This document shows, piece after piece, positions 1 to 64,000 of a stretch of DNA of 64,000 nt (positions within the stretch are counted from its first letter, which is position 1; every line of letters starts with the position of its first letter). The notes beneath the pieces were generated by a model. It was not told the origin of the DNA. It saw only the letters and a program-made list of their open reading frames with translations, and searched no databases. Location: assembly GCA_963807915.1 (NCBI GenBank), contig CAWEDO010000001.1, positions 205,561-269,560 of the forward strand, read 5' to 3'. A program made the position numbers and the translations under genes. This DNA is from an uncultured Chloroflexia bacterium (GTDB taxonomy: Bacteria; Chloroflexota; Limnocylindria; QHBO01).

Positions 1-240
1 GGCCTGAGTGTTGGCACCATGCTGCAGGCGATTGCCCGCCCGGCGATCTGCGGCCTGGGTATGTTCCTGGCGGTTGGTGTCACCTCGCGCCTCGTCGATC
101 AGCCAGTCGGGTCAGTGGGGACGTTCGCTCTGCTCGCAATCGGCGGCGCGGGCCTCTACCTCGGCCTTTCGATGGCGCTGAACCGGACTGCGCTTCGCGA
201 GCTGGTGCGAACCGCGACCGGCGCGCGGCGCTCAGCCTGA
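1..240 (+). CDS. C-terminal fragment of a polysaccharide flippase (Wzx-like) membrane protein, truncated by the window edge
   Basis: Two hydrophobic helices ending ...LNRTALRELVRTATGARRSA; TGA overlaps the ATG of the next glycosyltransferase; context-based call. Confidence 0.45.
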   Translation, partial: GLSVGTMLQAIARPAICGLGMFLAVGVTSRLVDQPVGSVGTFALLAIGGAGLYLGLSMALNRTALRELVRTATGARRSA

Positions 241-1379
241 TGCGAGTCGTGCACGTCCTCGATGAGTGGCTGCCGCTGACCCAGACGTGGCTGGCCAGTT
301 CGATCGGACAGCTGCCGCCGGAGGTCACCTCAACCGTTGCGTGCCGCCGGTTGACCGGCAGTGCGAGCGCCTCGCCCGCGGAGATCGTTCAGGTCCCGGC
401 GGCGCTTCGCGGTATAGCTCGCCGGGTGGTGGACGCCGTGCTCCCCGGTCTCGAGCCAGGCCGCCTTGCCCGTCGGGTCGAGCTGCTGAAGCCTGACGTG
501 CTGCACGCGCACTTCGGCGCCGCGGGCTGGGACGCCCGAGCGGCGGCCGATCGGGTCAGAAAGCCGTTCCTGGTCAGCTACTACGGTCTCGACGTCGACG
601 CGCTGCCGCGCGGAAGCCGCAAATGGCGGAGTCGCTACCGACGCATCTTCGACGAGGCCGCAATGGTGCTGGCACTCGGTCCCTGGATGGCGGAGCGGCT
701 GGTCGGCCAGGGAGCCGACCCTGCCCGGATCGCGGTCCATCATCTCGGAGTTCCTGTGGCCCAGCTGGCGTTCAGGCCTCGCTCGTGGGATGGGAGCCGA
801 CCGCTGCGCGTCCTCATCGCGTCGTCGTTCCGGGAGAAGAAGGGGATCCCGCTTGCCATCGAGGCGCTGGCGAGCGTTCGCTCGCGAGTCCCATTGGCCA
901 TCACGCTCGTCGGCGACTCGTCGGGGCATCCACGAGAGGTGGACGAGAAGCGAAGGATCATCGACACCATCGCCCGAGAGCGGATGGGTGACGAGGTCCG
1001 GCAGCTCGGCTACGTCGCCCACGCCGAGCTGCTGGAGCTGGCGCTCGAGCACGACCTGTTGGTGGCCGCCAGCAGGACAGCCCGCGACGGAGACAGCGAG
1101 GGGACGCCGATGGCGTTGGTGGAGCTCGCCGCCAGCGGGCTCATCGTCGTGAGCACCCAGCATGCGGACATTCCGGAGATCGTCGCCGATGGCGTGACCG
1201 GGTTCCTCGCCGAACCTGGCGACCGAGACAGCCTGGTCGAGGCGATCGAGCGCTCGCTCCAGGTGTCCGACCGCTGGCCGTCGATTGGATCCGCTGCGCG
1301 CGCACATATGACACGGGAATTTGACGGCCAGACCCAGGGACGCCGCCTAGCGGAGCTGTATCGGCAGGTCGCTCGGTAG
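240..1379 (+). CDS. Glycosyltransferase family 4 (WcaL-like)
   Basis: PDVLHAHFG, SYYGLD, EKKGI, DSEGTPMALVELAASG...VSTQHADIPE GT-B motifs. Confidence 0.9.
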   Translation: MRVVHVLDEWLPLTQTWLASSIGQLPPEVTSTVACRRLTGSASASPAEIVQVPAALRGIARRVVDAVLPGLEPGRLARRVELLKPDVLHAHFGAAGWDARAAADRVRKPFLVSYYGLDVDALPRGSRKWRSRYRRIFDEAAMVLALGPWMAERLVGQGADPARIAVHHLGVPVAQLAFRPRSWDGSRPLRVLIASSFREKKGIPLAIEALASVRSRVPLAITLVGDSSGHPREVDEKRRIIDTIARERMGDEVRQLGYVAHAELLELALEHDLLVAASRTARDGDSEGTPMALVELAASGLIVVSTQHADIPEIVADGVTGFLAEPGDRDSLVEAIERSLQVSDRWPSIGSAARAHMTREFDGQTQGRRLAELYRQVAR

Positions 1380-1389
1380 CCGCGAGCCC

Positions 1390-2520
1390 TCAATCGACCT
1401 TGGGCTCGCCCCGCATCCGACGGAAGAGCGCCTCGTACTCGTCCGTTACGTGGTCCCACGAATACTCAGCCAGGGCACGCGCCTGGGCCAGATCCCCCAG
1501 GCGTCGGCGCTCGGGCGCATCCGTCACCAGCGAGCGGAGGCAGCCTGCCAGTGCGTCCGCGTCGTTGCGGTCGTAGAAGGCCCCGGCGTCACCCAGTACC
1601 TCGCGGTGTTCGGGGACGTCATTGGCAAGGATGCACGCGCCGCGGCCCATCGCCTCGACCAGGGCCGGATGCGTGCCGCCCACCTCCGTCGCCTGAACGT
1701 AGGCGAGGGCGTTCGACTGGAGTTCCGCGTAGCCGTCGCCGAAGATGTAGCCGGTCATCTGCACGCCCGGAATCGCGGCAGCGGCGGCCTCGAGCGCCGC
1801 CTTGTAGCTTGTGGCGTACGGCGCGTCGCCGACCACGACGAGCGGGACGCCACCGAGACCCTCGAGCCCGCCCGCCCGCCGATATCCTTCGATGACGAGG
1901 TGCGCGTTGTTCTCCGGCTCGAGCCGGCTGACGTAGAGCAGGTAACGGTCTGCCTCGAGGCCGAGACCCGCCAGGGTCTGGCCCGGTGCGAGCCGTCGGG
2001 CGTCGGACCCGTACGGGATGTAGACCGTCTCCTTGCCATGACGCTCTCGGTACCAGCGTGCAATGACGTGGGCGTCCGAGATGAGGACGATCGGCAAGCG
2101 AGGCGAGAGCCATGCACACGCCTGGTAGTAGAGACTGCCGAGCCGGTTCCACTTTCCCCGCTCCCATTCGAGCCCATCGACGTTGAGCGCAACCTTGGCG
2201 CCGGCGAGGCGCGGCACGAGCGCAAAGGGAGCATTCGCGTTGTTGCAGATCAGGACGATGTCGAATCGCCGGAAGAGCCCATCGAGCACCGACAGGCACG
2301 TGTGGGTGACGGTGTCGAGATACTTGTGATGAATCGTCGGCAGGACGCGGAGACGGATGCCGCGATGCTGGTGAAGGTCCCGGCGGATCGCGGGACTGCG
2401 CCCGTATGCCGTGACCTGGTGCCCGCGGGCCACGAGTCGCGCACCAAGCTCCTCGGCCATGGTCTCGAACCCGCCGTAGGCGGCTGGAACGCCACGCGTC
2501 CCCATGATCGCGATCCTCAT
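1390..2520 (-). CDS. Glycosyltransferase family 4, DUF1972-type (rhamnosyl/glucosyltransferase)
   Basis: N-terminal MRIAIMGTRGVPAAYGGFET, NVDGLEWERGKW, VSRLEPENN, EVGGTHPALVEAM. Confidence 0.85.
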   Translation of the reverse strand: MRIAIMGTRGVPAAYGGFETMAEELGARLVARGHQVTAYGRSPAIRRDLHQHRGIRLRVLPTIHHKYLDTVTHTCLSVLDGLFRRFDIVLICNNANAPFALVPRLAGAKVALNVDGLEWERGKWNRLGSLYYQACAWLSPRLPIVLISDAHVIARWYRERHGKETVYIPYGSDARRLAPGQTLAGLGLEADRYLLYVSRLEPENNAHLVIEGYRRAGGLEGLGGVPLVVVGDAPYATSYKAALEAAAAAIPGVQMTGYIFGDGYAELQSNALAYVQATEVGGTHPALVEAMGRGACILANDVPEHREVLGDAGAFYDRNDADALAGCLRSLVTDAPERRRLGDLAQARALAEYSWDHVTDEYEALFRRMRGEPKVD

Positions 2521-2529
2521 TCGCGCGCC

Positions 2530-3543
2530 CTACTCAACGCGGCGCTCCGACCGGTCGCCAAACCAGCCGAGCACGTCGTCGTCGTCGGCGCGTCGCCGTC
2601 GCATGACATCCCGACGCCGAACCCGCAGCCGCCCCATGTCACCGAGGACGTCGGTGACCGCCAGGAGCGTCCGCTGCTCACGAACCAGGCAGTAGCCAAG
2701 GATCTGCACGTCCCTGCCGACGATCGCGTGCCAGTCACGTCGCCATCCAGCCGCCAGCTCGTTTTTCGCGATCATCCGCCAGCGATTGGCGACCGAGAGT
2801 CGGTTGATTCTGGCCGGCAGTCGTCCCCGCCGACCGGGCGCGACCCGGCGCCGATGGCGCGCCAGTGCCGCCGGGACGTACCGACACCGCCACCCGAGGA
2901 GCTGTGCGCGCCACGCCAGATCGACATCCTCGCGGTAGGCGAAGAAGGACTCGTCCAGGAACTCGCCACGGAAAGCGGTGTCCTCGAGCATGCTCCGCCG
3001 ATAGACCGCTGCAGCGCCGGAGGCGCCGAAGACGTCGGCCGGAGCAGGATCCCGGCCCGCGGCCGCGAGCTCGCTCGACCGATCGAGGACCCTGCGGTTT
3101 CGAAGCGCGACCATTCCGGTCGAGTCCAGCACGTCGTCAGGCAGCTCTTCCAGCGGCCCACCGTCCAGTGAATCATCCCGGAACCTGAGGAGCCGTCCGG
3201 AGACGGCACCGATGGTGGCGTCTGCCTCCATCGCCTCGACGGATTGCTCGAGGAAGGCAGGCGCCAACCGGCAGTCTGGGTTGAGGAGGATGTGGACATC
3301 CGCCGGCTCGAGAGCCATGACCAGGTTGTGAGCCGCGGCGAAGCCAACGTTCGTGAGCGAGCGTTCGAATCGGGCGTCTGGCATGGCCTTCCGGGCCAGA
3401 TCAGGCCCGTTATCCGACGATGCGTTGTCGAGCACTACCAGTGCGTCGGGCGGGCGGGTCTGAGCGTCAACGGCGGATAGGCACGCGCCGATGTCCTGCG
3501 CGCTCTCGTGGAGCACGATCCCCAAGGTGACCCGCAGGCTCAT
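2530..3543 (-). CDS. Glycosyltransferase family 2
   Basis: LDNASSD, NVGFAAAHN, LLNPDC, FFAYREDVDLAWR; start set at MSLRVTLG, overlapping the upstream gene stop. Confidence 0.85.
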   Translation of the reverse strand: MSLRVTLGIVLHESAQDIGACLSAVDAQTRPPDALVVLDNASSDNGPDLARKAMPDARFERSLTNVGFAAAHNLVMALEPADVHILLNPDCRLAPAFLEQSVEAMEADATIGAVSGRLLRFRDDSLDGGPLEELPDDVLDSTGMVALRNRRVLDRSSELAAAGRDPAPADVFGASGAAAVYRRSMLEDTAFRGEFLDESFFAYREDVDLAWRAQLLGWRCRYVPAALARHRRRVAPGRRGRLPARINRLSVANRWRMIAKNELAAGWRRDWHAIVGRDVQILGYCLVREQRTLLAVTDVLGDMGRLRVRRRDVMRRRRADDDDVLGWFGDRSERRVE

Positions 3544-4703
3544 GGCCGCCCTCGCCCAGCAGCGCCGGACCAAGCGTTCATGGCGGCGATTGCCGTTGCG
3601 GCGCGAGCCGACCATTGGTTGTCGGCCGCGAAGGCGAGCCTGTTGGCGCGTCCCGTCGCCAGCTCGCCACCGACAGCTCGCCGCGCAGCTGCGACGAATG
3701 CCTCCGTATCAGTGCAGACCTCCGCGAGCCCAGCCGGCCAGCCGTTGGCCGGAGGGATCGGGGTCGAGATGACCGGCGTGCCGGCGGCAAGCGCGTCCCA
3801 GGCCTTCATTGCGTCCTGCGACAGGGTGTACTGGTCGACGTGGTGCGGAACCAGAAGGGCCGTGGCTGCCCCGATCATCGCGCGGGCCGCCTCCGGTTCT
3901 ACCCGGCCCGGGAGCCGGACATTGGCGCGGGCCGCCAGCGCCGACCAGCCCGCGGGCACGCGCTCGACCGGTCCGGCGATGGTGAGCGTGATGTCGGGAA
4001 GCGCGGCAGCGACTGCGTTGGCGATTCCTGTGTCGAAGCGCTCGTGGATGCGACCCACATAGACGAGGCCGGCGACCTGCCTATCGCCCGTGGGTGGCTC
4101 CAGCTCGAGTGGAGGGCAGGCGTTTGGGAGCAGGCGAACGTCTGGAGCGCCGAGCTGTCGCAGGCGGTCCTGCATCGCCCGTGTGTTGGTGAAAATGAGA
4201 TCAGCTCCATTCGCGGCGGCGCGATACCCGTCTGCCACGGCCCGCAGCCGGCGTTCGCCGCGGACAAGGGGGGAGAGGTCCCATGCGTCGTAGGCGTCCA
4301 CCACCACATGCCAGGCGGGCTGACCGCGCTTCCAGTCGACGACGGCTGGGACCGATTTCGGATCGGCAACCCAGACGATGACCCCCCCTGCAGCCCGACG
4401 GGCGGTGGCGCCGAGGACCCCCGTGAGGAACCATCGCTCGAGCCCGCCGAACGGCCAGGGATGCTCGATGACGACGGCGCCGCTCGCGATCTGGTCGATC
4501 CATCCGGCCAGCCCTCGGCCGAACGTCGGTCGCGCTCGTCCTGCGCGTCTGGCGAACGCGGATGGACGCAGCCGGTTGATCACGATCACGTTGTCGAAAA
4601 CGCCCGCCGCGATGAACGCCGAGAGGAGCTGCGCGGGACGGTTGGGCAGGCCCGCAGCCCGCGCCGGATGCGGCGAAACGAAGATGAGGGTCGGGAGGCT
4701 CAC
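3540..4703 (-). CDS. GT-B glycosyltransferase (TuaH-like)
   Basis: LLPNAC, VYVGRIHERFD, KAWDALAAGTPVISTP; in a run of GT genes. Confidence 0.7.
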   Translation of the reverse strand: MSLPTLIFVSPHPARAAGLPNRPAQLLSAFIAAGVFDNVIVINRLRPSAFARRAGRARPTFGRGLAGWIDQIASGAVVIEHPWPFGGLERWFLTGVLGATARRAAGGVIVWVADPKSVPAVVDWKRGQPAWHVVVDAYDAWDLSPLVRGERRLRAVADGYRAAANGADLIFTNTRAMQDRLRQLGAPDVRLLPNACPPLELEPPTGDRQVAGLVYVGRIHERFDTGIANAVAAALPDITLTIAGPVERVPAGWSALAARANVRLPGRVEPEAARAMIGAATALLVPHHVDQYTLSQDAMKAWDALAAGTPVISTPIPPANGWPAGLAEVCTDTEAFVAAARRAVGGELATGRANRLAFAADNQWSARAATAIAAMNAWSGAAGRGRP

Positions 4704-4754
4704 CTCAGCGCATGTCCGTCGGCCCGGTGACCTTCGATGACCCAGGCGTGCGCC

Positions 4755-6083
4755 TCACGGGGCTCGGTTGGTGACGACCGGTATCGGATCGGGGCTCCCG
4801 AGCGACCAGAGGTCAAATCCGAGATCCGCCATCTGTGCCGGGTCGAGAAGACGCCGACCGTCTACGACGACGGGGCGTGCCATCGCCCTGTGGGCTGCGG
4901 CCCAATCGACATTCTGATACGCCGGCCACTCCGTCGTGATGACCGCCACGTCTGCTCCTCGCAATGCCTCTAGTGGCGTTGCGGCCAGGGAAAGTCCAGG
5001 GAGCGCCAGCGCCGCATTCGCAGAGGCTTCCGGGTCATGGGCCACGACATCCGCCCCGGCCTCGGCCAGGAGCCTAACCACGTTCATCGCTGGCGACGAG
5101 CGGATGTCGTCCGTGCCCGCCTTGAATGCGAGCCCGAGTACGGCGATACGCCGTCCCTCCAGGCCTGACGCCGCCGCCGCGACACGCTCGACGAACCGCC
5201 GCTGGTGACTGGCGTTGGCCTCGGAGGCAGCCGACGTGACATGCATCGGGAGGCCGACCTGTTCGCCGGCCGCCGCGATCGTGCGGAGCTCCTTCGGAAG
5301 GCAGCTTCCACCGAAGCCGAACGATGGACGGAGGTACGTCAATCCGATGCGTGGGTCGCTGCCGATGCCACCCATCACGACATCCACGTCGGCACCGTAG
5401 CGCTCGCACAGCCCGGCCAGCTCGTTCGTGAAGGACAGCTTGAGTGCGAGGAAAGCGTTCGCACCGTTCTTGATGATCTCCGCTTCGGCAACACCCACGA
5501 TGAGGGTCGGGATGCCCGGCGGCACGAGGGCCTCAACCACGGCGTCCAGCCTGTCGGGATCAGCGTCCGGGAAGCGGCCCACCACCGCTCGCGACGGCGA
5601 TCGGAAGTCCGCCAGGGCCGTCCCCTGGCGCAGGAACTCGGGGTTCGTGAAGGTCCGGGCGCTCGGGACACCCGCCTCGTTGACCAGCGCCTGGGTCGTG
5701 CCCACCGGGAGGGTGCTCCGGATGACGAGCGTCGCGCCGGACGCCACGATCGGCGCGACATCGACGAGCGCTGACCGTAGCTGGGTCAGGTCGCTCACGC
5801 CACTGTCGTCGATAGGCGTGCCCACGCAGACGAGGACGAGGTCAGGCGTCTCGACCGGCGGCGCGGCAAGGATCTCGAGCCGGCCCTCGCTCAATGCCGC
5901 GTCAAAGGCGGCCTGAAGGCCCTCCTCATGCAGGGGTATCCGTCCCGTCCGGAGGGCGTTCAGGCGCTGCTGCCCCTTCTCGACCAGTCGGATCAGGTTG
6001 CCGGGCGCGGCGAGCCCGGCGGCGGTGACGAGACCGACGTAGCCAGCCCCGATGATGGCGATCGTGCGCTGAGGTGGGGTCAT
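4755..6083 (-). CDS. ugd: UDP-glucose/GDP-mannose dehydrogenase family
   Basis: IIGAGYVGLV Rossmann motif, CVGTP, NPEFLRQG, AEIIKNGANAFLALKLSF, catalytic GFGGSCLPKE, GLAFKAGTDDIR. Confidence 0.9.
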   Translation of the reverse strand: MTPPQRTIAIIGAGYVGLVTAAGLAAPGNLIRLVEKGQQRLNALRTGRIPLHEEGLQAAFDAALSEGRLEILAAPPVETPDLVLVCVGTPIDDSGVSDLTQLRSALVDVAPIVASGATLVIRSTLPVGTTQALVNEAGVPSARTFTNPEFLRQGTALADFRSPSRAVVGRFPDADPDRLDAVVEALVPPGIPTLIVGVAEAEIIKNGANAFLALKLSFTNELAGLCERYGADVDVVMGGIGSDPRIGLTYLRPSFGFGGSCLPKELRTIAAAGEQVGLPMHVTSAASEANASHQRRFVERVAAAASGLEGRRIAVLGLAFKAGTDDIRSSPAMNVVRLLAEAGADVVAHDPEASANAALALPGLSLAATPLEALRGADVAVITTEWPAYQNVDWAAAHRAMARPVVVDGRRLLDPAQMADLGFDLWSLGSPDPIPVVTNRAP

Positions 6084-6151
6084 GTGGCGGAAGCGTAGCA
6101 GCCCGTCGGCGGGTGTTAGGCTTCGGCCATGCTTGCTCGTCGCATGCCGCG

Positions 6152-6700
6152 ATGAGGATTCTGCCCACCCGCCTGGCGGGGCTGATCCTGATCGAACCGC
6201 AGGTGTTCGCCGATGGGCGCGGATTCCTGTTCGAATCCTTCCGACGCGAGCCCTACTGGGCCGCGGGAATCGATGTCGACTTCGTGCAGGACAACCACTC
6301 GCGCTCCCTCCGCGGCACCATCAGGGCGCTGCATTTTCAGGCTGACCCAGGGCAGCCGAAGCTGGTTCGTGTGGCCCGCGGCCGTGCGTGGGACGTGGCC
6401 CTCGACATCCGGCGCAGCTCCCCGACGTTCGGGCAATGGGAGTCGTTCGAGCTCGACGACGAGCGGAATCTCCAGCTCTACATCCCGATCGGGTTCGCCC
6501 ACGGCTTCTGCGCCACGAGCGACGTGGCGGACTTCGTCTACAAGATCGGGAGCTACTACGACCCGCTGACAGAGCGCGGAATCGCCTGGGACGACTCCGA
6601 CCTCGGGATCCCCTGGCCGGCCGACCAGCCGATCGTCTCCGAGCGCGACCGCGGTAACCCCACGCTCGCCCAGATCCGCGAAGAGCTGCCCGCGTGGTAG
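6152..6700 (+). CDS. rfbC: dTDP-4-dehydrorhamnose 3,5-epimerase
   Basis: FADGRGFLFE, VQDNHSRS..GTIRALHFQ, LYIPIGFAHGF, GIAWDDSDLGIPWP; ATG at 6152. Confidence 0.95.
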   Translation: MRILPTRLAGLILIEPQVFADGRGFLFESFRREPYWAAGIDVDFVQDNHSRSLRGTIRALHFQADPGQPKLVRVARGRAWDVALDIRRSSPTFGQWESFELDDERNLQLYIPIGFAHGFCATSDVADFVYKIGSYYDPLTERGIAWDDSDLGIPWPADQPIVSERDRGNPTLAQIREELPAW

Positions 6701-6709
6701 GCGCCTGCG

Positions 6710-7999
6710 TCAGGCCGTCGACGCCCGTCCATCTCGCCGGCCGAATGCGCCCATGACGCGCCGGTAGACCGGCTCACCGAAGGCGGCCGCTCCGAGGATC
6801 GCGTAGGCGATGTATGGGAAGAGGCTGGCTACCACGATGCCGCTGATGGTTGCGTTCGCCATGTGGACCAGCGCGTACGCGTACAGCGACCACGCCGCCG
6901 CCGTCCTGCGCCGCCGGGCATAGAGGTAGAGCGAGGTCAGGAAGACGCCGATGAGGAGCGGCACGATCACCCAACCAGCCGGGCCGAAGTTGGCATATGC
7001 CTCGCCAAGCATCGACGGCACCGTCCCGCCGCCGGCGTACTCCTGCTCGAGCGCGGCCTTGAGATCCTGGTCGAACGTGCTCTGCCTGCCGGGCAGAATG
7101 GTGATGATGGGCTGAAGGTACGTGTAGCCGAGCTGCCATGGGATCAGGTCCGGGATCGCGCCCAGCGTGGCGGCGAAGTTCTGCACCGGCACCACCAGGT
7201 AGTTCAGCACACCCTTCAGGATCAGCCCACCGAACTCGCCGCTCGCAACTGCATAGGCGATGTCGGGATCGCGCCAGGTGACCGGAGTTCGGCTGAGCCG
7301 ATACCCTCCGATCGCCCCCGCCAGCCCTACCAGGAGGAGCACGAGCAGCCCGAGGAGAGCGATGCCTGTCGCCCGCAGCCGATACAGGCCGGCGCCGAGC
7401 ATCGCCGCCAAGATGGTCGTCTCGATTGCCGTGAAGGCAGGAGCTCGATTGGCGGTGAGGATCTGGAGCATCGCCACGACCATCATCAGGATTGCGACCA
7501 TCAGCCCCGGCTGGACTCGGCGTTGCGCCCCGGCCTGACCCGCCAACAGCCAAAGGCCGGGGATTGCGAGCAGCGACAGAACACGCAGGGCCGCGCCGCC
7601 CTTCGCTGCCGCAAGGACGCGCGCGTCCTCCACGGACTCCATGAAGAGCGGGATCCCGCCGATCGCCACAAGGTATGCGATCGACGCCAGGATCCCCACC
7701 GCGATCAGGGCCAACGCGCCTCTGGCGATCACGCGCTCGAAGTCCCGGCCATCCTCTCCGCCGACATCGCTGCGAATAGGGCGCCACGCGAGGGAGACAC
7801 CGACCAGATACGCGGCCAGGCCGACGACGGCCGCGAGGCCGACGACCACCGCGCGATCCCCGATGCGGGATCCATGCAGAACGGCTCCGAGTCCGTACGC
7901 CAGGGTGAACGCCAACGGAAAGGCGAAGACAGGCGAGACAATCGCAAACCCGCGCTCCGCCCAGAGGTCCCGCCACGCTGCCGCAAGGCGTCCCCTCAC
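6710..7999 (-). CDS. O-antigen/repeat-unit polymerase (Wzy-like)
   Basis: About 10 hydrophobic segments with a large loop, TVPSMLGEAYANFG motif; polysaccharide locus. Confidence 0.7.
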   Translation of the reverse strand: MRGRLAAAWRDLWAERGFAIVSPVFAFPLAFTLAYGLGAVLHGSRIGDRAVVVGLAAVVGLAAYLVGVSLAWRPIRSDVGGEDGRDFERVIARGALALIAVGILASIAYLVAIGGIPLFMESVEDARVLAAAKGGAALRVLSLLAIPGLWLLAGQAGAQRRVQPGLMVAILMMVVAMLQILTANRAPAFTAIETTILAAMLGAGLYRLRATGIALLGLLVLLLVGLAGAIGGYRLSRTPVTWRDPDIAYAVASGEFGGLILKGVLNYLVVPVQNFAATLGAIPDLIPWQLGYTYLQPIITILPGRQSTFDQDLKAALEQEYAGGGTVPSMLGEAYANFGPAGWVIVPLLIGVFLTSLYLYARRRRTAAAWSLYAYALVHMANATISGIVVASLFPYIAYAILGAAAFGEPVYRRVMGAFGRRDGRASTA

Positions 8000-8505
8000 G
8001 ATCGTGGCTCGAGGGAAACCGGATGACAGCTATGCAAACCGATGGACGACGCGTGCGTGCCAGCCGCGTCCCAGTGCGCGACCGATGCCTCAAACGCCGC
8101 GTGGAATGCGTTGACATCCCTTGCCGCGGATGCTGCGACGGCGCGAACTTGCGCATCCGCCGTTGCACCGAGCTCATCGAACCAGGCTGTCACCGCCTCG
8201 CGATCGGCCGGCAGCGGCTCCAGCACGATCCCACGCAGCTGCACGAGCTCGGTGGAGACGACGCCCGCCAGGCCGGCGACTGCGGTGCCGTTCGCGACGA
8301 GGTTCCCATCGGTGACATGCGCAGTGAGCTGTGCGACGAGACCGCGAATGGCCTTGGCATTCGCCAAGCAGATAGCCCGTGCCTCTTCCCGGAAGGTCGG
8401 AGTGGGCGATGGGGTAGGGGGCTCGCCAGAACCCATTCCCGTGGGCAGGATGCCGCACCCGGGCAGCAGCGTGAGCATCACGAGCGCGACGCCGGCCCGG
8501 GTCAT
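7996..8505 (-). CDS. Putative lipoprotein, helical, two Cys
   Basis: Signal with lipobox LPG-C, Pro/Thr linker, amphipathic helices; start set at MTRAG. Confidence 0.55.
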   Translation of the reverse strand: MTRAGVALVMLTLLPGCGILPTGMGSGEPPTPSPTPTFREEARAICLANAKAIRGLVAQLTAHVTDGNLVANGTAVAGLAGVVSTELVQLRGIVLEPLPADREAVTAWFDELGATADAQVRAVAASAARDVNAFHAAFEASVAHWDAAGTHASSIGLHSCHPVSLEPRS

Positions 8506-8593
8506 CGAGGGTGTTCGCCCCGACGCGCCGTCATCTCTGTCGTCCAACCCCTCTCTTGGAGGACTTAACCGCCAAGGCCGCTCGCGGAGACTC

Positions 8594-9049
8594 TCACTCG
8601 CCGGGCGAAGGTGTGGATTGGTCGAAGCCGAGGGCTTGTCGGTACGCTCCGGCGAGGCTTGACGCGTCGTCCACGACACCGACGCTGATCAGCTGCTCCA
8701 TCGCAATGGACACGTCGCCCTGGATGCCGTACGGATCCGCGGAGAGCGCCTGCACGACGAAGTCGGCCTGGCTGCCCGCGGCACCAGGCACCTGCCGAAC
8801 AATCGCGCCGTCTCGCAATCGCAGCTGATCGGGTCCGCGCTGAACCACCTCTCCGACGAAGACCTGGCCGTTGACGAGTTGGATCTCATGCAGGTCGCCT
8901 TCGGCGAGGACACCGCCGAGAGGATCGATCAACAGGATGGCACCGACCCGTACGCCAATCAAGGCCCCCACGACGATCAGGACCAGGGCGCCCGCAATCA
9001 GCGCAGCACGTCGGGGGTTCGGCAGCTTGATCGTCAGCGATCGGGCCAA
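8594..9049 (-). CDS. Single-pass membrane hypothetical protein with a small beta-barrel (Sm-like) domain
   Basis: N-terminal TM followed by IQLVNGQVFVGEV...PYGIQGDVSIAMEQLISV. Confidence 0.6.
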   Translation of the reverse strand: MARSLTIKLPNPRRAALIAGALVLIVVGALIGVRVGAILLIDPLGGVLAEGDLHEIQLVNGQVFVGEVVQRGPDQLRLRDGAIVRQVPGAAGSQADFVVQALSADPYGIQGDVSIAMEQLISVGVVDDASSLAGAYRQALGFDQSTPSPGE

Positions 9050-9158
9050 GATCGGATCCTCCTCATCTGCGAGGTGCGTGGCGCGCCGTAGTATCGCGCC
9101 GCCGGTTCGCCGGTGTCTCGTTGCGCCACCATCATGCCGGCCAACTGTTGAGGCCGGC

Positions 9159-9202
9159 CGAGCTTTTGCGGCGATCTGCCGCGTACACTCGGACCGCGAT
9201 GG
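9159..9202 (+). repeat. 44-bp direct repeat, copy 1
   Basis: cgagcttttgcggcgatctgccgcgtacactcggaccgcgatgg; 41/44 identical to 12946-12989, last 27 bp identical. Confidence 0.9.
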
Positions 9203-9311
9203 ATCGGATTCGTGGCATCACACCGCCCACCGCGGCCACCGAGTTGTGTCGTGCCGGGCGGCCTTCACCGGCGCTTGAGGCTGGCCTGCCCTCGGCTAGG
9301 CTTTCTCGACG

Positions 9312-11363
9312 ATGACCAATCGGACGTTGGGGCGGGCTGCCCTCATTGGCCTGGCGGTCGGAGCCCTCCTCGTCTTGCCGGCCGGCCCACTGCCGGATCG
9401 TGCCGACGGTGCCCGCAGGACCCCCACCGGCTCGCGGCCCGAGGTTGCGACGTTGCGGCTGGCGAGCTCGAAGGTCTTCGACCTTCGGCGACTGCCCCAG
9501 CTTCGGGACTCGACCGAGGGTGCCGATCGCGACCTGCAACCCGAGCGGCATGCTCCACGAACCCGACTCGTCGGCGGACAGGCCGCGGCGGAAGTCGGAT
9601 CGGGCAGCGCCCTGGGGCCGCTCGCCGCCGCTCCGTCGCCGACGAGGAGCTTCGAAGGCCTCTACAACAGCGAGAGCTGCACCGGCGGGCCGTGCGGGCA
9701 GGGCCACCCGCCGGATCCGAACGGTGACGTCGGTCCGACCCACTACATCGAGACGATCAACACAGCGATCGCGATCTTCGACAAGGCCACCGGAACGCGG
9801 ATCGTGGGGGTCACGTTCAACAGCTTCATGAGCCAGGGGACGTACGGGAACCTGTGCGACACGGAGAACTTCGGGGACGCGGTCGTGCTCTATGACACGT
9901 TCCGCGACCGCTGGGTGATCACCGACTTCGCCTTCCAGCTCGACGGGTCCGGCAACGTTGTCAGCGCGCCGGGTTCATACCAGTGCATCGCCGTCTCTCA
10001 GTCCGGCGATCCGGTGAGCGGGGGCTGGAACTTCTACTCCCTCCACCTGACCGATGGCCTCCAGGATTACCCCAAGCTCGGGATCTGGCCGGACGGCCTC
10101 TACATGTCGGCAAACATGTTCGACTTCGCAATCACCGGTAGCTTCCAGAACGTCCGAGTCTGGGCGATGGACCTCAAGGCGATGGAAGCGGGCGACCCGA
10201 CCGTCGGGGCAGTTGCATTCAACGCGCCCAGCCGGACGGGGCCATGCTCGGTCTTCACGCTCCTGCCGAGCAACGCCCGGGCGCAGACCGGCACGCCGCC
10301 ACCCGGCCGTCCGAACTACTTCGCTTCGGTCTGGTGCTACACCGGGCTCGTCCGCGTCTGGCAGCTCCACGTCGACTGGAGCGACGCCGGCGGCGCGACC
10401 TTCACGGGTCCCACCGACTCGAGCACCGGCTCGTTGTGGGGGACACCGCCGTCCGTCGCGCCGTCGCGTGACGGCAACGACCTCGACACGCTAGCGATGC
10501 GGCTGATGGCCCAGAACCAGTACACGAACATCGGCGGGGTCGAGTCGCTGTGGCAGAGTCACACCGTCCAGGGCAGTTCGGCCAGCCAGGCCGCCGTGCG
10601 CTGGTATCAGGTCCCGGTCACCGGCGGCTCCGTCGCGAGCGCAATTCAGGCGGCAACCTGGAACCCCGACGCCTCGAACCGTTTCATGCCGAGCCTGGCG
10701 GTCGACCGCCTCGGTGACGCGGCGATCGGGTACAGCGCCTCGAGCGCATCGCTGTACCCGGCGATCCGCTACGCAGGACGGCTCTTCAGCGATCCCGCCG
10801 GTGTGTTCGGCCAGACTGAGCAATCGCTGATCGAGGGCGGCGGCAGCCAAATCGGCGACTGCGGCGGGTCGCCGTGCGAGCGGTGGGGTGACTACACGGC
10901 AATGACGCTCGATCCCGACGGATGCACCTTCTGGTACGTCAACGAGTACTACCCTGCGCTCGGCCTCGACTACCACACGCGCATCGGCGCATTCGCGTTC
11001 GCGCCATGCACCCCGCTCGAGCCGACGCTGCATGGGGCGGATCTCGATGGCGCCGCGCGGCGGACCGGGCTGCTCACCTGGCGGGCAGCGGTGACCGTGA
11101 CGGTCCGCGACTCGAGCGGGTTGCCAGTCAGCTTCGCGACCGTGTTCGGCTCCTGGAGCGGCGGCTACTCGGGTTCGGGTTCGTGCACCACGGATGCGAC
11201 CGGCTCGTGCTTCCTCGCCACGGCGGGTGTCCCGAACGCAGCGAGCTCCGTGACCTTCCTGATCGGGTCGATCAACCACTCGACGCTCACGTACAACGCC
11301 ACCGAGAACGAGGACCCTGACGCGGACTCTGATGGAACCGTGATCACGGTTCCGCGATTCTAG
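9312..11363 (+). CDS. Large secreted Cys-rich hypothetical protein (probable beta-propeller plus C-terminal Ig-like domain)
   Basis: Signal peptide; PPDPNGDVGPTHY, DYPKLGIW, RWGDY motifs; C-terminal beta-rich module of about 100 aa. Confidence 0.75.
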   Translation: MTNRTLGRAALIGLAVGALLVLPAGPLPDRADGARRTPTGSRPEVATLRLASSKVFDLRRLPQLRDSTEGADRDLQPERHAPRTRLVGGQAAAEVGSGSALGPLAAAPSPTRSFEGLYNSESCTGGPCGQGHPPDPNGDVGPTHYIETINTAIAIFDKATGTRIVGVTFNSFMSQGTYGNLCDTENFGDAVVLYDTFRDRWVITDFAFQLDGSGNVVSAPGSYQCIAVSQSGDPVSGGWNFYSLHLTDGLQDYPKLGIWPDGLYMSANMFDFAITGSFQNVRVWAMDLKAMEAGDPTVGAVAFNAPSRTGPCSVFTLLPSNARAQTGTPPPGRPNYFASVWCYTGLVRVWQLHVDWSDAGGATFTGPTDSSTGSLWGTPPSVAPSRDGNDLDTLAMRLMAQNQYTNIGGVESLWQSHTVQGSSASQAAVRWYQVPVTGGSVASAIQAATWNPDASNRFMPSLAVDRLGDAAIGYSASSASLYPAIRYAGRLFSDPAGVFGQTEQSLIEGGGSQIGDCGGSPCERWGDYTAMTLDPDGCTFWYVNEYYPALGLDYHTRIGAFAFAPCTPLEPTLHGADLDGAARRTGLLTWRAAVTVTVRDSSGLPVSFATVFGSWSGGYSGSGSCTTDATGSCFLATAGVPNAASSVTFLIGSINHSTLTYNATENEDPDADSDGTVITVPRF

Positions 11364-11372
11364 AGCGACCGT

Positions 11373-12749
11373 TCAGCGCGACCGCCGCGGCTGGAGCGTG
11401 GGGGTTCGGTGTCGCCAGTCCGCGCCCTCGCTCGGAGGTCGACCGAAGAGCTCCGGATGAAGGTACGTCCCCCGCTCGGACGTCGGCTTCGCCTCCTCGA
11501 CCACGACCCGGTTGGCGTCAGCCCAGCGGTCGCGGCGGATGCCCGTCAACTGCCAACTCACTTCCTGGCCCGGGTTGCCGCCCGCGATCGTGAACGACCC
11601 GTCGCGCACGGTTGCCTTGACGAACAGCGGGCTGAACGCAGCGTGGGGCGTGAGCTGATAACGGAAGTCGCGGTTGAGGGCCTCGAAGTAGCCGGGAAGC
11701 TCGACCGTTGCCTCGCCCGAGGCGTCCAGCCGGGCGACGCCGTCGTAGACGTTCTTCATGTCCGGGCTCTCGACGAACGAGTGGCTCAAGTATCGTCGGG
11801 TCGGGTCGAGAGGATGATCGATCTTGAAGCTCCCGCCGCCCTTCGAGAGGGTCCCACTGACCGACAGGTCGCCCTGGACGTGCGCCCGCCCTTGCGACCA
11901 CACCCCATAGCCGGAGCCGCTCGTTGTCGTCGCGTACAGCCCGTAGTTCACGCCGGAGGAGTTGGCCTCCGCATAGACCGCCCGGCCGGTGGCGCCGTAC
12001 GCCAACGCGTAGACGCCGAAGTTCGTTCCAGCGGTGTTGTAGGCCGCCCCGTATACACCCGCGCCCGGCTGTGTCTCGCTCTCCCCGACGACGCCGTGGT
12101 AGGCCTCGGCTCCGGTGTACTCGGCGTAGCCCCATACCCCGTCACCGCGGGTCGCGAACCCCTGCACCCCGGTGGGAATGCTGCCACCGCCGACCGCCCC
12201 GGTCGCACGACCCTTGACGCCGGCTCCCTCCGAGCCGGCTGACTCCCCGTAGATCGCGATGGCCGCAGTGCCCGTGCTCGTCGTGATCGCCCGAATCGCG
12301 TTGGCCGCCGCGCCGGCGGTTGTCGCGACGAGGCCGTGGTTGTTGCCACCGGAGGCGCGCATCGCGCCGGCGGTCCCGGCAGCACCGTTGTTCTGGCCGA
12401 AGACCCCGTACGTTGCGCCGGTGCCCGTGACACCGCTGATTCCGGTCCCATTGTTGGCGGTAAAGAATCCCGCGATGGAGCCGGCCCCAACGGCGGATCC
12501 GCGGAGCGCCGTGCCGGTTCCGTTCTGGGTCACCAGCAGCGCGGTACCGCTGCTGTTCGTGGTGAGGGTCGTGTTCGACGTCCCGGCGTTGTTGGAGGTA
12601 TTGCCGATGAACAACGGATCGCCGGCTGCGGCCTTCGCGTCCTGGGGTCGGCCGAGAGCAGAGATGACGAGACCGGCCAGGCCACCGAGTCCGGCGGCGA
12701 TGAACGAGCGCCGACTGCGCGGCTGCGTGGTTGGATTCGCGGCGGCCAT
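11373..12749 (-). CDS. Tat-exported Gly-rich repeat (beta-helix-like) protein A with C-terminal DHPLDP module
   Basis: AAGGAGG SD before ATG 12749; SRRSFI twin-arginine signal; GV(Y/F/W)G repeats; GGGSFKIDHPLDP...HSFVESP...FRYQLT tail. Confidence 0.8.
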   Translation of the reverse strand: MAAANPTTQPRSRRSFIAAGLGGLAGLVISALGRPQDAKAAAGDPLFIGNTSNNAGTSNTTLTTNSSGTALLVTQNGTGTALRGSAVGAGSIAGFFTANNGTGISGVTGTGATYGVFGQNNGAAGTAGAMRASGGNNHGLVATTAGAAANAIRAITTSTGTAAIAIYGESAGSEGAGVKGRATGAVGGGSIPTGVQGFATRGDGVWGYAEYTGAEAYHGVVGESETQPGAGVYGAAYNTAGTNFGVYALAYGATGRAVYAEANSSGVNYGLYATTTSGSGYGVWSQGRAHVQGDLSVSGTLSKGGGSFKIDHPLDPTRRYLSHSFVESPDMKNVYDGVARLDASGEATVELPGYFEALNRDFRYQLTPHAAFSPLFVKATVRDGSFTIAGGNPGQEVSWQLTGIRRDRWADANRVVVEEAKPTSERGTYLHPELFGRPPSEGADWRHRTPTLQPRRSR

Positions 12750-12945
12750 GCGGAACCTCCTTGGATGGGCCTGTCGTGTGGACGGGCTGCTGCGGGAACG
12801 TGCCTGTGTTCCCATCGGCGCCCTCGGCCCTGCGCTGGCCCGCCGTCCCGGCGACATGAAGCAGCTCGCTAGGCGATTGTGGCGCCCGCGTCAAGGTGCC
12901 TTCGCAGCCCGTCTTGTCGCAGCCCGCCTCCGAACACCAGGCGAT

Positions 12946-12989
12946 CGAGCTTTGGCGGTGACCTGCCGCGTACACTCGGACCGCGATGG
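12946..12989 (+). repeat. 44-bp direct repeat, copy 2 (upstream of rfbD)
   Basis: cgagctttggcggtgacctgccgcgtacactcggaccgcgatgg; contains a TACACT -10-like hexamer. Confidence 0.9.
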
Positions 12990-13032
12990 TTCGACCAGAT
13001 CTCGGCACGCCGCCCGGGGCCAGGGAAGACTG

Positions 13033-13893
13033 ATGTCGCGGCGCGTGGCCATCACCGGAGCCGGAGGGCAGCTCGGCCACGAGCTGGTGACCGCATTTCG
13101 CGGCGTGGGCGACGAGGTGCTCTCGCTGATGCGGCCCGAGTTCGACATCACCCGGTCCGGTGACCTTGAGCGCATGAGCGCCTGGCGGCCGGACGTCGTG
13201 ATCAATGCGGCCGCATGGACCGATGTCGATGGCTGCGTCCGCGATCCGGCGCGCGCCATGGCGATCAACGGTACCGCTGCCGGCGAGGTTGGAAAGGCGG
13301 CGGCGGACGCCGGCGCCCTGACCGTGCAGATCAGCACGAACGAGGTCTTTGATGGCAGCCTCGATCGTCCGTACACGGAGGATGACAGCCCGAATCCGAT
13401 CAATCCGTATGGCGCCTCGAAGCTGCTCGGCGAGCGGCTGGTGGCAGATTCCAGCGGGCGCCACCTGATCGTGCGGACCGCGTGGCTCTTCAGCACGCGG
13501 GGATCGAACTTCATAACGAAAATCCTGGCGGCGGCTGAGAGGGCCTCTGCTGCAGGCGACCCATTGCGGATCGTCGGTGACGAATGGGGGAATCCGACGT
13601 CGACGACATGGCTGGCAGCCGCGGTCAGAGGACTCGCCGATGCGGCGTTGAGCGATCGCACGATCGAGGGCGTCTGGCATCGCGCCGGCCAGCCGCCTGC
13701 GACGCGCATGGAGTGGGCGCGGCGGATCCTGCGCGGGAACAATGTGTCGATTACCGAGATCTCGCTCGATGAATATCCACGGGGCAGTCGTGTCCCACGA
13801 CGTGCGGTGCTGACCACCCGGCGATTGCTGGCTCTTCCCGGTGGCAATTGGCAGGGGGAGACGGACGCCGTCGTCGCAAGACTGCGGGCCTAG
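13033..13893 (+). CDS. rfbD: dTDP-4-dehydrorhamnose reductase
   Basis: ITGAGGQLG, INAAAWTDVDGC, ISTNEVFDG, YGASK catalytic motif, RTAWLF, DEWGNPT. Confidence 0.92.
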   Translation: MSRRVAITGAGGQLGHELVTAFRGVGDEVLSLMRPEFDITRSGDLERMSAWRPDVVINAAAWTDVDGCVRDPARAMAINGTAAGEVGKAAADAGALTVQISTNEVFDGSLDRPYTEDDSPNPINPYGASKLLGERLVADSSGRHLIVRTAWLFSTRGSNFITKILAAAERASAAGDPLRIVGDEWGNPTSTTWLAAAVRGLADAALSDRTIEGVWHRAGQPPATRMEWARRILRGNNVSITEISLDEYPRGSRVPRRAVLTTRRLLALPGGNWQGETDAVVARLRA

Positions 13894-14142
13894 GCGGCGA
13901 GCGCCAGGCGCGGGGAGGGGTTCCCCACCGGGCCCGTCCATCGCTGCTGGGTCGTGGCGAACTGGACCGGGTAGGAGGACCGGGGTCGCCAGCACCCTGC
14001 CGGCCCCCGCGGCGGCGGCCGCTATCCCCCTGGCCACGATACCGGTGACGTGGCTGCCTGCCGGTGTGACAATCACCGCCTGATAGCGGCTCTCGCGCCG
14101 CCTGGCGCCGCCGCGTTGCTTCTTCTGGAAAGGAGACCGCCG

Positions 14143-15500
14143 ATGCCCGCGCCGATCCCTGCTGAATCCAACCCCGAGCGGAGCGCCGCTGCCTCACCCC
14201 GCAGCCGACGCGCCCTGCTGGCGGGGATGTTCGGCGGGCTGGCCGCCTGGGCCGCGGCCGCGGCTGCCAAGGTCAGCCCGGTGGAGGCTGCCGCCGGCAG
14301 CTCGCTCATCATCGGCTCGACCGCCAACAACGCCGGGACGTCGAACACGACCCTGACCACGGCCAGTAGTGGCACCGGCCTGCTCATCACCCAGAACGGG
14401 TCCGGCACGGCCCTGCGCGGCTCAGCGGTGGGCGCGGGCTCGATCGCTGGCTTCTTCACCGCCAACAATGGCACCGGCATCAGCGGGGTGACCGGCAACG
14501 CGAACAGCTACGGCGTCTACGGCGCCAATGACGGTGCCGCCGGCACCGGTGCGGCGATCCGTGCCAACGGCGGCAACAACAACGCAATCGTCGCGACCAC
14601 GGCCAACTCGGCCACGGTTGTCTATGCGTCCACGCAGAGCGGCGTTGCCATCTATGGCCTCTCCGGCACCGGCACCGCGGTCTATGGCTACTCCAACACG
14701 CACTCGGGCGTTAGCGGCGGCTCGTCTTCGGCGCCTCGACAACGGGGGCGGGTGTCTACGGTCGCTCTACTACGAACGCCGGGGTCCTCGGCCAGTCAGA
14801 CACGCATTTCGGGGTATCCGCGATCGGCAACGGCGGCACCAAAGATCATGCTGCATTGCGCAGCGACAACACCAACACCAGCAACGGCATGGCCGCCTAC
14901 CTGACCAACAACAGCAGCTTCGCCACCGCCCACCTCTACAACGCCGGTTCGGGTCAGGTGCTGTGGCTGCAGAACGGGGGCACCGACGCGGCTGGGACGG
15001 GCGGCGGCGACTTCATCAACTGCCGCAACAAGGACCAGTCCGATACCCAGTTTCGGGTCGCCTCCGACGGCAGCGCCTACAGCGACGGGACCTTCAATGG
15101 CGGCGGTGCCGACTTCGCCGAGCTGCTGCCCGCCGCCGAGCCCAGCGAGCCGGGGGACGTGTTGGCGGTGCAGCCCGATGGCCGGCTGGCACGCTCCAGC
15201 GACGCCCGCTCAAGCGCCGTGCTCGGGGTACAGTCCACCAAGCCGGGCTTCGTGGGAGGGGCCATGCGGGCCGGCGGGGCGCCCGACCGGATCCCACTGG
15301 CGGTGGTGGGAATCGTACCCGTCAAGGCCAGCGCCGAGAACGGCGCGATCCGCGCCGGTGATCGGCTGGTCAGCGCAGCGCTCCCTGGCCACGCCATGCG
15401 CGCGGACCGGCATCCGGAGGTGGGCACCGTCATCGGCAAAGCACTCGCCGACCTGGCGGCCGGTACCGGCACCCTGGAGATGATGGTCATGCTGCAATAG
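14143..15500 (+). CDS. Tat-exported Gly-rich repeat protein B with C-terminal peptidase-G2-like intramolecular chaperone domain; frameshifted near 14724
   Basis: AAGGAG SD; SRRALL signal; 10-aa GVxGxS repeats continue across a frame change; tail GADFAE...PGDVL...GVQSTKPG...VGIVPVK...IRAGDRLV...GTVIGKAL. Confidence 0.75.
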
Positions 15501-15686
15501 AGGCGGCAGGGTTCGCCCGCACTCGAGCGATCGCTGCGCCGGTCCGTTCGAACTCATGCCGTTGGCGAGCACCCGGCAGACCGAGTGAACGAGCGGCCGC
15601 AGCAGCCGTGCGGGGATCGGATAGCCATACCTCGATCAAGGAATGAATCGCCTAGACTTGGGTCCCACCCCGCCTGAGGAGTCCCC

Positions 15687-17840
15687 GTGCAAGTCATTGC
15701 ACAACTGATCGGCTACCCACGCATCGGCCCCAATCGGGAGCTCAAATGGGCCCTCGAACGGGCTTGGTCCGGCCGCTCGATGCCGAGCGAATTCGCGGCG
15801 AAGGTGGCCGAGCTGCGTAGCGGGCACCTCGACGAGCAGACCAAGCTCATCGGATCCGCGGTGGACGACTTCTTCCTGTACGACGAGGTCCTCGAGACCG
15901 CGTTGATGCTCGGGATTCACCCGCAGGGACTCCCCGATGACCCGTTCGAGCTGCTGACCGCCCTCGCCCGTGGCACCGCCCAGCGCGAGGCCTGGGAGAT
16001 GACGAAGTGGTTCGACACCAACTACCACTACGTCGTGCCGGAGGTCGACCGCCTGCCGGAGCGGCTCGTCCCGCTTCCCTGGCGCGAGCCGCTGGCGGGC
16101 AGCGATGGGGTGTGGCCGATCCTCGGGCCGTACAGCCTGGCCCGCCTCAGCAAGCTGCATGACCTGCACGCGACGGATCTGGCGCGGGCCGCAGGGGCAG
16201 CGATCGGGGCATTCGCCCGCTCACAGCCGAGCGGATTCCGGCTCCAGCTCGACGAGCCGTGCCTGGGCCTGCGCCTGGATGCCACCGACGAGGCGCTCCG
16301 CGACGCCGCCTACGACGCCCTCGGCAGCTTCGGCTCAGGTGGAGCCCCGCTGGTGACCGTCCAGTTCGGAGCTGCATCGCCCGCGACGATCGAGGCGCTG
16401 GGTCACCGCGGCTACGCCGTCCAGGTGCGGCTCGACCACGTGCCCGCGCTCACCGGCACCCCGGCGTGGGATGCCCAGCCCGAGCACGTGGTGGCGGTGG
16501 TGGAGGGCCGCAGCGTCTGGCCCGACGACTTCGCGACCGTCCGCGGGACCCTTGAGGGGCTCGACGACGGAAAGGTGCTGCGCATTGTCCCCTCGACCAG
16601 CCTCTCGTTCCTGCCGTACACGACCGAGGGCGAGGACCTGCCCGCCGAGCTCCAGTTCGCGCGCCAGAAGGCCGCGACGCTCGCCACCTGGGCGGCAGCC
16701 CTGAACGGCGGCCCGGAGCCCGCCGCATCGCCGGTTCCGCACGTGGCCTGGCCCGCGGTCGGTGAGCTCACCGAGCGCGCACCTCGAGCGGAGCGCCGGC
16801 GCGCGCAGGACGCTTTGGGCCTGCCGGCCTTCCCGACCACGACCACCGGCTCGCTGCCCCAGACGTCGGAGGTGCGCCACCTGCGATCTGCGCTGTCCAA
16901 GGGGGAGCTCGACCAGGCCGGCTACGACGCCGCCATCGCGACCCTCATCACCGACTCGATCGCGTGGCAGGAACGGATGGGGCTCGACGTCCTCGTCCAC
17001 GGCGAGTTCGAGCGGACCGACATGGTCGAGTACTTCGCCGAGCAGATGGACGGCTACATCACGACGAGGCACGGCTGGGTCCTCTCGTACGGGAGCCGAT
17101 GCACCCGTCCGCCGATCCTGGCCGCGCCCCCCTCCATCTCCGAGCCGATGACCGTGGACGAGTGGCGCCTCGCCCAGGCGGCCACCGACAAGCCGGTGAA
17201 GGGGATGCTGACCGGACCGGTCACGATCGTGAACTGGAGCTTCCGGCCACCCGGCGTGCCGGACGACCAGCTCTTCTGGGCCGTCGCCCAGCCGATTGCC
17301 GAGGAGGTCGGACACCTGGTCGCGGCAGGCTGCCGGATCATCCAGGTGGACGAGCCGGCGGTCCGCGAGCGGTGGCCCCTCCCGACCGAGGACGCCGATG
17401 CGCGCCGGGCCGTCTACGCGCGCGGCGTGCGGGCAGCGCTCAACCACGTCTTCAACGAGCCCGCCGAGGTCCAGATGCACACCCACATGTGCTACGGCGA
17501 CTTCGGCGACATCGTCCCGCTGTGGGCCGATGCCGGCGTCGACGTGGCCTCCATCGAGTTCAGCCGCTCGAAGGACGACAGCTACATCCGCCAGTTCTAC
17601 GGCCTCTTCGCCGACGGCCACCTCCAGATCGGCCCGGGCGTGTTCGACGTCCATAGCCCGCACTCGCCGGGTGCCGGAACGATGGATGATCGGCTGGAGC
17701 ACTTCCTGGGGTTCATGGACGCGACCGACCTGTGGGTCAATCCCGACTGCGGCCTGAAGACCCGCGGCTGGGACGAGATCGAGCTGCAGCTCGCCGACAT
17801 GGTGGCCGCCGCCCGCAGCCGCCGGCAGGGGGCCGCCTGA
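15687..17840 (+). CDS. metE: Cobalamin-independent methionine synthase
   Basis: GYPRIGPNRELK, EMTKWFDTNYHY, HGEFERTDMVEYF, KGMLTGPVT, Zn ligands HTHMC and NPDCGLKTR. Confidence 0.95.
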   Translation: MQVIAQLIGYPRIGPNRELKWALERAWSGRSMPSEFAAKVAELRSGHLDEQTKLIGSAVDDFFLYDEVLETALMLGIHPQGLPDDPFELLTALARGTAQREAWEMTKWFDTNYHYVVPEVDRLPERLVPLPWREPLAGSDGVWPILGPYSLARLSKLHDLHATDLARAAGAAIGAFARSQPSGFRLQLDEPCLGLRLDATDEALRDAAYDALGSFGSGGAPLVTVQFGAASPATIEALGHRGYAVQVRLDHVPALTGTPAWDAQPEHVVAVVEGRSVWPDDFATVRGTLEGLDDGKVLRIVPSTSLSFLPYTTEGEDLPAELQFARQKAATLATWAAALNGGPEPAASPVPHVAWPAVGELTERAPRAERRRAQDALGLPAFPTTTTGSLPQTSEVRHLRSALSKGELDQAGYDAAIATLITDSIAWQERMGLDVLVHGEFERTDMVEYFAEQMDGYITTRHGWVLSYGSRCTRPPILAAPPSISEPMTVDEWRLAQAATDKPVKGMLTGPVTIVNWSFRPPGVPDDQLFWAVAQPIAEEVGHLVAAGCRIIQVDEPAVRERWPLPTEDADARRAVYARGVRAALNHVFNEPAEVQMHTHMCYGDFGDIVPLWADAGVDVASIEFSRSKDDSYIRQFYGLFADGHLQIGPGVFDVHSPHSPGAGTMDDRLEHFLGFMDATDLWVNPDCGLKTRGWDEIELQLADMVAAARSRRQGAA

Positions 17841-17845
17841 CGGGC

Positions 17846-18667
17846 ATGCTCTCGGAGCGGGGCGAGTGGGTCGAGATGGTGGAGGTCAACCCTCCGCTGC
17901 TGCCCTCGATGACCCACCGCCAGCTCGACGGGCGCTGGCGACAGGTCCTCATCACCGATAACCCGTTCAAGCAGGTCCGCGTCTCGCCCTACGCCTTCGC
18001 GGCGCGGATCACGCACGATGTCGACGGCGTGCGGCCGACGGTCGTCTGCTCGACCCGCGACCGCAACATCCTCGCCATCGAGAGCGAGGTGCGCGGCGCC
18101 ATCGGCAACGGGGTCGACTCGTTCCTGGTGGTGCAGGGTGACATGCTCCCCGAGGTCGAGCACTGGAGCAACAGCTACGAGATCGTCGAGCACCTGCGCG
18201 CGCTCCAGCTGGAGGCGGCTCCCTTCGAGGTCGGGATGAGTACCCGGTCGCGCAGCTGGGTCTTCAGACGCAGGATCGAGGTCGGCGCCCAATTCCTCAC
18301 CACCGGGCCGGTGATGGACCCTGCAACCGTCCAGGCCTGCGCCAATCGGCTCGGGATGCGGGACGGCGACCCGCCCGTCTACCTGGAGCTCTCGCCGCCC
18401 TTCAGCCCGGCCTGGGTGCGGCGGCTCGAGCGGGTGGGTGCCCTCCCCGTCGGGGACGAGCTGCGGGCCCGCCTCGAAGCGACCCCCGAGGCCGATCAGC
18501 GCGCATATGGCTGGCGCGCGGCGAAGGCGATCGCGGTCGAGGCGCGCACGGCGGGCTTTGCCGGTGTCGTCCTGATGGGCCTGAAGTTCGAGACGGCCGT
18601 GGGGGAGGCCTACGACATCTGGCACGACGACAGGGTCACCCCGCTCGACAACGACGAGGGCAACTAG
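17846..18667 (+). CDS. Methylenetetrahydrofolate reductase-like protein (YitJ C-terminal type, divergent)
   Basis: VEVNPP, ITDNP, STRDRN, VVQGD correspond to MTHFR motifs; directly after metE. Confidence 0.65.
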   Translation: MLSERGEWVEMVEVNPPLLPSMTHRQLDGRWRQVLITDNPFKQVRVSPYAFAARITHDVDGVRPTVVCSTRDRNILAIESEVRGAIGNGVDSFLVVQGDMLPEVEHWSNSYEIVEHLRALQLEAAPFEVGMSTRSRSWVFRRRIEVGAQFLTTGPVMDPATVQACANRLGMRDGDPPVYLELSPPFSPAWVRRLERVGALPVGDELRARLEATPEADQRAYGWRAAKAIAVEARTAGFAGVVLMGLKFETAVGEAYDIWHDDRVTPLDNDEGN

Positions 18668-18676
18668 ACTCGCCGC

Positions 18677-20278
18677 ATGTCCCGCATCCTGGTCGCCGAG
18701 CCGGTCGCGGAGGACGGGCTGGAGATCCTGACCGGCGCCCATGAGACCTCCGTCCGCCTGAACCTGCCGCGCGCGGCGCTCCTCGAGGCGCTGCGCGAGG
18801 ACGGTGGCTGGGACGCGCTCGTCGTCCGCTCGCAGACGCGGGTCGACGAGGAGCTGCTGGCCATGGCGGCACCACGCCTGAGCGTGGTCGGCGTCGCGAG
18901 CGTCGGGACCGACCGCGTCGACATTCCGGCGGCCACGCGCGGCGGGGTGATGGTCGTGAACGCCCCCACCGGCAACACGATCGCGGCTGCCGAGCACACC
19001 ATGGCGCTCATGCTGTCGCTGTTGCGGCAGATTCCCGGGGCGGACGCATCGGTCCGGCGCGGCGAGTGGGAGCGGGGGCGGTTCATCGGCGCCGAGCTCC
19101 GGCACCGGACGCTGGGGATCATCGGCCTCGGGAAGATCGGCAAGGCGGTGGCGCGCAGGGCGGCAGCCTTCGAGATGCGGGTCCTGGCTCACGACCCGTT
19201 CCTGACGGCCGAGCAGGCCGACGAGAACGCGGCCAGGCTGGTGGGCCTCCCCGAGCTCCTGCTTCGGTCGGACGTCATCACCGTCCACGTCCCCCTGGTC
19301 GCCCAGACCAGGGGGATGATCGGGGAGGCACAGCTCGGCGCCATGAAGCCCGGCGCCGTCCTCCTCAATGTCGCGCGAGGCGGCCTGGTCGACGAGGAAG
19401 CGCTGGCCCGGGCACTGCGGGACGGCCGCCTGGCGGGTGCCGCCGTGGACGTCTACTCGGCTGAGCCGATGGCGGCCGACAACCCCCTGCGCGACGCCCC
19501 CAACACCATCCTGACGCCGCACCTCGGGGCGTCCACCTCGGAGGCTCAGGGTCGCGTCGGCGTGGAGATGGCGGAGCAGGTGGTCATGGCGCTCTCGGGG
19601 ATCACGCCGCCGTACGCGCTGAATGCGCCATCCGTCGCGCGGGAGGTCGCGCCGAGCCTGCATCCCTACGTCGAGCTCGGGCGACGCCTCGCCATCCTGG
19701 CCCGCCAGCTGGCCCCCGCCCCGATCGGCGCCGTGAAGCTCACGTATGCGGGCGAGATCTCAGCCTGGGATGGCGGACCGATTCGCACCGCGGTGCTGGC
19801 CGGGCTGCTCGAGGCGGTCACCGACCAGCGCGTGAACGCCGTCAACGCGGATGTCGTGGCGCGAGAGCGCGGCCTCATCGTCACGGAGGAACGCACGGAC
19901 GCGGCCGACGCCTACGCCTCGCTCGTCATCCTCGAGGCGGGGGAGGGCGGCGATCGCGTTGCGCTGTCGGGCTCGTCCGCGCACGGACGACCTCACCTCG
20001 CGAGCGTGGGTGGCTTTGGCATCGACGCCGAGCTGGCGGGGACGATCCTCGTCACCCGGCACGCGGACCAGCCGGGCATTGTCGGCGCGGTCGGCAGCAC
20101 GCTTGCCGCCGCCGGGGTCAACATCAGCTCGCTCGAGCTGTCACGCCTCTCGGCAGCGGGCGACGCGATGATGTTCGTGAGCGTCGACCAGGCCATCCCC
20201 GATGACGTCCTGGCAGGGTTGAACGGCGTGCCGGGCATGATCCACGCGCAGGTGGTGGAGCTCCCGGCGCTGCCGTAG
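18677..20278 (+). CDS. serA: D-3-phosphoglycerate dehydrogenase with C-terminal ACT domain
   Basis: NAPTGNTIAAAEH, GIIGLGKIG, NVARGGLVDE, TPHLGAST.EAQ, DQPGIVG...NISSL. Confidence 0.93.
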   Translation: MSRILVAEPVAEDGLEILTGAHETSVRLNLPRAALLEALREDGGWDALVVRSQTRVDEELLAMAAPRLSVVGVASVGTDRVDIPAATRGGVMVVNAPTGNTIAAAEHTMALMLSLLRQIPGADASVRRGEWERGRFIGAELRHRTLGIIGLGKIGKAVARRAAAFEMRVLAHDPFLTAEQADENAARLVGLPELLLRSDVITVHVPLVAQTRGMIGEAQLGAMKPGAVLLNVARGGLVDEEALARALRDGRLAGAAVDVYSAEPMAADNPLRDAPNTILTPHLGASTSEAQGRVGVEMAEQVVMALSGITPPYALNAPSVAREVAPSLHPYVELGRRLAILARQLAPAPIGAVKLTYAGEISAWDGGPIRTAVLAGLLEAVTDQRVNAVNADVVARERGLIVTEERTDAADAYASLVILEAGEGGDRVALSGSSAHGRPHLASVGGFGIDAELAGTILVTRHADQPGIVGAVGSTLAAAGVNISSLELSRLSAAGDAMMFVSVDQAIPDDVLAGLNGVPGMIHAQVVELPALP

Positions 20279-20300
20279 GTCGCGGCCTATCATCCGCGGC

Positions 20301-21254
20301 GTGACCCGCAGGCCCTTCGCGTCGTCGGCCGACCTGGCCGAGAAGACCGCCACCCTGGAGGAGCTCGCCCCGGGCGTCTATGCCTACACCGCGCAGGGCG
20401 ACCCCAACGTCGGCTGCATCATCGGGACCGATGCGGTGCTCGCCATCGAGGCGCGTGCCACCCCGCTGATGGCCAGGCGCTGGATCGACGTCATCCGGAC
20501 CCTCACCGATCTGCCGTTCGGCGACCTGGTCCTGACCCACTACCACGCGGTGCGCGTGCTAGGGGCATCCGCGTTCGATGCGCGTCGCATCGTGGCGCAC
20601 CGTCAGACCGCGGCCTGGATCGAGGAGCGAGGGATGCAGGACTGGGCGAGCGAGGCCGGCCGCATGCCCCGCCTCTTCGAGGGGGCGGAGACGATCCCCG
20701 GGCTGACCCGGCCCACGTACACCTTCGACGACGCGATGACGATCGACCTGGGCAACCGGTTGGTGGAGCTGCGCCACCTCGGGCGGGGCCACACGGCCGG
20801 CGACATCGTGGTCTGGCTGCCGGAGGAGCGGATCTGCTTCGGCGGCGACCTGGTCGAGGCGCAGGCCGCGCCCTACATGGGCGACGGGCATATCGCGGAC
20901 TGGCGAGGCGGGACGCTCGACGCCGTCGCGGCGCTGGGTGCGCAACAGCTGGTCGGCGGCCGCGGCCCGGTCGTGCGGGACGCCGCCGTGGCGCAGGCGA
21001 TCGAGGACACCCGCGCCTTCCTGTCGGCCGTCCTCGACGGGACCCGTGCGGTCAGGGATGGCGGCGGGACCCCGGCCGAGGCGTATCGGTCCACCCGCGC
21101 GGCGCTCGAGCCGCGCTACGGCAGCTTCCCGATCTTCGAGCACACCATGCCGTTCAACGTGCAGCGCGCCTGGGATGAGCTCGACGGCATCGACCACCCG
21201 CGGATCTGGACCGTGGAACGCGATCGGGCCGTGTGGGACGCGCTGACGGGCTGA
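20301..21254 (+). CDS. MBL-fold metallo-hydrolase-like protein
   Basis: GDPNVG, THYHAVRVLGASAF, GRGHTAGD, FGGDLVE. Confidence 0.8.
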   Translation: MTRRPFASSADLAEKTATLEELAPGVYAYTAQGDPNVGCIIGTDAVLAIEARATPLMARRWIDVIRTLTDLPFGDLVLTHYHAVRVLGASAFDARRIVAHRQTAAWIEERGMQDWASEAGRMPRLFEGAETIPGLTRPTYTFDDAMTIDLGNRLVELRHLGRGHTAGDIVVWLPEERICFGGDLVEAQAAPYMGDGHIADWRGGTLDAVAALGAQQLVGGRGPVVRDAAVAQAIEDTRAFLSAVLDGTRAVRDGGGTPAEAYRSTRAALEPRYGSFPIFEHTMPFNVQRAWDELDGIDHPRIWTVERDRAVWDALTG

Positions 21255-22855
21255 TGGATGCCCAGGTCGCCGTCGTCGGCGCGGGGCCGGTTGGCATGAC
21301 GCTGGCCGGGCGACTCGCCCAGCGCGGGGTCAGCGTTCTCCTGCTCGAGCAGCACCCGCGCCATACCGGGGAGGGCAGCAAGGCGCTCTGCATGCAGCGC
21401 GAGACGCTCGAGATCTGGGCGCGGCTGGGGATCGGTGAGGCGGTGGCTGCGCGCGGGGTGCAATGGGACCTCGGCCGCACCTACTTCCGCGGCAGGGAGC
21501 TGTTCCAGGTGCGGCTTCCCAGCGCCAGCCGGGATCACTTCCCGCCATTCGTGAACATCAACCAGACCGAGGTCGAGGCGATGCTCCTCGAGCGCCTCTC
21601 CGAGCTGCCGGAGGTCGACCTGCGCTGGAGCCACCGCCTGATCGGTTTCGCCCAGGACCCGGATGGAGTGACGATCCGCTGCGAGACGCCGGCGGGTGAG
21701 CACGAGCTGCGCGTCGCGTACCTCGTCGGCGCCGATGGCGCCCATTCCGGGGTCCGCCACGCCAGTGGGATGGGGTTTCCCGGCCACTCGTTCCCGGACC
21801 TCTTCCTCATCTGCGACATCCACGCAAAGCTCCCCTTTCCGCGCGAGCGGCGCTTCTTCTTTGACCCGCCCTGGAATCCGGGACGCCAGGTGCTGATCCA
21901 CCCCCAGCCCGATGACGCCTGGCGCATCGACTGGCAGGTCCCGCCGGGCACCGACCTGGACGCCGAACGGGCGAACGGCGACCTCGACCGCCGCGTGCGG
22001 GCGGTGATCGGCACGTCGACCGACTACGAGGTGCTGTGGGCCACGCCATACCGCTTCCATCAGCGCCTGGTCGAGCGATTCCGGGTGGGCCGATTGTTCC
22101 TGGCCGGCGACGCGGCGCACGTGGTCAGCCCGTTCGGGGCACGGGGTCTCAACTCCGGTGTGGCCGATGCCGAGAACCTTGCCTGGAAGCTGGCCGCGAC
22201 CCTGTTCGGGAACGCCTCGGAGGACCTCCTGGAGAGCTACCACGCCGAGCGACGAGCGGCCGCCGTCGAGAACCTTGCCGTCAGCGACGCGAGCATGCGC
22301 TTCATGGTCCCGCGCGGACGGCTGCAGCGCCTGCTGCGCAACGCGATCCTGCGGGGCTCCCTGCGCCTGCCGCGCTTGCGGCGGCTCGTCAACTCGGGGC
22401 GGTTGGCGCAGCCGTTCAGCTACGCGGACTCGCCGATCGTCGTCGCGGAGTCGCGCGAAGAGCGCATCCCCACCGTCGGCGGCGTCGCGCCGGACGCGCC
22501 ATGCCGCCCCCGCGGCGAGGGGAGGGCACGCCGGCTGCGGGAGCTGTTCGGGTCGGGCTTCATCGCCCTGCTGGTCGGCGGGTCCGGCCGTGAGGCAGCC
22601 TCGATCGCCGTCCGTGCGTCGCGCCTCGCCTGGCCGGCTCCCTGCCAGATCGTGGCGGTTGGTCCCGACGGACCGCTGGCGGGGGTGACCGTCCTCGCCG
22701 ACGACGACGGCGAGATCCGCCGAGCGTATGGCGCGGCCGGTCCATCGGCCTTCCTGGTTCGGCCCGATGGCCACCTTGCGGCCTGGATCCCGCTGCGGCG
22801 GACCGACTCGGTGGATGCGCTGCCCGGGCTCCAGGCGATCGCCATCGGGGGCTAG
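21254..22855 (+). CDS. FAD-dependent monooxygenase (PheA/MhpA-like aromatic hydroxylase family)
   Basis: VVGAGPVG, GADGAHS, FLAGDAAH..SPFGARGLNSG; TGATG coupling to the upstream gene. Confidence 0.85.
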   Translation: MDAQVAVVGAGPVGMTLAGRLAQRGVSVLLLEQHPRHTGEGSKALCMQRETLEIWARLGIGEAVAARGVQWDLGRTYFRGRELFQVRLPSASRDHFPPFVNINQTEVEAMLLERLSELPEVDLRWSHRLIGFAQDPDGVTIRCETPAGEHELRVAYLVGADGAHSGVRHASGMGFPGHSFPDLFLICDIHAKLPFPRERRFFFDPPWNPGRQVLIHPQPDDAWRIDWQVPPGTDLDAERANGDLDRRVRAVIGTSTDYEVLWATPYRFHQRLVERFRVGRLFLAGDAAHVVSPFGARGLNSGVADAENLAWKLAATLFGNASEDLLESYHAERRAAAVENLAVSDASMRFMVPRGRLQRLLRNAILRGSLRLPRLRRLVNSGRLAQPFSYADSPIVVAESREERIPTVGGVAPDAPCRPRGEGRARRLRELFGSGFIALLVGGSGREAASIAVRASRLAWPAPCQIVAVGPDGPLAGVTVLADDDGEIRRAYGAAGPSAFLVRPDGHLAAWIPLRRTDSVDALPGLQAIAIGG

Positions 22856-22874
22856 ATGCTGGTCTCCGCGTGCG

Positions 22875-24023
22875 TCACGGAGGATCGAGCAGCGCCCCAA
22901 GCACGCGCTGGTAATCCGTCAGATAGGCGAGGCGTTCGGATCGAACGACGATGACGCGCTCGTACGGGGGCAGGTGCGCCACCACCTCGGGATGGCGCGT
23001 CAGGTCGTCCACGTGCAGCCAGACGCTATCGCCGAACCACGGCACGACATCCTCCATGACGATGCCCAGGAAGCTGTCGTAGACGATGAGCGTCGTGCCC
23101 GGAACGACTCGACCGGCGCCGCCGGCAGTCCAGCGCAGGATCGGTCGGATGCCACCAATCCCGGCCACGTCGACGTCGGCTGCCCGCTCCACCTCGATCC
23201 GCGGGCGTTCGAAGGTGGCCGCGGTCTCTTCCTCGGGCAGCCCCAGCAACCGGGAGAGGTCGCCGATGTGCCCGGCCGTACCTGTGCGAACGGCGGGCGC
23301 CGCGTCCCAGAGCCCCGGCTCGATCGATTCGACGAGGGACCGGATGCCGGGCACAGCGCCTTCGGGGGTCCAGTGCGTGTCGAGCCGGTAGTAGCCTCGC
23401 AGTGGGTCGGGCGGGAGGCCGGCGAGCACCGGGTGCCACAGATCGACGGTCGAGGCACTGCGTTCGGCCATTCCCGCCTCCATCGACGGACGGTTGGCGT
23501 CGGTGCACGTGGAGCGGCCCGCCACCACCTGCGGGAGCATCTCGCGATACGCGGTGCGCTTATCCGGCACGATCGCGAAGCGAGCGTCGATGCCGCGAGC
23601 CCGGAATGCCTGCGCGATGCCATCCCAGGTGGCGAGGATCTCGCCACTGCTCCACGGGCACCGCGGGAAGACCTCGCCCGTCAGGAACAGCCACCCATCC
23701 CGACCAAGGATCACCTGGGCGTTGGTTGATCCACCCAGCGCTCCATAATCGATCAGTGCCCGCCCGTTGATGGCCAGAGCCCGCAGCGGGAAGGCATCGT
23801 TCACCGCCTCATCGACGGTCCGATAGAACGCGGGATCGCTGAGCGCGGACAGCGTCATGGGCGGAAGGCTGGTCGGAGCCCGATTCGCGAGAGGCGGCGG
23901 GCGGAGACCGACAAGCATCAACAGCCCCGGGATGCCGAGCACGGCGACGAAGATCGCCGAGACTGCGATATCCCGGTAGCGCACCACTCGAGCGGTGGTC
24001 GGCGGGAGGATTGGTTCGTCCAT
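22875..24023 (-). CDS. AlgX/AlgJ-like SGNH O-acetyltransferase
   Basis: N-terminal TM; VILGRDGWLFL, IVPDK, DTHWT catalytic motif, GDLSRLLG, YDSF. Confidence 0.8.
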   Translation of the reverse strand: MDEPILPPTTARVVRYRDIAVSAIFVAVLGIPGLLMLVGLRPPPLANRAPTSLPPMTLSALSDPAFYRTVDEAVNDAFPLRALAINGRALIDYGALGGSTNAQVILGRDGWLFLTGEVFPRCPWSSGEILATWDGIAQAFRARGIDARFAIVPDKRTAYREMLPQVVAGRSTCTDANRPSMEAGMAERSASTVDLWHPVLAGLPPDPLRGYYRLDTHWTPEGAVPGIRSLVESIEPGLWDAAPAVRTGTAGHIGDLSRLLGLPEEETAATFERPRIEVERAADVDVAGIGGIRPILRWTAGGAGRVVPGTTLIVYDSFLGIVMEDVVPWFGDSVWLHVDDLTRHPEVVAHLPPYERVIVVRSERLAYLTDYQRVLGALLDPP

Positions 24024-24027
24024 CGGG

Positions 24028-25461
24028 TCAGAACTGGAAGTAGAGGAATGGACTGAACCCGCCGCTCGCCGCGAAGAGCAATGCGCCCGGCAGGATCAGG
24101 CCGAACTCCGCCAACCGCAGCCCCCCTGCCAGTGGGGAGCGGTCGATCTGGATTCGAACGCCGGTCACCCACGAGGTCGGGAGGATGAGCGACAGCGCGC
24201 CGACGGCCAGTGCGATGGTTGTCATCGGGTCGAGGGTCAGGCTCACCTCGGGCGGGAGTGCGATGGCGGGCCGGAAGAACGCCTGGTAGTACCCGACCGC
24301 CTCGGGCAGGCCCGCGGCCCGGAAGAGGACCCAGCCCAGCAGGACCAGGACGAAGGTGCGGACTCGGCCGACGAGCCGCCAGCCTGGGGAGCGATCCTCG
24401 CCGCGCCCAATCCCCAGAACGCGTTCCACGAGCAGGAGCAGTCCGTGATACGCGCCCCACAGGACGAAGGTCCACGCCGCACCGTGCCACAGCCCGGTCA
24501 CGAGGAAGACGATCACGAGGTTGCGGTAGGTCGCGCCGGGCGATCCGCGGTTGCCCCCCAGCGGCACATAGAGGTAGTCGCGGAACCAGCGTGACAGGGA
24601 CATGTGCCAGCGCCGCCAGAACTCGGTGATCGACGCGGACGAGTAGGGACGTGCGAAGTTCTCGGGCAGTCGGATGCCGAACATCAGGGCAATCCCGATG
24701 GCCATGTCCGAATAGCCGGAGAAGTCGAAGTACAACTGGACGGCGAAGGCCACCGCGCCGATGACTGCCGCAGCGGTGCCGAGGGAATCGGTCGGCGCTC
24801 CGAACACCGCGGTGGCGATGGGCGCCACGGTATCGGCGATGAGGACCTTCTTGCCAAGGCCATGGGCAAAGCGCAGGACGCCGGCCGCGAACATCTCGAC
24901 CGTCTCGGTGCGCTGGACCAGCTGGTCGCGGATCTCATGGAACCGCACGATCGGCCCGGCAATGAGTTGCGGAAAGAAGGCGATGTATAGCGCGAAATCC
25001 ACCGGACTGACGAGGCGACGGGCAGCTCCGCGATAAACGTCGATCAGGTAGCTCAGCGAGTGGAAGGTGTAGAACGAGATCCCGATGGGCAGGAGCACGT
25101 CTGCCCACGGGAGCGACGGAAGCCCGAGCCAGTTGAGGATCGCATCGGCCTGATCAACGCCGAAATTCGCGTACTTGAACCAGCCAAGCGCTGCCACGTT
25201 GGCCACGACGCCCGCCGCCAGATTGCGACGCGCGGCGGACCGGTCACCAACATCGACGCTTCGTTCGATCCGACCCCCGATCACGTAGTTCCAGGCGATC
25301 GAGGCGATCAGTACGAGGACGACCCAGCCGGCGCCCCACGTGTAGAAGAGGAGACTGACCGCCAGCAGGAACGCGTTCCGCGCGCGCCGCGGAAGCAGGT
25401 GATACGCGATCAGGGTGGCGGGGAGAAAGAGGAAGAGGAATGTGATCGAGCTGAAGACCAT
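24028..25461 (-). CDS. algI: MBOAT family O-acyltransferase (AlgI-like)
   Basis: MVFSSITFLFLFLP, LPIGISFYTF, FFPQLIAGPI, DFSGYSDMAIG, EFWRRWHMSLS, GLWHGA. Confidence 0.9.
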   Translation of the reverse strand: MVFSSITFLFLFLPATLIAYHLLPRRARNAFLLAVSLLFYTWGAGWVVLVLIASIAWNYVIGGRIERSVDVGDRSAARRNLAAGVVANVAALGWFKYANFGVDQADAILNWLGLPSLPWADVLLPIGISFYTFHSLSYLIDVYRGAARRLVSPVDFALYIAFFPQLIAGPIVRFHEIRDQLVQRTETVEMFAAGVLRFAHGLGKKVLIADTVAPIATAVFGAPTDSLGTAAAVIGAVAFAVQLYFDFSGYSDMAIGIALMFGIRLPENFARPYSSASITEFWRRWHMSLSRWFRDYLYVPLGGNRGSPGATYRNLVIVFLVTGLWHGAAWTFVLWGAYHGLLLLVERVLGIGRGEDRSPGWRLVGRVRTFVLVLLGWVLFRAAGLPEAVGYYQAFFRPAIALPPEVSLTLDPMTTIALAVGALSLILPTSWVTGVRIQIDRSPLAGGLRLAEFGLILPGALLFAASGGFSPFLYFQF

Positions 25462-25543
25462 CGGGCGAACCATACCGCCGCCCGGAGTCAGTGGGCCGGA
25501 GCTCCTGCGCTCGGCCTCCGGCCGGGGGCGCTCGCGGATTGGG

Positions 25544-25583
25544 TGTGGATAACTCCGCGAGATTCCGCAGAAGTGGTGGATAA
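25544..25583. promoter_or_regulatory. Pair of DnaA-box-like 9-mers
   Basis: TGTGGATAA at 25544-25552 (perfect consensus) and GGTGGATAA at 25575-25583 (1 mismatch), intergenic. Confidence 0.55.
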
Positions 25584-25707
25584 GTCCCCTTGTGTGCGTC
25601 AGCCGGCGGCTGGCATGCTAGGGGCGTCCCGGAGGGGCAGCTGGCCGACTGGAGATTACATCAACGGTCGCCGCGGTTCCTTCGGGACTCTTGTTGTGCC
25701 CGCGGAC

Positions 25708-26493
25708 TCACCCTACCGTGGCGGGCTGCAGTCGCAGGCTCCAGGCGCGCACCGCCTGATCCCGCCCCTTGACCTGCAGCTCGCGCTGCTCCCAGACCCC
25801 GCCTGGCTCCGGGGCCGGCGGCTCGGCGAAGCTCAGCTCGTCGCCGCCGACCATGAGCTCGCCGGCGCCGGCCGCCTCGCCCAGCCGATGGGCGACATTC
25901 ACCGCATCGCCCACCGCCGAGAAGCCGGCCACCTCATCGGTTGGCCCCACGAAGCCGGTGAAGGCGAGGCCGGTGTTGAGCCCGATCCCGATCGGCAGCT
26001 CGGCTTCGCGCAGGATGCGCCGGGCCGCGAGCAGGCCGTGCTCCGCGTGCCGCTTCTCGGTGAACGAGGGAATGAAGAGGGCCATGACGCCGTCCCCGAG
26101 GAACTTGTCGATGATGCCGCCCTCGTCGCGAACCGCCTGGGTGACGAGCTCGTAGAAGCGCGCCAACAGGGCCGAGAACTCCAACGCCGATGATCGTTCG
26201 GCCATCCCGGTCGAGCCACGCACGTCGGCGAAGAGGACGGTGATCGGGACCTCCGCTCCACCGCGACCGTGCCGCATCATCGTGAAGCACGGGTTGCACA
26301 GCTGCGGGTAGCGCTTGGAACGCCCGAAGCCGAGGAGGCGGACGATCGGTCCGAAGGGGAGGCCGTAGGGCGCGCTGCAGACGGGACAGCGCGGGTCGGA
26401 CGGGAGCCGCCGGAAGATTCTCGACTGCGGCGCCATCCCCGGCTCGGTCAGCGATCGGCGCCAGCCCTCCTCCTCCGAAGCGACCTGCGGCAT
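25708..26493 (-). CDS. Class III adenylate/guanylate cyclase with N-terminal Cys4 Zn-ribbon
   Basis: CPVC...CNPC, ITVLFADVRGST, IDKFLGDGVMALF, GDAVNVAHRL, VKGR. Confidence 0.88.
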   Translation of the reverse strand: MPQVASEEEGWRRSLTEPGMAPQSRIFRRLPSDPRCPVCSAPYGLPFGPIVRLLGFGRSKRYPQLCNPCFTMMRHGRGGAEVPITVLFADVRGSTGMAERSSALEFSALLARFYELVTQAVRDEGGIIDKFLGDGVMALFIPSFTEKRHAEHGLLAARRILREAELPIGIGLNTGLAFTGFVGPTDEVAGFSAVGDAVNVAHRLGEAAGAGELMVGGDELSFAEPPAPEPGGVWEQRELQVKGRDQAVRAWSLRLQPATVG

Positions 26494-26537
26494 GTGATCA
26501 GGCTACCAAACGATGGTTCCCGGCCTGGCCGCGGTGC

Positions 26538-27704
26538 TCAGAAGGCCCACCAGCCGGTGGCGAACCGGCCGGCGAAATAGACGAATCCGGCGATGCTCAC
26601 TGCGGAGAGCAGGACGAGCAGCCACGTCCGGGCGCTGATGAGGGCCAACGAGACGTAGAGCGGGAACAGGGTCAACGCATAGCGCGGCGTCGAAAGGAGG
26701 AACGAGGTCGACACGAAGAGGAGCATGTTGCCCGCCATCCAGATGAACCACGACGGCCGGAAGCGGAACGCCGCGTAGATCGTGCCTGCCAGGCCGATCG
26801 CCACGAAGAGCAGCTCCATGAAGCCGTACATGAGCTGGTTGTCCGGCTTGTCGCTCTTGAACCAGTTGAACGCGCCACCGATCGCGTCCCAGGGGGCGGC
26901 AAGCGACTTGAACCAGTGGTCATGCTGGACGCGCAGGAACTCGAACGGCGTCCCGTAGATGGCGTAGTTGAGGCCCAGGTAGACGGCAAAGCCCAGTGCC
27001 ACCAGCCCGATCGACAGCCACTCAACCCGCAGTCGCCGCTCGGCCGGCGGACGCTGGAGCCACTGCGTGAACGCCTCCGCCGCCAGGGCCGGGATCAGGA
27101 CCAGTCCGTTGATCCTGGCCAGCGCCGCAAGGCCGCCAAGGACGCCAGCCAGCCACCAGCGCTCGGTGCGGGCCGCCAGAAACGACCCGAGCACGAGCGC
27201 CATGAAGACCGCCTCGGTATAGCCGATGTGCAGGAAGTAGGCGGTCGGGAAGATGAGCAGGAACCACGCCGAGCGCAGCGCGATCGATGCGTCCTCGTCG
27301 TGCCGCACCAGCCGGTAGAGCAGCGGCGCGACGAACATCGACGCCACCGTCGTGACGACGAAGGCGCTGACCAGCGGGTCGTCGATCACGACGTTCACGA
27401 TCGTCGCCAGCCACGGAAAGAGCGGGAAGAAGACGATGTACAGCGCCAGGTCGTCGGGGTAGATCGAGCGGTAGCCGTGGGGGCCGACCAGCCCACTCGA
27501 ATCCCCGTCGCGGTACCCGAACACGATCACGTCGAGGAAGTGCGGCGCGTCCCAGTGGCTCCACATCCGCAGCAGGTCGCCCGGCTGGTCGATCGCCCCA
27601 TGCCGGAACGTGACGTAGGCGAGGGCGCCGACCAGCAGCACGCCCAGCTTGACCAGCCAGGTCAGGCCGATGAGCCGGCGGTCGGTGTCGGTCAGCCACG
27701 CCAT
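26538..27704 (-). CDS. GT-C mannosyltransferase family (PIG-V-like) membrane protein
   Basis: WSHWDAPHF, VFFPLFP, FPTAYFLHIGYTEA, STPRY; multi-TM. Confidence 0.8.
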   Translation of the reverse strand: MAWLTDTDRRLIGLTWLVKLGVLLVGALAYVTFRHGAIDQPGDLLRMWSHWDAPHFLDVIVFGYRDGDSSGLVGPHGYRSIYPDDLALYIVFFPLFPWLATIVNVVIDDPLVSAFVVTTVASMFVAPLLYRLVRHDEDASIALRSAWFLLIFPTAYFLHIGYTEAVFMALVLGSFLAARTERWWLAGVLGGLAALARINGLVLIPALAAEAFTQWLQRPPAERRLRVEWLSIGLVALGFAVYLGLNYAIYGTPFEFLRVQHDHWFKSLAAPWDAIGGAFNWFKSDKPDNQLMYGFMELLFVAIGLAGTIYAAFRFRPSWFIWMAGNMLLFVSTSFLLSTPRYALTLFPLYVSLALISARTWLLVLLSAVSIAGFVYFAGRFATGWWAF

Positions 27705-27774
27705 CGGCGCAGTGTACGGGCGAGCCGTCACGCGCCGCGACGCGGTACTCTCACCGCGAGAGGAGCCACCACAG

Positions 27775-28203
27775 ATGCCATCCGCGCAGCACTCGGTCAC
27801 GATCCACCGACCCGTCGGCGACGTCTTCGCCTTCGTGGCCGACGGCGAAAACGCCAAGCGCTGGCGACCCGGCGTGCTCGACGTTGCGCACCAGTCCGGG
27901 GAGGGCCTCGGCGCCATCTACCGCCAGGGCGTCAAGGGTCCGGGCGGCCGCCGGATTGCCGCCGACTACGAGATCACGGCCTTCGAACCGGATCGGCGGA
28001 TCGCGTTCCAGGCCATTGCGGGGCCGGTCCGCCCGAGTGGCGAGTATCGGTTCAGCTCGGACGGCGACGGAACGACGGTCAGCCTCGCGCTCGAGGCGAC
28101 GGTGACAGGCTGGAAGCGCCTGGTCATGGGTCGCGCGGTGCAGAGCACCATGGAGAGCGAGGTTCGCAACCTCGAGACCCTCAAGGCGATCCTCGAAGGA
28201 TGA
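27775..28203 (+). CDS. SRPBCC/polyketide cyclase family protein
   Basis: IHRPVGDVFAFVAD..N..RW, EITAFEPDRRI, C-terminal helix LETLKAILE; AGGAG SD. Confidence 0.85.
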   Translation: MPSAQHSVTIHRPVGDVFAFVADGENAKRWRPGVLDVAHQSGEGLGAIYRQGVKGPGGRRIAADYEITAFEPDRRIAFQAIAGPVRPSGEYRFSSDGDGTTVSLALEATVTGWKRLVMGRAVQSTMESEVRNLETLKAILEG

Positions 28204-28538
28204 CTCATATGGACCGACGACCGATTTCCTCCGAGACCCAGCGGCGCTACGACGAGATCGCGACTGGCCTGGCTGGCGCCGGCGTCAAGGCCAGCAGCAT
28301 GTTCGGGATGCCGACCCTCAAGCTCAATGGCAAGGCGATCGGCGGGCTGTGGGGCGACGCGATGACCTTCAAGCTGGCACCTGCCGCGCTGGCGGAGGCG
28401 CTCCGCCTCGATGGGGCGCAGTCCTTCGATCCCTCCGGCATGGGCCGGCCGATGAAGGCATGGGTGGTGGTCCCCCTGTCGCAGGCCGGGGAATGGGAAC
28501 GCCTCGCCCGGCTCGCCCTGGCGGCGATCAACGCCTAG
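28200..28538 (+). CDS. TfoX-N/YjbR-like small protein
   Basis: [29 protein letters not shown]; ATGA overlap with the upstream gene. Confidence 0.65.
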
Positions 28539-28568
28539 CGCGACCGGCTGCTAGACTCCTCGGGCAGT

Positions 28569-28645
<77 letters not shown>

Positions 28646-28670
28646 CACATCCGCGGGTAGCGAGGGCGCA

Positions 28671-29168
28671 ATGCGAATCAGACGTGCCTTCCCCGCCATG
28701 CTGATCGCGATCCTCGCGGCATGCAGCAACAGCCCGTCGTCCAACTCGAACGATGCCGCCCCCGGCAGTCAGCAGGCCAACGCCAGCACGCCGACCGGCA
28801 CCGTCGACTGCGCCGCCATCAACACCGCTGCGCAGCAGCTCCTGGCGCTGCAGTTCCTCGCACAGCTCAAGACGCCGGATGTCATCGAGCAGATCAAGTC
28901 GAACCAGATCGGCAACCTCGACCTCGAAGCGTTCCTGGCGGCAATGCATGACCTGCATGCACTCGACTCCTTCTCTTCGCCACTCGGCGATCCGAAGGCC
29001 GCGATCGACCTCTACGAGAAGGCCGGCGAGGCGGCGCAGGTGCTCTTCGCCACGGACCCGATGACCCAGGCCGCGATCGACACCTACAACCAGTACGTTG
29101 GGACGGTCAGCGACTTCCTGGGCCATCAGATTGCGATCTCGGGGGCCATTGACGCCGCCGGCTGCTGA
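28671..29168 (+). CDS. Putative lipoprotein, helical
   Basis: Lipobox LAA-C, Ser/Asn linker, helical body bounded by two Cys. Confidence 0.65.
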
Positions 29169-29187
29169 TCGCCTCGCCTGACCGAGG

Positions 29188-29643
29188 CTAGCCTGGGACG
29201 GCGGACGGGTCCTCGCGTCGCAGCAGGATTCCCAGGTACGCTTTCCATGGCCCGACCTCCGCGTCGCGCGATCCCGCGAGTCCCGCGAAGATCTGGCTGA
29301 GGTCGGTTACCAGGTTGGCCAACGCCGCGAGGTTGTCGCTGCGGAGCGCCGCGAACCGTTCCACGAGCTGGTCGAGGGGGACGCCGGCGTCGCGGTCGAG
29401 CATCGCGTGGCGGTCGAACCGGTCGAAGGGGACGAAGGAACCCTGCTCCAGGATCCGTCGCGTCCTCATCATCCAGTCGGTCTGCTCGCCGGTGATGAGG
29501 TGGCCCACCACGTCCCGGGGTCGCCAGCCGCCTGCGACGTCGGGGACATCGGTCCAGTCGTCCGGGAGGCCGACGAGCAGGGTCCGCAGGATCGCCGGCG
29601 TCCGCGCGAGGAGCGCGGTCGTGTCGGCAAGGAAGTCGGCCAC
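29188..29643 (-). CDS. DinB family protein, apparently with an in-frame internal deletion
   Basis: WRPRDVVGHL, EQTDW, VGPWKAYL; the expected central HP..G.VTL..LL..W..HD..H segment is absent. Confidence 0.65.
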   Translation of the reverse strand: MADFLADTTALLARTPAILRTLLVGLPDDWTDVPDVAGGWRPRDVVGHLITGEQTDWMMRTRRILEQGSFVPFDRFDRHAMLDRDAGVPLDQLVERFAALRSDNLAALANLVTDLSQIFAGLAGSRDAEVGPWKAYLGILLRREDPSAVPG

Positions 29644-29647
29644 CGGA

Positions 29648-30265
29648 TCAGCGCGACCCGGTTGTCACCGGCGCGCCGCTGTATCCGCCAACCGCGATTT
29701 CGGCGGCGCGCTCCCGGTATGCCTCCGGTGTGGGCGCGGTTCGTGCCCGGAAGCCCTCGACCATCCGGTTGTACATCGAGAACGCGGAGGCGATCAGGAC
29801 GGCCAATTGGATGTCGGCGTCGGTCGCGCCAGCCTCCTGCGCCGTCTCGACGTCAGCCGCCGTGAGGTCGCGTGGTTCGCGGCGAACGGTGCGTGCGATG
29901 TGGAGCAGCGCCTGCATCTTCGGGTCGAAGCCGTCGGAGGAGCCCAGCTTGACGGCATCGATCAGCGGCGCGCGCTCGGTCGCCCCGGTCTGTTCCAGGA
30001 GGGCGTGCGCGAAGGCGCCGTGCGAGTCCATGCAGAAGAAGCAGTCGTTTCCCGCGGAGACCGCCGTCGCCAGCATCTCGCGCTCGGCGCGAACGATGGT
30101 GGCGCCGGGGAAGTCGTGGACGAGCAGCTCGTCGGCAAGGCCGCGCAGGTGGATGCCGAGCCCAGGCGTCAGCCGGATGGCGGCGCCGATGCCGGGGACG
30201 TCCGGCAGACCGCCCACGATCGGCTCTTCGCGTGCTCGCTCCTGGCGCTCTTCGTCGCGGGTCAT
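29648..30265 (-). CDS. Carboxymuconolactone decarboxylase/AhpD-like peroxidase-related protein
   Basis: EREMLATAVSAGNDCFFCMDSH (CxxCxxxH), FSMYNRMVEG; GGAGG SD. Confidence 0.85.
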   Translation of the reverse strand: MTRDEERQERAREEPIVGGLPDVPGIGAAIRLTPGLGIHLRGLADELLVHDFPGATIVRAEREMLATAVSAGNDCFFCMDSHGAFAHALLEQTGATERAPLIDAVKLGSSDGFDPKMQALLHIARTVRREPRDLTAADVETAQEAGATDADIQLAVLIASAFSMYNRMVEGFRARTAPTPEAYRERAAEIAVGGYSGAPVTTGSR

Positions 30266-30328
30266 CGGTGCCTCTCCTCCTGCGTCGCTTTCGCGGATCG
30301 TCCCAGTATGGCGCACGCTTCCTCCAAC

Positions 30329-31903
30329 TCAACCCCGGGGCAGGACGCCCACGTTGAGCCAGCGTGACCCCGTCGCGCGCCGGACGGCGAAGGTCAGGTC
30401 GAAGGGGGCGGTCGAGCGATCGAGCAGGGCTCCATCGGCGTCGTAGGTCTCCTCGACGACCTGGCCGCGCGACTCGAATCCGAGGCTGATGCCGGTCTGC
30501 ATCCCGAACGGCACGATCAGGATGAGGCGCACGGCATCGAACTCGTAGTGCTGGACCACGGTCCTGCCGGATGCCTCGGCGTCCGCGAGCCTGCCCTGCA
30601 TCTCCGCCAGCCGGTCCCCGTGGTCGACCGCAGGCAGGAGGCTGCCGTCGCCTCGCCGGAGCGCCTGGTTCTCGACCTCCAGGTTCTCGGCCAGCGTGAC
30701 GAGGATCTCCCGGGCGCCCGAGGCGTCGATGGTGTGGTCCCAATCGGAGACGTCCCGGTCGATCGTGATCTCGGGGAAGGTGCTCGGGTCGACGACGTGC
30801 GGGACGCCGTTGAGCGCCTCCGTCATCTCCGGCACGACCAGGCCCCGAGCCGGGGTGCCGGCCGCCACGATCGCCACGCCAAGCAGGAGCACCGCGGCCG
30901 TGGCCAGCCCAAGCCGCAGTCCCGCGCGGGCGACGCCGGCGCCTCCCAGCAGGAGCCGCGAGCCGAACTCACGAATGTCGTCCGCCGCCGAGCGGGGCTC
31001 CGGCAGCAGCCGTTCGATGATCGGTCGCATGGCGGAGACGATGACGAGGCCGGCCAGGAGGCCTACCTTCGTGCCCCACTCATCGGTCTGGGGTGCCAGC
31101 AGCAGCGTGCTCGCCATGGCGGTGAGCAGGCCGAAGGCGATGCGTCCCACGTTGCCGGCGGGGATCGTCTTGGGGTCGGTGATCATGAAGAAGAGGAAGA
31201 TCATCACCTCGGGCGACGTCACGATGACCCGCCAGAAGTCGAAGCCGCAGACCGGCGCGAAGGCCCAGTTCGTCGTCATGCAGTGTCCCGAGCCGGCCAG
31301 GATGCCGGTTCCGACGGCCAGCGCCACCCAGAACGTCCCGGCCAGCGCAAGCAGGTGCAGCCGCCGGGTGATGAACAGCCCGCCCACCAGGATCACGGCG
31401 TAGGCAGCCACCATCCAGCCATTGAGCGGCGCCCACCAGAAGTCGAGCGGCTCCACTCGCGTGCTGCCGAGCACGACGAATGCGACCACGAGACCGATGC
31501 TCGACGGGTTGAAGACGTGCGATCCGCGGTAGCGGATCAGGTACTTCGTCAGGATCGAGAAGGCAGCGACGCCCGCGAAGATGTACCACGAGGCGGGGTT
31601 CCACGGATCGTCGGGCGGGGTCCCGACCACGCGGAGGATGAGCGCGACGCCGCTGCCGGTCAGCATGGCGCTGGCGGGCCACACGAACGACCGCGTCTGG
31701 CGGAAGGTCACGACCACCTCGATGATGAAGCAGGTCAGGATCGCCGCCAGGATCTCCGGCACGCTCACGCGGAAGTGGAGCCCAACCTGGCCGAGGACGT
31801 GGATGGTGATGATCACCGCCGCTACGTGCAGACGCGGGTCACGGACGCTGGGCAGGACCAGCGGATAGGGGGTGCCGCCGATCGAGAGCGTGCGGGCGGT
31901 CAT
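30329..31903 (-). CDS. Stand-alone RnfD/NqrB-like (UnbU-like) membrane protein with C-terminal soluble domain
   Basis: RDPRLH, SAMLTG, KYLIR...HVFNPS, FFMITDPKT; about 11 TM plus about 170-aa tail. Confidence 0.7.
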   Translation of the reverse strand: MTARTLSIGGTPYPLVLPSVRDPRLHVAAVIITIHVLGQVGLHFRVSVPEILAAILTCFIIEVVVTFRQTRSFVWPASAMLTGSGVALILRVVGTPPDDPWNPASWYIFAGVAAFSILTKYLIRYRGSHVFNPSSIGLVVAFVVLGSTRVEPLDFWWAPLNGWMVAAYAVILVGGLFITRRLHLLALAGTFWVALAVGTGILAGSGHCMTTNWAFAPVCGFDFWRVIVTSPEVMIFLFFMITDPKTIPAGNVGRIAFGLLTAMASTLLLAPQTDEWGTKVGLLAGLVIVSAMRPIIERLLPEPRSAADDIREFGSRLLLGGAGVARAGLRLGLATAAVLLLGVAIVAAGTPARGLVVPEMTEALNGVPHVVDPSTFPEITIDRDVSDWDHTIDASGAREILVTLAENLEVENQALRRGDGSLLPAVDHGDRLAEMQGRLADAEASGRTVVQHYEFDAVRLILIVPFGMQTGISLGFESRGQVVEETYDADGALLDRSTAPFDLTFAVRRATGSRWLNVGVLPRG

Positions 31904-31965
31904 CGGGCGCAGTGTAAGCGAGCGCCCGGACGCTCAAGGCGCCGGGCGCTCGGGGATTGCCGCGT

Positions 31966-32373
31966 CTAGTGGACGATCGTCACCGTCGCCGGGAACTTGG
32001 CGGCGATCGCCTCCGAGATGGAGCCTTGCAGCGTGCGCTGCACGAGCCCCAGGTGCCGGCTGCCGGTCACGATATGGTCGTAGCCGCCCTCCTCGGCGGT
32101 GCGCACGATCTCGTCGGAGATCTCCCCGTACGGCTCGTGGAGCGCAGGCGTGATGCCAGCCTCGACGATCAGGTCGCGGGCCTCGGTGAGCTCCGCGGTA
32201 TGGACCTGCCGGTCGTCCCACGGGTCGATCCCGATTCGACCGGCGTGCACCGGCACGACGCTCACGACACCAACTTCGGCGTGCGCGAGCTTGGCCAGCT
32301 CGACGGTGAAGGTCAGCGCGCGTCGCGCCTGCTCCGAACCGTCATATGCAAGCAGGATCCGCTTGCTCAGCAT
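31966..32373 (-). CDS. Universal stress protein
   Basis: RILLAYDGSEQARRAL, IVTGSRHLG...GSISE. Confidence 0.88.
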   Translation of the reverse strand: MLSKRILLAYDGSEQARRALTFTVELAKLAHAEVGVVSVVPVHAGRIGIDPWDDRQVHTAELTEARDLIVEAGITPALHEPYGEISDEIVRTAEEGGYDHIVTGSRHLGLVQRTLQGSISEAIAAKFPATVTIVH

Positions 32374-32539
32374 GTTGTTCACCCTGCAATTCGCATTCCC
32401 ATGCCAGGCTCGTCCGCACGCGGTGTTGCGGTCGGCTCGGTGAGCCTCAGCGTCGCCTCCGACGAGGCGCCGCCGACAGTGCCGTTGGTCCCCATCCGGG
32501 CGGGACACTCGCCCCGTTGGGTCGGTTACGCTGCCCCCC

Positions 32540-33070
32540 GTGGTGGAGAGCGTGATCCGGTCTGAGCGCCTCGAGCTGCCCCTCCTGTCGCTCTCGCAGC
32601 TCGAACGCCTGGCCGCGGGCGACGGCACCAGCGTCGCCGATGAGCTCGGCGCGGTCCTCTCGACCGCATGGCTCGCAGAGGTCAGGTGGCTCGCGGCGCT
32701 GCGATCCGAGCAGCTGCGCCTGCGCCCGGACGACGGACCGTGGCTGCTCAGGCCGATCCTGCTCGTCGAGCCGGATGGCGGTCGCACGGCCATCGGCTAC
32801 CTCAACTTCCACGCCGCGCCGAACCCCGAGGGCCAGGTCGAGGTCGGATACACCCTCCTCCCCGACGCGCGCGGCCACGGCTACGCGATCGAGGCGGTGC
32901 GGGCGGCGTTCAACTGGGCGACGCGCGAGCACGGCGTGCACCGATTTCGTGCGGCCGTGGCGCCGGACAACGAGCGCTCGCGGAACCTCGTCCTGAAGCT
33001 CGGCTTTCGCCAGACCGGCGAGCAATGGGACGAGATCGACGGCCTCGAGCTGGTGTACGAGCTGGGCTAG
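32540..33070 (+). CDS. GNAT acetyltransferase (RimJ/RimL-like)
   Basis: EVGYTLLPDARGHGYA.EA, DNERSRNLVLKLGF. Confidence 0.85.
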   Translation: MVESVIRSERLELPLLSLSQLERLAAGDGTSVADELGAVLSTAWLAEVRWLAALRSEQLRLRPDDGPWLLRPILLVEPDGGRTAIGYLNFHAAPNPEGQVEVGYTLLPDARGHGYAIEAVRAAFNWATREHGVHRFRAAVAPDNERSRNLVLKLGFRQTGEQWDEIDGLELVYELG

Positions 33071-33957
33071 CTGCCCTCGGGCAGATCGGCCTCGAAGGCG
33101 GCCTGCTCGTCAGCGGGCATCCCGTAGGTGTGGCGCTCTTCTGGATACGCTCCGGAGCGCACGTCGGCGACGAAGGCGGCGAGCGCCTCGCGGATGATGG
33201 TCGCCAGGTCGGCATAGCGCTTGACGAAGCGTGCGGTATGCCCCTCCGTCAGCCCCAGCAGGTCGTGGTAGACGAGCACCTGGCCGTCGCAGCCGGGTCC
33301 GGCGCCGATGCCGATGGTCGGGATCTCGAGCGAGGCGGTGATACGGTCCGCCACGGGTGAGGGGACCGCCTCCAGGACGAGCGAGTAGCAGCCCGCCTCC
33401 TGCAGCGCCAGAGCGTCGTCGACCATCCGCCGTGCGCGCTCGGCGGTGCGCCCCTGGGCCTTGTAGCCGCCCAGGGCGGTTGCCGACTGGGGGGTGAGTC
33501 CCAGGTGGCCCATCACCGGGATCCCCGACTCGACGATGGCCCGGACTCGCGGCAGCATCCGCCCGGCGCCTTCCAGCTTGACCGTGTCGGCGCGACCCTC
33601 CTTGATGAAGCGCACCGCATTGCGCACCGCGGCAGAATCGGAGACCTGGTACGACCCGAACGGCATGTCGCCCACCACCAGCGGGCGTCGGACCGACGAG
33701 CCCACCGCCCGGGTCATGAAGATCATTTCGTCCATGGTCACCGGGACGGTCGACTCGTGACCCAGCACCACCATCGCCGCGCTGTCGCCGACCAGGACGA
33801 CGTCCGCCCCGGCCGCCTCGGCGAGGCGTCCCCCGGCTGCGTCGTAGGCGGTCACCATCGCGATCTTCGTGCCCTGCCGCTTCATGGCGGCGAGCTCGGT
33901 GATGGCCATCTTGGCGGGGACCTGCGAGTCTCCGACGTTGGTGTGGCTGGTCGTCAT
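33067..33957 (-). CDS. panB: 3-methyl-2-oxobutanoate hydroxymethyltransferase
   Basis: MVTAYD, LVGDSAAMV, DMPFGSYQ, VKLEG, GHLGLTPQS, IGIGAG..CDGQVLV. Confidence 0.96.
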   Translation of the reverse strand: MTTSHTNVGDSQVPAKMAITELAAMKRQGTKIAMVTAYDAAGGRLAEAAGADVVLVGDSAAMVVLGHESTVPVTMDEMIFMTRAVGSSVRRPLVVGDMPFGSYQVSDSAAVRNAVRFIKEGRADTVKLEGAGRMLPRVRAIVESGIPVMGHLGLTPQSATALGGYKAQGRTAERARRMVDDALALQEAGCYSLVLEAVPSPVADRITASLEIPTIGIGAGPGCDGQVLVYHDLLGLTEGHTARFVKRYADLATIIREALAAFVADVRSGAYPEERHTYGMPADEQAAFEADLPEGS

Positions 33958-33960
33958 TGG

Positions 33961-34770
33961 CTAGGCCTCTCCCTCGAGGAGGACATTGTCTATCAGACGG
34001 GTCGATCCGACCACCACCGCGGCCGCCAGGGTGGGCCCGTCCAGGTCCGCCTCGGCCACGTAGTCGACGCGCAGCCCGGGCTCGGCGTCGAGCACCTCGC
34101 GTGCGGCCCGAACCGCACCGGCTCCGGACCGATGCGCCGCCAGGCCGGCTTCGAGCGCGCGTGGCAGCGCCAGCGCGGACCGGTGCTCGTCGGGTGACAG
34201 GAAGACGTTGCGGCTCGACAGGGCGAGGCCATCCGCGTCGCGCACCGTGGGGCAGGTCACGATCTCGACCGGCAGCTCCAGGTCGCGGACGAGCTGCTTG
34301 ACGACCGCCACCTGCTGGGCGTCCTTCCGCCCGAAGTAGGCGCGGCGCGGTTTGACCAGGAGGAAGAGCTTCGTGCAGATCGTGGCCACCCCGCGGAAGT
34401 GTCCCGGCCGTGCGGATCCCTCCAGGAAGGTGCCGACCTTGCCCGGGTCGATCCAGGTGTCGAAGCCCTCGGGGTACATCTGCTCGGAGGTCGGGGCAAA
34501 CAGGAGGTCGACCCCCGCCGCCTCCGCGGTCGCGATGTCGCGGGCCTCGTCGCGCGGGTACTGCTCCAGGTCCTCGCCGCGACCGAACTGGGCTGGGTTG
34601 ACGAAGAGGCTGACGACGACCAGGTCGCAGTCCGGCCGCGCCGCGGCGATGAGCGAGAGATGCCCTGCGTGGAGGGCGCCCATGGTCGGGATCAGGCCGA
34701 TGCTCGGCGCGCGTCCCGGGCCGGGTGCGACGGCCGTGTTCAGGTCGGCAACGCTGCGGATGACTCTCAC
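33961..34770 (-). CDS. panC: Pantoate--beta-alanine ligase
   Basis: PTMGALHAGH, FVNPAQF, RPGHFRGV, FGRKDAQQ, ALSSRN; GTG start at 34770. Confidence 0.95.
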   Translation of the reverse strand: MRVIRSVADLNTAVAPGPGRAPSIGLIPTMGALHAGHLSLIAAARPDCDLVVVSLFVNPAQFGRGEDLEQYPRDEARDIATAEAAGVDLLFAPTSEQMYPEGFDTWIDPGKVGTFLEGSARPGHFRGVATICTKLFLLVKPRRAYFGRKDAQQVAVVKQLVRDLELPVEIVTCPTVRDADGLALSSRNVFLSPDEHRSALALPRALEAGLAAHRSGAGAVRAAREVLDAEPGLRVDYVAEADLDGPTLAAAVVVGSTRLIDNVLLEGEA

Positions 34771-35441
34771 GGCCGGGTGGCCTCCGCCAGTGCCCGGTAC
34801 AGCGGCACGAGGTCGGGCGCACGCGCCTCGAGCGCCCGCAGGTGTGCTTCGACCGTTGACCAGTCGCCGCGGGCGATCGGCCCGGTCAGGGCGAATCCGT
34901 TCTCGATGGTGCGGGTCATGAGCGGCACCAGCGCCTGAGGTGGCGCACCGGTCTCCTCCATCAGTCGCGCCGCGGCACGGTAGAGGGTCACCAGGAAGTT
35001 GCTGGCCATGGCCGCGCCGACGTGGTACAGCGGCTTGTCGGCATCGGCCAGGTCGAACGGGCGCAGGCCGAGCATCTCCGCCAGCCAGCGAGCAGTATTG
35101 CGCGCCTCCTGGCTCTCGGCGGTGACTGCGGCCCACGCGCCGTCGAGCTGCTCCGCACCGCGCTCACTGGTCAGCGTCTGGAGGGGATGCACGCTGAATC
35201 GCCGCTCGTGCGGCTCCAGCGCCGCGAGCGAGGTGGCACCCGAGACATGCGCCACCCACGGACCGAGGGGGACCTGCTGCGCGACGCCGGCGATCGCCGC
35301 GTCCGGAACGGCGAGCAGCACGAGATCGGCATCGGCCAGTGGCTCGCGCCCGGCATGGACGGTGAGCCCGCGCTCGGCCAGGCGGGCCGCCAGCGCCCCG
35401 CCGGCGCGCCCCGTGCCGACCACCCGGACCGTGCTGATCAT
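34767..35441 (-). CDS. Rossmann-like DUF2520 protein (PanG-type ketopantoate reductase candidate)
   Basis: VVGTGRAG, LAVPDAAI, HVSGA, HPLQT, YHVGAAMASN, LTGPIARGD; operon with panCB. Confidence 0.85.
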   Translation of the reverse strand: MISTVRVVGTGRAGGALAARLAERGLTVHAGREPLADADLVLLAVPDAAIAGVAQQVPLGPWVAHVSGATSLAALEPHERRFSVHPLQTLTSERGAEQLDGAWAAVTAESQEARNTARWLAEMLGLRPFDLADADKPLYHVGAAMASNFLVTLYRAAARLMEETGAPPQALVPLMTRTIENGFALTGPIARGDWSTVEAHLRALEARAPDLVPLYRALAEATRP

Positions 35442-35468
35442 GCGGGGGAGTCTGCCACACTGCCCCTC

Positions 35469-36623
35469 GTGCGCACGCTGACGCTCACCCAGGCGCGGCG
35501 CCTCGCGATCCTGGGCACGATGCTGGCCGGCCCTCGTCCCACCTCCGTCCTGGAGGTCGTCGACCGGCTCGGCAAGGTGCAGGTCGACCCAACCGCCGTC
35601 GTGGCGCGCGCGGAGCAGCTCACCATCTGGAGCCGCCTCGGGAGCTACGACCGTGCCGACCTCCGCAAGCTGATCGAGGATGAGCCGCGGCAGCTGTTCG
35701 AGTACCTCGCCTTCCTCATTCCAACCGCCGACCTGCCGCTCCATCGGCCCGCGATGCTGCGCTACCCGCGCGAGCAATACACGCGTGGCAACTACGTCCG
35801 CGAATGGCTGGCCGACAACGCCTCGTTCCGCGCTTACATCCTCGACGAGCTGCGCACCCGCGGCCCGCTGCGCTCGCGCGACCTGGACGACCGGGCGGTC
35901 GTGCCGTGGCGGACCGGCGGCTGGAACGACGGCAAGAACCTGGGCCGCATGCTGGAGATCCTGTGGCACGCCGGCGAGATCGCCATCAGCCGTCGCGAGG
36001 GGACGCAGCGCTTCTGGGACCTCTACGCGCGCGTCCTGCCGGACGTCGAACCGCCCCCCGAGGAGGTGGTGGCGATCGAGACGATGGAGCGGCAGCTGCG
36101 TGCCCGCGGCTTTGCGGACCCCGGATTCGGCACCGCCATCGACTACGAGCTGCCGGCCCGCGAGATCGGTCTCGAATCTTTGCTGGCCGATGGCGTAGCT
36201 GTCCCGGTCGCGATCGCCGGGCTTCCGGGAGACTGGCTGGTTCACGCCGATCTCCTCTCCGAGCTCGACCATCCCTGGCGACCACGCACCACGCTGCTCG
36301 GCCCCTTCGACCCGCTGATCTCGGACCGGGAGCGCACGCTGGCGCTCTTCGACTTCCGCTTCCGCCTCGAGATCTACATCCCCGTCGACAAGCGGGAATA
36401 CGGCTACTACGTGCTGCCGATCCTGCATGGTGACCGGCTCATCGGGCGGATCGACCCCGTCCTCGACCGGAAGCGGCGCGTCCTGACCGTCAACGCGGTC
36501 TACGCCGAGCCGAACGCGCCGGCCAATGCGTGGCCTGCGGTCAGCCTCGCGATCGATGACCTTGCCGCCTGGATCGGCGCCGATGAGGTCAGGCTGCCTG
36601 CTCTGCCGGAGCCCTGGGGCTAG
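35469..36623 (+). CDS. ycaQ: YcaQ/AlkZ-like (HTH_42) interstrand-crosslink DNA glycosylase
   Basis: QVD motif, WSRLG, LLGPFDPLI.DR, EIYIP..KREYGYYVLPILHGD..IGRID. Confidence 0.85.
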   Translation: MRTLTLTQARRLAILGTMLAGPRPTSVLEVVDRLGKVQVDPTAVVARAEQLTIWSRLGSYDRADLRKLIEDEPRQLFEYLAFLIPTADLPLHRPAMLRYPREQYTRGNYVREWLADNASFRAYILDELRTRGPLRSRDLDDRAVVPWRTGGWNDGKNLGRMLEILWHAGEIAISRREGTQRFWDLYARVLPDVEPPPEEVVAIETMERQLRARGFADPGFGTAIDYELPAREIGLESLLADGVAVPVAIAGLPGDWLVHADLLSELDHPWRPRTTLLGPFDPLISDRERTLALFDFRFRLEIYIPVDKREYGYYVLPILHGDRLIGRIDPVLDRKRRVLTVNAVYAEPNAPANAWPAVSLAIDDLAAWIGADEVRLPALPEPWG

Positions 36624-36889
36624 CCCTCGAGGTAAACCTCGTCGACGAAGCACCAGCGCCAGTCCTCGTTCGGCTCGAGCGACTCGACCACCGGGTGGCC
36701 TTCGGTCCGAGCGTGGCCGGAGGCGTGGCGGCCCGGCGACTGATCGCAGCAACCCACGTGGCCGCAGTGCAGGCACCTGCGCAGGTGAAGCCAGCGGCCG
36801 CCAGTGGCGAGGCATTCCTCGCAACCGCGGCCGCGTGCAGCGACCGGATGGACGCCATCGAGGTGATGGCAGACCTGGTCGGGGGTCAC
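36620..36889 (-). CDS. UBP-type zinc finger protein
   Basis: CHH...CEEC...WLHLRRCLHCGHVGCCD.S..RHA..H...W.WCFVD. Confidence 0.88.
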   Translation of the reverse strand: MTPDQVCHHLDGVHPVAARGRGCEECLATGGRWLHLRRCLHCGHVGCCDQSPGRHASGHARTEGHPVVESLEPNEDWRWCFVDEVYLEG

Positions 36890-37785
36890 GCTGCGATGGT
36901 AACCGTCCGCTCCTCCGCGCCGCGCAGGATGGTGAGCGGCAGTGCGGCGTCCGCAGCCAGCGAGCCCATCGCCTCGAACAGGTCGTCGGCGCTCGCCACC
37001 GGCTTGCCGGCGGCTGCCACGATCAGGTCGCCCTCGGCGATCCCCGCCTTGGCCGCCGGCGAGTCCTCCTCGACGTCGCGCACGAGCAGGCCGTCGCGCT
37101 CGTCGAGGCCGACTGCCCGCCGCAGCTGGCGTGCCACGTGCGCCGGGGCCAGCCCAAGCCCAAGGCGTCGTCGCTTCGGCTCCTCGCCACGACCCAGCGC
37201 CGCGACACGGTCACGCAACGCAGCGTCCGCGGAGATGGCCTGGTAGAAGCCGCTGCCGAGGCGGTTGGTGTTGATCCCGAGCAGCTGCCCCTCGCCGTTG
37301 ACGATCGGTCCGCCCGACGAGCCGGGGAGCAGGGGAGCGGTGTGCTCGACCGCGCCCGCGACTCGCCTTCCGCGGGGGCCGCGGAAGGCTCGCCCGATGC
37401 CCGACACATAGCCAACCGTGACGCGAAGCCCGTTCCCCGCCGGGTTGCCGATCGCGACCACCGGCGAGCCGATCCCGAGTGCGGAGCCGTCGCCCCACGC
37501 GATGGCCGGTGCGTCGCCGGTGTCGACCCCGATCACCGCCAGGTCGCCGTCGCCATCGGCGCCGAGAACCTTCCCCTCGGCCTCGCGGCCATCGGCGAAG
37601 AAGACATGCACCTCGTCGCCGTGCAGGTTGTGGGCGTTGGTGAGGACCTTGCCGGCCTCGACCACCACGCCCGACCCGCCGCGCCATCGGTTTCCAATGC
37701 CAACTGTTGAAGCGCCTGCGCTGGATGCGACCGATGCGATCGCCTTGCCCAGCTCTTCCATGGGACCCATCGGTTCGTTCTCCAT
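36886..37785 (-). CDS. Cytoplasmic S1C (HtrA-like) serine protease with PDZ domain
   Basis: TNAH, DLAV, GSSGGP triad; PDZ LGLG...SPAAKAGIAEGDLI; no signal peptide; start uncertain. Confidence 0.88.
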   Translation of the reverse strand: MENEPMGPMEELGKAIASVASSAGASTVGIGNRWRGGSGVVVEAGKVLTNAHNLHGDEVHVFFADGREAEGKVLGADGDGDLAVIGVDTGDAPAIAWGDGSALGIGSPVVAIGNPAGNGLRVTVGYVSGIGRAFRGPRGRRVAGAVEHTAPLLPGSSGGPIVNGEGQLLGINTNRLGSGFYQAISADAALRDRVAALGRGEEPKRRRLGLGLAPAHVARQLRRAVGLDERDGLLVRDVEEDSPAAKAGIAEGDLIVAAAGKPVASADDLFEAMGSLAADAALPLTILRGAEERTVTIAA

Positions 37786-37795
37786 CTGGTAGCGT

Positions 37796-37818
37796 GTGAC
37801 TTGCAATGCGCAAGTTAC
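37796..37818. promoter_or_regulatory. Inverted-repeat operator between the protease and hxlR
   Basis: GTGACTTGC-N5-GCAAGTTAC (8/9 complementary) in the divergent intergenic region. Confidence 0.65.
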
Positions 37819-37862
37819 TCGCTCCGAAGGGAATGTCAAGGCCGATGCCGTACGATCCCGTC

Positions 37863-38282
37863 ATGGCCTCCACCGACTCACCCCTGGCCGCCGCGCTCGA
37901 GCGGGTGGGGGACCGATGGAGCCTCCTGCTGGTCGAGGCGCTGCTGCCCGGTCCGCGTCGCTTCGGCGAGCTGGAGGAGGCCGTCAGCGGGATCGCGCCG
38001 AACATCCTGGCCGACCGCCTGCGGCGGCTCGAGTCGGAGCGGATCGTCTCCGCCACGCCGTATTCGGAGCGACCGCCGCGCTTCGCCTATGCCCTCACCG
38101 ACGAGGGTGCGGAGCTCGCCGGCGCCCTGCGCCTCCTCGCCGACTGGGGCTCCCGAGTCTCCCGCGAATCGGAGCCGCTGCGCCACGCCAGCTGTGGCAC
38201 GCCGGTCGAGGCGCGCTGGTACTGCCCAACCTGTGATCGGCCGGTCGAGGGGAAGGAAGCGGAGCAGGTCCGCCGGGTCTAG
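37863..38282 (+). CDS. HxlR-family winged-helix regulator with C-terminal HxxC...CxxC
   Basis: VGDRWSLL, RRFGEL, GIAPNILADRLRRL, YALTDEG, HASCG...CPTC. Confidence 0.88.
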   Translation: MASTDSPLAAALERVGDRWSLLLVEALLPGPRRFGELEEAVSGIAPNILADRLRRLESERIVSATPYSERPPRFAYALTDEGAELAGALRLLADWGSRVSRESEPLRHASCGTPVEARWYCPTCDRPVEGKEAEQVRRV

Positions 38283-38365
38283 CCTCCTTGTCGTCGTCGG
38301 CTCCAGCGTCTACCCTGACCCGCCTCGACATGCAGCTGCCGATGCCCAGGCAGTCAGGAGGTCCC

Positions 38366-39731
38366 GTGCCGCGAAGCCTTCCCCGTCGATCCTCATTCCT
38401 GCTCGCCGCCGCGCTGGCCACTGCCGTGGCAGGAGCCTCCTCGGTCGCGGCCGTTCCACCGGTACCCACCTTCACCAGCGCGGCACAGATCGGGTTCGCA
38501 GGAGGAGACGACTGGGAGCCGTCGATCGCGGCGGACACCCTCGGGCATGTGTACCTCCTGTGGACCCACTACGTGGACTACGCCGGCGGCGGTGCCGGCG
38601 ACATCGACCCGTCCTGTCCGACCTGCCCCAGCCCGCACATGGTGCTGCGCGTCTCGTCGGACGGCGGCGCGACCTTTGGCCCGCTGCGCGCCCTGGCGCC
38701 CTCTGATGCGCGGCAGGACGATCCCCAGATCGTGGTTGACGCCGGAGATGGCCGCACGGTGTATGCAGCCTTCATGCAGGGGGACAAATCGAGCCTGTAC
38801 GTCGCCCGATCGGATGACTTCGGCGTGACCTTCACGCCGGTCCTGGTCGAAGACTTGCAGCGCGGGACTGACAAGATCGCCCTCGCCGCGCGCAACGGGC
38901 ACGTCTACCTCGTGTTCCATACGCAACAGAAGATCTTTGCCTCGATCTCCGACGACCGCGGCGCCAGCTGGAGAACGGTGCAGCCGGTGAACAACACGAA
39001 CAGCACCCTCGGCGTGTCGCTCCCATCCGGCGCGGCGATCGATTCGCATGGGAATGCCTATTTCGCATGGAACGGGGTCAATCGGCCCGGGCAGGCGAAG
39101 GGCAGCGAAGAACCTCTACATCACGAAGACTGCGAACGGTGGCGTCACGTGGACGACGTCCGTGATTGACGTCTCTCAGAAAGCCCCCTCGTGCGATTGC
39201 CCGGGCTGGGACTACTGGGGCAGCCAGATGGCTCTCGGCATCGGAGCCGACGACCGGCTGTACGTCCTCTGGCACGCCAACCGGACTGCGTCTGAGCCGC
39301 AACGCATGTACTTCGCGCAGTCCGCTGACGGAGGGACGCACTGGTCATCGGCGGTGGACGTCTCCACAGCCGTGTCGGGCACGAATCATGCCTTCCCGGC
39401 CATCGTCGCCGGTGCCGCCGGTGACGTGCGGATCGCATGGATGGACGACCGGAACGGCCCTGACGCCGGAGGGGATGATCCCAACGCACGCTGGAACCCC
39501 TACTACCGATCCTCGACCGATGGTGGCGCCACGTGGTCGGCCGAAGTTCGTCTGTCAGCCTTCGTGGGTGGGTACTCGTACAAGTTCGCCACCCCATTGC
39601 CGGGTTTCCTGCAGCCGTATGGCGACTACTTCGAGCTCGACATCAACGCGACCGGGAAGACGGTCGCCATCTGGGGTGAGGGCAACAGCTACGTCGGCCC
39701 AGGCAACGTCTGGTACGCCCTCCAGCAATAG
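38366..39731 (+). CDS. Secreted BNR/Asp-box (sialidase-like) beta-propeller protein; +1 frameshift near 39107
   Basis: AGGAGG SD plus GTG; signal peptide; repeats SSDGGATF, SDDFGVTF, SDDRGASW, TANGGVTW, SADGGTHW, STDGGATW across two frames. Confidence 0.8.
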
Positions 39732-39743
39732 GTTTGCCGCAGC

Positions 39744-40128
39744 CTAGACCGGCTCCATCCGCTCGACCCATTGAGAGCGCCAGGCAGGCGCCTCGAACGG
39801 GCTGGCGAAGTAGTCGGTCTGCTTGACGATCTTCCCGTCGCGGAACTCGACGATGCTCGTCATGTAAGAGGTGTCGGCTCCGTACTGGCCGACGGCCTCG
39901 ACGACGAACAGGTCGCCGGAGCCGCTGACGCGACGCAGCTCGTAGCTCGGCGAGCCGCCCGGATAGTTCTTGTAGACGAGCGTGCATGACTGTCTGCCGA
40001 CGATCCGTTCCCCGGACTGCGGCCATTCGACGACTGCGTCGTCGGCCATCGCCTCGGTTGCCCCGTCGAAGTCATTGGCGAACAGCGCCGCGATCGCGCG
40101 CTCGAGCGTCGCCCGGTTCTCGTTCCAT
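39744..40128 (-). CDS. SnoaL-like/NTF2 family protein; +1 frameshift just after the start
   Basis: DDAVVEWPQSGERIVGR, KQTDYFASPFEAPAWR; the frame extends upstream to ENRATLERA; SD-preceded ATG at 40128 is one base out of frame. Confidence 0.75.
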
Positions 40129-40197
40129 GACCCTTCCTCCAGCGTTCGGTGAACGGAGCCACGCTAGGGGCCACCGGCCGATCTGTCGACCATCGTC

Positions 40198-40227
40198 TTG
40201 ACAGGTGACTACTCGGTCACATATAGT
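40198..40227 (+). promoter_or_regulatory. Sigma70-type promoter with embedded palindromic operator
   Basis: TTGACA (40198) - 18 nt - TATAGT (40222); GTGAC-N6-GTCAC at 40205-40220; ATG 7 nt after the -10. Confidence 0.75.
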
Positions 40228-40234
40228 CCCGCCG

Positions 40235-41008
40235 ATGGACGAGGAGATCTTCCGGGCACTGGCCGATCCGAGCCGGCGCGCCCTGCTCGACGCGCTTCGC
40301 GAGCGTGACGGCCAGGCGCTCTCCGAGCTGGAGACGGCGCTGCCGGGGATGACCCGCTTCGGCGTCATGAAGCACCTCCGGGTGCTCGCCGACGCCAGCC
40401 TCATCACCACCCGCCGGGACGGGCGCCGGAAGCTCCACTACCTCAACGCCGTCCCGATCCGTCTCATCTACGACCGCTGGGTGAGCAAGTACACCGAGCC
40501 GTGGGCGGCGGCGCTCACCGGCCTGAAGCGAACGCTGGAGGAACCCATGGAGAAGGTCTACGAGATCTACATCAAGACGACCCCCGAGCGCCTGTGGCAG
40601 GCGATCACCGACCCGGAGCAGCGCGCCAAGTACAACTTCGGCTCGCGCCAGACCTCCGACTGGACCCCCGGCTCCCGATACGAGGCTGGTCACCCGGCCT
40701 CCGCAACGCTCCTGGGCGAGGGCGAGAACCTGGAGGTCGACCCGCCGCGGCGCCTGGTGCAGACGATGCGAGCCCTCTGGAGCGACGAAGCCAAGGCGGA
40801 GGGCTTCTCCCGGGTCACCTGGGAGATCGAGCCGGTCGGCGATTCGTGCCGTCTGGTCGTGACCCACGACCAGCTGCGCGAGGGCGCGCTCGAGGAGCTG
40901 TACGGCGGCTGGCCGATGATCCTCTCCGGCCTGAAGACATGGCTGGAGACGGGCGAGCTGCTCACCACCCCCGGCTCGCTGATGTACGCGCAGGGAGCAA
41001 CCGAATGA
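40235..41008 (+). CDS. ArsR/SmtB HTH fused to an SRPBCC (AHSA1-like) domain
   Basis: FRALADPSRRALLD, MKHLRVL, YEIYIKTTPERLWQAITDP, GGWPMILSGLKTWLETG. Confidence 0.9.
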   Translation: MDEEIFRALADPSRRALLDALRERDGQALSELETALPGMTRFGVMKHLRVLADASLITTRRDGRRKLHYLNAVPIRLIYDRWVSKYTEPWAAALTGLKRTLEEPMEKVYEIYIKTTPERLWQAITDPEQRAKYNFGSRQTSDWTPGSRYEAGHPASATLLGEGENLEVDPPRRLVQTMRALWSDEAKAEGFSRVTWEIEPVGDSCRLVVTHDQLREGALEELYGGWPMILSGLKTWLETGELLTTPGSLMYAQGATE

Positions 41009-41379
41009 GCGAAGCCACGACCCACATCATCGGGGTACGCACCGTGGGCATCCCCGTCAGCGACCAGGATCGAGCGCTGGCCTTCTACACCGGCACGCTC
41101 GGCCTCCAGAAGCGGCTCGACGTCCCGTTCGGCGACGGGCGATGGGTGGAGGTGGCGCCGGCCGACGCGGCCACATCGGTCGCGCTTGTGCAAGCGCATG
41201 CAGGCGATGCGATCGGGGTCGAGACCGGCGTCCGCTTCGCGAGTCGGGACGTTCCGGCGGACCACGCGGAGCTGCGGGCACACGGGGTCGATGTCGATGA
41301 GCTCCTTTCCGTACCCGTGGCGATGTTCGTGTTCCGCGACCCCGACGGGAACCGGCTCGAGATCGTGGAGGGAGGCTGA
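41005..41379 (+). CDS. VOC/glyoxalase family protein
   Basis: IPVSDQDRALAFY, RWVEV, FRDPDGNRLEI. Confidence 0.88.
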   Translation: MSEATTHIIGVRTVGIPVSDQDRALAFYTGTLGLQKRLDVPFGDGRWVEVAPADAATSVALVQAHAGDAIGVETGVRFASRDVPADHAELRAHGVDVDELLSVPVAMFVFRDPDGNRLEIVEGG

Positions 41380-41381
41380 GG

Positions 41382-41538
41382 ATGCCCGACGATTGGATCC
41401 AGTCCGCACCGGCTGACGATGCTCCACACCGGCCGTGGCCCCGCCACCATGGAGTACACCGCAGGTGGCTGGAACACCATCCTGGGCGGGCTCAAGCAGC
41501 TGCTGGAGACTGGCTCGGTCGTCGGCGCCGCGATGTAG
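41382..41538 (+). pseudogene. Internally deleted SRPBCC gene remnant
   Basis: SD plus MPDDWIQS joined out of frame to RLTMLHTG...GGWNTILGGLKQLLETG*, an SRPBCC C-terminus paralogous to the upstream gene. Confidence 0.65.
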
Positions 41539-41547
41539 CGGCGTCGG

Positions 41548-42039
41548 CTAGAACGGCTTGACCACCATCAGCCACAGGATCACGAGCAGGCCGATCCCGC
41601 CGACCGCCGCGAGCTCCAAGGCCCGCGGTGAGTCGAGCGCGGCGGCCAGGGCCGCCGGATCGGCCTCGGGAATCGGCGCCTCCTTCTTGTCGTAGAAGCC
41701 CGCCGTGCCGAGGGCGTGCCGGATCGCGTCGTGGTGCTGCACGCCGCGGATGCTCATGAAGATGAACAGGAAGACGAGCACGCCGATCGAGACCCAGATC
41801 CAGAGGTGGCCCCAGTAGTCGCCCACGAACCCCGCCGCGATGCCCGAGGCCAGCAGGACGAGGATGGCGAGGTCCGAGATCGGGAGGCTGACCTTCGACA
41901 GGTCGAGCAGCGCGTTGACGCGGGCGAGGTCGCGCTCGCCGCGCAGCTTGATGGTCGTGAAGGCCGAGACTCCGTGTGCCAGCGCGAACGTGAACCCGGC
42001 CACGACATGCAGGAGGACGAGCCAGGGATGCCAGTTCAT
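41548..42039 (-). CDS. DUF2269-like 4-TM membrane protein
   Basis: LVLLHVVAG, SGIAAGF..WGHLWIWVSI, WLMVVKPF terminus. Confidence 0.7.
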   Translation of the reverse strand: MNWHPWLVLLHVVAGFTFALAHGVSAFTTIKLRGERDLARVNALLDLSKVSLPISDLAILVLLASGIAAGFVGDYWGHLWIWVSIGVLVFLFIFMSIRGVQHHDAIRHALGTAGFYDKKEAPIPEADPAALAAALDSPRALELAAVGGIGLLVILWLMVVKPF

Positions 42040-42046
42040 CGGTCGC

Positions 42047-42436
42047 TCAGGCCGCGACCGGTTCGGACTCCCGAACCAGCCGCCAGGCCTGGAGGGCAAT
42101 GGTCGCGCCGAGCCAGAAGAGAACGACTGCGAGGACCGGATGGAGGGCAGCGGCCCACGGCAGGTCGGCGCGCAGCATTGGAAGGAGCGGCTGAATCGCC
42201 TGGACCACGAACAGCGCACCCGTCCACAGCAGCAGGCGCTGGCCGACCCTGGCGACGGCAGCGGTGAGGATCAGGGGAATCGGCGTCAGGTGGATGAGAT
42301 AGCCGACCGACCTGTGTGTCTCGAAGTCACGATCCGCTCCGAAGAGGGCGATCCCGGCCAGGAAGACCTGGAACAGGATGGCGGCCAGGTAGAGACCGAT
42401 CAGGGCAAGGAACAGCCAGCGAGCGCCGGACACCAT
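42047..42436 (-). CDS. Small 4-TM membrane protein (DUF6220-like)
   Basis: QVFLAG...F..H, AALHPV; two His in TM segments. Confidence 0.65.
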   Translation of the reverse strand: MVSGARWLFLALIGLYLAAILFQVFLAGIALFGADRDFETHRSVGYLIHLTPIPLILTAAVARVGQRLLLWTGALFVVQAIQPLLPMLRADLPWAAALHPVLAVVLFWLGATIALQAWRLVRESEPVAA

Positions 42437-42501
42437 CGTGAGTCACCCTCCAAGCACAAACGACCGGGGTCCCGGAAACGTCGGCAGATAATACTGTCCG
42501 C

Positions 42502-42954
42502 ATGTCCGGCTCGATAGCCCTTCCCGAACCATGGGCGAGCGTCCGCCAGCTGCTCCGCGCGCGTGGATTGCGCTGGACGCCGCAGCGGCGCGCCGTGGTC
42601 GAGGCGCTGGCCGGCAGCGACGGCCACATCACCGGGGCGGAGCTGCTCGAACGGTGCCGAGCGATCGATCCGGCGACCATTCCCTCGACGGTGTACCGCA
42701 CCCTGGACGTGCTGGAGGAGCTCGGGCTCGTGCAGCACGGCCACGGGGCCGATGGTCGCGAGGAGTTCCACGTGGGCCCCGACGCGCTCCACGGGCACCT
42801 GCACTGCGCGACCTGCGGCGGCCGATGGGAGATCCGCGCCGACGCGGGGCGGGCGATCATCGAGGGGCTGCGCGCCTCGGACGGCTTCGAGGTGGACCTC
42901 ACCCACGTGACGGTGGTGGGTCGCTGCGCCGACTGTGCGGCCGCGGCCAGATGA
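42502..42954 (+). CDS. Fur-family metalloregulator
   Basis: RWTPQRRAV, STVYRTLDVL, HLHCATCG, GRCADC. Confidence 0.9.
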   Translation: MSGSIALPEPWASVRQLLRARGLRWTPQRRAVVEALAGSDGHITGAELLERCRAIDPATIPSTVYRTLDVLEELGLVQHGHGADGREEFHVGPDALHGHLHCATCGGRWEIRADAGRAIIEGLRASDGFEVDLTHVTVVGRCADCAAAAR

Positions 42955-43874
42955 CGGCGACCTCCTTCCTCGGCGTCCCGCAGATCGGGCTCGACGGGCT
43001 CGCGTCGGCCAACGCCGACGTCGCCATCCTCGGCATCCCGTTTGGCGTCCCGTATCCGTCTCCAGGGCTGACCGCCGGCTGTGCCGATGCCCCCCAGGCG
43101 ATCCGGGCACGCTCGCAACGCGTTGCCCCCTTCGCCGACAACCACGACTTCGACCTCGGTGCGCCGATGCTGGTCGGATCGCCACGGCTGACGATCATCG
43201 ACGCCGGGGACGTGGAGGGGACCGCGGAGGACGGCGCGGGCAACGCCGCGCGCGCCGAGTCCGCGGTTCGGGCGGTGCGGACCGCCGGCTGCGTCCCGGT
43301 GGTGCTGGGTGGTGACGACTCGGTCCCGATACCTGTCCTGCGCGCCTATGCGGGGGAAGGTCCGCTGACCGTCGTGCAGCTCGATGCCCACCTCGACTTT
43401 CGCGACGAGGTCAGCGGGGTACGGGACGGCTATTCGTCGACGATGCGCCGCGCCGCCGAGATGGATCACGTCAAACGCGGCTTCCAGGTCGGGTTGCGTG
43501 GCGTGGGGAGTGCCGGGACCACCGATGTCGCCGACGCGCAGGCGGCGGGGAACCAGCTGGTGACTGCCCGCGAGCTGCGCGAGCGAGGCGTCCCGTGGCT
43601 GTTGAACGAGCTGCCTCCCGGAGCCGCCGTCTTCCTCGTCGTCGACCTCGACGGGATCGACCCGTCGCTGGCTCCCGCGGTGAGCGGCGTCTCGCCGGGG
43701 GGCCTCTCCTACGAAGAGGCGGGTGACCTGGTGGGTGGCGTGGCCGAGCGCTGCCGCGTCGTGGGGGCCGCGTTCACGGAGCTGGTGCCGGCGATCGACG
43801 TCAACGGGCTGTCGGCCCTGGTGGTGGTGCGCCTCGTGATGCGACTGCTGGCCGGGATCGACCGGAGCCGCTGA
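42951..43874 (+). CDS. Arginase/agmatinase-family ureohydrolase
   Basis: GGDDS (variant of GGDH), DAHLD, QVGLRG, DLDGIDP...PGG; ATGA overlap with fur. Confidence 0.85.
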   Translation: MTATSFLGVPQIGLDGLASANADVAILGIPFGVPYPSPGLTAGCADAPQAIRARSQRVAPFADNHDFDLGAPMLVGSPRLTIIDAGDVEGTAEDGAGNAARAESAVRAVRTAGCVPVVLGGDDSVPIPVLRAYAGEGPLTVVQLDAHLDFRDEVSGVRDGYSSTMRRAAEMDHVKRGFQVGLRGVGSAGTTDVADAQAAGNQLVTARELRERGVPWLLNELPPGAAVFLVVDLDGIDPSLAPAVSGVSPGGLSYEEAGDLVGGVAERCRVVGAAFTELVPAIDVNGLSALVVVRLVMRLLAGIDRSR

Positions 43875-43955
43875 GCGCGAGTCGCCACGATTCGCTAACG
43901 AGCCTTATCCGCCGTCGCGCCGGGATCGCAACACCGCGGCCCTACGCTCCGGGTC

Positions 43956-44229
43956 ATGAGCCAATCTCGCAACGCCGGCGCCGACGCAGCGCGCAAGGCC
44001 GCGCTCGAGTGGCGGATTGCCCGCCTGAAGGTCGCCGTCTGGGCCGGCGTGGCCGGTGCCTGGCTGGCGCTGTGGGCCGTGGTCAGCGGAGCCGTTGCCG
44101 GCACGACCCCGGCAGCCTCGATCCCTGCCGCGAGCACACCTGCAGAACCAGGCAACGGACCTCTTCGGCGCGGGCTCGACGCTCGGCGTTGGCTCCGGCA
44201 CGCCGGTCCTGCGTTCGCATGGCTCCTGA
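43956..44229 (+). CDS. Small membrane-anchored Ala/Ser/Thr/Gly-rich protein; probable +1 frameshift near 44143
   Basis: TM helix then PAAS linker; the alternative frame gives QNQATDLFGAGSTLGVGSGTPVLRSHGS*, overlapping the apbE start. Confidence 0.55.
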
Positions 44230-45139
44230 CGCCCTGATCGCCGCCCGGTCGGGGGAGCTAGTCGAGCACCGGTTTCGGTCGATGGGCTGCGACATCACGG
44301 TCCTGGCGCCGGCCGACTGCCACGATGCAGGGGCACGCGCGCGCCTGGTGATGGACGCCTGGGACGCGCGGTTCAGCCGCTTCCTCCCCGATTCGGAGCT
44401 CGAGCGCCTGAACGAGGCGGGCGGCAAGCCGTTCGAGGCGAGCCAGCAGATGGTCAACGTCCTCGAGGCCGCGCTGCGTGCGGCGCGAGCCACCGACGGA
44501 ATGTTCGATCCGCTGCTCGGCGGTCGGATGCGCGAGCTCGGCTACGACCGCACCTTTGCGGAACTGCCCCCCGACCGTTCGCGGCTGCCGCTCGCCGCGT
44601 GGCGCAGCGGGGCGTGGCGCGAGATCGTGGTGGAGCGGGCAAGGGGCGTCGTCCGGCTGCCTGTCGGGCTCCGGCTCGATCTCGGCGGCATCGCGAAGGG
44701 GATGGCCGTCGATGCCGCCCTGGATGCGCTCGTCTCGGCGGGCCAGCCCTGCGCCGCCGTCAATGCGGGCGGCGACCTGGCGGTGTTCGGGCTTCCCCCG
44801 GGAGCGGATGCCTGGACCGTTGCGATCGACGGTCCGCGCGAGATGGTGGTCGCCGTGCGTGAAGGAGCCCTGGCGACGTCATCGGTCCTGCGGCGGCGCT
44901 GGCGGGTCGAGGGCGTGGAGCGGCATCACCTGCTCGATCCGCGGACCGGGATGCCGGCGGCTGGGCCGATCGTGCAGGCCTCGGTCGCCGCGGCGACCTG
45001 TGCCCAGGCGGAGGTCGCGGCCAAGCTGGCGATCCTCTCCGACCTCCCCGGGGCGATCGGCCGCCTCGAGGGCAGCCGGCTGGCGGCACTGCTCATCACC
45101 GCCGAGGGCGAGGCCTGGCGCGTGGGGAGCTGGCAATGA
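44219..45139 (+). CDS. apbE: FAD:protein FMN transferase
   Basis: FRSMGC, FSRFLPDSELERLN, TDGMFDP, LDLGGIAKG.AVD, NAGGDL, ATSS, HHLLDPRTG. Confidence 0.9.
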   Translation: MAPDALIAARSGELVEHRFRSMGCDITVLAPADCHDAGARARLVMDAWDARFSRFLPDSELERLNEAGGKPFEASQQMVNVLEAALRAARATDGMFDPLLGGRMRELGYDRTFAELPPDRSRLPLAAWRSGAWREIVVERARGVVRLPVGLRLDLGGIAKGMAVDAALDALVSAGQPCAAVNAGGDLAVFGLPPGADAWTVAIDGPREMVVAVREGALATSSVLRRRWRVEGVERHHLLDPRTGMPAAGPIVQASVAAATCAQAEVAAKLAILSDLPGAIGRLEGSRLAALLITAEGEAWRVGSWQ

Positions 45140-46134
45140 GTATCGACCACACCCTGTCATGGGAGGTGGCGCGCGTCGGCGGCCTCCTGGCCTATGCCCT
45201 GGCGACCGCATCCGTCGTGCTGGGGCTCCTCCTCTCGCTGAAGGCCCACTCGACCCGATGGCCCCGTTTCATCACGAACGAGCTCCACCGACACCTGAGC
45301 CTGCTGATGCTGGTGTTCATCGGGCTCCACACCGCGGCCGTGTGGGTGGACCCGTTCACCGGCTTCAACCCCGCCGAAGTGTTCCTGCCGATGGCGTCGC
45401 ACTACCGACCGCTGTGGATCGCCTTCGGCATCGTGGCGGGCTACCTGGCCGTCGCGGTATGGCTCTCCGAGCACGTGCGCCGTCACGTGGGCTACGCCTG
45501 GTGGCACCGCTTCCACATGCTCACCTTCGTCGTCTTCCTGCTCGGCGCCGTGCACGGGCTGGGAACCGGGAGCGACTCGACGGCCCCCTGGGCGGTGGCG
45601 CTGTACGGCGGGTCGGTCCTCATCGTGGCGGCACTCGTGCTGGTCCGAGTCGGGCGCGGCCTCACCCGGCGCCCGGGCTGGGCCATGGCCGGCATCGTGG
45701 CGGCACTCGTGGTCGCGATCGCCTTCTTCGCCGTCCGCGGACCGCTCTATCCCGGATGGAACGCCGTCGCCAACAACGGCCGCGGCAACGGCGCGTCCGC
45801 CAGCTGGCTGGCGGCGCACCCGGTGACGACCGGTCCGCCGCAGGAGTTCGCCACCGACCTTCGGCTCACGCTCATCCGCGAAGACCTGCTGGATGCCCGC
45901 TTCGACGGCGGCAGGCCCGGTGAGCTGCAGCTGCTCCTGCGCCGGTCGGCCTCATTGCTGGCGATCCTGTTTGCGGACGGCTGGTCCTGCCGCGGCGACC
46001 TCACGATCACCGGCGAGGAGGTCATCGCCTCGCGCTGCGTGGGCGCCGATGGCGTCGCGCTGGGCGTGCAGCTCACCGGGCTGGAGGAGTCGGACGAGGA
46101 GCTGATCGGCCACCTGCAGGTGACCCGCAGCTGA
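45136..46134 (+). CDS. Ferric-reductase-like (MsrQ-type) heme-b membrane protein with C-terminal extension
   Basis: LHRHLS, GLHT, WHRFH, VHGL His pattern; 6-7 TM plus about 110-aa tail with two Cys. Confidence 0.82.
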   Translation: MSIDHTLSWEVARVGGLLAYALATASVVLGLLLSLKAHSTRWPRFITNELHRHLSLLMLVFIGLHTAAVWVDPFTGFNPAEVFLPMASHYRPLWIAFGIVAGYLAVAVWLSEHVRRHVGYAWWHRFHMLTFVVFLLGAVHGLGTGSDSTAPWAVALYGGSVLIVAALVLVRVGRGLTRRPGWAMAGIVAALVVAIAFFAVRGPLYPGWNAVANNGRGNGASASWLAAHPVTTGPPQEFATDLRLTLIREDLLDARFDGGRPGELQLLLRRSASLLAILFADGWSCRGDLTITGEEVIASRCVGADGVALGVQLTGLEESDEELIGHLQVTRS

Positions 46135-46157
46135 GCTTCGTCGGGCGCCGGTCTGGG

Positions 46158-46991
46158 CTACCGCACGTCCAGGGTCGCGTTGGCGCGGGCGGAGCGCTCC
46201 AGGTACACGAACAGGGCGAAGGCGGCGACCGCGTAGGCCAAGCCGATGAGCGCCTCGATCCCGATCAGGCCCCCGACCTGCGCGAATCCGGCCCCATCGG
46301 CCGCTTGGCGGACCGCCTCCAGGCCGTGCGTGAACGGCAGCAGGTTGCCGATCACCTGCATCCAGCCCGGCAGCTCGTGCATCGGGATGTTGACGCCGCA
46401 GAAGAGGAGGATCGACATCGTCACCAGGTTCGCGCCGAAGAGGCCGTCGCGCAGGCGAAGCGAGATCGCCCCCTGCAGGGCGCCGATGGCGGTGCAGGCG
46501 AAGACGGTGACAAGCAGCGCCAGGCCGGCCACCGCCAGTGATCCCGGCGCGAGGCGCACGCCCAGGAAGACAACCCCCAGCGCGAACGCATAGAGCGAGA
46601 CGAGCAGTCCGTTCAGCACGAACGGCATGAAGCGGCCCGCGAAGAGCGCCACCCGGTTGGCCGGCGTGGCGAGGATCGCCGGCAGCGTCCCGAACCAGCG
46701 CTCGTTGGCGATCGCCATCGTCATCCCGAAGACGCCGGCGATGGCCGAGACCTGCACCGCGTTGCCGATCGCGAAGTAGGCGGGCGACCGGTTCGTGGCA
46801 TACGAGCCCAGGGCGGCGAAGAAGAGCAGCTGGAAGGTTGGGCCGCCGATGAGGGTGGGGATGTAGATGGACGGGCGGGCCCAGTTGAAGAGCATCCCGT
46901 AGCTCATCCGGCCCCCGTACCAGAAGACGCGCCAGGCCGATCGCAGTCGTTCGGGCGCGATCCGCGTGATCGGTGTCGAGAGGGCCGTCAC
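46158..46991 (-). CDS. ABC-2 type transporter permease
   Basis: ERWFGTLPAILATP, LPFTHGLEAVR; GTG start overlapping the upstream stop. Confidence 0.85.
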   Translation of the reverse strand: MTALSTPITRIAPERLRSAWRVFWYGGRMSYGMLFNWARPSIYIPTLIGGPTFQLLFFAALGSYATNRSPAYFAIGNAVQVSAIAGVFGMTMAIANERWFGTLPAILATPANRVALFAGRFMPFVLNGLLVSLYAFALGVVFLGVRLAPGSLAVAGLALLVTVFACTAIGALQGAISLRLRDGLFGANLVTMSILLFCGVNIPMHELPGWMQVIGNLLPFTHGLEAVRQAADGAGFAQVGGLIGIEALIGLAYAVAAFALFVYLERSARANATLDVR

Positions 46992-47776
46992 TGGAGGGAC
47001 AGGGTCGCGTCGCGTCGGGCCTTGGCCAGCACGAAGACGAGCGTGACCCGCGCCGCCACGTAGTAGACGACGGCCAGGATGAAGCACATCGCGATGGCGA
47101 GGACCGGCGGATCGGCGCCGATGGTGGCGCCCCGGATCGCCTCCATCCCCCAGGTCGGCGCCAGCAGCCAGCTGATGGGGCGGACCCAGAAGGGGAGCGT
47201 CGCCACGGGCACAAGGAGTCCCGCCACCAGCCAGATCGGGTACTCGAGCAGGTTGCCGAGCGCGTTGGCGTGGCGGTACAGGACGAAGGTCGTGGCGATG
47301 AGCATCCCCAGCGCGCCGAGCGACACGATCGCTGCCAGCAGCGAGAGCGGCAGGATCAGCGGGAACGTTGCCTCGAGCGGCATGCCGAAGAGGAGCACGC
47401 CCCAGGCGAGGGTGGCCACGATCCCGTAGAAGCCGAACACCACCGCCCCGAAGGTCTGGCCGACGAGGATGTAGTCATAGCGCGAGGGAGCGTTGACGAG
47501 CAGCTCGAGCGTGCCCTCCCAGCGCTGCCAGGCGATCGCCCCGCCGCAGCCGAAGAGCGTCGTGCTCCAGACCCCCATCATCCCGGCGCCGAGCGCGACG
47601 TAGAGGAGCGTCTGGCCCGCCGTCCCGCCACCGGACCTGAAGAGGAAGAAGGCGAGCGTGGCGAAGATGAGCGGCGAGATGAAGGTCAGCAGGATGAAGA
47701 ACTCGCTGGCCAGCAGCATCTTCACGTTGAACCACGTGACGAAGGAGATGAGCCGCAGGGTCCGCGAACCACTCAT
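46988..47776 (-). CDS. ABC-2 type transporter permease
   Basis: QRWEGTLELL, LAPTWGMEAIR; 6 TM. Confidence 0.85.
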   Translation of the reverse strand: MSGSRTLRLISFVTWFNVKMLLASEFFILLTFISPLIFATLAFFLFRSGGGTAGQTLLYVALGAGMMGVWSTTLFGCGGAIAWQRWEGTLELLVNAPSRYDYILVGQTFGAVVFGFYGIVATLAWGVLLFGMPLEATFPLILPLSLLAAIVSLGALGMLIATTFVLYRHANALGNLLEYPIWLVAGLLVPVATLPFWVRPISWLLAPTWGMEAIRGATIGADPPVLAIAMCFILAVVYYVAARVTLVFVLAKARRDATLSLQ

Positions 47777-47785
47777 GCGATCACC

Positions 47786-48817
47786 CTACTGCACCGATGC
47801 GGCTCGCGCCGATCGGGCCTCATCGTCCCCAGTCGTGGCGATCAGGTGGACGTAGGCGTCCTCGAGGGTCGGCTCGCGTGCCACGACCTTGCCGACTCGC
47901 GTGTCGCCGAGCAGTGAGAGGAGCCGCTGGGTGATGTGCGCCCCGCGGTCGCTCTGGACGAGGAGGATCTGGCTCTGGTCCCGCTCCTCCATGTTGATGG
48001 CGCTCACGTCGGCGTCGCCCCGCAGCCGCTCGACCGCCTCGTCGGTCACGCCGAAGGTCTCGATCTCGACGATGGTCCGATCGGCGATCGCGTTCTTCAG
48101 GTCGGCCCCGGTGCCCATTGCCACGATGCGGCCTGCGTTGATGACCGCGATCCGGTCGCAGAGGGCATCGGCCTCGAACATGTAGTGCGTGGTCAGGAGG
48201 ACGGTCTTGCCGGCGTCGACCAGCGAGCGCACGGTCTGGCGCAGCTCGCGCGCACCCACCGGGTCGAGGCCGATGGACGGCTCATCCATGAAGATCACCT
48301 CCGGGTCGTGGAGGAGGCCGCGCGCGATGTGCAGGCGCTGCCGCATGCCGCGGCTGTAGCCCTCGACCTTCTCGTTCTCACGCCCGGTCAGGCCGACGAG
48401 CTCCAGCAGGGCGCCGATGCGCCGCTTCTGCTCCGACGGCTCGACGCCGTACAGCTCGGCGAAATAGCGCAGGTTGTCGACGCCGCTGACCCGGTCGTAG
48501 AGGCCGCGGTCGCCGCCGAACACGTAGCCGATCCGCTGCCGCACCTCGGTGGTGTCGCGCACGACGTCGAAGCCCATCACGGTGGCGGTTCCCGAGGTCG
48601 GCAACAGCAGGGTGATGAGCATCTTGATGGTCGTGGTCTTGCCCGCCCCATTGGGGCCGAGCAGGCCGAACAGCTCGCCGGGTCGCACGTCGAAGCTGAT
48701 GCCGCGCACCGCCTCGACCGTCATCGGTCGGCGGCGGAGGACCCCGGTGTGCGTCTGGTAGGTCCGCACCAGGTCGACGGCCTCGATGGCCGGGACGTCC
48801 CCCGCCCCGCCGGCCAT
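47786..48817 (-). CDS. ABC transporter ATP-binding protein (DrrA-like)
   Basis: GPNGAGKTT, YSRGMRQRL, FMDEPSIGLD, TTHYM. Confidence 0.93.
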   Translation of the reverse strand: MAGGAGDVPAIEAVDLVRTYQTHTGVLRRRPMTVEAVRGISFDVRPGELFGLLGPNGAGKTTTIKMLITLLLPTSGTATVMGFDVVRDTTEVRQRIGYVFGGDRGLYDRVSGVDNLRYFAELYGVEPSEQKRRIGALLELVGLTGRENEKVEGYSRGMRQRLHIARGLLHDPEVIFMDEPSIGLDPVGARELRQTVRSLVDAGKTVLLTTHYMFEADALCDRIAVINAGRIVAMGTGADLKNAIADRTIVEIETFGVTDEAVERLRGDADVSAINMEERDQSQILLVQSDRGAHITQRLLSLLGDTRVGKVVAREPTLEDAYVHLIATTGDDEARSARAASVQ

Positions 48818-49815
48818 CAGAACCAGTCCTTGCGCTTGAAGAAGACGGCCGCGCCGACCATCGAGACCGCCATGGCCGCCAGCGCGACCGGGTAGCCGAT
48901 CTGCGAGCTGAGCTCGGGCATGAAGTGGAAGTTCATGCCGTAGATGCCGGCGATGAGCGTCGGGACCATCAGGATCACCGTAAAGGCGGTGAGCCGCTTC
49001 ATGACGGCGTTCAGGTTGTTGCTGGTGACCGAGAGGTTGGCCTCGAGGGCCGATGCCAGCAGGTCGCGCTGCAGGTCCAGCTGGTCCAGGACGCGAACCA
49101 GGTGGTCGTAGAGGTCCTGGAAGTACGGGGCGGAGAGGTCGTCCACGAGCGGCAGGTCGCGACGCAGCAGGGCGTTCGCCACGTCCCGCTGCGGTGACAG
49201 CGTTCGGCGGAGCTCGAGCAGCTCCCGCTTCATGTCCAGGATCGGCCGCAGCGTGGCGGCGCCCGTCTGTTTGGCGGCCAGGATCTGGTCCTCGAGGTCC
49301 TCGATCCGGTCCGAGATCCGATCGAGGAGCGGGAAGTAGCCGTCGATCGCCGCGTCGAGGATGGCATAGAGGAGCGTTCCGGGAGTCCGGGCCACGGCGT
49401 CCGGCCGGTCGCGGAATCGTCGCTCGACCTCCTCGATGGAGGGCGAGGCCTGCCATCGGACGCTGATGATGTAGCCGGTACCGGCGAAGAGATGGAGCTC
49501 GCCGAGGTCATAGGACCGATCCTTCGCGGTCGGCTCGAGCACCTCGTAGGTCACGATCATCTGCTGTTCGGAGTAGGTATCCAGCTTCGCGCGCTGCCTG
49601 CGCTTCTCGAGGTCCTCCAGTGCCAGCGGATGCACCGAGAACTCGTCGCGCAGCAGCGCCAGGTCATCGGCGGTCGGCGAGGAGATGTCGAGCCAGACGA
49701 GGTGCTCCGGCTTCGACCGCATCACGTCGATCTTGTGCAGGTCCTTGGGTCCCAGGACCTGCAGGTCGCCGCCGGGGAGGCGCGCCAGGCAGGTTCGATT
49801 CGGAGCGGTATCCAT
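48817..49815 (-). CDS. corA: CorA-family Mg2+/Co2+ transporter
   Basis: VWLDI, HPLALED, GIYGMNFHFMPEL signature, two C-terminal TM. Confidence 0.93.
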   Translation of the reverse strand: MDTAPNRTCLARLPGGDLQVLGPKDLHKIDVMRSKPEHLVWLDISSPTADDLALLRDEFSVHPLALEDLEKRRQRAKLDTYSEQQMIVTYEVLEPTAKDRSYDLGELHLFAGTGYIISVRWQASPSIEEVERRFRDRPDAVARTPGTLLYAILDAAIDGYFPLLDRISDRIEDLEDQILAAKQTGAATLRPILDMKRELLELRRTLSPQRDVANALLRRDLPLVDDLSAPYFQDLYDHLVRVLDQLDLQRDLLASALEANLSVTSNNLNAVMKRLTAFTVILMVPTLIAGIYGMNFHFMPELSSQIGYPVALAAMAVSMVGAAVFFKRKDWF

Positions 49816-49865
49816 CGGACCGCTGAGTCTAGCGGGGCCCGCCCTGCCGATCCGCGGCCCGCCCC

Positions 49866-51226
49866 TCAGACGGTGGCGCGGATCAGCGCGTTGGCCGCAT
49901 CGCGGTCGGACGCCTTCTCGAACACGAGCAGCAGGTTGCTGCCGAACCAGTCGACCTTCAGGGCGGGGCGCTGCGATCGCACCATGATCAGGTCGCCGGG
50001 CTCCGTGCCACCCAGGCCGCCCAGGTCGCGCGGGATGAGGAAGTCCCGCCATCGGCCGTCGATCTCGATCCGCAGCTCGGTGCCGCTCGCCGGCACGCCA
50101 CGGAGCGTCGCGGGCAGGTCGGCGACCTCGAAGGGGGAGGCGTTCGGCGGCGTGATCCTGCCGGTCGCGCGGCTGGACAGCTGGCCCGAGTGCTCCCCGC
50201 TCGTGCTGATGTGGCGGGCGCGCGGGTGAGCCCGGAATCGCGGATAGGGGAGCCTCGTGCCCACGAACAGCACCGTCGCGAAGGCGGTGAAGAGGATCGG
50301 GCCCAGCCAGAGGTGGTCGATCGGCAGGCCCAGGTCGTGCTCGACGTGAGCTGCCTGCAGGACGTGGCCCCAGCCGAGCAGGCCGTGGACGATGGGCAGC
50401 GCCAGCAGGCTTCCCAGCAGCTCGCGGTCCTGGGCGTGATGGCCGACCCCGTGGAATGGCGCCACCGACGGCGGGTAGAGGGTGCGCACCACCACGTGCC
50501 GTCCGTCGGCATCCGCTGCGAGGTGGTCCCACACGCCGATGCCATCGGCCAGGGACCGCGCCTCGCACGCGCCCCGGCCCACGCAGGTCGCGATGCCATC
50601 GCCGAACTCGACCCTGACCCGCACCAGCTCGCCAACCTTCGCGCCGCCCAGCTCGGCGAGCGAGCCGAGGTCCTTGACCGAGTTCTGCCCTGGTTCCTCC
50701 TCAATGAGCAGGAAGCGCGCCAGGTCGTCGCCCGGGTCCGGCTGTCCGCGCGCCACGAGGCCGTCCTTCGTCCGTTCGACCGCCGCCGGGTCATCGACGA
50801 CGCGGGCGGTCACGCTCCGGCTCCGAAGCGCATCAGGCGTCACGAGGGAGCGAACGAGGACCAGGCGCAGCTCCTGGAGGCTGTCGCGGACCGCGTACCA
50901 GCGGTAGACGAAGCCGGCGCCCGATGCGTCGGGTGGCGGTTCGGCATCGAGCGGCGTGAGCAGGGCGAACCCGTCCACGGCCACCAGCCGCGTCGACAGC
51001 CCCACATTGCGATCCACGAGCTCTGCCACGGTCACCGGCCGGACGATGATCTCGACCATGGCCTGGCCGACGGGGATGATCGTCAGCAGCGCGAGGAGGA
51101 TCAGCAGGCCGGGGATGACCGGGAGCCGCCGCGGCGATGGACCGGCGGCGGTGTGCACCAGCCGTTCGATGCCGATCGGCAGGGCTCCCAGGAGCGTCAG
51201 CAGACGGTCGATGGAACGCTCCTCAT
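49866..51226 (-). CDS. Hypothetical two-TM membrane protein; probable -1 frameshift just after the start
   Basis: ATG 51226 overlaps the lectin stop (ATGA); MRSV[P]IDRLL is restored by one C; TM - large loop - TM - beta-rich tail. Confidence 0.55.
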
Positions 51227-51648
51227 GGCGCGGCGAAGGACCAGCGGCCGCCGGCCCAGCTGCCGTGGAGCAGCTCGCCGGCTTCCGTCCGCACGAACAG
51301 GTCGATCCGGTTCGGGCCCCAGCTGCAGGCGGCCGGATCCCCCTCGATGCGGACCCCGAGCGGTTCCCAGGGCTGCCAGCCGGCGGGCACGTACCAGCGG
51401 TGCCACAGGCTCCCGTCGCGGCCGCGGGCGAAGACATCGATCCGGTCGGCGCCCCAGCTGCAGGCCGCCGGGCTCCCCGTCAGCTCACCGCCGTGCGCGT
51501 GCCGTTCGTGCCACGCCTCGCCGTCCCAGTAGGTGTCCCACAGCCCTCCGTCGGGGCCGATGACGAAGACCTGCATCTCATTCGCGGCCCAGCTGACAAC
51601 CGCCGGCCGGGACCCCACCTCCGCCCCCAGTGACTCCCATCCGTGCAT
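51223..51648 (-). CDS. Three-blade Trp-rich lectin-like repeat protein (AAL/RSL/PLL-like)
   Basis: Three repeats of about 47 aa: PAVVSW..EMQVF, PAACSWGADRIDVFARG.DGSLWH, PAACSWGPNRIDLFVR; no signal peptide. Confidence 0.7.
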   Translation of the reverse strand: MHGWESLGAEVGSRPAVVSWAANEMQVFVIGPDGGLWDTYWDGEAWHERHAHGGELTGSPAACSWGADRIDVFARGRDGSLWHRWYVPAGWQPWEPLGVRIEGDPAACSWGPNRIDLFVRTEAGELLHGSWAGGRWSFAAP

Positions 51649-51735
51649 CCGCTCTCCCTGTCTCGTCTCGTGCTGGCGTGCATGATGGCCCGCCCCGGCC
51701 ATCGGCTGCTCCGGCACAGCGCCTATGCTCCCCTC

Positions 51736-53122
51736 GTGGATCGCTGGAAGACCATCATCGAGCCGTTCCGCATCAAGAGCGTCGAGCCGATCCGGATGAC
51801 GTCGGTGGCCGAGCGCGAGGGGCACCTGCGCGAGGCCGGCTACAACCTCTTCAACCTGCATGCCGCCGATGTCATCATCGACCTCCTCACCGACTCGGGC
51901 ACCGGGGCGATGTCCGCCGAGCAGTGGGCCGGCATCCAGCGCGGCGACGAGTCCTACGCGGGGTCGCCCTCGTGGTTCCGCTTCCTCGAGAGCGTGCAGG
52001 CCCTCTTCCCGTTCAAGCACGTGATCCCCACCCACCAGGGACGGGCCGCCGAGAAGATCCTCTTCAGCGTCGTCGGCGGCCCGGGCAAGGCGATCCCCAG
52101 CAACACCCACTTCGATACGACGCGCGCCAACGTGGAGTTCACCGGGGCCGAGGCGGTGGACCTCGTCATCGAGGAGGGACGTCACCCATCGGTCATCCAT
52201 CCGTTCAAGGGCAACATGGACCTCGACGCGCTCGACGCCTTCATCCGTGAGCGCGGAGCCAGACGCGATCCCGCTCGTGATGGTGACCGTCACCAACAAC
52301 TCCGGTGGGGGGCAGCCGGTCAGCCTCGAGAACCTGCGCGGGGTGCGCGAGGTCTGCGACCGGTACCACCTGCCGCTCTTCCTCGACGCGTGCCGCTTCG
52401 CGGAGAACGCCTGGTTCATCAAGCAGCGCGAGCCGGGGCAGGCGGAGCGGTCGATTCCCGACATCGTGCGCGAGATGGCGTCGCTGGCCGATGGCATGAC
52501 GATGTCGGCCAAGAAGGACGCCATCGCCAACATCGGCGGCTGGCTGGCGCTCAACGATGACGGCTGGGCCGAGGCCGCGCGCAACCTGCTGATCCTGACC
52601 GAGGGATTTCCCACGTACGGCGGCCTGGCCGGCCGCGACCTGGAGGCGATCGCCCAGGGGCTGCGCGAGGTGGTCGACGAGGACTACCTGCGTTACCGGA
52701 TCCGCTCCACCGCGTACCTGGGCGAGGCGCTGGTCGAGTCGGGGATTCCCTGCGTCCAGCCGATCGGCGGGCACGCCGTCTACCTGGACGCCGCGGCGCT
52801 GCTGCCCCACATCCCGCCGCTCGAATACCCCGGCCAGGCCCTGGCCATCGCGCTCTACCGCGAGGGCGGCATCCGCGGCTGCGAGATCGGCACGGTCATG
52901 TTCGGGATGCATCCCGATGGGACCGAGACCCCCGGACCGATGGAGCTGGTGCGCCTCGCCGTCCCGCGGCGCGTCTACACCCAGTCGCACATCGACTACG
53001 TGATCGAGGTGGTGCGGGCGGTCGCGGTGAACGCCGCCCAGCTGCGGGGGTACCGCATCGCCGAACAGCCGGCCCAGCTCCGACACTTCACCGCCCGCTT
53101 CGAGCCCCTCGCCCTCGCATGA
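51736..53122 (+). CDS. tnaA: Tryptophanase (beta-eliminating lyase; tyrosine phenol-lyase not excluded); +1 frameshift near 52261
   Basis: EPFRIKSVEP, DLLTDSGT, THQGRAAE, PLP-Lys SAKKD, TYGGLAGRD, LRHFTARF. Confidence 0.88.
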
Positions 53123-54665
53123 GCCGTCGCAGCTGGACCCTCGTCGCGGTCGTCCTCGGGTCGGCGATCGTCTTCCTCGACTCGACCATCGTGAACGTCG
53201 CGCTCAAGGCGATCGGCGAGCAGCTGCCGAGCACGATGGTGGGCGTGCTCGAGGGGGAGTCGTACGTCGTCAACGGCTACCTCCTCACCGTCTCGGCGCT
53301 GCTCATCCTCGCCGGGGCCCTGGCCGATGCATACGGACGCCGGCGGCTCTTCGTCATCGGCCTGCTCGGATTCGGGGCCAGCTCGGTGCTGTGCGGCGTC
53401 GCCCCGAACATGGAGCTGCTCATCGCGGGCCGGGTGGTGCAGGGCATCTTCGGGGCGCTCCTCGTGCCGAGCTCGCTGGCCATCATCACCGCGACCTTCG
53501 ACGGACCCGAACGCGGGCGGGCCTTCGGCATCTGGGCCGCCGCCTCGAGCGCGACCACAGTGCTCGGCCCGCCGGTCGGCGGCTTCCTGGTCGACACACT
53601 GAGCTGGCGGGTCGCCTTCCTCATCAACGTGCCGCTGGTCGTCATCGCGGTCGCCATCGCCCTGCGCTACGTGGCGGAGAGCCGCAACGAGGCCGCCCCG
53701 ACCCGCTTCGATTGGCTTGGCGCCGCGGTGGTGGCTCTCGCGGTCGGGGGGCTGGCCTTTGGCGCGATCCGCGGCCAGCAGCAGAACTGGAGCCGATCCG
53801 ATCGCCTGGGTGGCGCTCGTCATCGGCGCGGTCGCCACCGTCGCCCTGGCGCCGCTGATGGTCTTCCGTCGCGACCCGCTCATCCCGCCCGATCTCTTCC
53901 GCTCGCGCAACTTCACGATCACGAACGTCTCGACCTTCCTCATCTACGGGGCGCTCTACGTCGTCTTCTCGTACCAGGCGCTCTTCCTGCAGGGCGTGCT
54001 GGGGTACTCGGCACTCGCCTCGGGACTGGCCGGGATGCCCATCAGTCTGGCGCTTGCCTTCCTCTCGACGACCTTCGGCCACCTCGCCGGCAAGCGCGGG
54101 CCGCGCTGGTTCATGGCCGTCGGCCCGGCGCTGATGGCGGCGGGGCTGCTGTGGCTGACGCGAATCCCCACCGACAGCGCCGCGTGGCGGGCGCGGGTCG
54201 AGGACCCCGCAAGCCTCGTGCCATCGCTGCGGCTACCTGCTCGACGTCCTGCCGGCGATGGTCGTCTTCGGGCTCGGCATCGCGATCCTGGTGGCGCCGC
54301 TGACCACCGCCCTGATGGGCTCCGTCCCGACCCGCAACTCGGGCCTGGCGTCGGCGATCAACAACGCGATCAGCCGCATCGGTCCGCTCCTGGCGGGAGC
54401 GGTGATCTTCATCGGCGTGTCGGCCAGCTTCTACGGCGCGCTGCACGATCGCGTCCCGTCGCTGGACACCAGCTCGGCCGAGGTGCGCGCCGCGATCCCG
54501 CCACTGAACCCACCCGACGCGAGCCTCCCGGCAGAGCAGGTCGCGGCATCCCGCGAGGCATCAGCTGATGCCTATCACCTGGCCATGCTGATCGCGGCCC
54601 TGCTGTGCGCCGCCGGCGCGGTCACGAATGGCCTGGGGATCCGCAATCAGCCGGCCGTCGACTAA
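53119..54665 (+). CDS. DHA2 (EmrB/QacA-like) 14-TM MFS transporter; two +1 frameshifts (about 53794 and 54230)
   Basis: LDSTIVNVAL, GALADAYGRRRLF, LGPPVGG, WRVAFLINVP, GLASAINNAISRIG across three frames. Confidence 0.85.
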
Positions 54666-54674
54666 CATCCCCCC

Positions 54675-55704
54675 ATGACGACACTCACCCGACGCTTCTC
54701 GACCTGGCGCTACGTGATGAACCACGCCAACATGCCCGACGGCGTCGAGATGGACTGGCTGAGCAAGTGGCTGATCGTCACGCGTGCCGCCGTCTTCAGC
54801 ATGACCGCAACCTCCGGGCTCATCGGTGGCCTGCTGGCGATCGGCACCGCCGGCCTGGCCGTGAACTACTGGTACCTCGCCCTGTCGGTCATCGGCCTGG
54901 TGATCGCGCACGCGTCGAACAACATGATCAACGACTACTTCGACCTGGAGGGCGGCGTCGACACCGACGAGTACGTCCGCGCCCTTTACGCGCCGCACCC
55001 GATCCTCTCCGGCTGGCTCTCGAAGGCGCAGCTGCGCAACGCGATCCTGCTGATGAACGTGCTGGACCTGGGGATCCTCCTCTTCCTGGTGTCGGTGCGC
55101 GGCCCGTGGGTCGCCGCCTTCGCGTTCGGCGGCCTCTTCATCAGCGTCTTCTACGTCGCGCCGCCGATCAGGCTCAAGCACCACGGCCTCGGCGAGCCGG
55201 GCGTCTTCGTGGTCTGGGGACCGCTGATGATCGCCGGCACCTTCTTCGTGGCCACCGGCACGCTGCCCGCGTGGGTCTGGATCGCCTCGCTGCCGTACGC
55301 GATCCTCGTCACCACCGTCCTCTTCGGGAAGCACATCGACAAGATCAGCGCCGATACCGCCAAGGGGATTCGAACCCTGCCGGTGATCCTGGGCGAGGCA
55401 CGGGCGAGGGTCGTCGCCCAGGGGCTGATGATCGCCTTCTACCCGATCGTGGTCGGGTCCGCGCTGATCGGGCTGGATCGGTCCATTCGTGATGCTGGTG
55501 GTCCTGGGCATCCCGTTGCTGCTCACCGTCCTGCGCCAGTTCTCCGTGCCCCGCCCGGAGTCGCCGCCGCACAGCTACGTGGGCTGGCCGCTCTGGTTCG
55601 TGGGTGGCGCGTTCATCCACACGCGGCGCGCCGGCGGCCTCCTGATCCTGGGCCTCCTGCTGAACGCGCTCCTGCCGGGCATTCAGCTCCCCTGGGTCGG
55701 CTAA
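54675..55704 (+). CDS. UbiA/MenA-family prenyltransferase; +1 frameshift near 55473
   Basis: NMINDYFD..GGVD, YVAPPIRLKHHGLGE, HIDKISAD..KGIRTL. Confidence 0.8.
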
Positions 55705-55719
55705 CCGCACGGGGGACCG

Positions 55720-56454
55720 ATGTTCCCGATCGGCGACGAGAACCTCCCGGGTCGCGGCGTGCCGTGGGTCACGGCCGGCCTGATCGCGATCAACGTCGCC
55801 ATCTTCGTCCTCCTCCAGGGAGCCAGCGGCGACAACGCCTTCACGAATGGCTGGAGCTCGATCGCCCGCGAGATCACGACCGGCGTCGACCTCAAGCAGG
55901 CCGTTCCGTGGGAGATCGCTGGGACGCAGTACCTCATCCCCCAGGCGCCCGGCCCGGACCCGATCTACCTGACGCTCCTCTCGAGCATGTTCATGCACGG
56001 AAGCTGGCTGCACCTGGGCGGCAACATGCTCTTCCTGTGGATCTTCGGCGACAACGTCGAGCACCGCGCCGGTGCCCTGCCATACCTGATCGCCTACCTC
56101 GGCGCCGGACTGGTCGGCTCGCTGGCGCAGACGGTCAGCGATCCAAGCTCGCCGATCCCGTCGCTCGGCGCGTCGGGGGCCATCTCGGGCGTGCTGGGGG
56201 CCTACCTCGTCCTCTTCCCGCGCAACCGCGTGACCGCTTTCGTGGTGCGCTTCCTGGTGCAGATCCCGGCGCTGCTGGCGATCGGGATGTGGATCGCGCT
56301 CCAGGTCGTCTCGAGCCTCGCCGACCCGACCGGTGCCGGGGGCGTGGCCTACCTGGCGCACATCGGCGGGTTCGTGGCCGGGGTGCTGGCCGGCCTGGCG
56401 TTCCGGGCGCTCCCCGACCGCGGCGCGCCGCCGCCGGCCGGCGCTGGGGAGTGA
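55720..56454 (+). CDS. Rhomboid intramembrane serine protease
   Basis: SMFMHGSWLHLGGNMLFLWIFGDNVE, GASGAISG, AHIGG. Confidence 0.93.
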   Translation: MFPIGDENLPGRGVPWVTAGLIAINVAIFVLLQGASGDNAFTNGWSSIAREITTGVDLKQAVPWEIAGTQYLIPQAPGPDPIYLTLLSSMFMHGSWLHLGGNMLFLWIFGDNVEHRAGALPYLIAYLGAGLVGSLAQTVSDPSSPIPSLGASGAISGVLGAYLVLFPRNRVTAFVVRFLVQIPALLAIGMWIALQVVSSLADPTGAGGVAYLAHIGGFVAGVLAGLAFRALPDRGAPPPAGAGE

Positions 56455-56542
56455 CTCGCTCCGAGCCGGCTGGGTATCATGCCGGCAGCCCATTCCCGGC
56501 CCTGACGCAGAACCGCCGTCGCGGCGTGGTTCGAGGAAGCCG

Positions 56543-58366
<1,824 letters not shown>

Positions 58367-58370
58367 ACGG

Positions 58371-59330
58371 TCAGTCGCCAGGCGGCGGCAGGCCGGCCAG
58401 GCGCGCGTCGTCGCGGGCGTCGGCTCGCGCCGTGCGCCGGTCCTCGTGACGGACCCACGCGGCAACCACGAAGCCCATCGCCAGCAGGAAGACGACGTCG
58501 CCGCCCACCCACATCAGCATCCCGCCCACGCTCTGGTCGACGATCGGCGTCGGCCCCCAGTCGCGCAGGTTGCTCGTGTAGTGCGGATAGAGGGCAGTCG
58601 GCGCACTCATCAGCGCGATGCCGAGGAACGAGTTCTGGGGCATGGCCAGGAAGAGATAGAAGAGGCGCACCGGGTGGGGCAGCCGCCAGCGCGCAGGATC
58701 GGCGCCGACGACCGGCCACCAGAACAGGAGGGCGGCACCCAGGAAGGTGAGGTGCTGGAGGTCGTGCAGCCACGGGGTCTCGAGGGCCTGGTCGTACAGG
58801 TCGCTGAAGTGCCAGCCCCAGTTGACCGCCGCGAACAGGACCCAGGCCAGCAGAGGGAAGGAGATGACGGTCACCGCCCGGCTGTGCAGCACCGCCAGCA
58901 ATTGACCACGGACCGATGGCGACGCGGCGCGCAGCGCCAGCGTCGCAGGTGCCCCGAGCAGGAGCAGCGGGGCAGCCACCAACTCGAGCAGCATGTGCTG
59001 GAGCATGTGGACGCTGAAGAGCTGGCCCTCGTAGGCCTCGATCGGCGAGGTCAGGGCGACGGCCAGCACCGCCAGCCCACCCAGGAAGGCAGCGCTCCGC
59101 CAGCGCGGATGCGGATGTCCCGGGTGCCGCGCCACCACCTGCCGGCCGATGAGGAGCCAGGCGACGGCCGCGATGGCCAGGGCCGCCAGCACGATCGGCT
59201 CGAGGCGCCACTCGAGCAAGATCCCGGGGAACGAGGGCGCCGGCGCGTCCTCGCCGTGGCCGAACGACCGCATCGGCATGGCGAGCGCGAGGCCTGACGC
59301 AGCCAGCACGGCGAGTCCCCTGCGTGTCAC
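58371..59330 (-). CDS. ctaG: Cytochrome c oxidase assembly factor (Caa3_CtaG type)
   Basis: FSVHMLQHMLL, WHF..LY, HDLQHL, WWPVVG, DQSVGGMLMW; start uncertain. Confidence 0.85.
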   Translation of the reverse strand: MTRRGLAVLAASGLALAMPMRSFGHGEDAPAPSFPGILLEWRLEPIVLAALAIAAVAWLLIGRQVVARHPGHPHPRWRSAAFLGGLAVLAVALTSPIEAYEGQLFSVHMLQHMLLELVAAPLLLLGAPATLALRAASPSVRGQLLAVLHSRAVTVISFPLLAWVLFAAVNWGWHFSDLYDQALETPWLHDLQHLTFLGAALLFWWPVVGADPARWRLPHPVRLFYLFLAMPQNSFLGIALMSAPTALYPHYTSNLRDWGPTPIVDQSVGGMLMWVGGDVVFLLAMGFVVAAWVRHEDRRTARADARDDARLAGLPPPGD

Positions 59331-59580
59331 CCGCGCATTCTGGCCGTCGTCGACGCCGGTCGCTGGCCGCGGAACCGGGACGCGGCTGGCTGCCTCCGAC
59401 AACATGATCCGCTGCGGCGTGGTGAGCGGCCACGACGCGTGCGTCGCCAGGGACGCATCGGTACAATACGCCGCGCGTGCCGCCGCCTCGGTGGACGTGC
59501 CCCGGAAAGGGACCGAGTCGGACGCGGAGCTCGAGACAAGCCGCGTCCTCGTCCACGATGAGGAGCCTCGAGACGAGCTG

Positions 59581-60654
59581 ATGTCACGACCGACGGCCCG
59601 ACCATGGCATCGGGCCTTCCTTCGCGCCGGAGCCCTCCTCGCGCTGGCCCTCCTCGCTGCGGCGTGCGGGATGGTTCCGGGCGAGCCGCACACCAAGGAG
59701 GCCAAGCAGGTCTTCTGGCTCTACAACGTCGTCCTCATCATGGGCGGCATCGTCTTCGTCGGCGTCGAGGGCTTCATCATCTACTCGGTCTTCCGCTATC
59801 GGCGGAAGGATGATCGGCTCCCGACCCAGATCCACGGCAACAACCTGGTCGAGGTGATCTGGACGGCGATCCCGACCGTGATCGTGCTCATCCTCTTCGT
59901 CCTCTCGACCCTCACCCTCAACTCGATCTCGCAGGCCGCCACCCACCCCGGCGTCAGGATCGAGGTCGAGGGGAAGCAGTGGTCCTGGGTCTTCCACTAC
60001 CTCGACGACGACGGCGATCCGACCAACGACGTCATCGTCCAGGGCACCGCGCGGAGCGGCGCCGTCATGGCGCTGCCGGTGGGCGAGCCGGTCCACCTCA
60101 CCCTGATCTCGAACGACGTGATCCACTCCTTCTTCGTGCCCGCCTTCCTCGTGAAGCGGGACCTGGTCCCGCTCCCGGAGGCGAAGCAGCCGAACGAGCT
60201 GGAGTTCACCGTCACCGAGAAGGGAACCTACTCCGGCCAGTGCGCCGAGTTCTGCGGCGACCTGCATGCGCAGATGACGTTCAGCGTCCAGGCCATGTCG
60301 CGCGCGGACTTCGATGCCTGGTTCGAGGCCATCCAATCCGGTGCGCCGGCGCCGGTGCCATCCGTCGGCGCCGACGCGACCGTCCTGAAGCTCGCCGCGG
60401 CCAACATCGCCTTCGACACCCACGATCTCGAGGTGGCCGCGGGCCAGCCGTTCAAGATCGAGCTCACCAACAACGATGCCGTCGAGCACAACGTGGGGAT
60501 CTACAAGGGCGACGAGGAGCTCTTCCGTGGTGACGCGGTCGCCGGAGGGGATACCGTGACGTCCGTCATCGACGCCCTCGAAGCAGGCGAGTACACGTTC
60601 ACCTGCGACTTCCATCCGGGACCGGCGATGACCGGCACGTTGACCGTCAAGTAA
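59581..60654 (+). CDS. ctaC: Cytochrome c oxidase subunit II with C-terminal cupredoxin (type-1 Cu) domain
   Basis: Lipobox LAAC; EVIWTAIP; DVIHSF; CuA motif CAEFCGDLHAQM; second domain HNV...CDFHPGPAM. Confidence 0.92.
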   Translation: MSRPTARPWHRAFLRAGALLALALLAAACGMVPGEPHTKEAKQVFWLYNVVLIMGGIVFVGVEGFIIYSVFRYRRKDDRLPTQIHGNNLVEVIWTAIPTVIVLILFVLSTLTLNSISQAATHPGVRIEVEGKQWSWVFHYLDDDGDPTNDVIVQGTARSGAVMALPVGEPVHLTLISNDVIHSFFVPAFLVKRDLVPLPEAKQPNELEFTVTEKGTYSGQCAEFCGDLHAQMTFSVQAMSRADFDAWFEAIQSGAPAPVPSVGADATVLKLAAANIAFDTHDLEVAAGQPFKIELTNNDAVEHNVGIYKGDEELFRGDAVAGGDTVTSVIDALEAGEYTFTCDFHPGPAMTGTLTVK

Positions 60655-60676
60655 GGCCGAGGCGAGCGAGGAACCG

Positions 60677-62341
60677 ATGGCAACCACCGCGCTGACCCCC
60701 ACCACCGAGAGCTACCGGCGCTCGTGGGTGATGGAATGGCTGACGACGGTCGACCACAAGAAGATCGGGATCCTGTACATCGTCAACTCGTTCGCGTTCT
60801 TCTTCGCGGCCGGGATCCTGGCCCTGGTGGTGCGCTCCGAGCTGGCGGTGCCGGGGCTCCAGTTCCTCGACGAGCGGACCTACAACCAGGCATTCACCAT
60901 GCACGGGACGATCATGATCTTCCTGTTCGTGGTGCCGGTCCTGTCCGGCTTCGCGAACTACATCGTCCCGCTCCAGCTGGGCGCGCCGGACATGGCGTTT
61001 CCGCGCATCAATGCGCTGAGCTTCTGGTTCCTGCCGCTGGGTGGGCTGCTCATCTTCTCCGGCTACCTGTTCGGCGGGGCCGCGGCCGAGGGGTGGACGC
61101 TCTACACCCCGCTGAGCGGCGGGACCTACTCGACGGGGGTGGGCACCGACCTGTGGCTCATCGGCCTGCTGCTGGTGGGGACGGCGTCGATCCTCGGATC
61201 GGTGAACTTCATCGCCACCATCTTCAAGATGCGGGCGCCGGGGATGTCCCTCTTCCGGATGCCGATCCTGGTGTGGACGGTGCTCGTCACCGCCACGCTG
61301 ATCCTGCTGGCGACCCCGGTCCTGGCCGCCGGCATGATCGCGCTCTTCATCGACCGCAACTACGGCGGCAGCTTCTTCGACCCGAACACCGGCGGCAACC
61401 CGGTGCTGTGGCAGCACCTCTTCTGGTTCTTCGGCCACCCCGAGGTGTACATCGTGATCCTGCCGGCGATGGGCGTCGTGAGCGAGATCCTGCCCGTCTT
61501 CACCCGGCGCCCGCTGTTCGGCTATCGGGCCTTCGTCTTCGCCACGATCGCCATCGGCCTGCTCAGCTTCAGCGTCTGGGCGCACCACATGTTCACCACC
61601 GGGCAGGTGTTCCTGCCGTTCTTCAGCTTCATGACGGCCCTCATCGCGGTGCCGACCGGCGTGAAGATGTTCAACTGGATGGCGACCCTGTGGCGCGGCT
61701 CGATCATCCTGGCCACGCCGATGCTCTTCGCGCTCGGCTTCCTGTCGATGTTCCTGATCGGTGGCATCAGCGGCGTCATGCTCTCGGCGCCGCCGATCGA
61801 CTTCCACCTCCAGGACACCTACTTCGTGGTCGCCCACCTGCACTACGTCTTCTTCGGCGGGAGCGTCTTCGGCGTCTTCGCGGCGACCTACTACTGGTTC
61901 CCGAAGATGACCGGCCGTCGCCTGAACGAGCGGCTGGGCAAGGTGCACTTCTGGATGCACTTCATCGGCTTCAACCTGGCCTTCTTCCCGATGCACATGC
62001 TGGGCATCCAGGGAATGCCGCGCCGCATCAGCGACTACTCGCCCGACGCTGGCTGGACCCCCTGGAACCTCGTGTCGACCGCCGGTGCCTTCCTGATCGC
62101 GGCGAGCATCCTGCCGTTCCTCGTCAACGTGGTCGCCACCTTCATCAACGGCGAGAAGGTCGGCGACGACCCGTGGGAGGGGAACACGCTCGAGTGGGCG
62201 ACGAGCTCGCCGCCGCCGCCGTACAACTTCGACAAGCTGCCGCCGATCCGCAGCGAGCGGCCGGTGTTCGACCTGCGCCACCGGCACGATGCCGAGCACG
62301 TCGCGGATGATGGCGCGGTCGTGGAAGGCGGCCAGGCATGA
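60677..62341 (+). CDS. ctaD: Heme-copper oxidase subunit I, A1 type
   Basis: TTVDHKKIG, FTMHGT, WFFGHPEVY, VWAHH, VAHLHY. Confidence 0.97.
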   Translation: MATTALTPTTESYRRSWVMEWLTTVDHKKIGILYIVNSFAFFFAAGILALVVRSELAVPGLQFLDERTYNQAFTMHGTIMIFLFVVPVLSGFANYIVPLQLGAPDMAFPRINALSFWFLPLGGLLIFSGYLFGGAAAEGWTLYTPLSGGTYSTGVGTDLWLIGLLLVGTASILGSVNFIATIFKMRAPGMSLFRMPILVWTVLVTATLILLATPVLAAGMIALFIDRNYGGSFFDPNTGGNPVLWQHLFWFFGHPEVYIVILPAMGVVSEILPVFTRRPLFGYRAFVFATIAIGLLSFSVWAHHMFTTGQVFLPFFSFMTALIAVPTGVKMFNWMATLWRGSIILATPMLFALGFLSMFLIGGISGVMLSAPPIDFHLQDTYFVVAHLHYVFFGGSVFGVFAATYYWFPKMTGRRLNERLGKVHFWMHFIGFNLAFFPMHMLGIQGMPRRISDYSPDAGWTPWNLVSTAGAFLIAASILPFLVNVVATFINGEKVGDDPWEGNTLEWATSSPPPPYNFDKLPPIRSERPVFDLRHRHDAEHVADDGAVVEGGQA

Positions 62342-62955
62342 GTGCCGAGGCGCCGGCGATGCTTCCGGCGGACGAATCCCTCGCGGTCAGCCACCGCGAG
62401 GCGGGGATGCCGACGCCGCTGGTCGGCATGCTCCTCTTCATCGCCAGCGAGGTGATGTTCTTTGGTGGCCTCTTCGCGTCGTACTTCAACGCTCGCGCCG
62501 TGCACATCGGGGTGTGGGGACCCCCGGAAGGGGCGCCCGAGCTGGAGATCCTGCCGATCGCCCTCCCGATCACCATCATCCTGGTGGTGTCGAGCTTCAC
62601 GATGCAGTTCGGCGTGTGGGCGATCCGCCGCGGCGACCAGCGCGCGATGCGGAACTGGACGCTGCTGACCCTGGCGCTGGGCGTGACGTTCCTCATCGGC
62701 CAGATCTACGACTACACCACCCTCGGCTTCGGCATCAGCGACGGCGCCTTCGGCACGGTCTTCTACACGCTGACCGGGTTCCACGGCGCGCACGTCTTCG
62801 GCGGCGCGGTGGGCCTCACCATCCTCTCGGCGCGCGCCGCCCAGGGACAGTTCAGCAAGCAGAACCACGTCGCGGTCGAGGCGATCAGCTTCTACTGGCA
62901 CTTCGTCGACGTGGTCTGGATCGCCCTCTTCAGCACCCTCTACTTCCTGCGCTAG
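62338..62955 (+). CDS. ctaE: Cytochrome c oxidase subunit III
   Basis: FIASEVMFF, FYTLTGFHGAHV, YWHFVDVVW. Confidence 0.95.
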   Translation: MSAEAPAMLPADESLAVSHREAGMPTPLVGMLLFIASEVMFFGGLFASYFNARAVHIGVWGPPEGAPELEILPIALPITIILVVSSFTMQFGVWAIRRGDQRAMRNWTLLTLALGVTFLIGQIYDYTTLGFGISDGAFGTVFYTLTGFHGAHVFGGAVGLTILSARAAQGQFSKQNHVAVEAISFYWHFVDVVWIALFSTLYFLR

Positions 62956-62967
62956 GAGGCTGACCGC

Positions 62968-63315
62968 ATGAACGACACCGCGTTCGGCTACCTGCTTCTC
63001 GCGGTCGGGATCACGTTCGTGCTGGGCGTCGTCTACGCCATCACCAGCCACCTGAGCGTCTCGGCCGTCCGGCCTCGGCCGCCGCGTGGCGTCCACCTCC
63101 CGAATCCGAGTGCGCTGCCAGTCATCCTGGCGGTGGGCGGGGCGCTCCTTGGCGCCGGCCTCGCCTTCCGCGCCGACGACCAGCTCGCCAACCCCTTCCT
63201 GGCCGTTCCCGGCCTGGTCGTCTTCCTGTACGCGGTGGTCGCCTGGGTGCGCGCGGCCGGGCGCGAATGGGACGAGGTCGAGCGCGGGCCTCACGACGAC
63301 GGCGCGGGACACTGA
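62968..63315 (+). CDS. Small 3-TM protein, probable oxidase subunit IV
   Basis: VHLPNPSALP followed by TM pair; directly after ctaE. Confidence 0.6.
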   Translation: MNDTAFGYLLLAVGITFVLGVVYAITSHLSVSAVRPRPPRGVHLPNPSALPVILAVGGALLGAGLAFRADDQLANPFLAVPGLVVFLYAVVAWVRAAGREWDEVERGPHDDGAGH

Positions 63316-63322
63316 GGCGCAG

Positions 63323-63904
63323 ATGACCGCCGCCACCGGCGAACCAATGGGCGCGGCGCTGCGTCCGCGACCGGCTCGCCCGCCGCGGAGCTACTACGTG
63401 GCCGCCGCGATCGCCCCGCTGGTGCTCCTGCTCCTGTGGGGCGTCTTCCTGCTGGTCAGGCCATCGGCTCCGAGCCTTGTCCGCGAAGGCGACCAGGCTC
63501 CGGACTTCGCGCTCGCCGATCTCGACGGCAACCCGGTGAGCCTCGCGGCGCTTCGCGGCCGTCCGGTCATCGTCAACTTCTGGGCGAGCTGGTGCGGCCC
63601 GTGCGTGGACGAGTTCCCGCTGCTGCAAGACGCGGCCGCCGCCCACGAGCAGGACGGGCTGGCGATCGTGGGGATCGTCTTCCGCGATCGCTCCGAAGCG
63701 GCGCGTGCCTTCCTCGCGCGGATGGGCGTCAGCTGGCCAGCCGTCATGGATCCCGGCGAGGGGGTCGCGACCCGCTTCGGGATCATCTGGCCGCCGGACA
63801 GCTTCTTCATCAACCGCGACGGGGTGGTGGTCAGCCGGCAGATCGGTCAGCTCGGCGCGACGGACCTCGAGCGAGGCCTGGCACAGATCCTCGGAGAGGA
63901 GTGA
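63323..63904 (+). CDS. Membrane-anchored TlpA/ResA thiol-disulfide oxidoreductase
   Basis: [25 protein letters not shown]. Confidence 0.9.
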
Positions 63905-63909
63905 TCGTC

Positions 63910-64000
63910 ATGGAACCGAACGTCCCGGCCACCACCGAAGAGACCGGTCTCGTGCTCGACACGACGCATGACCTGCACGGCGATCACGTCGATCCACAGC
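63910..64000 (+). CDS. 5' start of a further gene in the oxidase cluster (partial)
   Basis: ATG 63910, open to the window end, His-containing N-terminus; too short to assign. Confidence 0.35.
   Translation, partial: MEPNVPATTEETGLVLDTTHDLHGDHVDPQ

Follow-up and report, generated by a model that had tools for sequence, protein, structure and literature searches.

The closest known system for the proteins described here is that of the mosaic adhesive trimer (MAT) fibres of Bdellovibrio bacteriovorus (Caulton et al. 2024; PMC10769870), in which a signal peptide and a conserved N-terminal domain precede a trimeric fibre; the variable tip of the fibre includes an autoproteolytic chaperone in some cases and lacks it in others. 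On the phage side, the autochaperone domain D4 of gp12 is a tandem beta-tulip (10.1101/216911).

The window, by which we mean the whole 64,000-nt stretch of DNA analysed here, contains two fibre-like genes, A and B, and a third paralog with the same N-terminal module lies 5 kb upstream of it. The three proteins are likely to be cell-encoded descendants of phage tail fibres that are secreted as homotrimeric mosaic fibres, and the MAT fibres set a precedent of the same logic. As in that system, the genes are chromosomal, multi-copy and phage-tail-fibre-derived; by build, the signal peptide precedes an N-terminal domain that is conserved from paralog to paralog and a long fibre, here predicted to be of the trimer type. 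The tips are diversified through module swapping, some being autoproteolytic chaperones (predicted here) and others beta-sandwiches in the chaperone's place. Unlike the MAT fibres, the A family carries a twin-arginine signal, the chaperone is of the G2 (phi29 gp12) type instead of S74, and the proteins, at about 450 aa, are shorter than the MAT proteins for which PMC10769870 states a length (about 630-1030 aa). Also unlike that system, the host is a small-genome member of the Chloroflexota that shows no sign of predation, and the genes are in part associated with polysaccharide loci and with a 683-aa partner gene. No Pfam, NCBIfam or PHROG model covers the thousands of unnamed proteins of the same build that occur in Chloroflexota and in other phyla of soil and freshwater; they are now tied to phage tail fibres and to the MAT fibres, so that their function, as surface recognition fibres, and one step of their maturation become testable.

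Locus layout and the shared N-terminal module

The rhamnose gene rmlD, called rfbD in an earlier sequence-only reading of this DNA, is flanked by two divergent fibre-like genes, A and B, which are embedded among polysaccharide genes. The strong Shine-Dalgarno (SD) sequences, twin-arginine signals and AxA sites which that reading attributed to the pair are all seen in the sequence: the ATG of A lies 7 nt downstream of GGAGG, and AGGAG lies 7 nt upstream of the start of B at 14143. The main features are as follows.

9159-9206, + strand: left copy of a 48-nt direct repeat (92% identity with the right copy)
9312-11363, + strand: 683-aa secreted protein, convergent partner of gene A (by adjacency)
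11373-12749, - strand: gene A, 458 aa, with Tat signal, N-module, Gly-rich shaft and beta-sandwich tip (ORF and SD)
12946-12993, + strand: right copy of the direct repeat, upstream of rmlD (3787 nt spacing)
13033-13893, + strand: rmlD, dTDP-4-dehydrorhamnose reductase (Pfam PF04321 RmlD_sub_bind at 2.6e-68)
14143-14724, + strand: gene B N-part in frame 0, with Tat signal (SRRALL), N-module (14287-14601) and first repeats (ORF)
14722-14726, + strand: -1 frame change in gene B, one base missing in GGC TCG TCT TC (three-frame translation)
14715-15500, + strand: gene B C-part in the -1 frame, with more repeats, a conserved middle region and the autochaperone domain (open frame)

Gene A and the 683-aa gene form a 3.8-kb cassette between the 48-nt repeats. 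In the relative that carries P0121, a 151-aa gene, rmlD and B follow one another in this order; nothing is called between the 151-aa gene and rmlD, and B adjoins rmlD, the space between the two holding no called A-type or 683-aa gene, while in another relative A is present and B is absent. The flanking of rmlD claimed in the sequence-only reading thus stands in this genome, but the order A, rmlD, B is not kept in relatives. Based on these comparisons, which come from the gene tables of two metagenome contigs, the locus beside rmlD in this genome has the look of a site where fibre genes are swapped in and out; a DNA search for an 'empty site' by the 151-aa gene turned up no syntenic relative in the genus genomes searched. 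The 683-aa gene also adjoins A-type genes in the loci L004 and L023 and, furthermore, under neighbouring NCBI tags (P0004/P0340), and an A-type gene paired with a 683-like gene was found again in another polysaccharide locus. The 683-aa protein has no Pfam, NCBIfam or PDB match, and in other organisms proteins of its family carry fused wall-binding domains of the SLH, PASTA and Ig-like kinds.

Elsewhere, fibre genes form tandem arrays of up to six copies beside ordinary genes, and the neighbours of the Chloroflexus homolog are housekeeping genes. Many family members stand in such arrays distant from glycan genes. No phage genes were found near the fibre genes of the window, nor at five other loci inspected. 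Together with the homologies described below, the polysaccharide neighbours support the idea of phage-fibre-like proteins in a non-phage, surface-glycan context.

The N-modules of A and B (12318-12632 and 14287-14601) are identical at 82 of 105 residues and 240 of 315 nucleotides (76% pairwise nucleotide identity), and 17 codons of an identical 31-aa run differ synonymously; recomputation gave exactly the residue and codon counts reported earlier. The Nei-Gojobori dS of the modules is 0.76 and dN/dS is 0.21, and dS reaches about 1.7 in a 31-codon stretch that is shifted by two residues against the identical run and overlaps it by 29 of 31 codons. The high dS and low dN/dS point to an old divergence under purifying selection, in agreement with the duplication proposed from the sequence. 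The paralogy reaches beyond the module, over about 287 aa at 48% identity (E 2e-55).

Among 1.84 billion proteins, the N-module is found in 104 representative clusters, always immediately after the signal. It is common to A, B and the upstream paralog and is joined to at least four kinds of C-terminus, the 104 representatives comprising 29 of A type, 16 of C type, about 18 of a short 'ARLFVRDNGGKTELCV' type, and others; the modular family anticipated earlier, with a common N-module and varied C-termini, is thereby borne out. The tail of the upstream paralog was considered as a relative of B, and its hhalign comparison with the B family was not significant; we therefore count it as a third tip type. 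The fibre family reaches high copy number in some genomes. Of 24 other genomes of the genus, 23 lack the module, as do all 16 genomes sampled in other genera of the class, which marks it as accessory.

The C-terminal tips and their phage relatives

The two tails are unrelated domains, as had been claimed, but a chaperone-like nature holds for that of B only. Gene A is organised as follows.

12627-12749, - strand: twin-arginine signal peptide, SRRSFI, h-region, basic c-region and cleavage site between AKA and AAG (alignment)
12318-12632, - strand: A copy of the shared 105-aa N-module (82/105 aa identity with B)
11850-12317, - strand: shaft of about 18 irregular 10-15-aa repeats, [GA]-[VIL]-x-[GA]-x-[ST] (read from the sequence)
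11430-11849, - strand: C-terminal beta-sandwich tip (FKIDHPLDP...), then a conserved YLHPxExGxP tail (model and tblastn)

The homologs of A fall into more than 7,900 clusters, every one of them unnamed. Searches of Pfam, NCBIfam and PHROGs with full-length A and joined B gave nothing, and phmmer and profile searches of PDB sequences gave nothing meaningful. The AF2 monomer model of A has a mean pLDDT of 74, with most of the tip above 90; the shaft (mostly 63-88, falling to about 41-43 at residues 173-190) is an extended chain with no intrachain secondary structure. Against phage proteins, the tip was matched by tblastn to the C-terminus of Arthrobacter phage Sonali gp19 (3e-13), the P-SSM2 tail fibre protein (7e-11) and the Mufasa8 gp19 minor tail protein (2e-10), with 33-43% identity across 120-133 aa and a common motif, GTLSKxGGSFKIxHP...HSFxExPxM...LNRD...SW..G.R.D. 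In Foldseek, the top PDB match of A is the Pam1 tailspike 7eea (1.3e-3), and the best matches of its tip are tailspike and pyocin-fibre C-terminal domains. The A tip is a beta-sandwich, and its homologs are the distal ends of tail fibres from cyanophages and actinophages. No chaperone features and no SD...K motif are present in A, and the earlier chaperone-like reading of its DHPLDP tail is not supported. As in P-SSM2 PSSM2_295 and the Mufasa8 and Sonali gp19 proteins, the domain stands at the extreme C-terminus directly after the shaft; unlike those fibres, the cellular A proteins add the conserved YLHPxExGxP tail. The phage counterpart is itself uncharacterised, with no Pfam family and with PHROGs of unknown function.

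Gene B had been read as one frame running through. Frame 0 is sensible as far as ...GVSGGS (about 14724) and junk afterwards, ending in a stop at 14902-14904, and the conserved C-terminal part (RRLVFGAS...MVMLQ) is read only in the -1 frame. The ortholog P0121 is a single intact ORF with GISGGSFSG at the site of the change. Programmed -1 frameshifting at 14722-14726 was set aside, since the site lacks a slippery heptamer and the ortholog is encoded in one ORF. B is either a recent pseudogene or affected by an assembly error here and, because it is interrupted, certain function in this genome can be claimed for A and the upstream paralog at most. Two features of the C-part are central to what follows.

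15099-15497, + strand: beta-tulip, G2-type intramolecular chaperone domain (Foldseek PDB and BFVD)
15111-15122, + strand: DFAE motif, predicted autocleavage and catalytic site between GGGA and DFAE (alignment)

Homologs of the C-part form 1,324 clusters, one of them from Chloroflexus aurantiacus. Its AF2 monomer model has a mean pLDDT of 84, and here too the shaft is extended and has no secondary structure. In the PDB, Foldseek aligned the model to phage beta-tulip decoration proteins (3e-4), to premature gp12 (3suc, 1e-2, probability 1.0) and to the triple beta-helix of HylP; among the 68 BFVD matches at or below 1e-3 are a 'Preneck appendage protein' (2e-8, rmsd 2.8 A) and a 'Peptidase G2 IMC' (6e-5). 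The B-family HMM, paaDFAEllpa...GDvlv...vvGvyStkPGfvgg, aligns on residues 689-747 of gp12 taken from the phi29 record, TWSDFAEYFES...IIGVISETAGFVLGE, with an E value of 1.8e-5 that applies to this single target and a score of only 9-10 bits. The DFAE of B falls on S691-D692-F-A-E695 of gp12, and D133, A135 and E136 of the motif are invariant among 62 homologs. In MEROPS family G2, the D and E of this motif have catalytic roles.

The B tail is therefore homologous to the phi29 gp12 autochaperone, with a beta-tulip fold, and the earlier resemblance to peptidase G2 is borne out in fold and motif. With gp12 D4 (MEROPS G2, PF11962), B shares this fold, the DFAE at the D692-E695 position and the downstream GD..v...GV.S..(P/A)GFV block. 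It differs in having no Pfam-level match, in the residue at P1 of the predicted cleavage site, which is Ala where gp12 has Ser, and in being cellular and, as predicted, secreted. The two Pfam families named in the sequence-only reading matched neither protein: PF11962 matched one of the 62 members of the B-family alignment (E 0.008) and not the window protein, and for PF13884 (S74 chaperone) there was no Pfam match and no SDxxxK in A or the B C-part. A tblastn search of 50,697 phage records with the B C-part also returned no match. Predicted secreted proteins of cells can thus be seen to contain a G2-type autochaperone whose DFAE site is intact.

Function and competing explanations

We propose that each fibre would be led by its signal peptide (twin-arginine in A and B) and that the base module of about 105 aa would become the mature N-terminus, probably holding the fibre on the cell envelope, although its role as an anchor is a guess. 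The Gly-rich shaft of irregular 10-15-aa repeats would most likely be an intertwined triple beta-helix, and it would carry a C-terminal tip that may be exchanged among fibres. In A, the tip would stay on the fibre, probably as a ligand-binding (perhaps glycan-binding) or trimer-capping domain, whereas that of B would nucleate trimerisation and then cleave itself between GGGA and DFAE. Gene A may have arrived, or been retained, as a two-gene cassette with the 683-aa protein within a rhamnose-containing polysaccharide locus. At the cell surface, such fibres would presumably be adhesive.

The recurrence of A-type genes within polysaccharide loci would also suit secreted polysaccharide-modifying enzymes, that is, triple-beta-helix lyases or depolymerases like HylP of streptococcal phages that trim or size the local glycan. 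The Foldseek alignment of the B model with HylP hyaluronate lyases covers 169 columns (E ~5e-3), and the A tip resembles C-terminal domains of capsule depolymerase tailspikes; however, the HylP match spans generic extended shaft with no catalytic site, the large right-handed beta-helix catalytic domain is absent, and the many tandem arrays distant from glycan genes do not fit, which makes an enzymatic role unlikely. The same glycan context could indicate structural envelope proteins, S-layer-like coat or sheath subunits covering the cell with glycan instead of discrete adhesive fibres. The wall-binding fusions of the 683-aa family and the high copy number in some genomes are in favour of such a coat, but A and B themselves lack wall-binding domains, SLH included, within the genus the family is accessory, and variable, phage-fibre tips suit recognition better than a lattice; we regard a coat as quite unlikely.

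Very improbable is the view that the genes are leftover tail-fibre genes of a prophage or tailocin with no cellular role. Both tips are clearly homologous to phage tail proteins, B is frameshifted, the distribution is patchy and the A cassette lies between direct repeats, all of which speaks for this view; against it stand the conserved signal peptides with RR invariant in the A family, the thousands of homologs on cellular contigs, the strong purifying selection (dN/dS 0.21) and the lack of phage genes in the window and the five other loci.

Twin-arginine signals and export

Behind SRRSFI in A and SRRALL in B come a Gly/Ala-rich h-region and an AxA site. In a 70-sequence alignment, R13 and R14 of A are invariant (consensus RSRRSIL...LGRP..A.AAAG), and the RR motif is present in 116 of 120 A-type homologs but in only 16 of 120 B-type homologs, which mostly have Sec-type signals; the N-module also sits behind non-RR signals. 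Tat is thus not tied to the chaperone, and the earlier argument that chaperone folding entails Tat export is weakened. The release of the gp12 chaperone was reportedly ATP-dependent in the work of Xiang et al. in 2009, and such release cannot hold for the B homologs, which are mostly of Sec type.

The near-universal twin-arginine signal of A-type proteins raises the question of whether Tat can carry long trimeric fibres. We speculate, with considerable doubt, that A-type proteins fold and trimerise in the cytoplasm and are exported by Tat as rod-shaped trimers; in glycan loci, the conserved 683-aa partner would dock them at the envelope or take part in their processing. If true, Tat export of finished trimers would be an assembly route not described for MAT fibres or phage-derived adhesins. 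The S/T-R-R-x-F/L-L motif, a weakly hydrophobic h-region and a basic c-region are found in the signal, TatC is encoded in the genome (215 bits), and export by this route is accordingly predicted.

Gene order beside rmlD and the frame of gene B

A and B, the two divergent genes on either side of rmlD (rfbD), are cell-encoded mosaic fibres derived from phage fibres. The window has a G+C content of ~69%, and its polysaccharide locus includes four glycosyltransferases, UDP-glucose dehydrogenase, RmlC and a Wzy-like polymerase; the genes that follow are, in order, those of a 151-aa membrane protein and a 683-aa secreted protein, A, rmlD, B and metE.

Features of the rmlD region
8594-9049, -: 151-aa single-pass membrane protein, no family match found; kept beside rmlD in a relative's contig
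9159-9206 and 12946-12993: 48-nt direct repeat, 92% identical, 3787 nt apart, enclosing the 683-aa gene and A
9312-11363, +: 683-aa secreted protein
11373-12749, -: gene A; strong Shine-Dalgarno 7 nt before the ATG, twin-arginine signal SRRSFI
13033-13893, +: rmlD
start 14143, +: gene B; strong Shine-Dalgarno 7 nt before the ATG, twin-arginine signal SRRALL

The observation made in the sequence-only reading is real, except that gene B, taken there for a single ORF, is split, and its interpretation was about half right. Frame 0 of B is sensible as far as ...YGYSNTHSGVSGGS (~14724) and then junk to the stop at 14902-14904; the conserved rest is read in the -1 frame, which stays open over 14715-15500. 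In the closest intact ortholog (P0121, from a relative; 434 aa, with a C-part 83% identical), the sequence over this point is GISGGSFSG, and one base is therefore missing in B (GGC TC- GTC TTC). Neither a homopolymer nor a slippery heptamer was found at the site, and B is otherwise undamaged. Either B became a pseudogene very recently or the consensus is in error; we lean towards a real mutation and, speculatively, the frame change may be a sign of decay since the arrival of A.

Fibre tips and shafts

Neither A nor B was recognised by curated libraries. Homolog clusters, all unnamed, number more than 7,900 for A and 1,324 for the C-part of B, and come mostly from Chloroflexota and Limnocylindria metagenome bins, with others from Chloroflexus aurantiacus and Acidobacteriota.

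The tail of A is a fibre tip. Residues ~308-420 are modelled by AlphaFold as a confident beta-sandwich (pLDDT mostly >90), the closest PDB neighbours of which are the C-terminal domains of phage tailspikes and pyocin fibres (7eea, 1.3e-3). By sequence, the tip matches several phage tail proteins at their extreme C-termini: Arthrobacter phage Sonali gp19 (3e-13), the Mufasa8 gp19 'minor tail protein' (2e-10) and P-SSM2 PSSM2_295, a 'tail fiber protein' (7e-11). With these it unmistakably shares the motif GTLSKxGGSFKIxHP...HSFxExPxM...LNRD. Nothing points to the cleavable chaperone that had been proposed for this tail. Behind the beta-sandwich, the last ~30 residues of A (11373-11470, -) form a conserved tail, RGxYLHPxExGxP, in which Y429, L430, H431, P432 and G436 are nearly invariant; this tail is absent from the phage homologs and may serve in sorting, anchoring or processing.

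The tail of B (model pLDDT 84) resembles, among PDB structures, beta-tulip capsid decoration proteins (3e-4), the HylP triple beta-helix and premature phi29 gp12 (3suc; 1e-2, probability 1.0). Among 68 BFVD matches at or below 1e-3 are a 'Preneck appendage protein' (2e-8, with an rmsd of 2.8 A) and a 'Peptidase G2 IMC autoproteolytic cleavage domain' (6e-5). Gp12 and decoration proteins occur together among the structural matches because the autochaperone D4 of gp12 is a tandem beta-tulip (Stone et al., 10.1101/216911). Residues 691-695 of gp12 are S-D-F-A-E in the phi29 record; the counterpart in B is GGGA-D-F-A-E, with D, A and E invariant in 62 homologs, and the family HMM places this motif and the downstream GD..v...GV.S..PGFV block on gp12 689-747. 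These fold matches, the DFAE motif and the gp12 alignment together bear out in substance the proposed kinship with the peptidase G2/gp12 chaperone, although PF11962 itself gave no match.

The shafts of both proteins consist of irregular Gly-rich repeats of 10-15 aa each. In monomer models, they are extended chains of fair confidence with no intrachain strands, the appearance that a chain of an intertwined trimer would have if modelled alone, which is suggestive rather than proof.

The shared N-module, its signals and its distribution

Recomputation gave exactly the figures previously reported for the 105-aa N-module common to A and B, namely 82/105 identical residues and 17 of 31 codons differing in the identical run. 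Nucleotide identity across the module is 76%, with a dS of 0.76 and a dN/dS of 0.21; in a 31-codon window sharing 29 codons with the invariant run, dS is ~1.7 and dN near 0. These values make the duplication an old one under constraint, as had been proposed, and similarity between A and B reaches beyond the module, over ~287 aa.

An exhaustive search with the N-module returned only 104 representative clusters, and in each the module lies directly behind the signal. Their tips are of at least four kinds: 29 are A-type, 16 are of the type found in an upstream paralog, about 18 are of a short 'ARLFVRDNGGKTELCV' type, and there are others. The source genome holds three copies within 20 kb, namely A, B and this paralog (G000:C1:200298-200606 on the source contig; 1417-2775 of stretch L003), which lies ~5 kb upstream of the window. 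The paralog has 452 aa, an N-module 54% identical, a signal that lacks RR and a C-terminus of yet another, third kind with a CTGC motif, and adjoins a WbaP-like initiating sugar transferase gene. Of 24 further species in the genus, just one has the module (six copies), and 16 genomes that represent other genera of the class all lack it; this marks the family as accessory and patchy.

The kind of signal varies with the kind of tip: the A-type and the short type almost always carry the twin-arginine motif (RR). RR is present in 116/120 A-type homologs, with a basic c-region, and in only 16/120 B-type homologs, which mostly have Sec-like signals and a different N-terminus/N-domain (AAPLGSGFTYQGQLQ...); proteins with the third tip and the same N-module mostly lack RR and have an R-x-R-F-A N-terminus. 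Tat use therefore goes with the A-type lineage, and these counts argue against Tat as a need of chaperone-assisted folding. TatC is encoded in the source genome. In this lineage, B has the look of a B-type tail attached to the A-type N-end.

Local history and the closest known system

In one relative's contig, the 151-aa gene is followed by rmlD and then by an intact B, with no 683-aa or A-type gene called between the first two; another relative, with an A 91% identical, has a 683-like gene, A and rmlD, and a methyltransferase-like gene at the place of B. A and B thus vary separately beside rmlD, and the arrangement flanking it, previously read as a pair, is a chance meeting of independently variable fibre genes. 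Given the 48-nt repeats and the lack of any called gene between the 151-aa gene and rmlD in the B-bearing relative, the 3.8-kb pair of the 683-aa gene and A behaves like a cassette gained or lost by insertion/deletion, with duplication of the region upstream of rmlD. A convergent pair of a 683-like and an A-type gene is seen in three or more other contigs, in one of them again within a polysaccharide locus, and the 683-aa family is repeatedly a convergent neighbour of A-type fibre genes. The 683-aa protein has ~1,500 homolog clusters and no match in Pfam, NCBIfam or PDB; other organisms have its ~520-aa core in fusions with PASTA, SLH, Ig-like or CarboxypepD_reg domains.

The closest known system is the Bdellovibrio MAT superfamily, in which a signal peptide precedes an N-domain that is conserved from paralog to paralog and presumably keeps the fibre on the cell, followed by a trimeric fibre with an autoproteolytic chaperone (S74) or substitute beta-sandwich/lectin domains as its tip (PMC10769870). 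Unlike MAT proteins, the present ones are smaller, carry a twin-arginine signal and G2 in place of S74, belong to a non-predatory Chloroflexota host, and have a 683-aa partner and a partial tie to glycan loci. By inference, the A and B fibres would be trimeric, exported by Tat and engaged in surface adhesion, with autocleavage in the B type.

The absence of phage genes nearby extends to every locus that we looked at. Elsewhere, as many as six genes of the fibre family stand in tandem amid ordinary cellular genes, and the Chloroflexus B-type gene sits amid housekeeping genes. In the stretch L017 (GCA_003152995.1, PMBR01000089.1; 3333-12646 and 20023-21320), six A-type-sized genes lie within 21 kb, one being the A-type homolog looked up and the other five grouped by size alone: four are head-to-tail (426-456 aa), a fifth (478 aa) is further up and the sixth (440 aa) is at the end. 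These genes adjoin a YD-shell/RHS protein and a polysaccharide deacetylase.

Follow-up and report, generated by a model that had tools for sequence, protein, structure and literature searches.

In the window, by which we mean the whole 64,000-nucleotide stretch of DNA that was analysed, three coupled genes on the forward strand encode a small membrane-anchored protein, a member of the ApbE family of FAD:protein FMN transferases, and a dihaem membrane protein of the MsrQ/NOX type. The ATG of apbE falls inside the His-Gly-Ser-stop end of the small gene, giving an overlap of 11 nt. The stop codon of apbE in turn shares an ATGA with the start of the haem-protein gene (45136-45139, a 4-nt overlap), which spans 45136-46134. 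This layout agrees with the original prediction, which had described three overlapping genes for an anchored protein of small size, an ApbE lacking a signal peptide and a haem-b membrane protein. None of the three products matches PF04205 (FMN_bind). Coordinates are collected in Table 1.

Table 1. Features of the three-gene cassette and of its upstream neighbours, in window positions
Feature	Positions	Strand	Description
Fur-family regulator	42502-42954	+	Pfam FUR, E 1e-17
Arginase-family hydrolase	42951-43874	+	Pfam Arginase, E 5e-50
Conserved intergenic blocks	43894-43948	+	GCTAACGAGCCTTATCC (43894-43910); GATCGCAACACC (43924-43935); TACGCT (43943-43948), 7 nt ahead of the ATG
Small gene, 5' part	43956-44139	+	Read in the frame of 43956; encodes a basic N-terminus (R-x-x-R-L-K), a single transmembrane helix (WLALWAVVSGAVA) and the first part of a Pro/Ala/Ser/Thr linker
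Frameshift site	44136-44139	+	One extra base (ACAC versus A-AC) relative to three same-genus genomes; abuts CTGCAG (44140-44145)
Small gene, 3' part	44140-44229	+	+1 frame, ...LQNQATDLFGAGSTLGVGSGTPVLRSHGS-stop; FFG-type motif and terminal P-x-x-x-S-x-G-S
ApbE, FAD:protein FMN transferase family	44219-45139	+	306 aa; Pfam PF02424, E 1.2e-51
MsrQ/NOX-type ferric-reductase membrane domain	45136-45741	+	PF01794; six helices, four invariant His
Predicted external Gly/Asn-rich loop after helix 6	45742-45798	+	P203..G207-W-N-A-V-A-N-N-G-R-G-N218-G-A-S221
C-terminal eight-stranded beta-barrel, predicted to be external	45844-46134	+	Near-invariant C285 and C301; FADGWSC motif

Loci with this cassette were found in Limnocylindria, Ktedonobacteria, Dormibacterota, Actinomycetota and Bacillota. 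ApbE is encoded directly upstream of the haem protein in 77 of 80 related loci. Among the 71 loci whose upstream DNA is complete, 68, from several phyla, have the small gene, whose conservation the original prediction had made a test of its reading. In 65 of the 71 it forms an uninterrupted anchored ORF with the end [ST]-x-[GVTA]-S-stop, and in three more it is frameshifted. A PF01794 gene clustered with an ApbE or FMN_bind gene, the operational definition of an MsrQ-like flavinylation-associated cluster in Meheust et al. 2021, is present at the locus. We consider the locus best explained as belonging to a widespread but so far unnamed variant of the transmembrane electron-transfer systems that pair an MsrQ-like protein with ApbE.

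The conservation of three-gene order across phyla points to an ApbE substrate inside the cassette. Conversely, ApbE could serve canonical substrates elsewhere in the genome, as the original prediction had allowed, in which case the small ORF would be unrelated to flavinylation. The genome does encode one FMN_bind protein, its sole PF04205 match, which lies on contig 2 and carries SGAT; there is also an RnfD/NqrB-like protein in the window at 30329-31903, 12 kb upstream, albeit with a sub-threshold match (24.4 bits versus a cut-off of 27.7 bits). However, the FMN_bind gene belongs to a module with a NOX-like protein and its own adjacent ApbE, and the RnfD-like gene is unlinked to the cassette in other genomes. 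We judge a substrate outside the cassette to be highly unlikely. DUF2271 was not detected in the genome. A search for DUF3570 returned no match in this genome and none in control genomes either, and hence does not show absence.

Upstream of the cassette, the fur and arginase genes are joined by an ATGA overlap. The intergenic blocks were invariant across five genus-level loci with variable flanks, a pattern suggesting that they are probably the promoter or operator of the cassette, whose mRNA is possibly leaderless. The 17-mer that forms the first block is not palindromic and occurs once in the genome, even allowing up to three mismatches. This single copy led us to reject it as the operator of a regulon. 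A riboswitch or other structured RNA was also rejected, given that the blocks gave no Rfam match, no conserved fold and no covarying helix. The proposal that the cassette is possibly under control of the nearby Fur is weakened. The fur-arginase synteny is kept in L022, G003, G006 and G002 but missing from L023 and L025, making it a genus-level association that is absent from distant cassettes, and no Fur-box-like palindrome was found upstream of the cassette.

The small protein and its terminal tail

No family in Pfam or NCBIfam fits the small protein. An AF2 model of the family contains a single helix at residues 8-49 followed by coil with a pLDDT of 50-60. In the window, the frame of 43956 has a GC3 of 0.85-0.87 until approximately 44080, and orthologues align along the whole length of the 5' part. 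This frame continues to a stop at 44237 and would yield a protein of 93 aa ending ...AFAWLLTP. The original prediction gave a corrected end, ...DLFGAGSTLGVGSGTPVLRSHGS, which sits in the next frame with its stop at 44227-44229. When aligned at the DNA level with three same-genus genomes, the window reads GCACACCTG versus their GCA-ACGAG, and in these genomes a single ORF of 89-90 aa connects the anchor to exactly that tail. The corrected end is therefore the ancestral one, but in the window it occupies a different frame and can only be reached by a frame change rather than within one ORF.

Family alignments showed the conserved residues of the 3' part to be all intact in the window. The small gene is also split between frames in three other loci from long-read MAGs (L067, L079 and L110). 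We interpret the one-base insertion as either a very recent change or an assembly error; should the insertion be genuine, this genome would not produce the proposed acceptor. Programmed frameshifting was rejected because relatives have a plain single ORF and UCC-UGA-C is ill suited to +1 slippage. A fusion of the small protein with ApbE was rejected for want of a single fused homologue among the best 120 of ApbE.

The alignment of small-protein homologues that the original prediction had proposed revealed an invariant terminus. The tail is predicted to be disordered and ends P-x-x-x-[ST]-x-[GVTA]-S-stop: among 63 distinct tails, Ser occupies the last position and Ser or Thr position -3 in all 63, while Pro occupies position -7 in 59. 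The window's tail, read in the +1 frame, ends S-H-G-S. As a chance baseline, only 0.8% of this genome's ORF ends match [ST]x[GAVT]S, a rate far lower than that across the family. We considered whether G-S-stop is kept merely through its overlap with the apbE start codon and rejected this explanation, since the motif is retained in about 26 non-overlapping loci, where the small gene stops 5-54 nt ahead of the apbE start. Retention without gene overlap implies selection at the protein level.

The canonical [ST]-G-A-[ST] motif is absent from the small protein. We rejected D-L-F-G-x-G-S as a shifted flavinylation motif with canonical Asp-to-Ser spacing, because the invariance of Asp68 and Ser74 does not extend beyond the close clade; among 27 representatives below 50% identity, only its Phe persists. 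The genome also encodes a sister module whose ApbE is likewise of the AEVxxK type and whose anchored protein, encoded just upstream, ends TTGASG[KR]-stop. This end, which contains the canonical motif, was found in eight genomes. The invariant tail and the T-G-A-S end of the sister module fit well with the original suggestion that the small protein is a non-canonical ApbE substrate.

ApbE and the haem protein

The Pfam match confirms the second gene product as ApbE, and ApbE/Ftp structures in the PDB match it at E values of 5e-26 to 1e-15. Among 8,000 candidates scored, upwards of 2,300 were related to it at E ≤ 1e-30. Aligned with 1vrm, 4xdt and 6nxi, the window's ApbE retains DLGGIAKG, ATS and HHLLDP, and with them the FAD-binding GGIAKG motif and both catalytic residues, Ser and His. 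These support the tail Ser as acceptor. The enzyme is a C-x-x-A-E-V-A-A-K variant, as opposed to the canonical A-D-A-x-x-T at the metal site. Glu265 aligns with Asp285 of the Vibrio cholerae enzyme, and Lys269 falls at or beside the canonical Thr, the 4xdt and 6nxi alignments being one column apart. The A-E-V-A-A-K form is kept in nearly all cassette ApbEs.

The replacement of a conserved Asp by Glu and the presence of Lys near the metal site may weigh against the tail-Ser reading. Such an enzyme might not transfer flavin to proteins at all. It could, for example, be a flavin-handling enzyme or FAD pyrophosphatase of the Treponema Ftp kind, with the tail motif having another role, such as a signal for binding or processing. 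That the cassette ApbEs are leaderless is in keeping with this idea. Yet the substitution of Asp by Glu is conservative, the catalytic Ser, His and GGIAKG are retained, and the sister module places the same variant beside a canonical TGAS tail, which itself lends support to the tail Ser as acceptor. We judge an ApbE that is no protein flavin transferase to be quite unlikely.

Neither a signal peptide nor a lipobox was found in ApbE, in accordance with the original prediction. The Pfam domain begins about 20 residues past the ATG, and no upstream frame encodes a hydrophobic stretch. The sole in-frame upstream extension, from a GTG at 44009, is Arg-rich with low GC3 and likewise lacks a hydrophobic stretch. 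The best 120 ApbE homologues are all 203-313 aa long, leaving no room for a leader or fusion.

Could the small protein instead be the membrane anchor or export partner of ApbE, as the original prediction had proposed alongside its role as substrate? A leaderless enzyme whose targets likely lie outside the membrane might need one, and the two genes are tightly coupled in translation, as seen in the 11-nt overlap of the window's clade. The basic R-L-R-R-L-K ahead of the helix is invariant at three positions. However, the window's clade has R-I-A-R-L-K, and the twin-arginine consensus is missing; its inconsistency across the family makes Tat hitch-hiking unlikely. Across the ApbE family we found no fusion (0 of the 120 closest homologues), Tat motif or leader. 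Nor could a folded ApbE of about 300 aa cross the membrane in the wake of a peptide inserted by Sec or YidC, and the conserved motifs of the small protein lie in its external tail, far from a cytoplasmic ApbE. An anchoring or export role in place of one as substrate is highly unlikely.

The third gene product matches PF01794 with an E value of 1.8e-7 (31.7 bits versus a 28-bit cut-off). Its AF2 model has six helices (pLDDT 82) and C-terminal strands at residues 237-331 (pLDDT approximately 85-88), which confirms the predicted ferric-reductase-like membrane protein and its additional C-terminal domain. H51 and H65 in helix 2 and H127 and H140 in helix 4 were invariant in a 44-sequence alignment, and these four residues are predicted to suffice for two b haems. 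Their spacings of 14 and 13 match those of NOX helices 3 and 5. Together with the positively charged loops, this match suggests that the N-terminus and C-terminus are both outside. With Foldseek, the membrane domain matched Streptococcus pneumoniae NOX and STEAP1/2, and the C-terminal domain weakly matched small eight-strand barrels and nitrobindin-like folds (E 0.01-0.3). The C-terminal domain was rejected as a divergent FMN_bind because it has no Pfam match and folds as an eight-strand barrel. Short forms of approximately 230 aa lack the barrel altogether and end shortly past the loop that follows helix 6.

This predicted external loop has the family form GWNxxANNGNG[SNT]G, in which P203, G207, W208, N209, A212, N213, G217 and G219 were invariant among 44 sequences and at least 90% conserved among 120. 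In the window it ends NGAS, whereas many orthologues have SGAS, TGAS or SGAT and others SGAR, SGGV or SGQR. The original prediction saw no [S/T]GA[S/T] motif or FMN-binding domain, which is literally true of the window's three proteins. Its description of the module as one without a canonical substrate, however, missed the near-canonical N218-G-A-S221 of the haem protein. The loop could be either a second candidate FMN acceptor (Ser221, 45796-45798) or a docking loop for the flavin tail.

Were Ser221, beside the outer haem, the FMN acceptor, the small protein would become an unflavinylated structural or assembly subunit. The canonical motifs that take the place of NGAS in many orthologues, inside an otherwise invariant loop, point in this direction, as does a relative (G028) with SGAT in the same linker. 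Furthermore, the short forms of the haem protein stop just past the motif, resembling a C-terminal tag, and flavinylation does not require the canonical motif's Asp (PMC12052999). Nevertheless, roughly half of the 80 loci carry no Ser or Thr at this position (SGAR, SGGV, SGQR or SGSA) and still retain ApbE and the small protein, universal conservation of the loop ends at G219, and this reading would leave the invariant Ser at the end of the small protein unexplained. We regard Ser221 as unlikely to be the acceptor in place of the tail. The Ser of the tail is universal and Ser221 is not, which favours the tail as acceptor.

Proposed mechanism and comparison with known systems

The reading that we favour, in which FMN is attached to the terminal Ser and the tail serves an MsrQ-like electron conduit as its natural flavin tag, is about as likely as not in our assessment. 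In addition to the support given above, the genome's sole FMN_bind protein has its own ApbE. Several observations weigh on the other side. The tail's [ST]-x-G-S departs from the canonical [ST]-G-A-[ST] in that the -2 Gly is not kept and position -1 is more often Gly than Ala; mutating the Gly or Ala of the canonical motif halved flavinylation (PMC12052999). The haem protein of the window's clade comes closer to the canonical motif (NGAS, SGAS, TGAS), and the small gene is frameshifted in this genome. Finally, the tail and the loop are predicted to be external and ApbE has no export signal, so modification followed by export must be assumed. A precedent in favour is that, in the cytoplasm of E. 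coli, a leaderless ApbE flavinylated C-terminal tags of as few as seven residues (PMC12052999, PMC9400968).

The small protein is probably an undescribed minimal flavin carrier that moves electrons out of the cell. In the mechanism we propose, the dihaem protein would conduct electrons from its cytoplasmic face to the outer haem, with the quinol pool as the most likely donor because an NAD(P)H domain is absent. The usual FMN_bind carrier would be replaced by the small protein, which combines a basic N-terminus and a single membrane helix with a disordered, predicted external tail of 40-100 residues. Co-translated ApbE would esterify the last Ser of P-x-x-x-[ST]-x-G-S-COOH (44224-44226 in the window) with FMN, and the leaderless enzyme may do so in the cytoplasm, ahead of the short protein's insertion. 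The FMN-tipped tail, with its FFG motif, would then dock on the GWNxxANNGNGSG loop, and in long forms also on the beta-barrel, where it would relay electrons from the outer haem to an acceptor outside. The NGAS/SGAS of the loop may be a second acceptor in the window's clade. More tentatively, and with considerable doubt, we suggest a new class of ApbE substrates in at least four phyla: domain-less, tethered, disordered peptides that would bear one FMN on their last Ser, be modified co-translationally in the cytoplasm by leaderless Glu/Lys-variant ApbE, and have their flavin-bearing tail threaded outside to swing between the outer haem, at the GWNxxANNGNGSG loop, and external acceptors.

To our knowledge, ApbE flavinylation has so far been tied to folded domains, namely FMN_bind, NqrB/RnfD, DUF2271, DUF3570, and some flavodoxins and FMN reductases. 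In a 2021 survey, 'orphan' apbE genes remained in hundreds of genomes (Meheust et al., PMC8238504). If the terminal Ser is the acceptor, a large set of orphan leaderless ApbEs would be explained, a minimal 'flavin tag' would already be in use in nature, and how a flavin-bearing tail crosses the membrane would become a concrete question. The cassette also hints at an unrecognised route of extracellular electron transfer or metal reduction in Limnocylindria, Ktedonobacteria and Dormibacterota, lineages that are abundant in soil and fresh water and mostly uncultured.

Among known systems, the cassette resembles the MsrQ-like flavinylation clusters described by Meheust et al. (2021, eLife, PMC8238504) and Huang et al. 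(2024, mSystems, PMC11334425), which occur often among Actinobacteria and comparable Gram-positive groups. The contig-2 module of this genome, with its NOX-like protein, FMN_bind and ApbE, is a canonical example of such a cluster. Cassette and clusters both combine apbE with a six-helix, two-haem PF01794 protein, and both have the same predicted role of transmembrane electron transfer to an outside flavin. In contrast to those clusters, the cassette has no FMN_bind gene or domain, which is typical there without being obligatory, and no NAD-binding, NuoF-like or VIT1 partner. Its carrier slot is filled by a domain-less anchored protein of approximately 90 aa with a terminal [ST]-x-G-S, and its ApbE is a leaderless Glu/Lys variant. 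Its membrane protein is without the first MsrQ/NOX helix and has a seventh element added, the external loop, plus the beta-barrel in long forms.

The DUF2271 and DUF3570 systems share the logic of an apbE without an FMN_bind partner next to a conserved neighbour gene with a Ser/Thr motif (PMC8238504). They differ in being folded domains of approximately 135 and 420 aa with a true [ST]GA[ST], and in that their flavinylation was shown experimentally. The engineered Flavin-tag is a precedent for a short unstructured C-terminal peptide sufficing for FMN attachment by a leaderless cytoplasmic ApbE (Tong et al. 2021, cited in PMC12052999; PMC9400968). The tag is the canonical D-x-x-S-G-A-T plus further residues, while the cassette tail has its putative acceptor at the very last residue of [ST]-x-[GVTA]-S and is a natural, candidate counterpart to an engineered one. 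The ApbE of the Klebsiella pneumoniae fumarate reductase also lacks a signal peptide and acts in the cytoplasm; its target is a soluble cytoplasmic FMN_bind enzyme (PMC12052999), whereas the candidate targets in the cassette are predicted to lie outside the membrane.

Layout and spread of the cassette

Conservation of the cassette, which comprises a small anchored protein, a leaderless ApbE and a Ferric_reduct haem protein, reaches far outside the window's genus. A scan with one genome per species returned 150 relatives of the membrane protein, from which 80 loci were kept. ApbE was encoded directly upstream of the membrane protein in 77 of these, and an intact anchored small ORF adjoined apbE in 65 of the 71 loci with complete upstream DNA, with a frameshifted one in 3 more. 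By record titles, carriers included Limnocylindria, Ktedonobacteria, Dormibacterota, Gaiellales and other Actinomycetes, as well as Sulfobacillus and a further Bacillota MAG. One contig labelled Candidatus Methylomirabilota (L039, the same as G002) fell in the same genus set, with 68-73% identity between its cassette and that of the window; the label is probably a binning or labelling error.

Features of the window locus and of two further modules in the same genome (window positions unless a contig, C1 or C2, is named)
Feature	Position	Strand	Detail
NqrB/RnfD-like protein, 524 aa	30329-31903	-	PF03116, 24.4 bits (under 27.7-bit cut-off)
Membrane-protein ORF overlapping DUF6220 gene, divergent from fur	41548-42219	-	
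DUF6220 membrane protein	42047-42436	-	divergent from fur
Fur-family regulator	42502-42954	+	
Arginase-family hydrolase	42951-43874	+	
Genus-invariant spacer blocks	43894-43948		
Small protein gene	start 43956	+	
Extra base	44136-44139		
ApbE	44219-45139	+	Pfam E 1.2e-51
Ferric_reduct membrane protein, 332 aa	45136-46134	+	31.7 bits (cut-off 28)
Coiled-coil module	C1:1403340-1405838		
FMN_bind module	C2:~116900-119560		

The region has a G+C content of ~70%, and the names of homologues assign it to Candidatus Limnocylindria (Chloroflexota). The ApbE and membrane protein genes share an ATGA overlap. The fur-arginase neighbourhood was retained within the genus only. DUF6220 genes also occurred at the equivalent place on metagenome contig L022, with a weak DUF2269 neighbour, and near the distant cassette L023. 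Within the 81-nt spacer ahead of the small gene, the invariant blocks were a 17-mer (GCTAACGAGCCTTATCC, with a single occurrence in the genome), a 12-mer (GATCGCAACACC) and TACGCT; they matched no RNA family and showed no conserved fold. The position of TACGCT, only 7 nt 5' of the ATG, hints that a dedicated promoter gives rise to a transcript without a leader.

The small protein and its tail

Read from 43956, the small gene yields a basic N-terminus and a single hydrophobic helix before continuing to ...AFAWLLTP. The original prediction had ended the protein in ...DLFGAGSTLGVGSGTPVLRSHGS; this tail ends the orthologues' single ORF, but in the window it sits in the next frame. Three same-genus genomes encode a single protein of 89-90 aa with the same anchor joined to the same tail, and DNA alignment placed one extra base in the window relative to them, directly 5' of a CTGCAG. 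Because all conserved tail residues are intact and GC3 downstream of the site favours the tail's frame, the shift is either very recent or an assembly error. The small gene was likewise split over two or three frames at three loci from MFD long-read MAGs (L067, L079 and L110), suggesting that such assemblies tend to acquire indel errors in its low-complexity, G+C-rich linker.

No model in Pfam or NCBIfam fitted the family. Searching 1.84 billion representative proteins with a profile recovered 27 clusters, nearly all of 77-135 aa. AlphaFold predicted a single helix over residues 8-49 and coil thereafter. A basic R-x-x-R-L-K ahead of the helix is conserved, and the tail shares an aromatic motif of FFG type. 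The anticipated terminal S/T-x-G-S was borne out by the homologue alignment in the form P-x-x-x-[ST]-x-[GVTA]-S-stop: among 63 distinct tails, Ser or Thr at position -3 and the last Ser (position 0) were invariant, and Pro at -7 occurred in 59. Only 0.8% of this genome's ORF ends match the pattern. In the window's clade the start codon of apbE is embedded in x-G-S-stop; the motif persists in ~26 loci lacking this overlap (L023 and L025 were inspected by eye), and is therefore under selection at the protein level. D-L-F-G-x-G-S, considered as a shifted flavinylation motif, held in the close clade only and failed in the wider family. An anchoring or export role of the small protein for ApbE, as also proposed originally, is the least probable explanation we considered.

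ApbE and the haem protein

ApbE indeed has no signal peptide, with ~20 residues ahead of the domain; the sole in-frame upstream extension is Arg-rich, low in GC3 and devoid of a hydrophobic stretch. All 120 closest homologues are 203-313 aa long, indicating that leaderlessness is a trait of the family. ApbE enzymes have a conserved Asp and a canonical Thr, the pair that binds Mg2+ in Treponema Ftp. The window enzyme has Glu265 in place of the Asp (Asp285 of V. cholerae ApbE; PMC12052999) and Lys269 at or beside the Thr, and C-x-x-A-E-V-A-A-K is common to nearly all cassette ApbEs. Such substitutions might signal a variant with a non-transferase role, which we consider improbable; the enzyme keeps GGIAKG as well as both catalytic residues, the Ser of ATS and the His of HHLLDP.

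The haem protein carries invariant His pairs, H51 with H65 and H127 with H140, with the same spacings (14 and 13) as the haem-binding His of NOX helices 3 and 5. Foldseek matched S. pneumoniae NOX and STEAP. Compared with MsrQ/NOX, the protein begins at the helix 2 equivalent and carries one extra terminal helix, which, together with positively charged loops, argues that both termini lie outside. Directly 3' of helix 6 is an invariant loop, P-G-W-N-x-x-A-N-N-G-N-G-[SNT]-G, continuing in the window with A-S to give N-G-A-S221. Many orthologues have SGAS, TGAS or SGAT here, the canonical [ST]GA[ST], and about half of the wider set have SGAR, SGGV, SGQR or SGSA. Ser221 as the only FMN acceptor is unlikely. 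Short forms (~230 aa) end just past the loop. In long forms a beta-barrel of eight strands follows, which contains two conserved Cys and has weak Foldseek matches to small ligand-binding barrels.

Candidate flavin acceptors

The C2 module is a textbook MsrQ-like system, a cluster type defined in a published survey, according to which some ApbE substrates are still to be identified (PMC8238504). Its genes encode a NOX-like protein that combines Ferric_reduct with FAD/NAD domains, an FMN_bind protein that is anchored and carries SGAT (...INLISGATYTS...), and an ApbE of the canonical A-D-A-Y-A-T type, likewise without a signal peptide. DUF2271 was absent from the genome. That the cassette ApbE serves a substrate encoded elsewhere in the genome, such as the FMN_bind protein, is very improbable. 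Separately, the window's orphan membrane protein with weak similarity to NqrB/RnfD is fused to a soluble domain at its C-terminus and lies apart from any other rnf or nqr genes; judged by eye, without alignment, it has G-S-T at the site expected for the RnfD flavinylation motif.

In the engineered Flavin-tag, a C-terminal motif of just seven residues is enough for an ApbE lacking a leader to attach FMN within the cytoplasm (PMC12052999, PMC9400968). Full-text searches returned no paper on [ST]-x-G-S-type tails as ApbE substrates. The most economical reading of the cassette is that the small protein acts as a natural flavin tag, its terminal Ser bearing FMN and its tail docking on the haem protein's loop, plus the barrel where present; we judge this about equally probable to be right or wrong. 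In the window's clade, the loop may offer a second FMN acceptor. ApbE could modify the 90-residue protein before insertion, a candidate route for a leaderless enzyme to an external site.

The C1 module, at 1.40 Mb, encodes a membrane protein consisting of Ferric_reduct alone, a pair of anchored coiled-coil proteins and an ApbE that has A-E-V-W-S-K and no leader. The second member of the pair, just upstream of ApbE, ends ...PVTNATTGASGR-stop, and 8 genomes of the class share this T-T-G-A-S-G-[KR]-stop end. Here an anchored protein bears a canonical motif at its extreme C-terminus, and the place of this motif relative to the same ApbE subtype matches that of the S-x-G-S tail in the window cassette.
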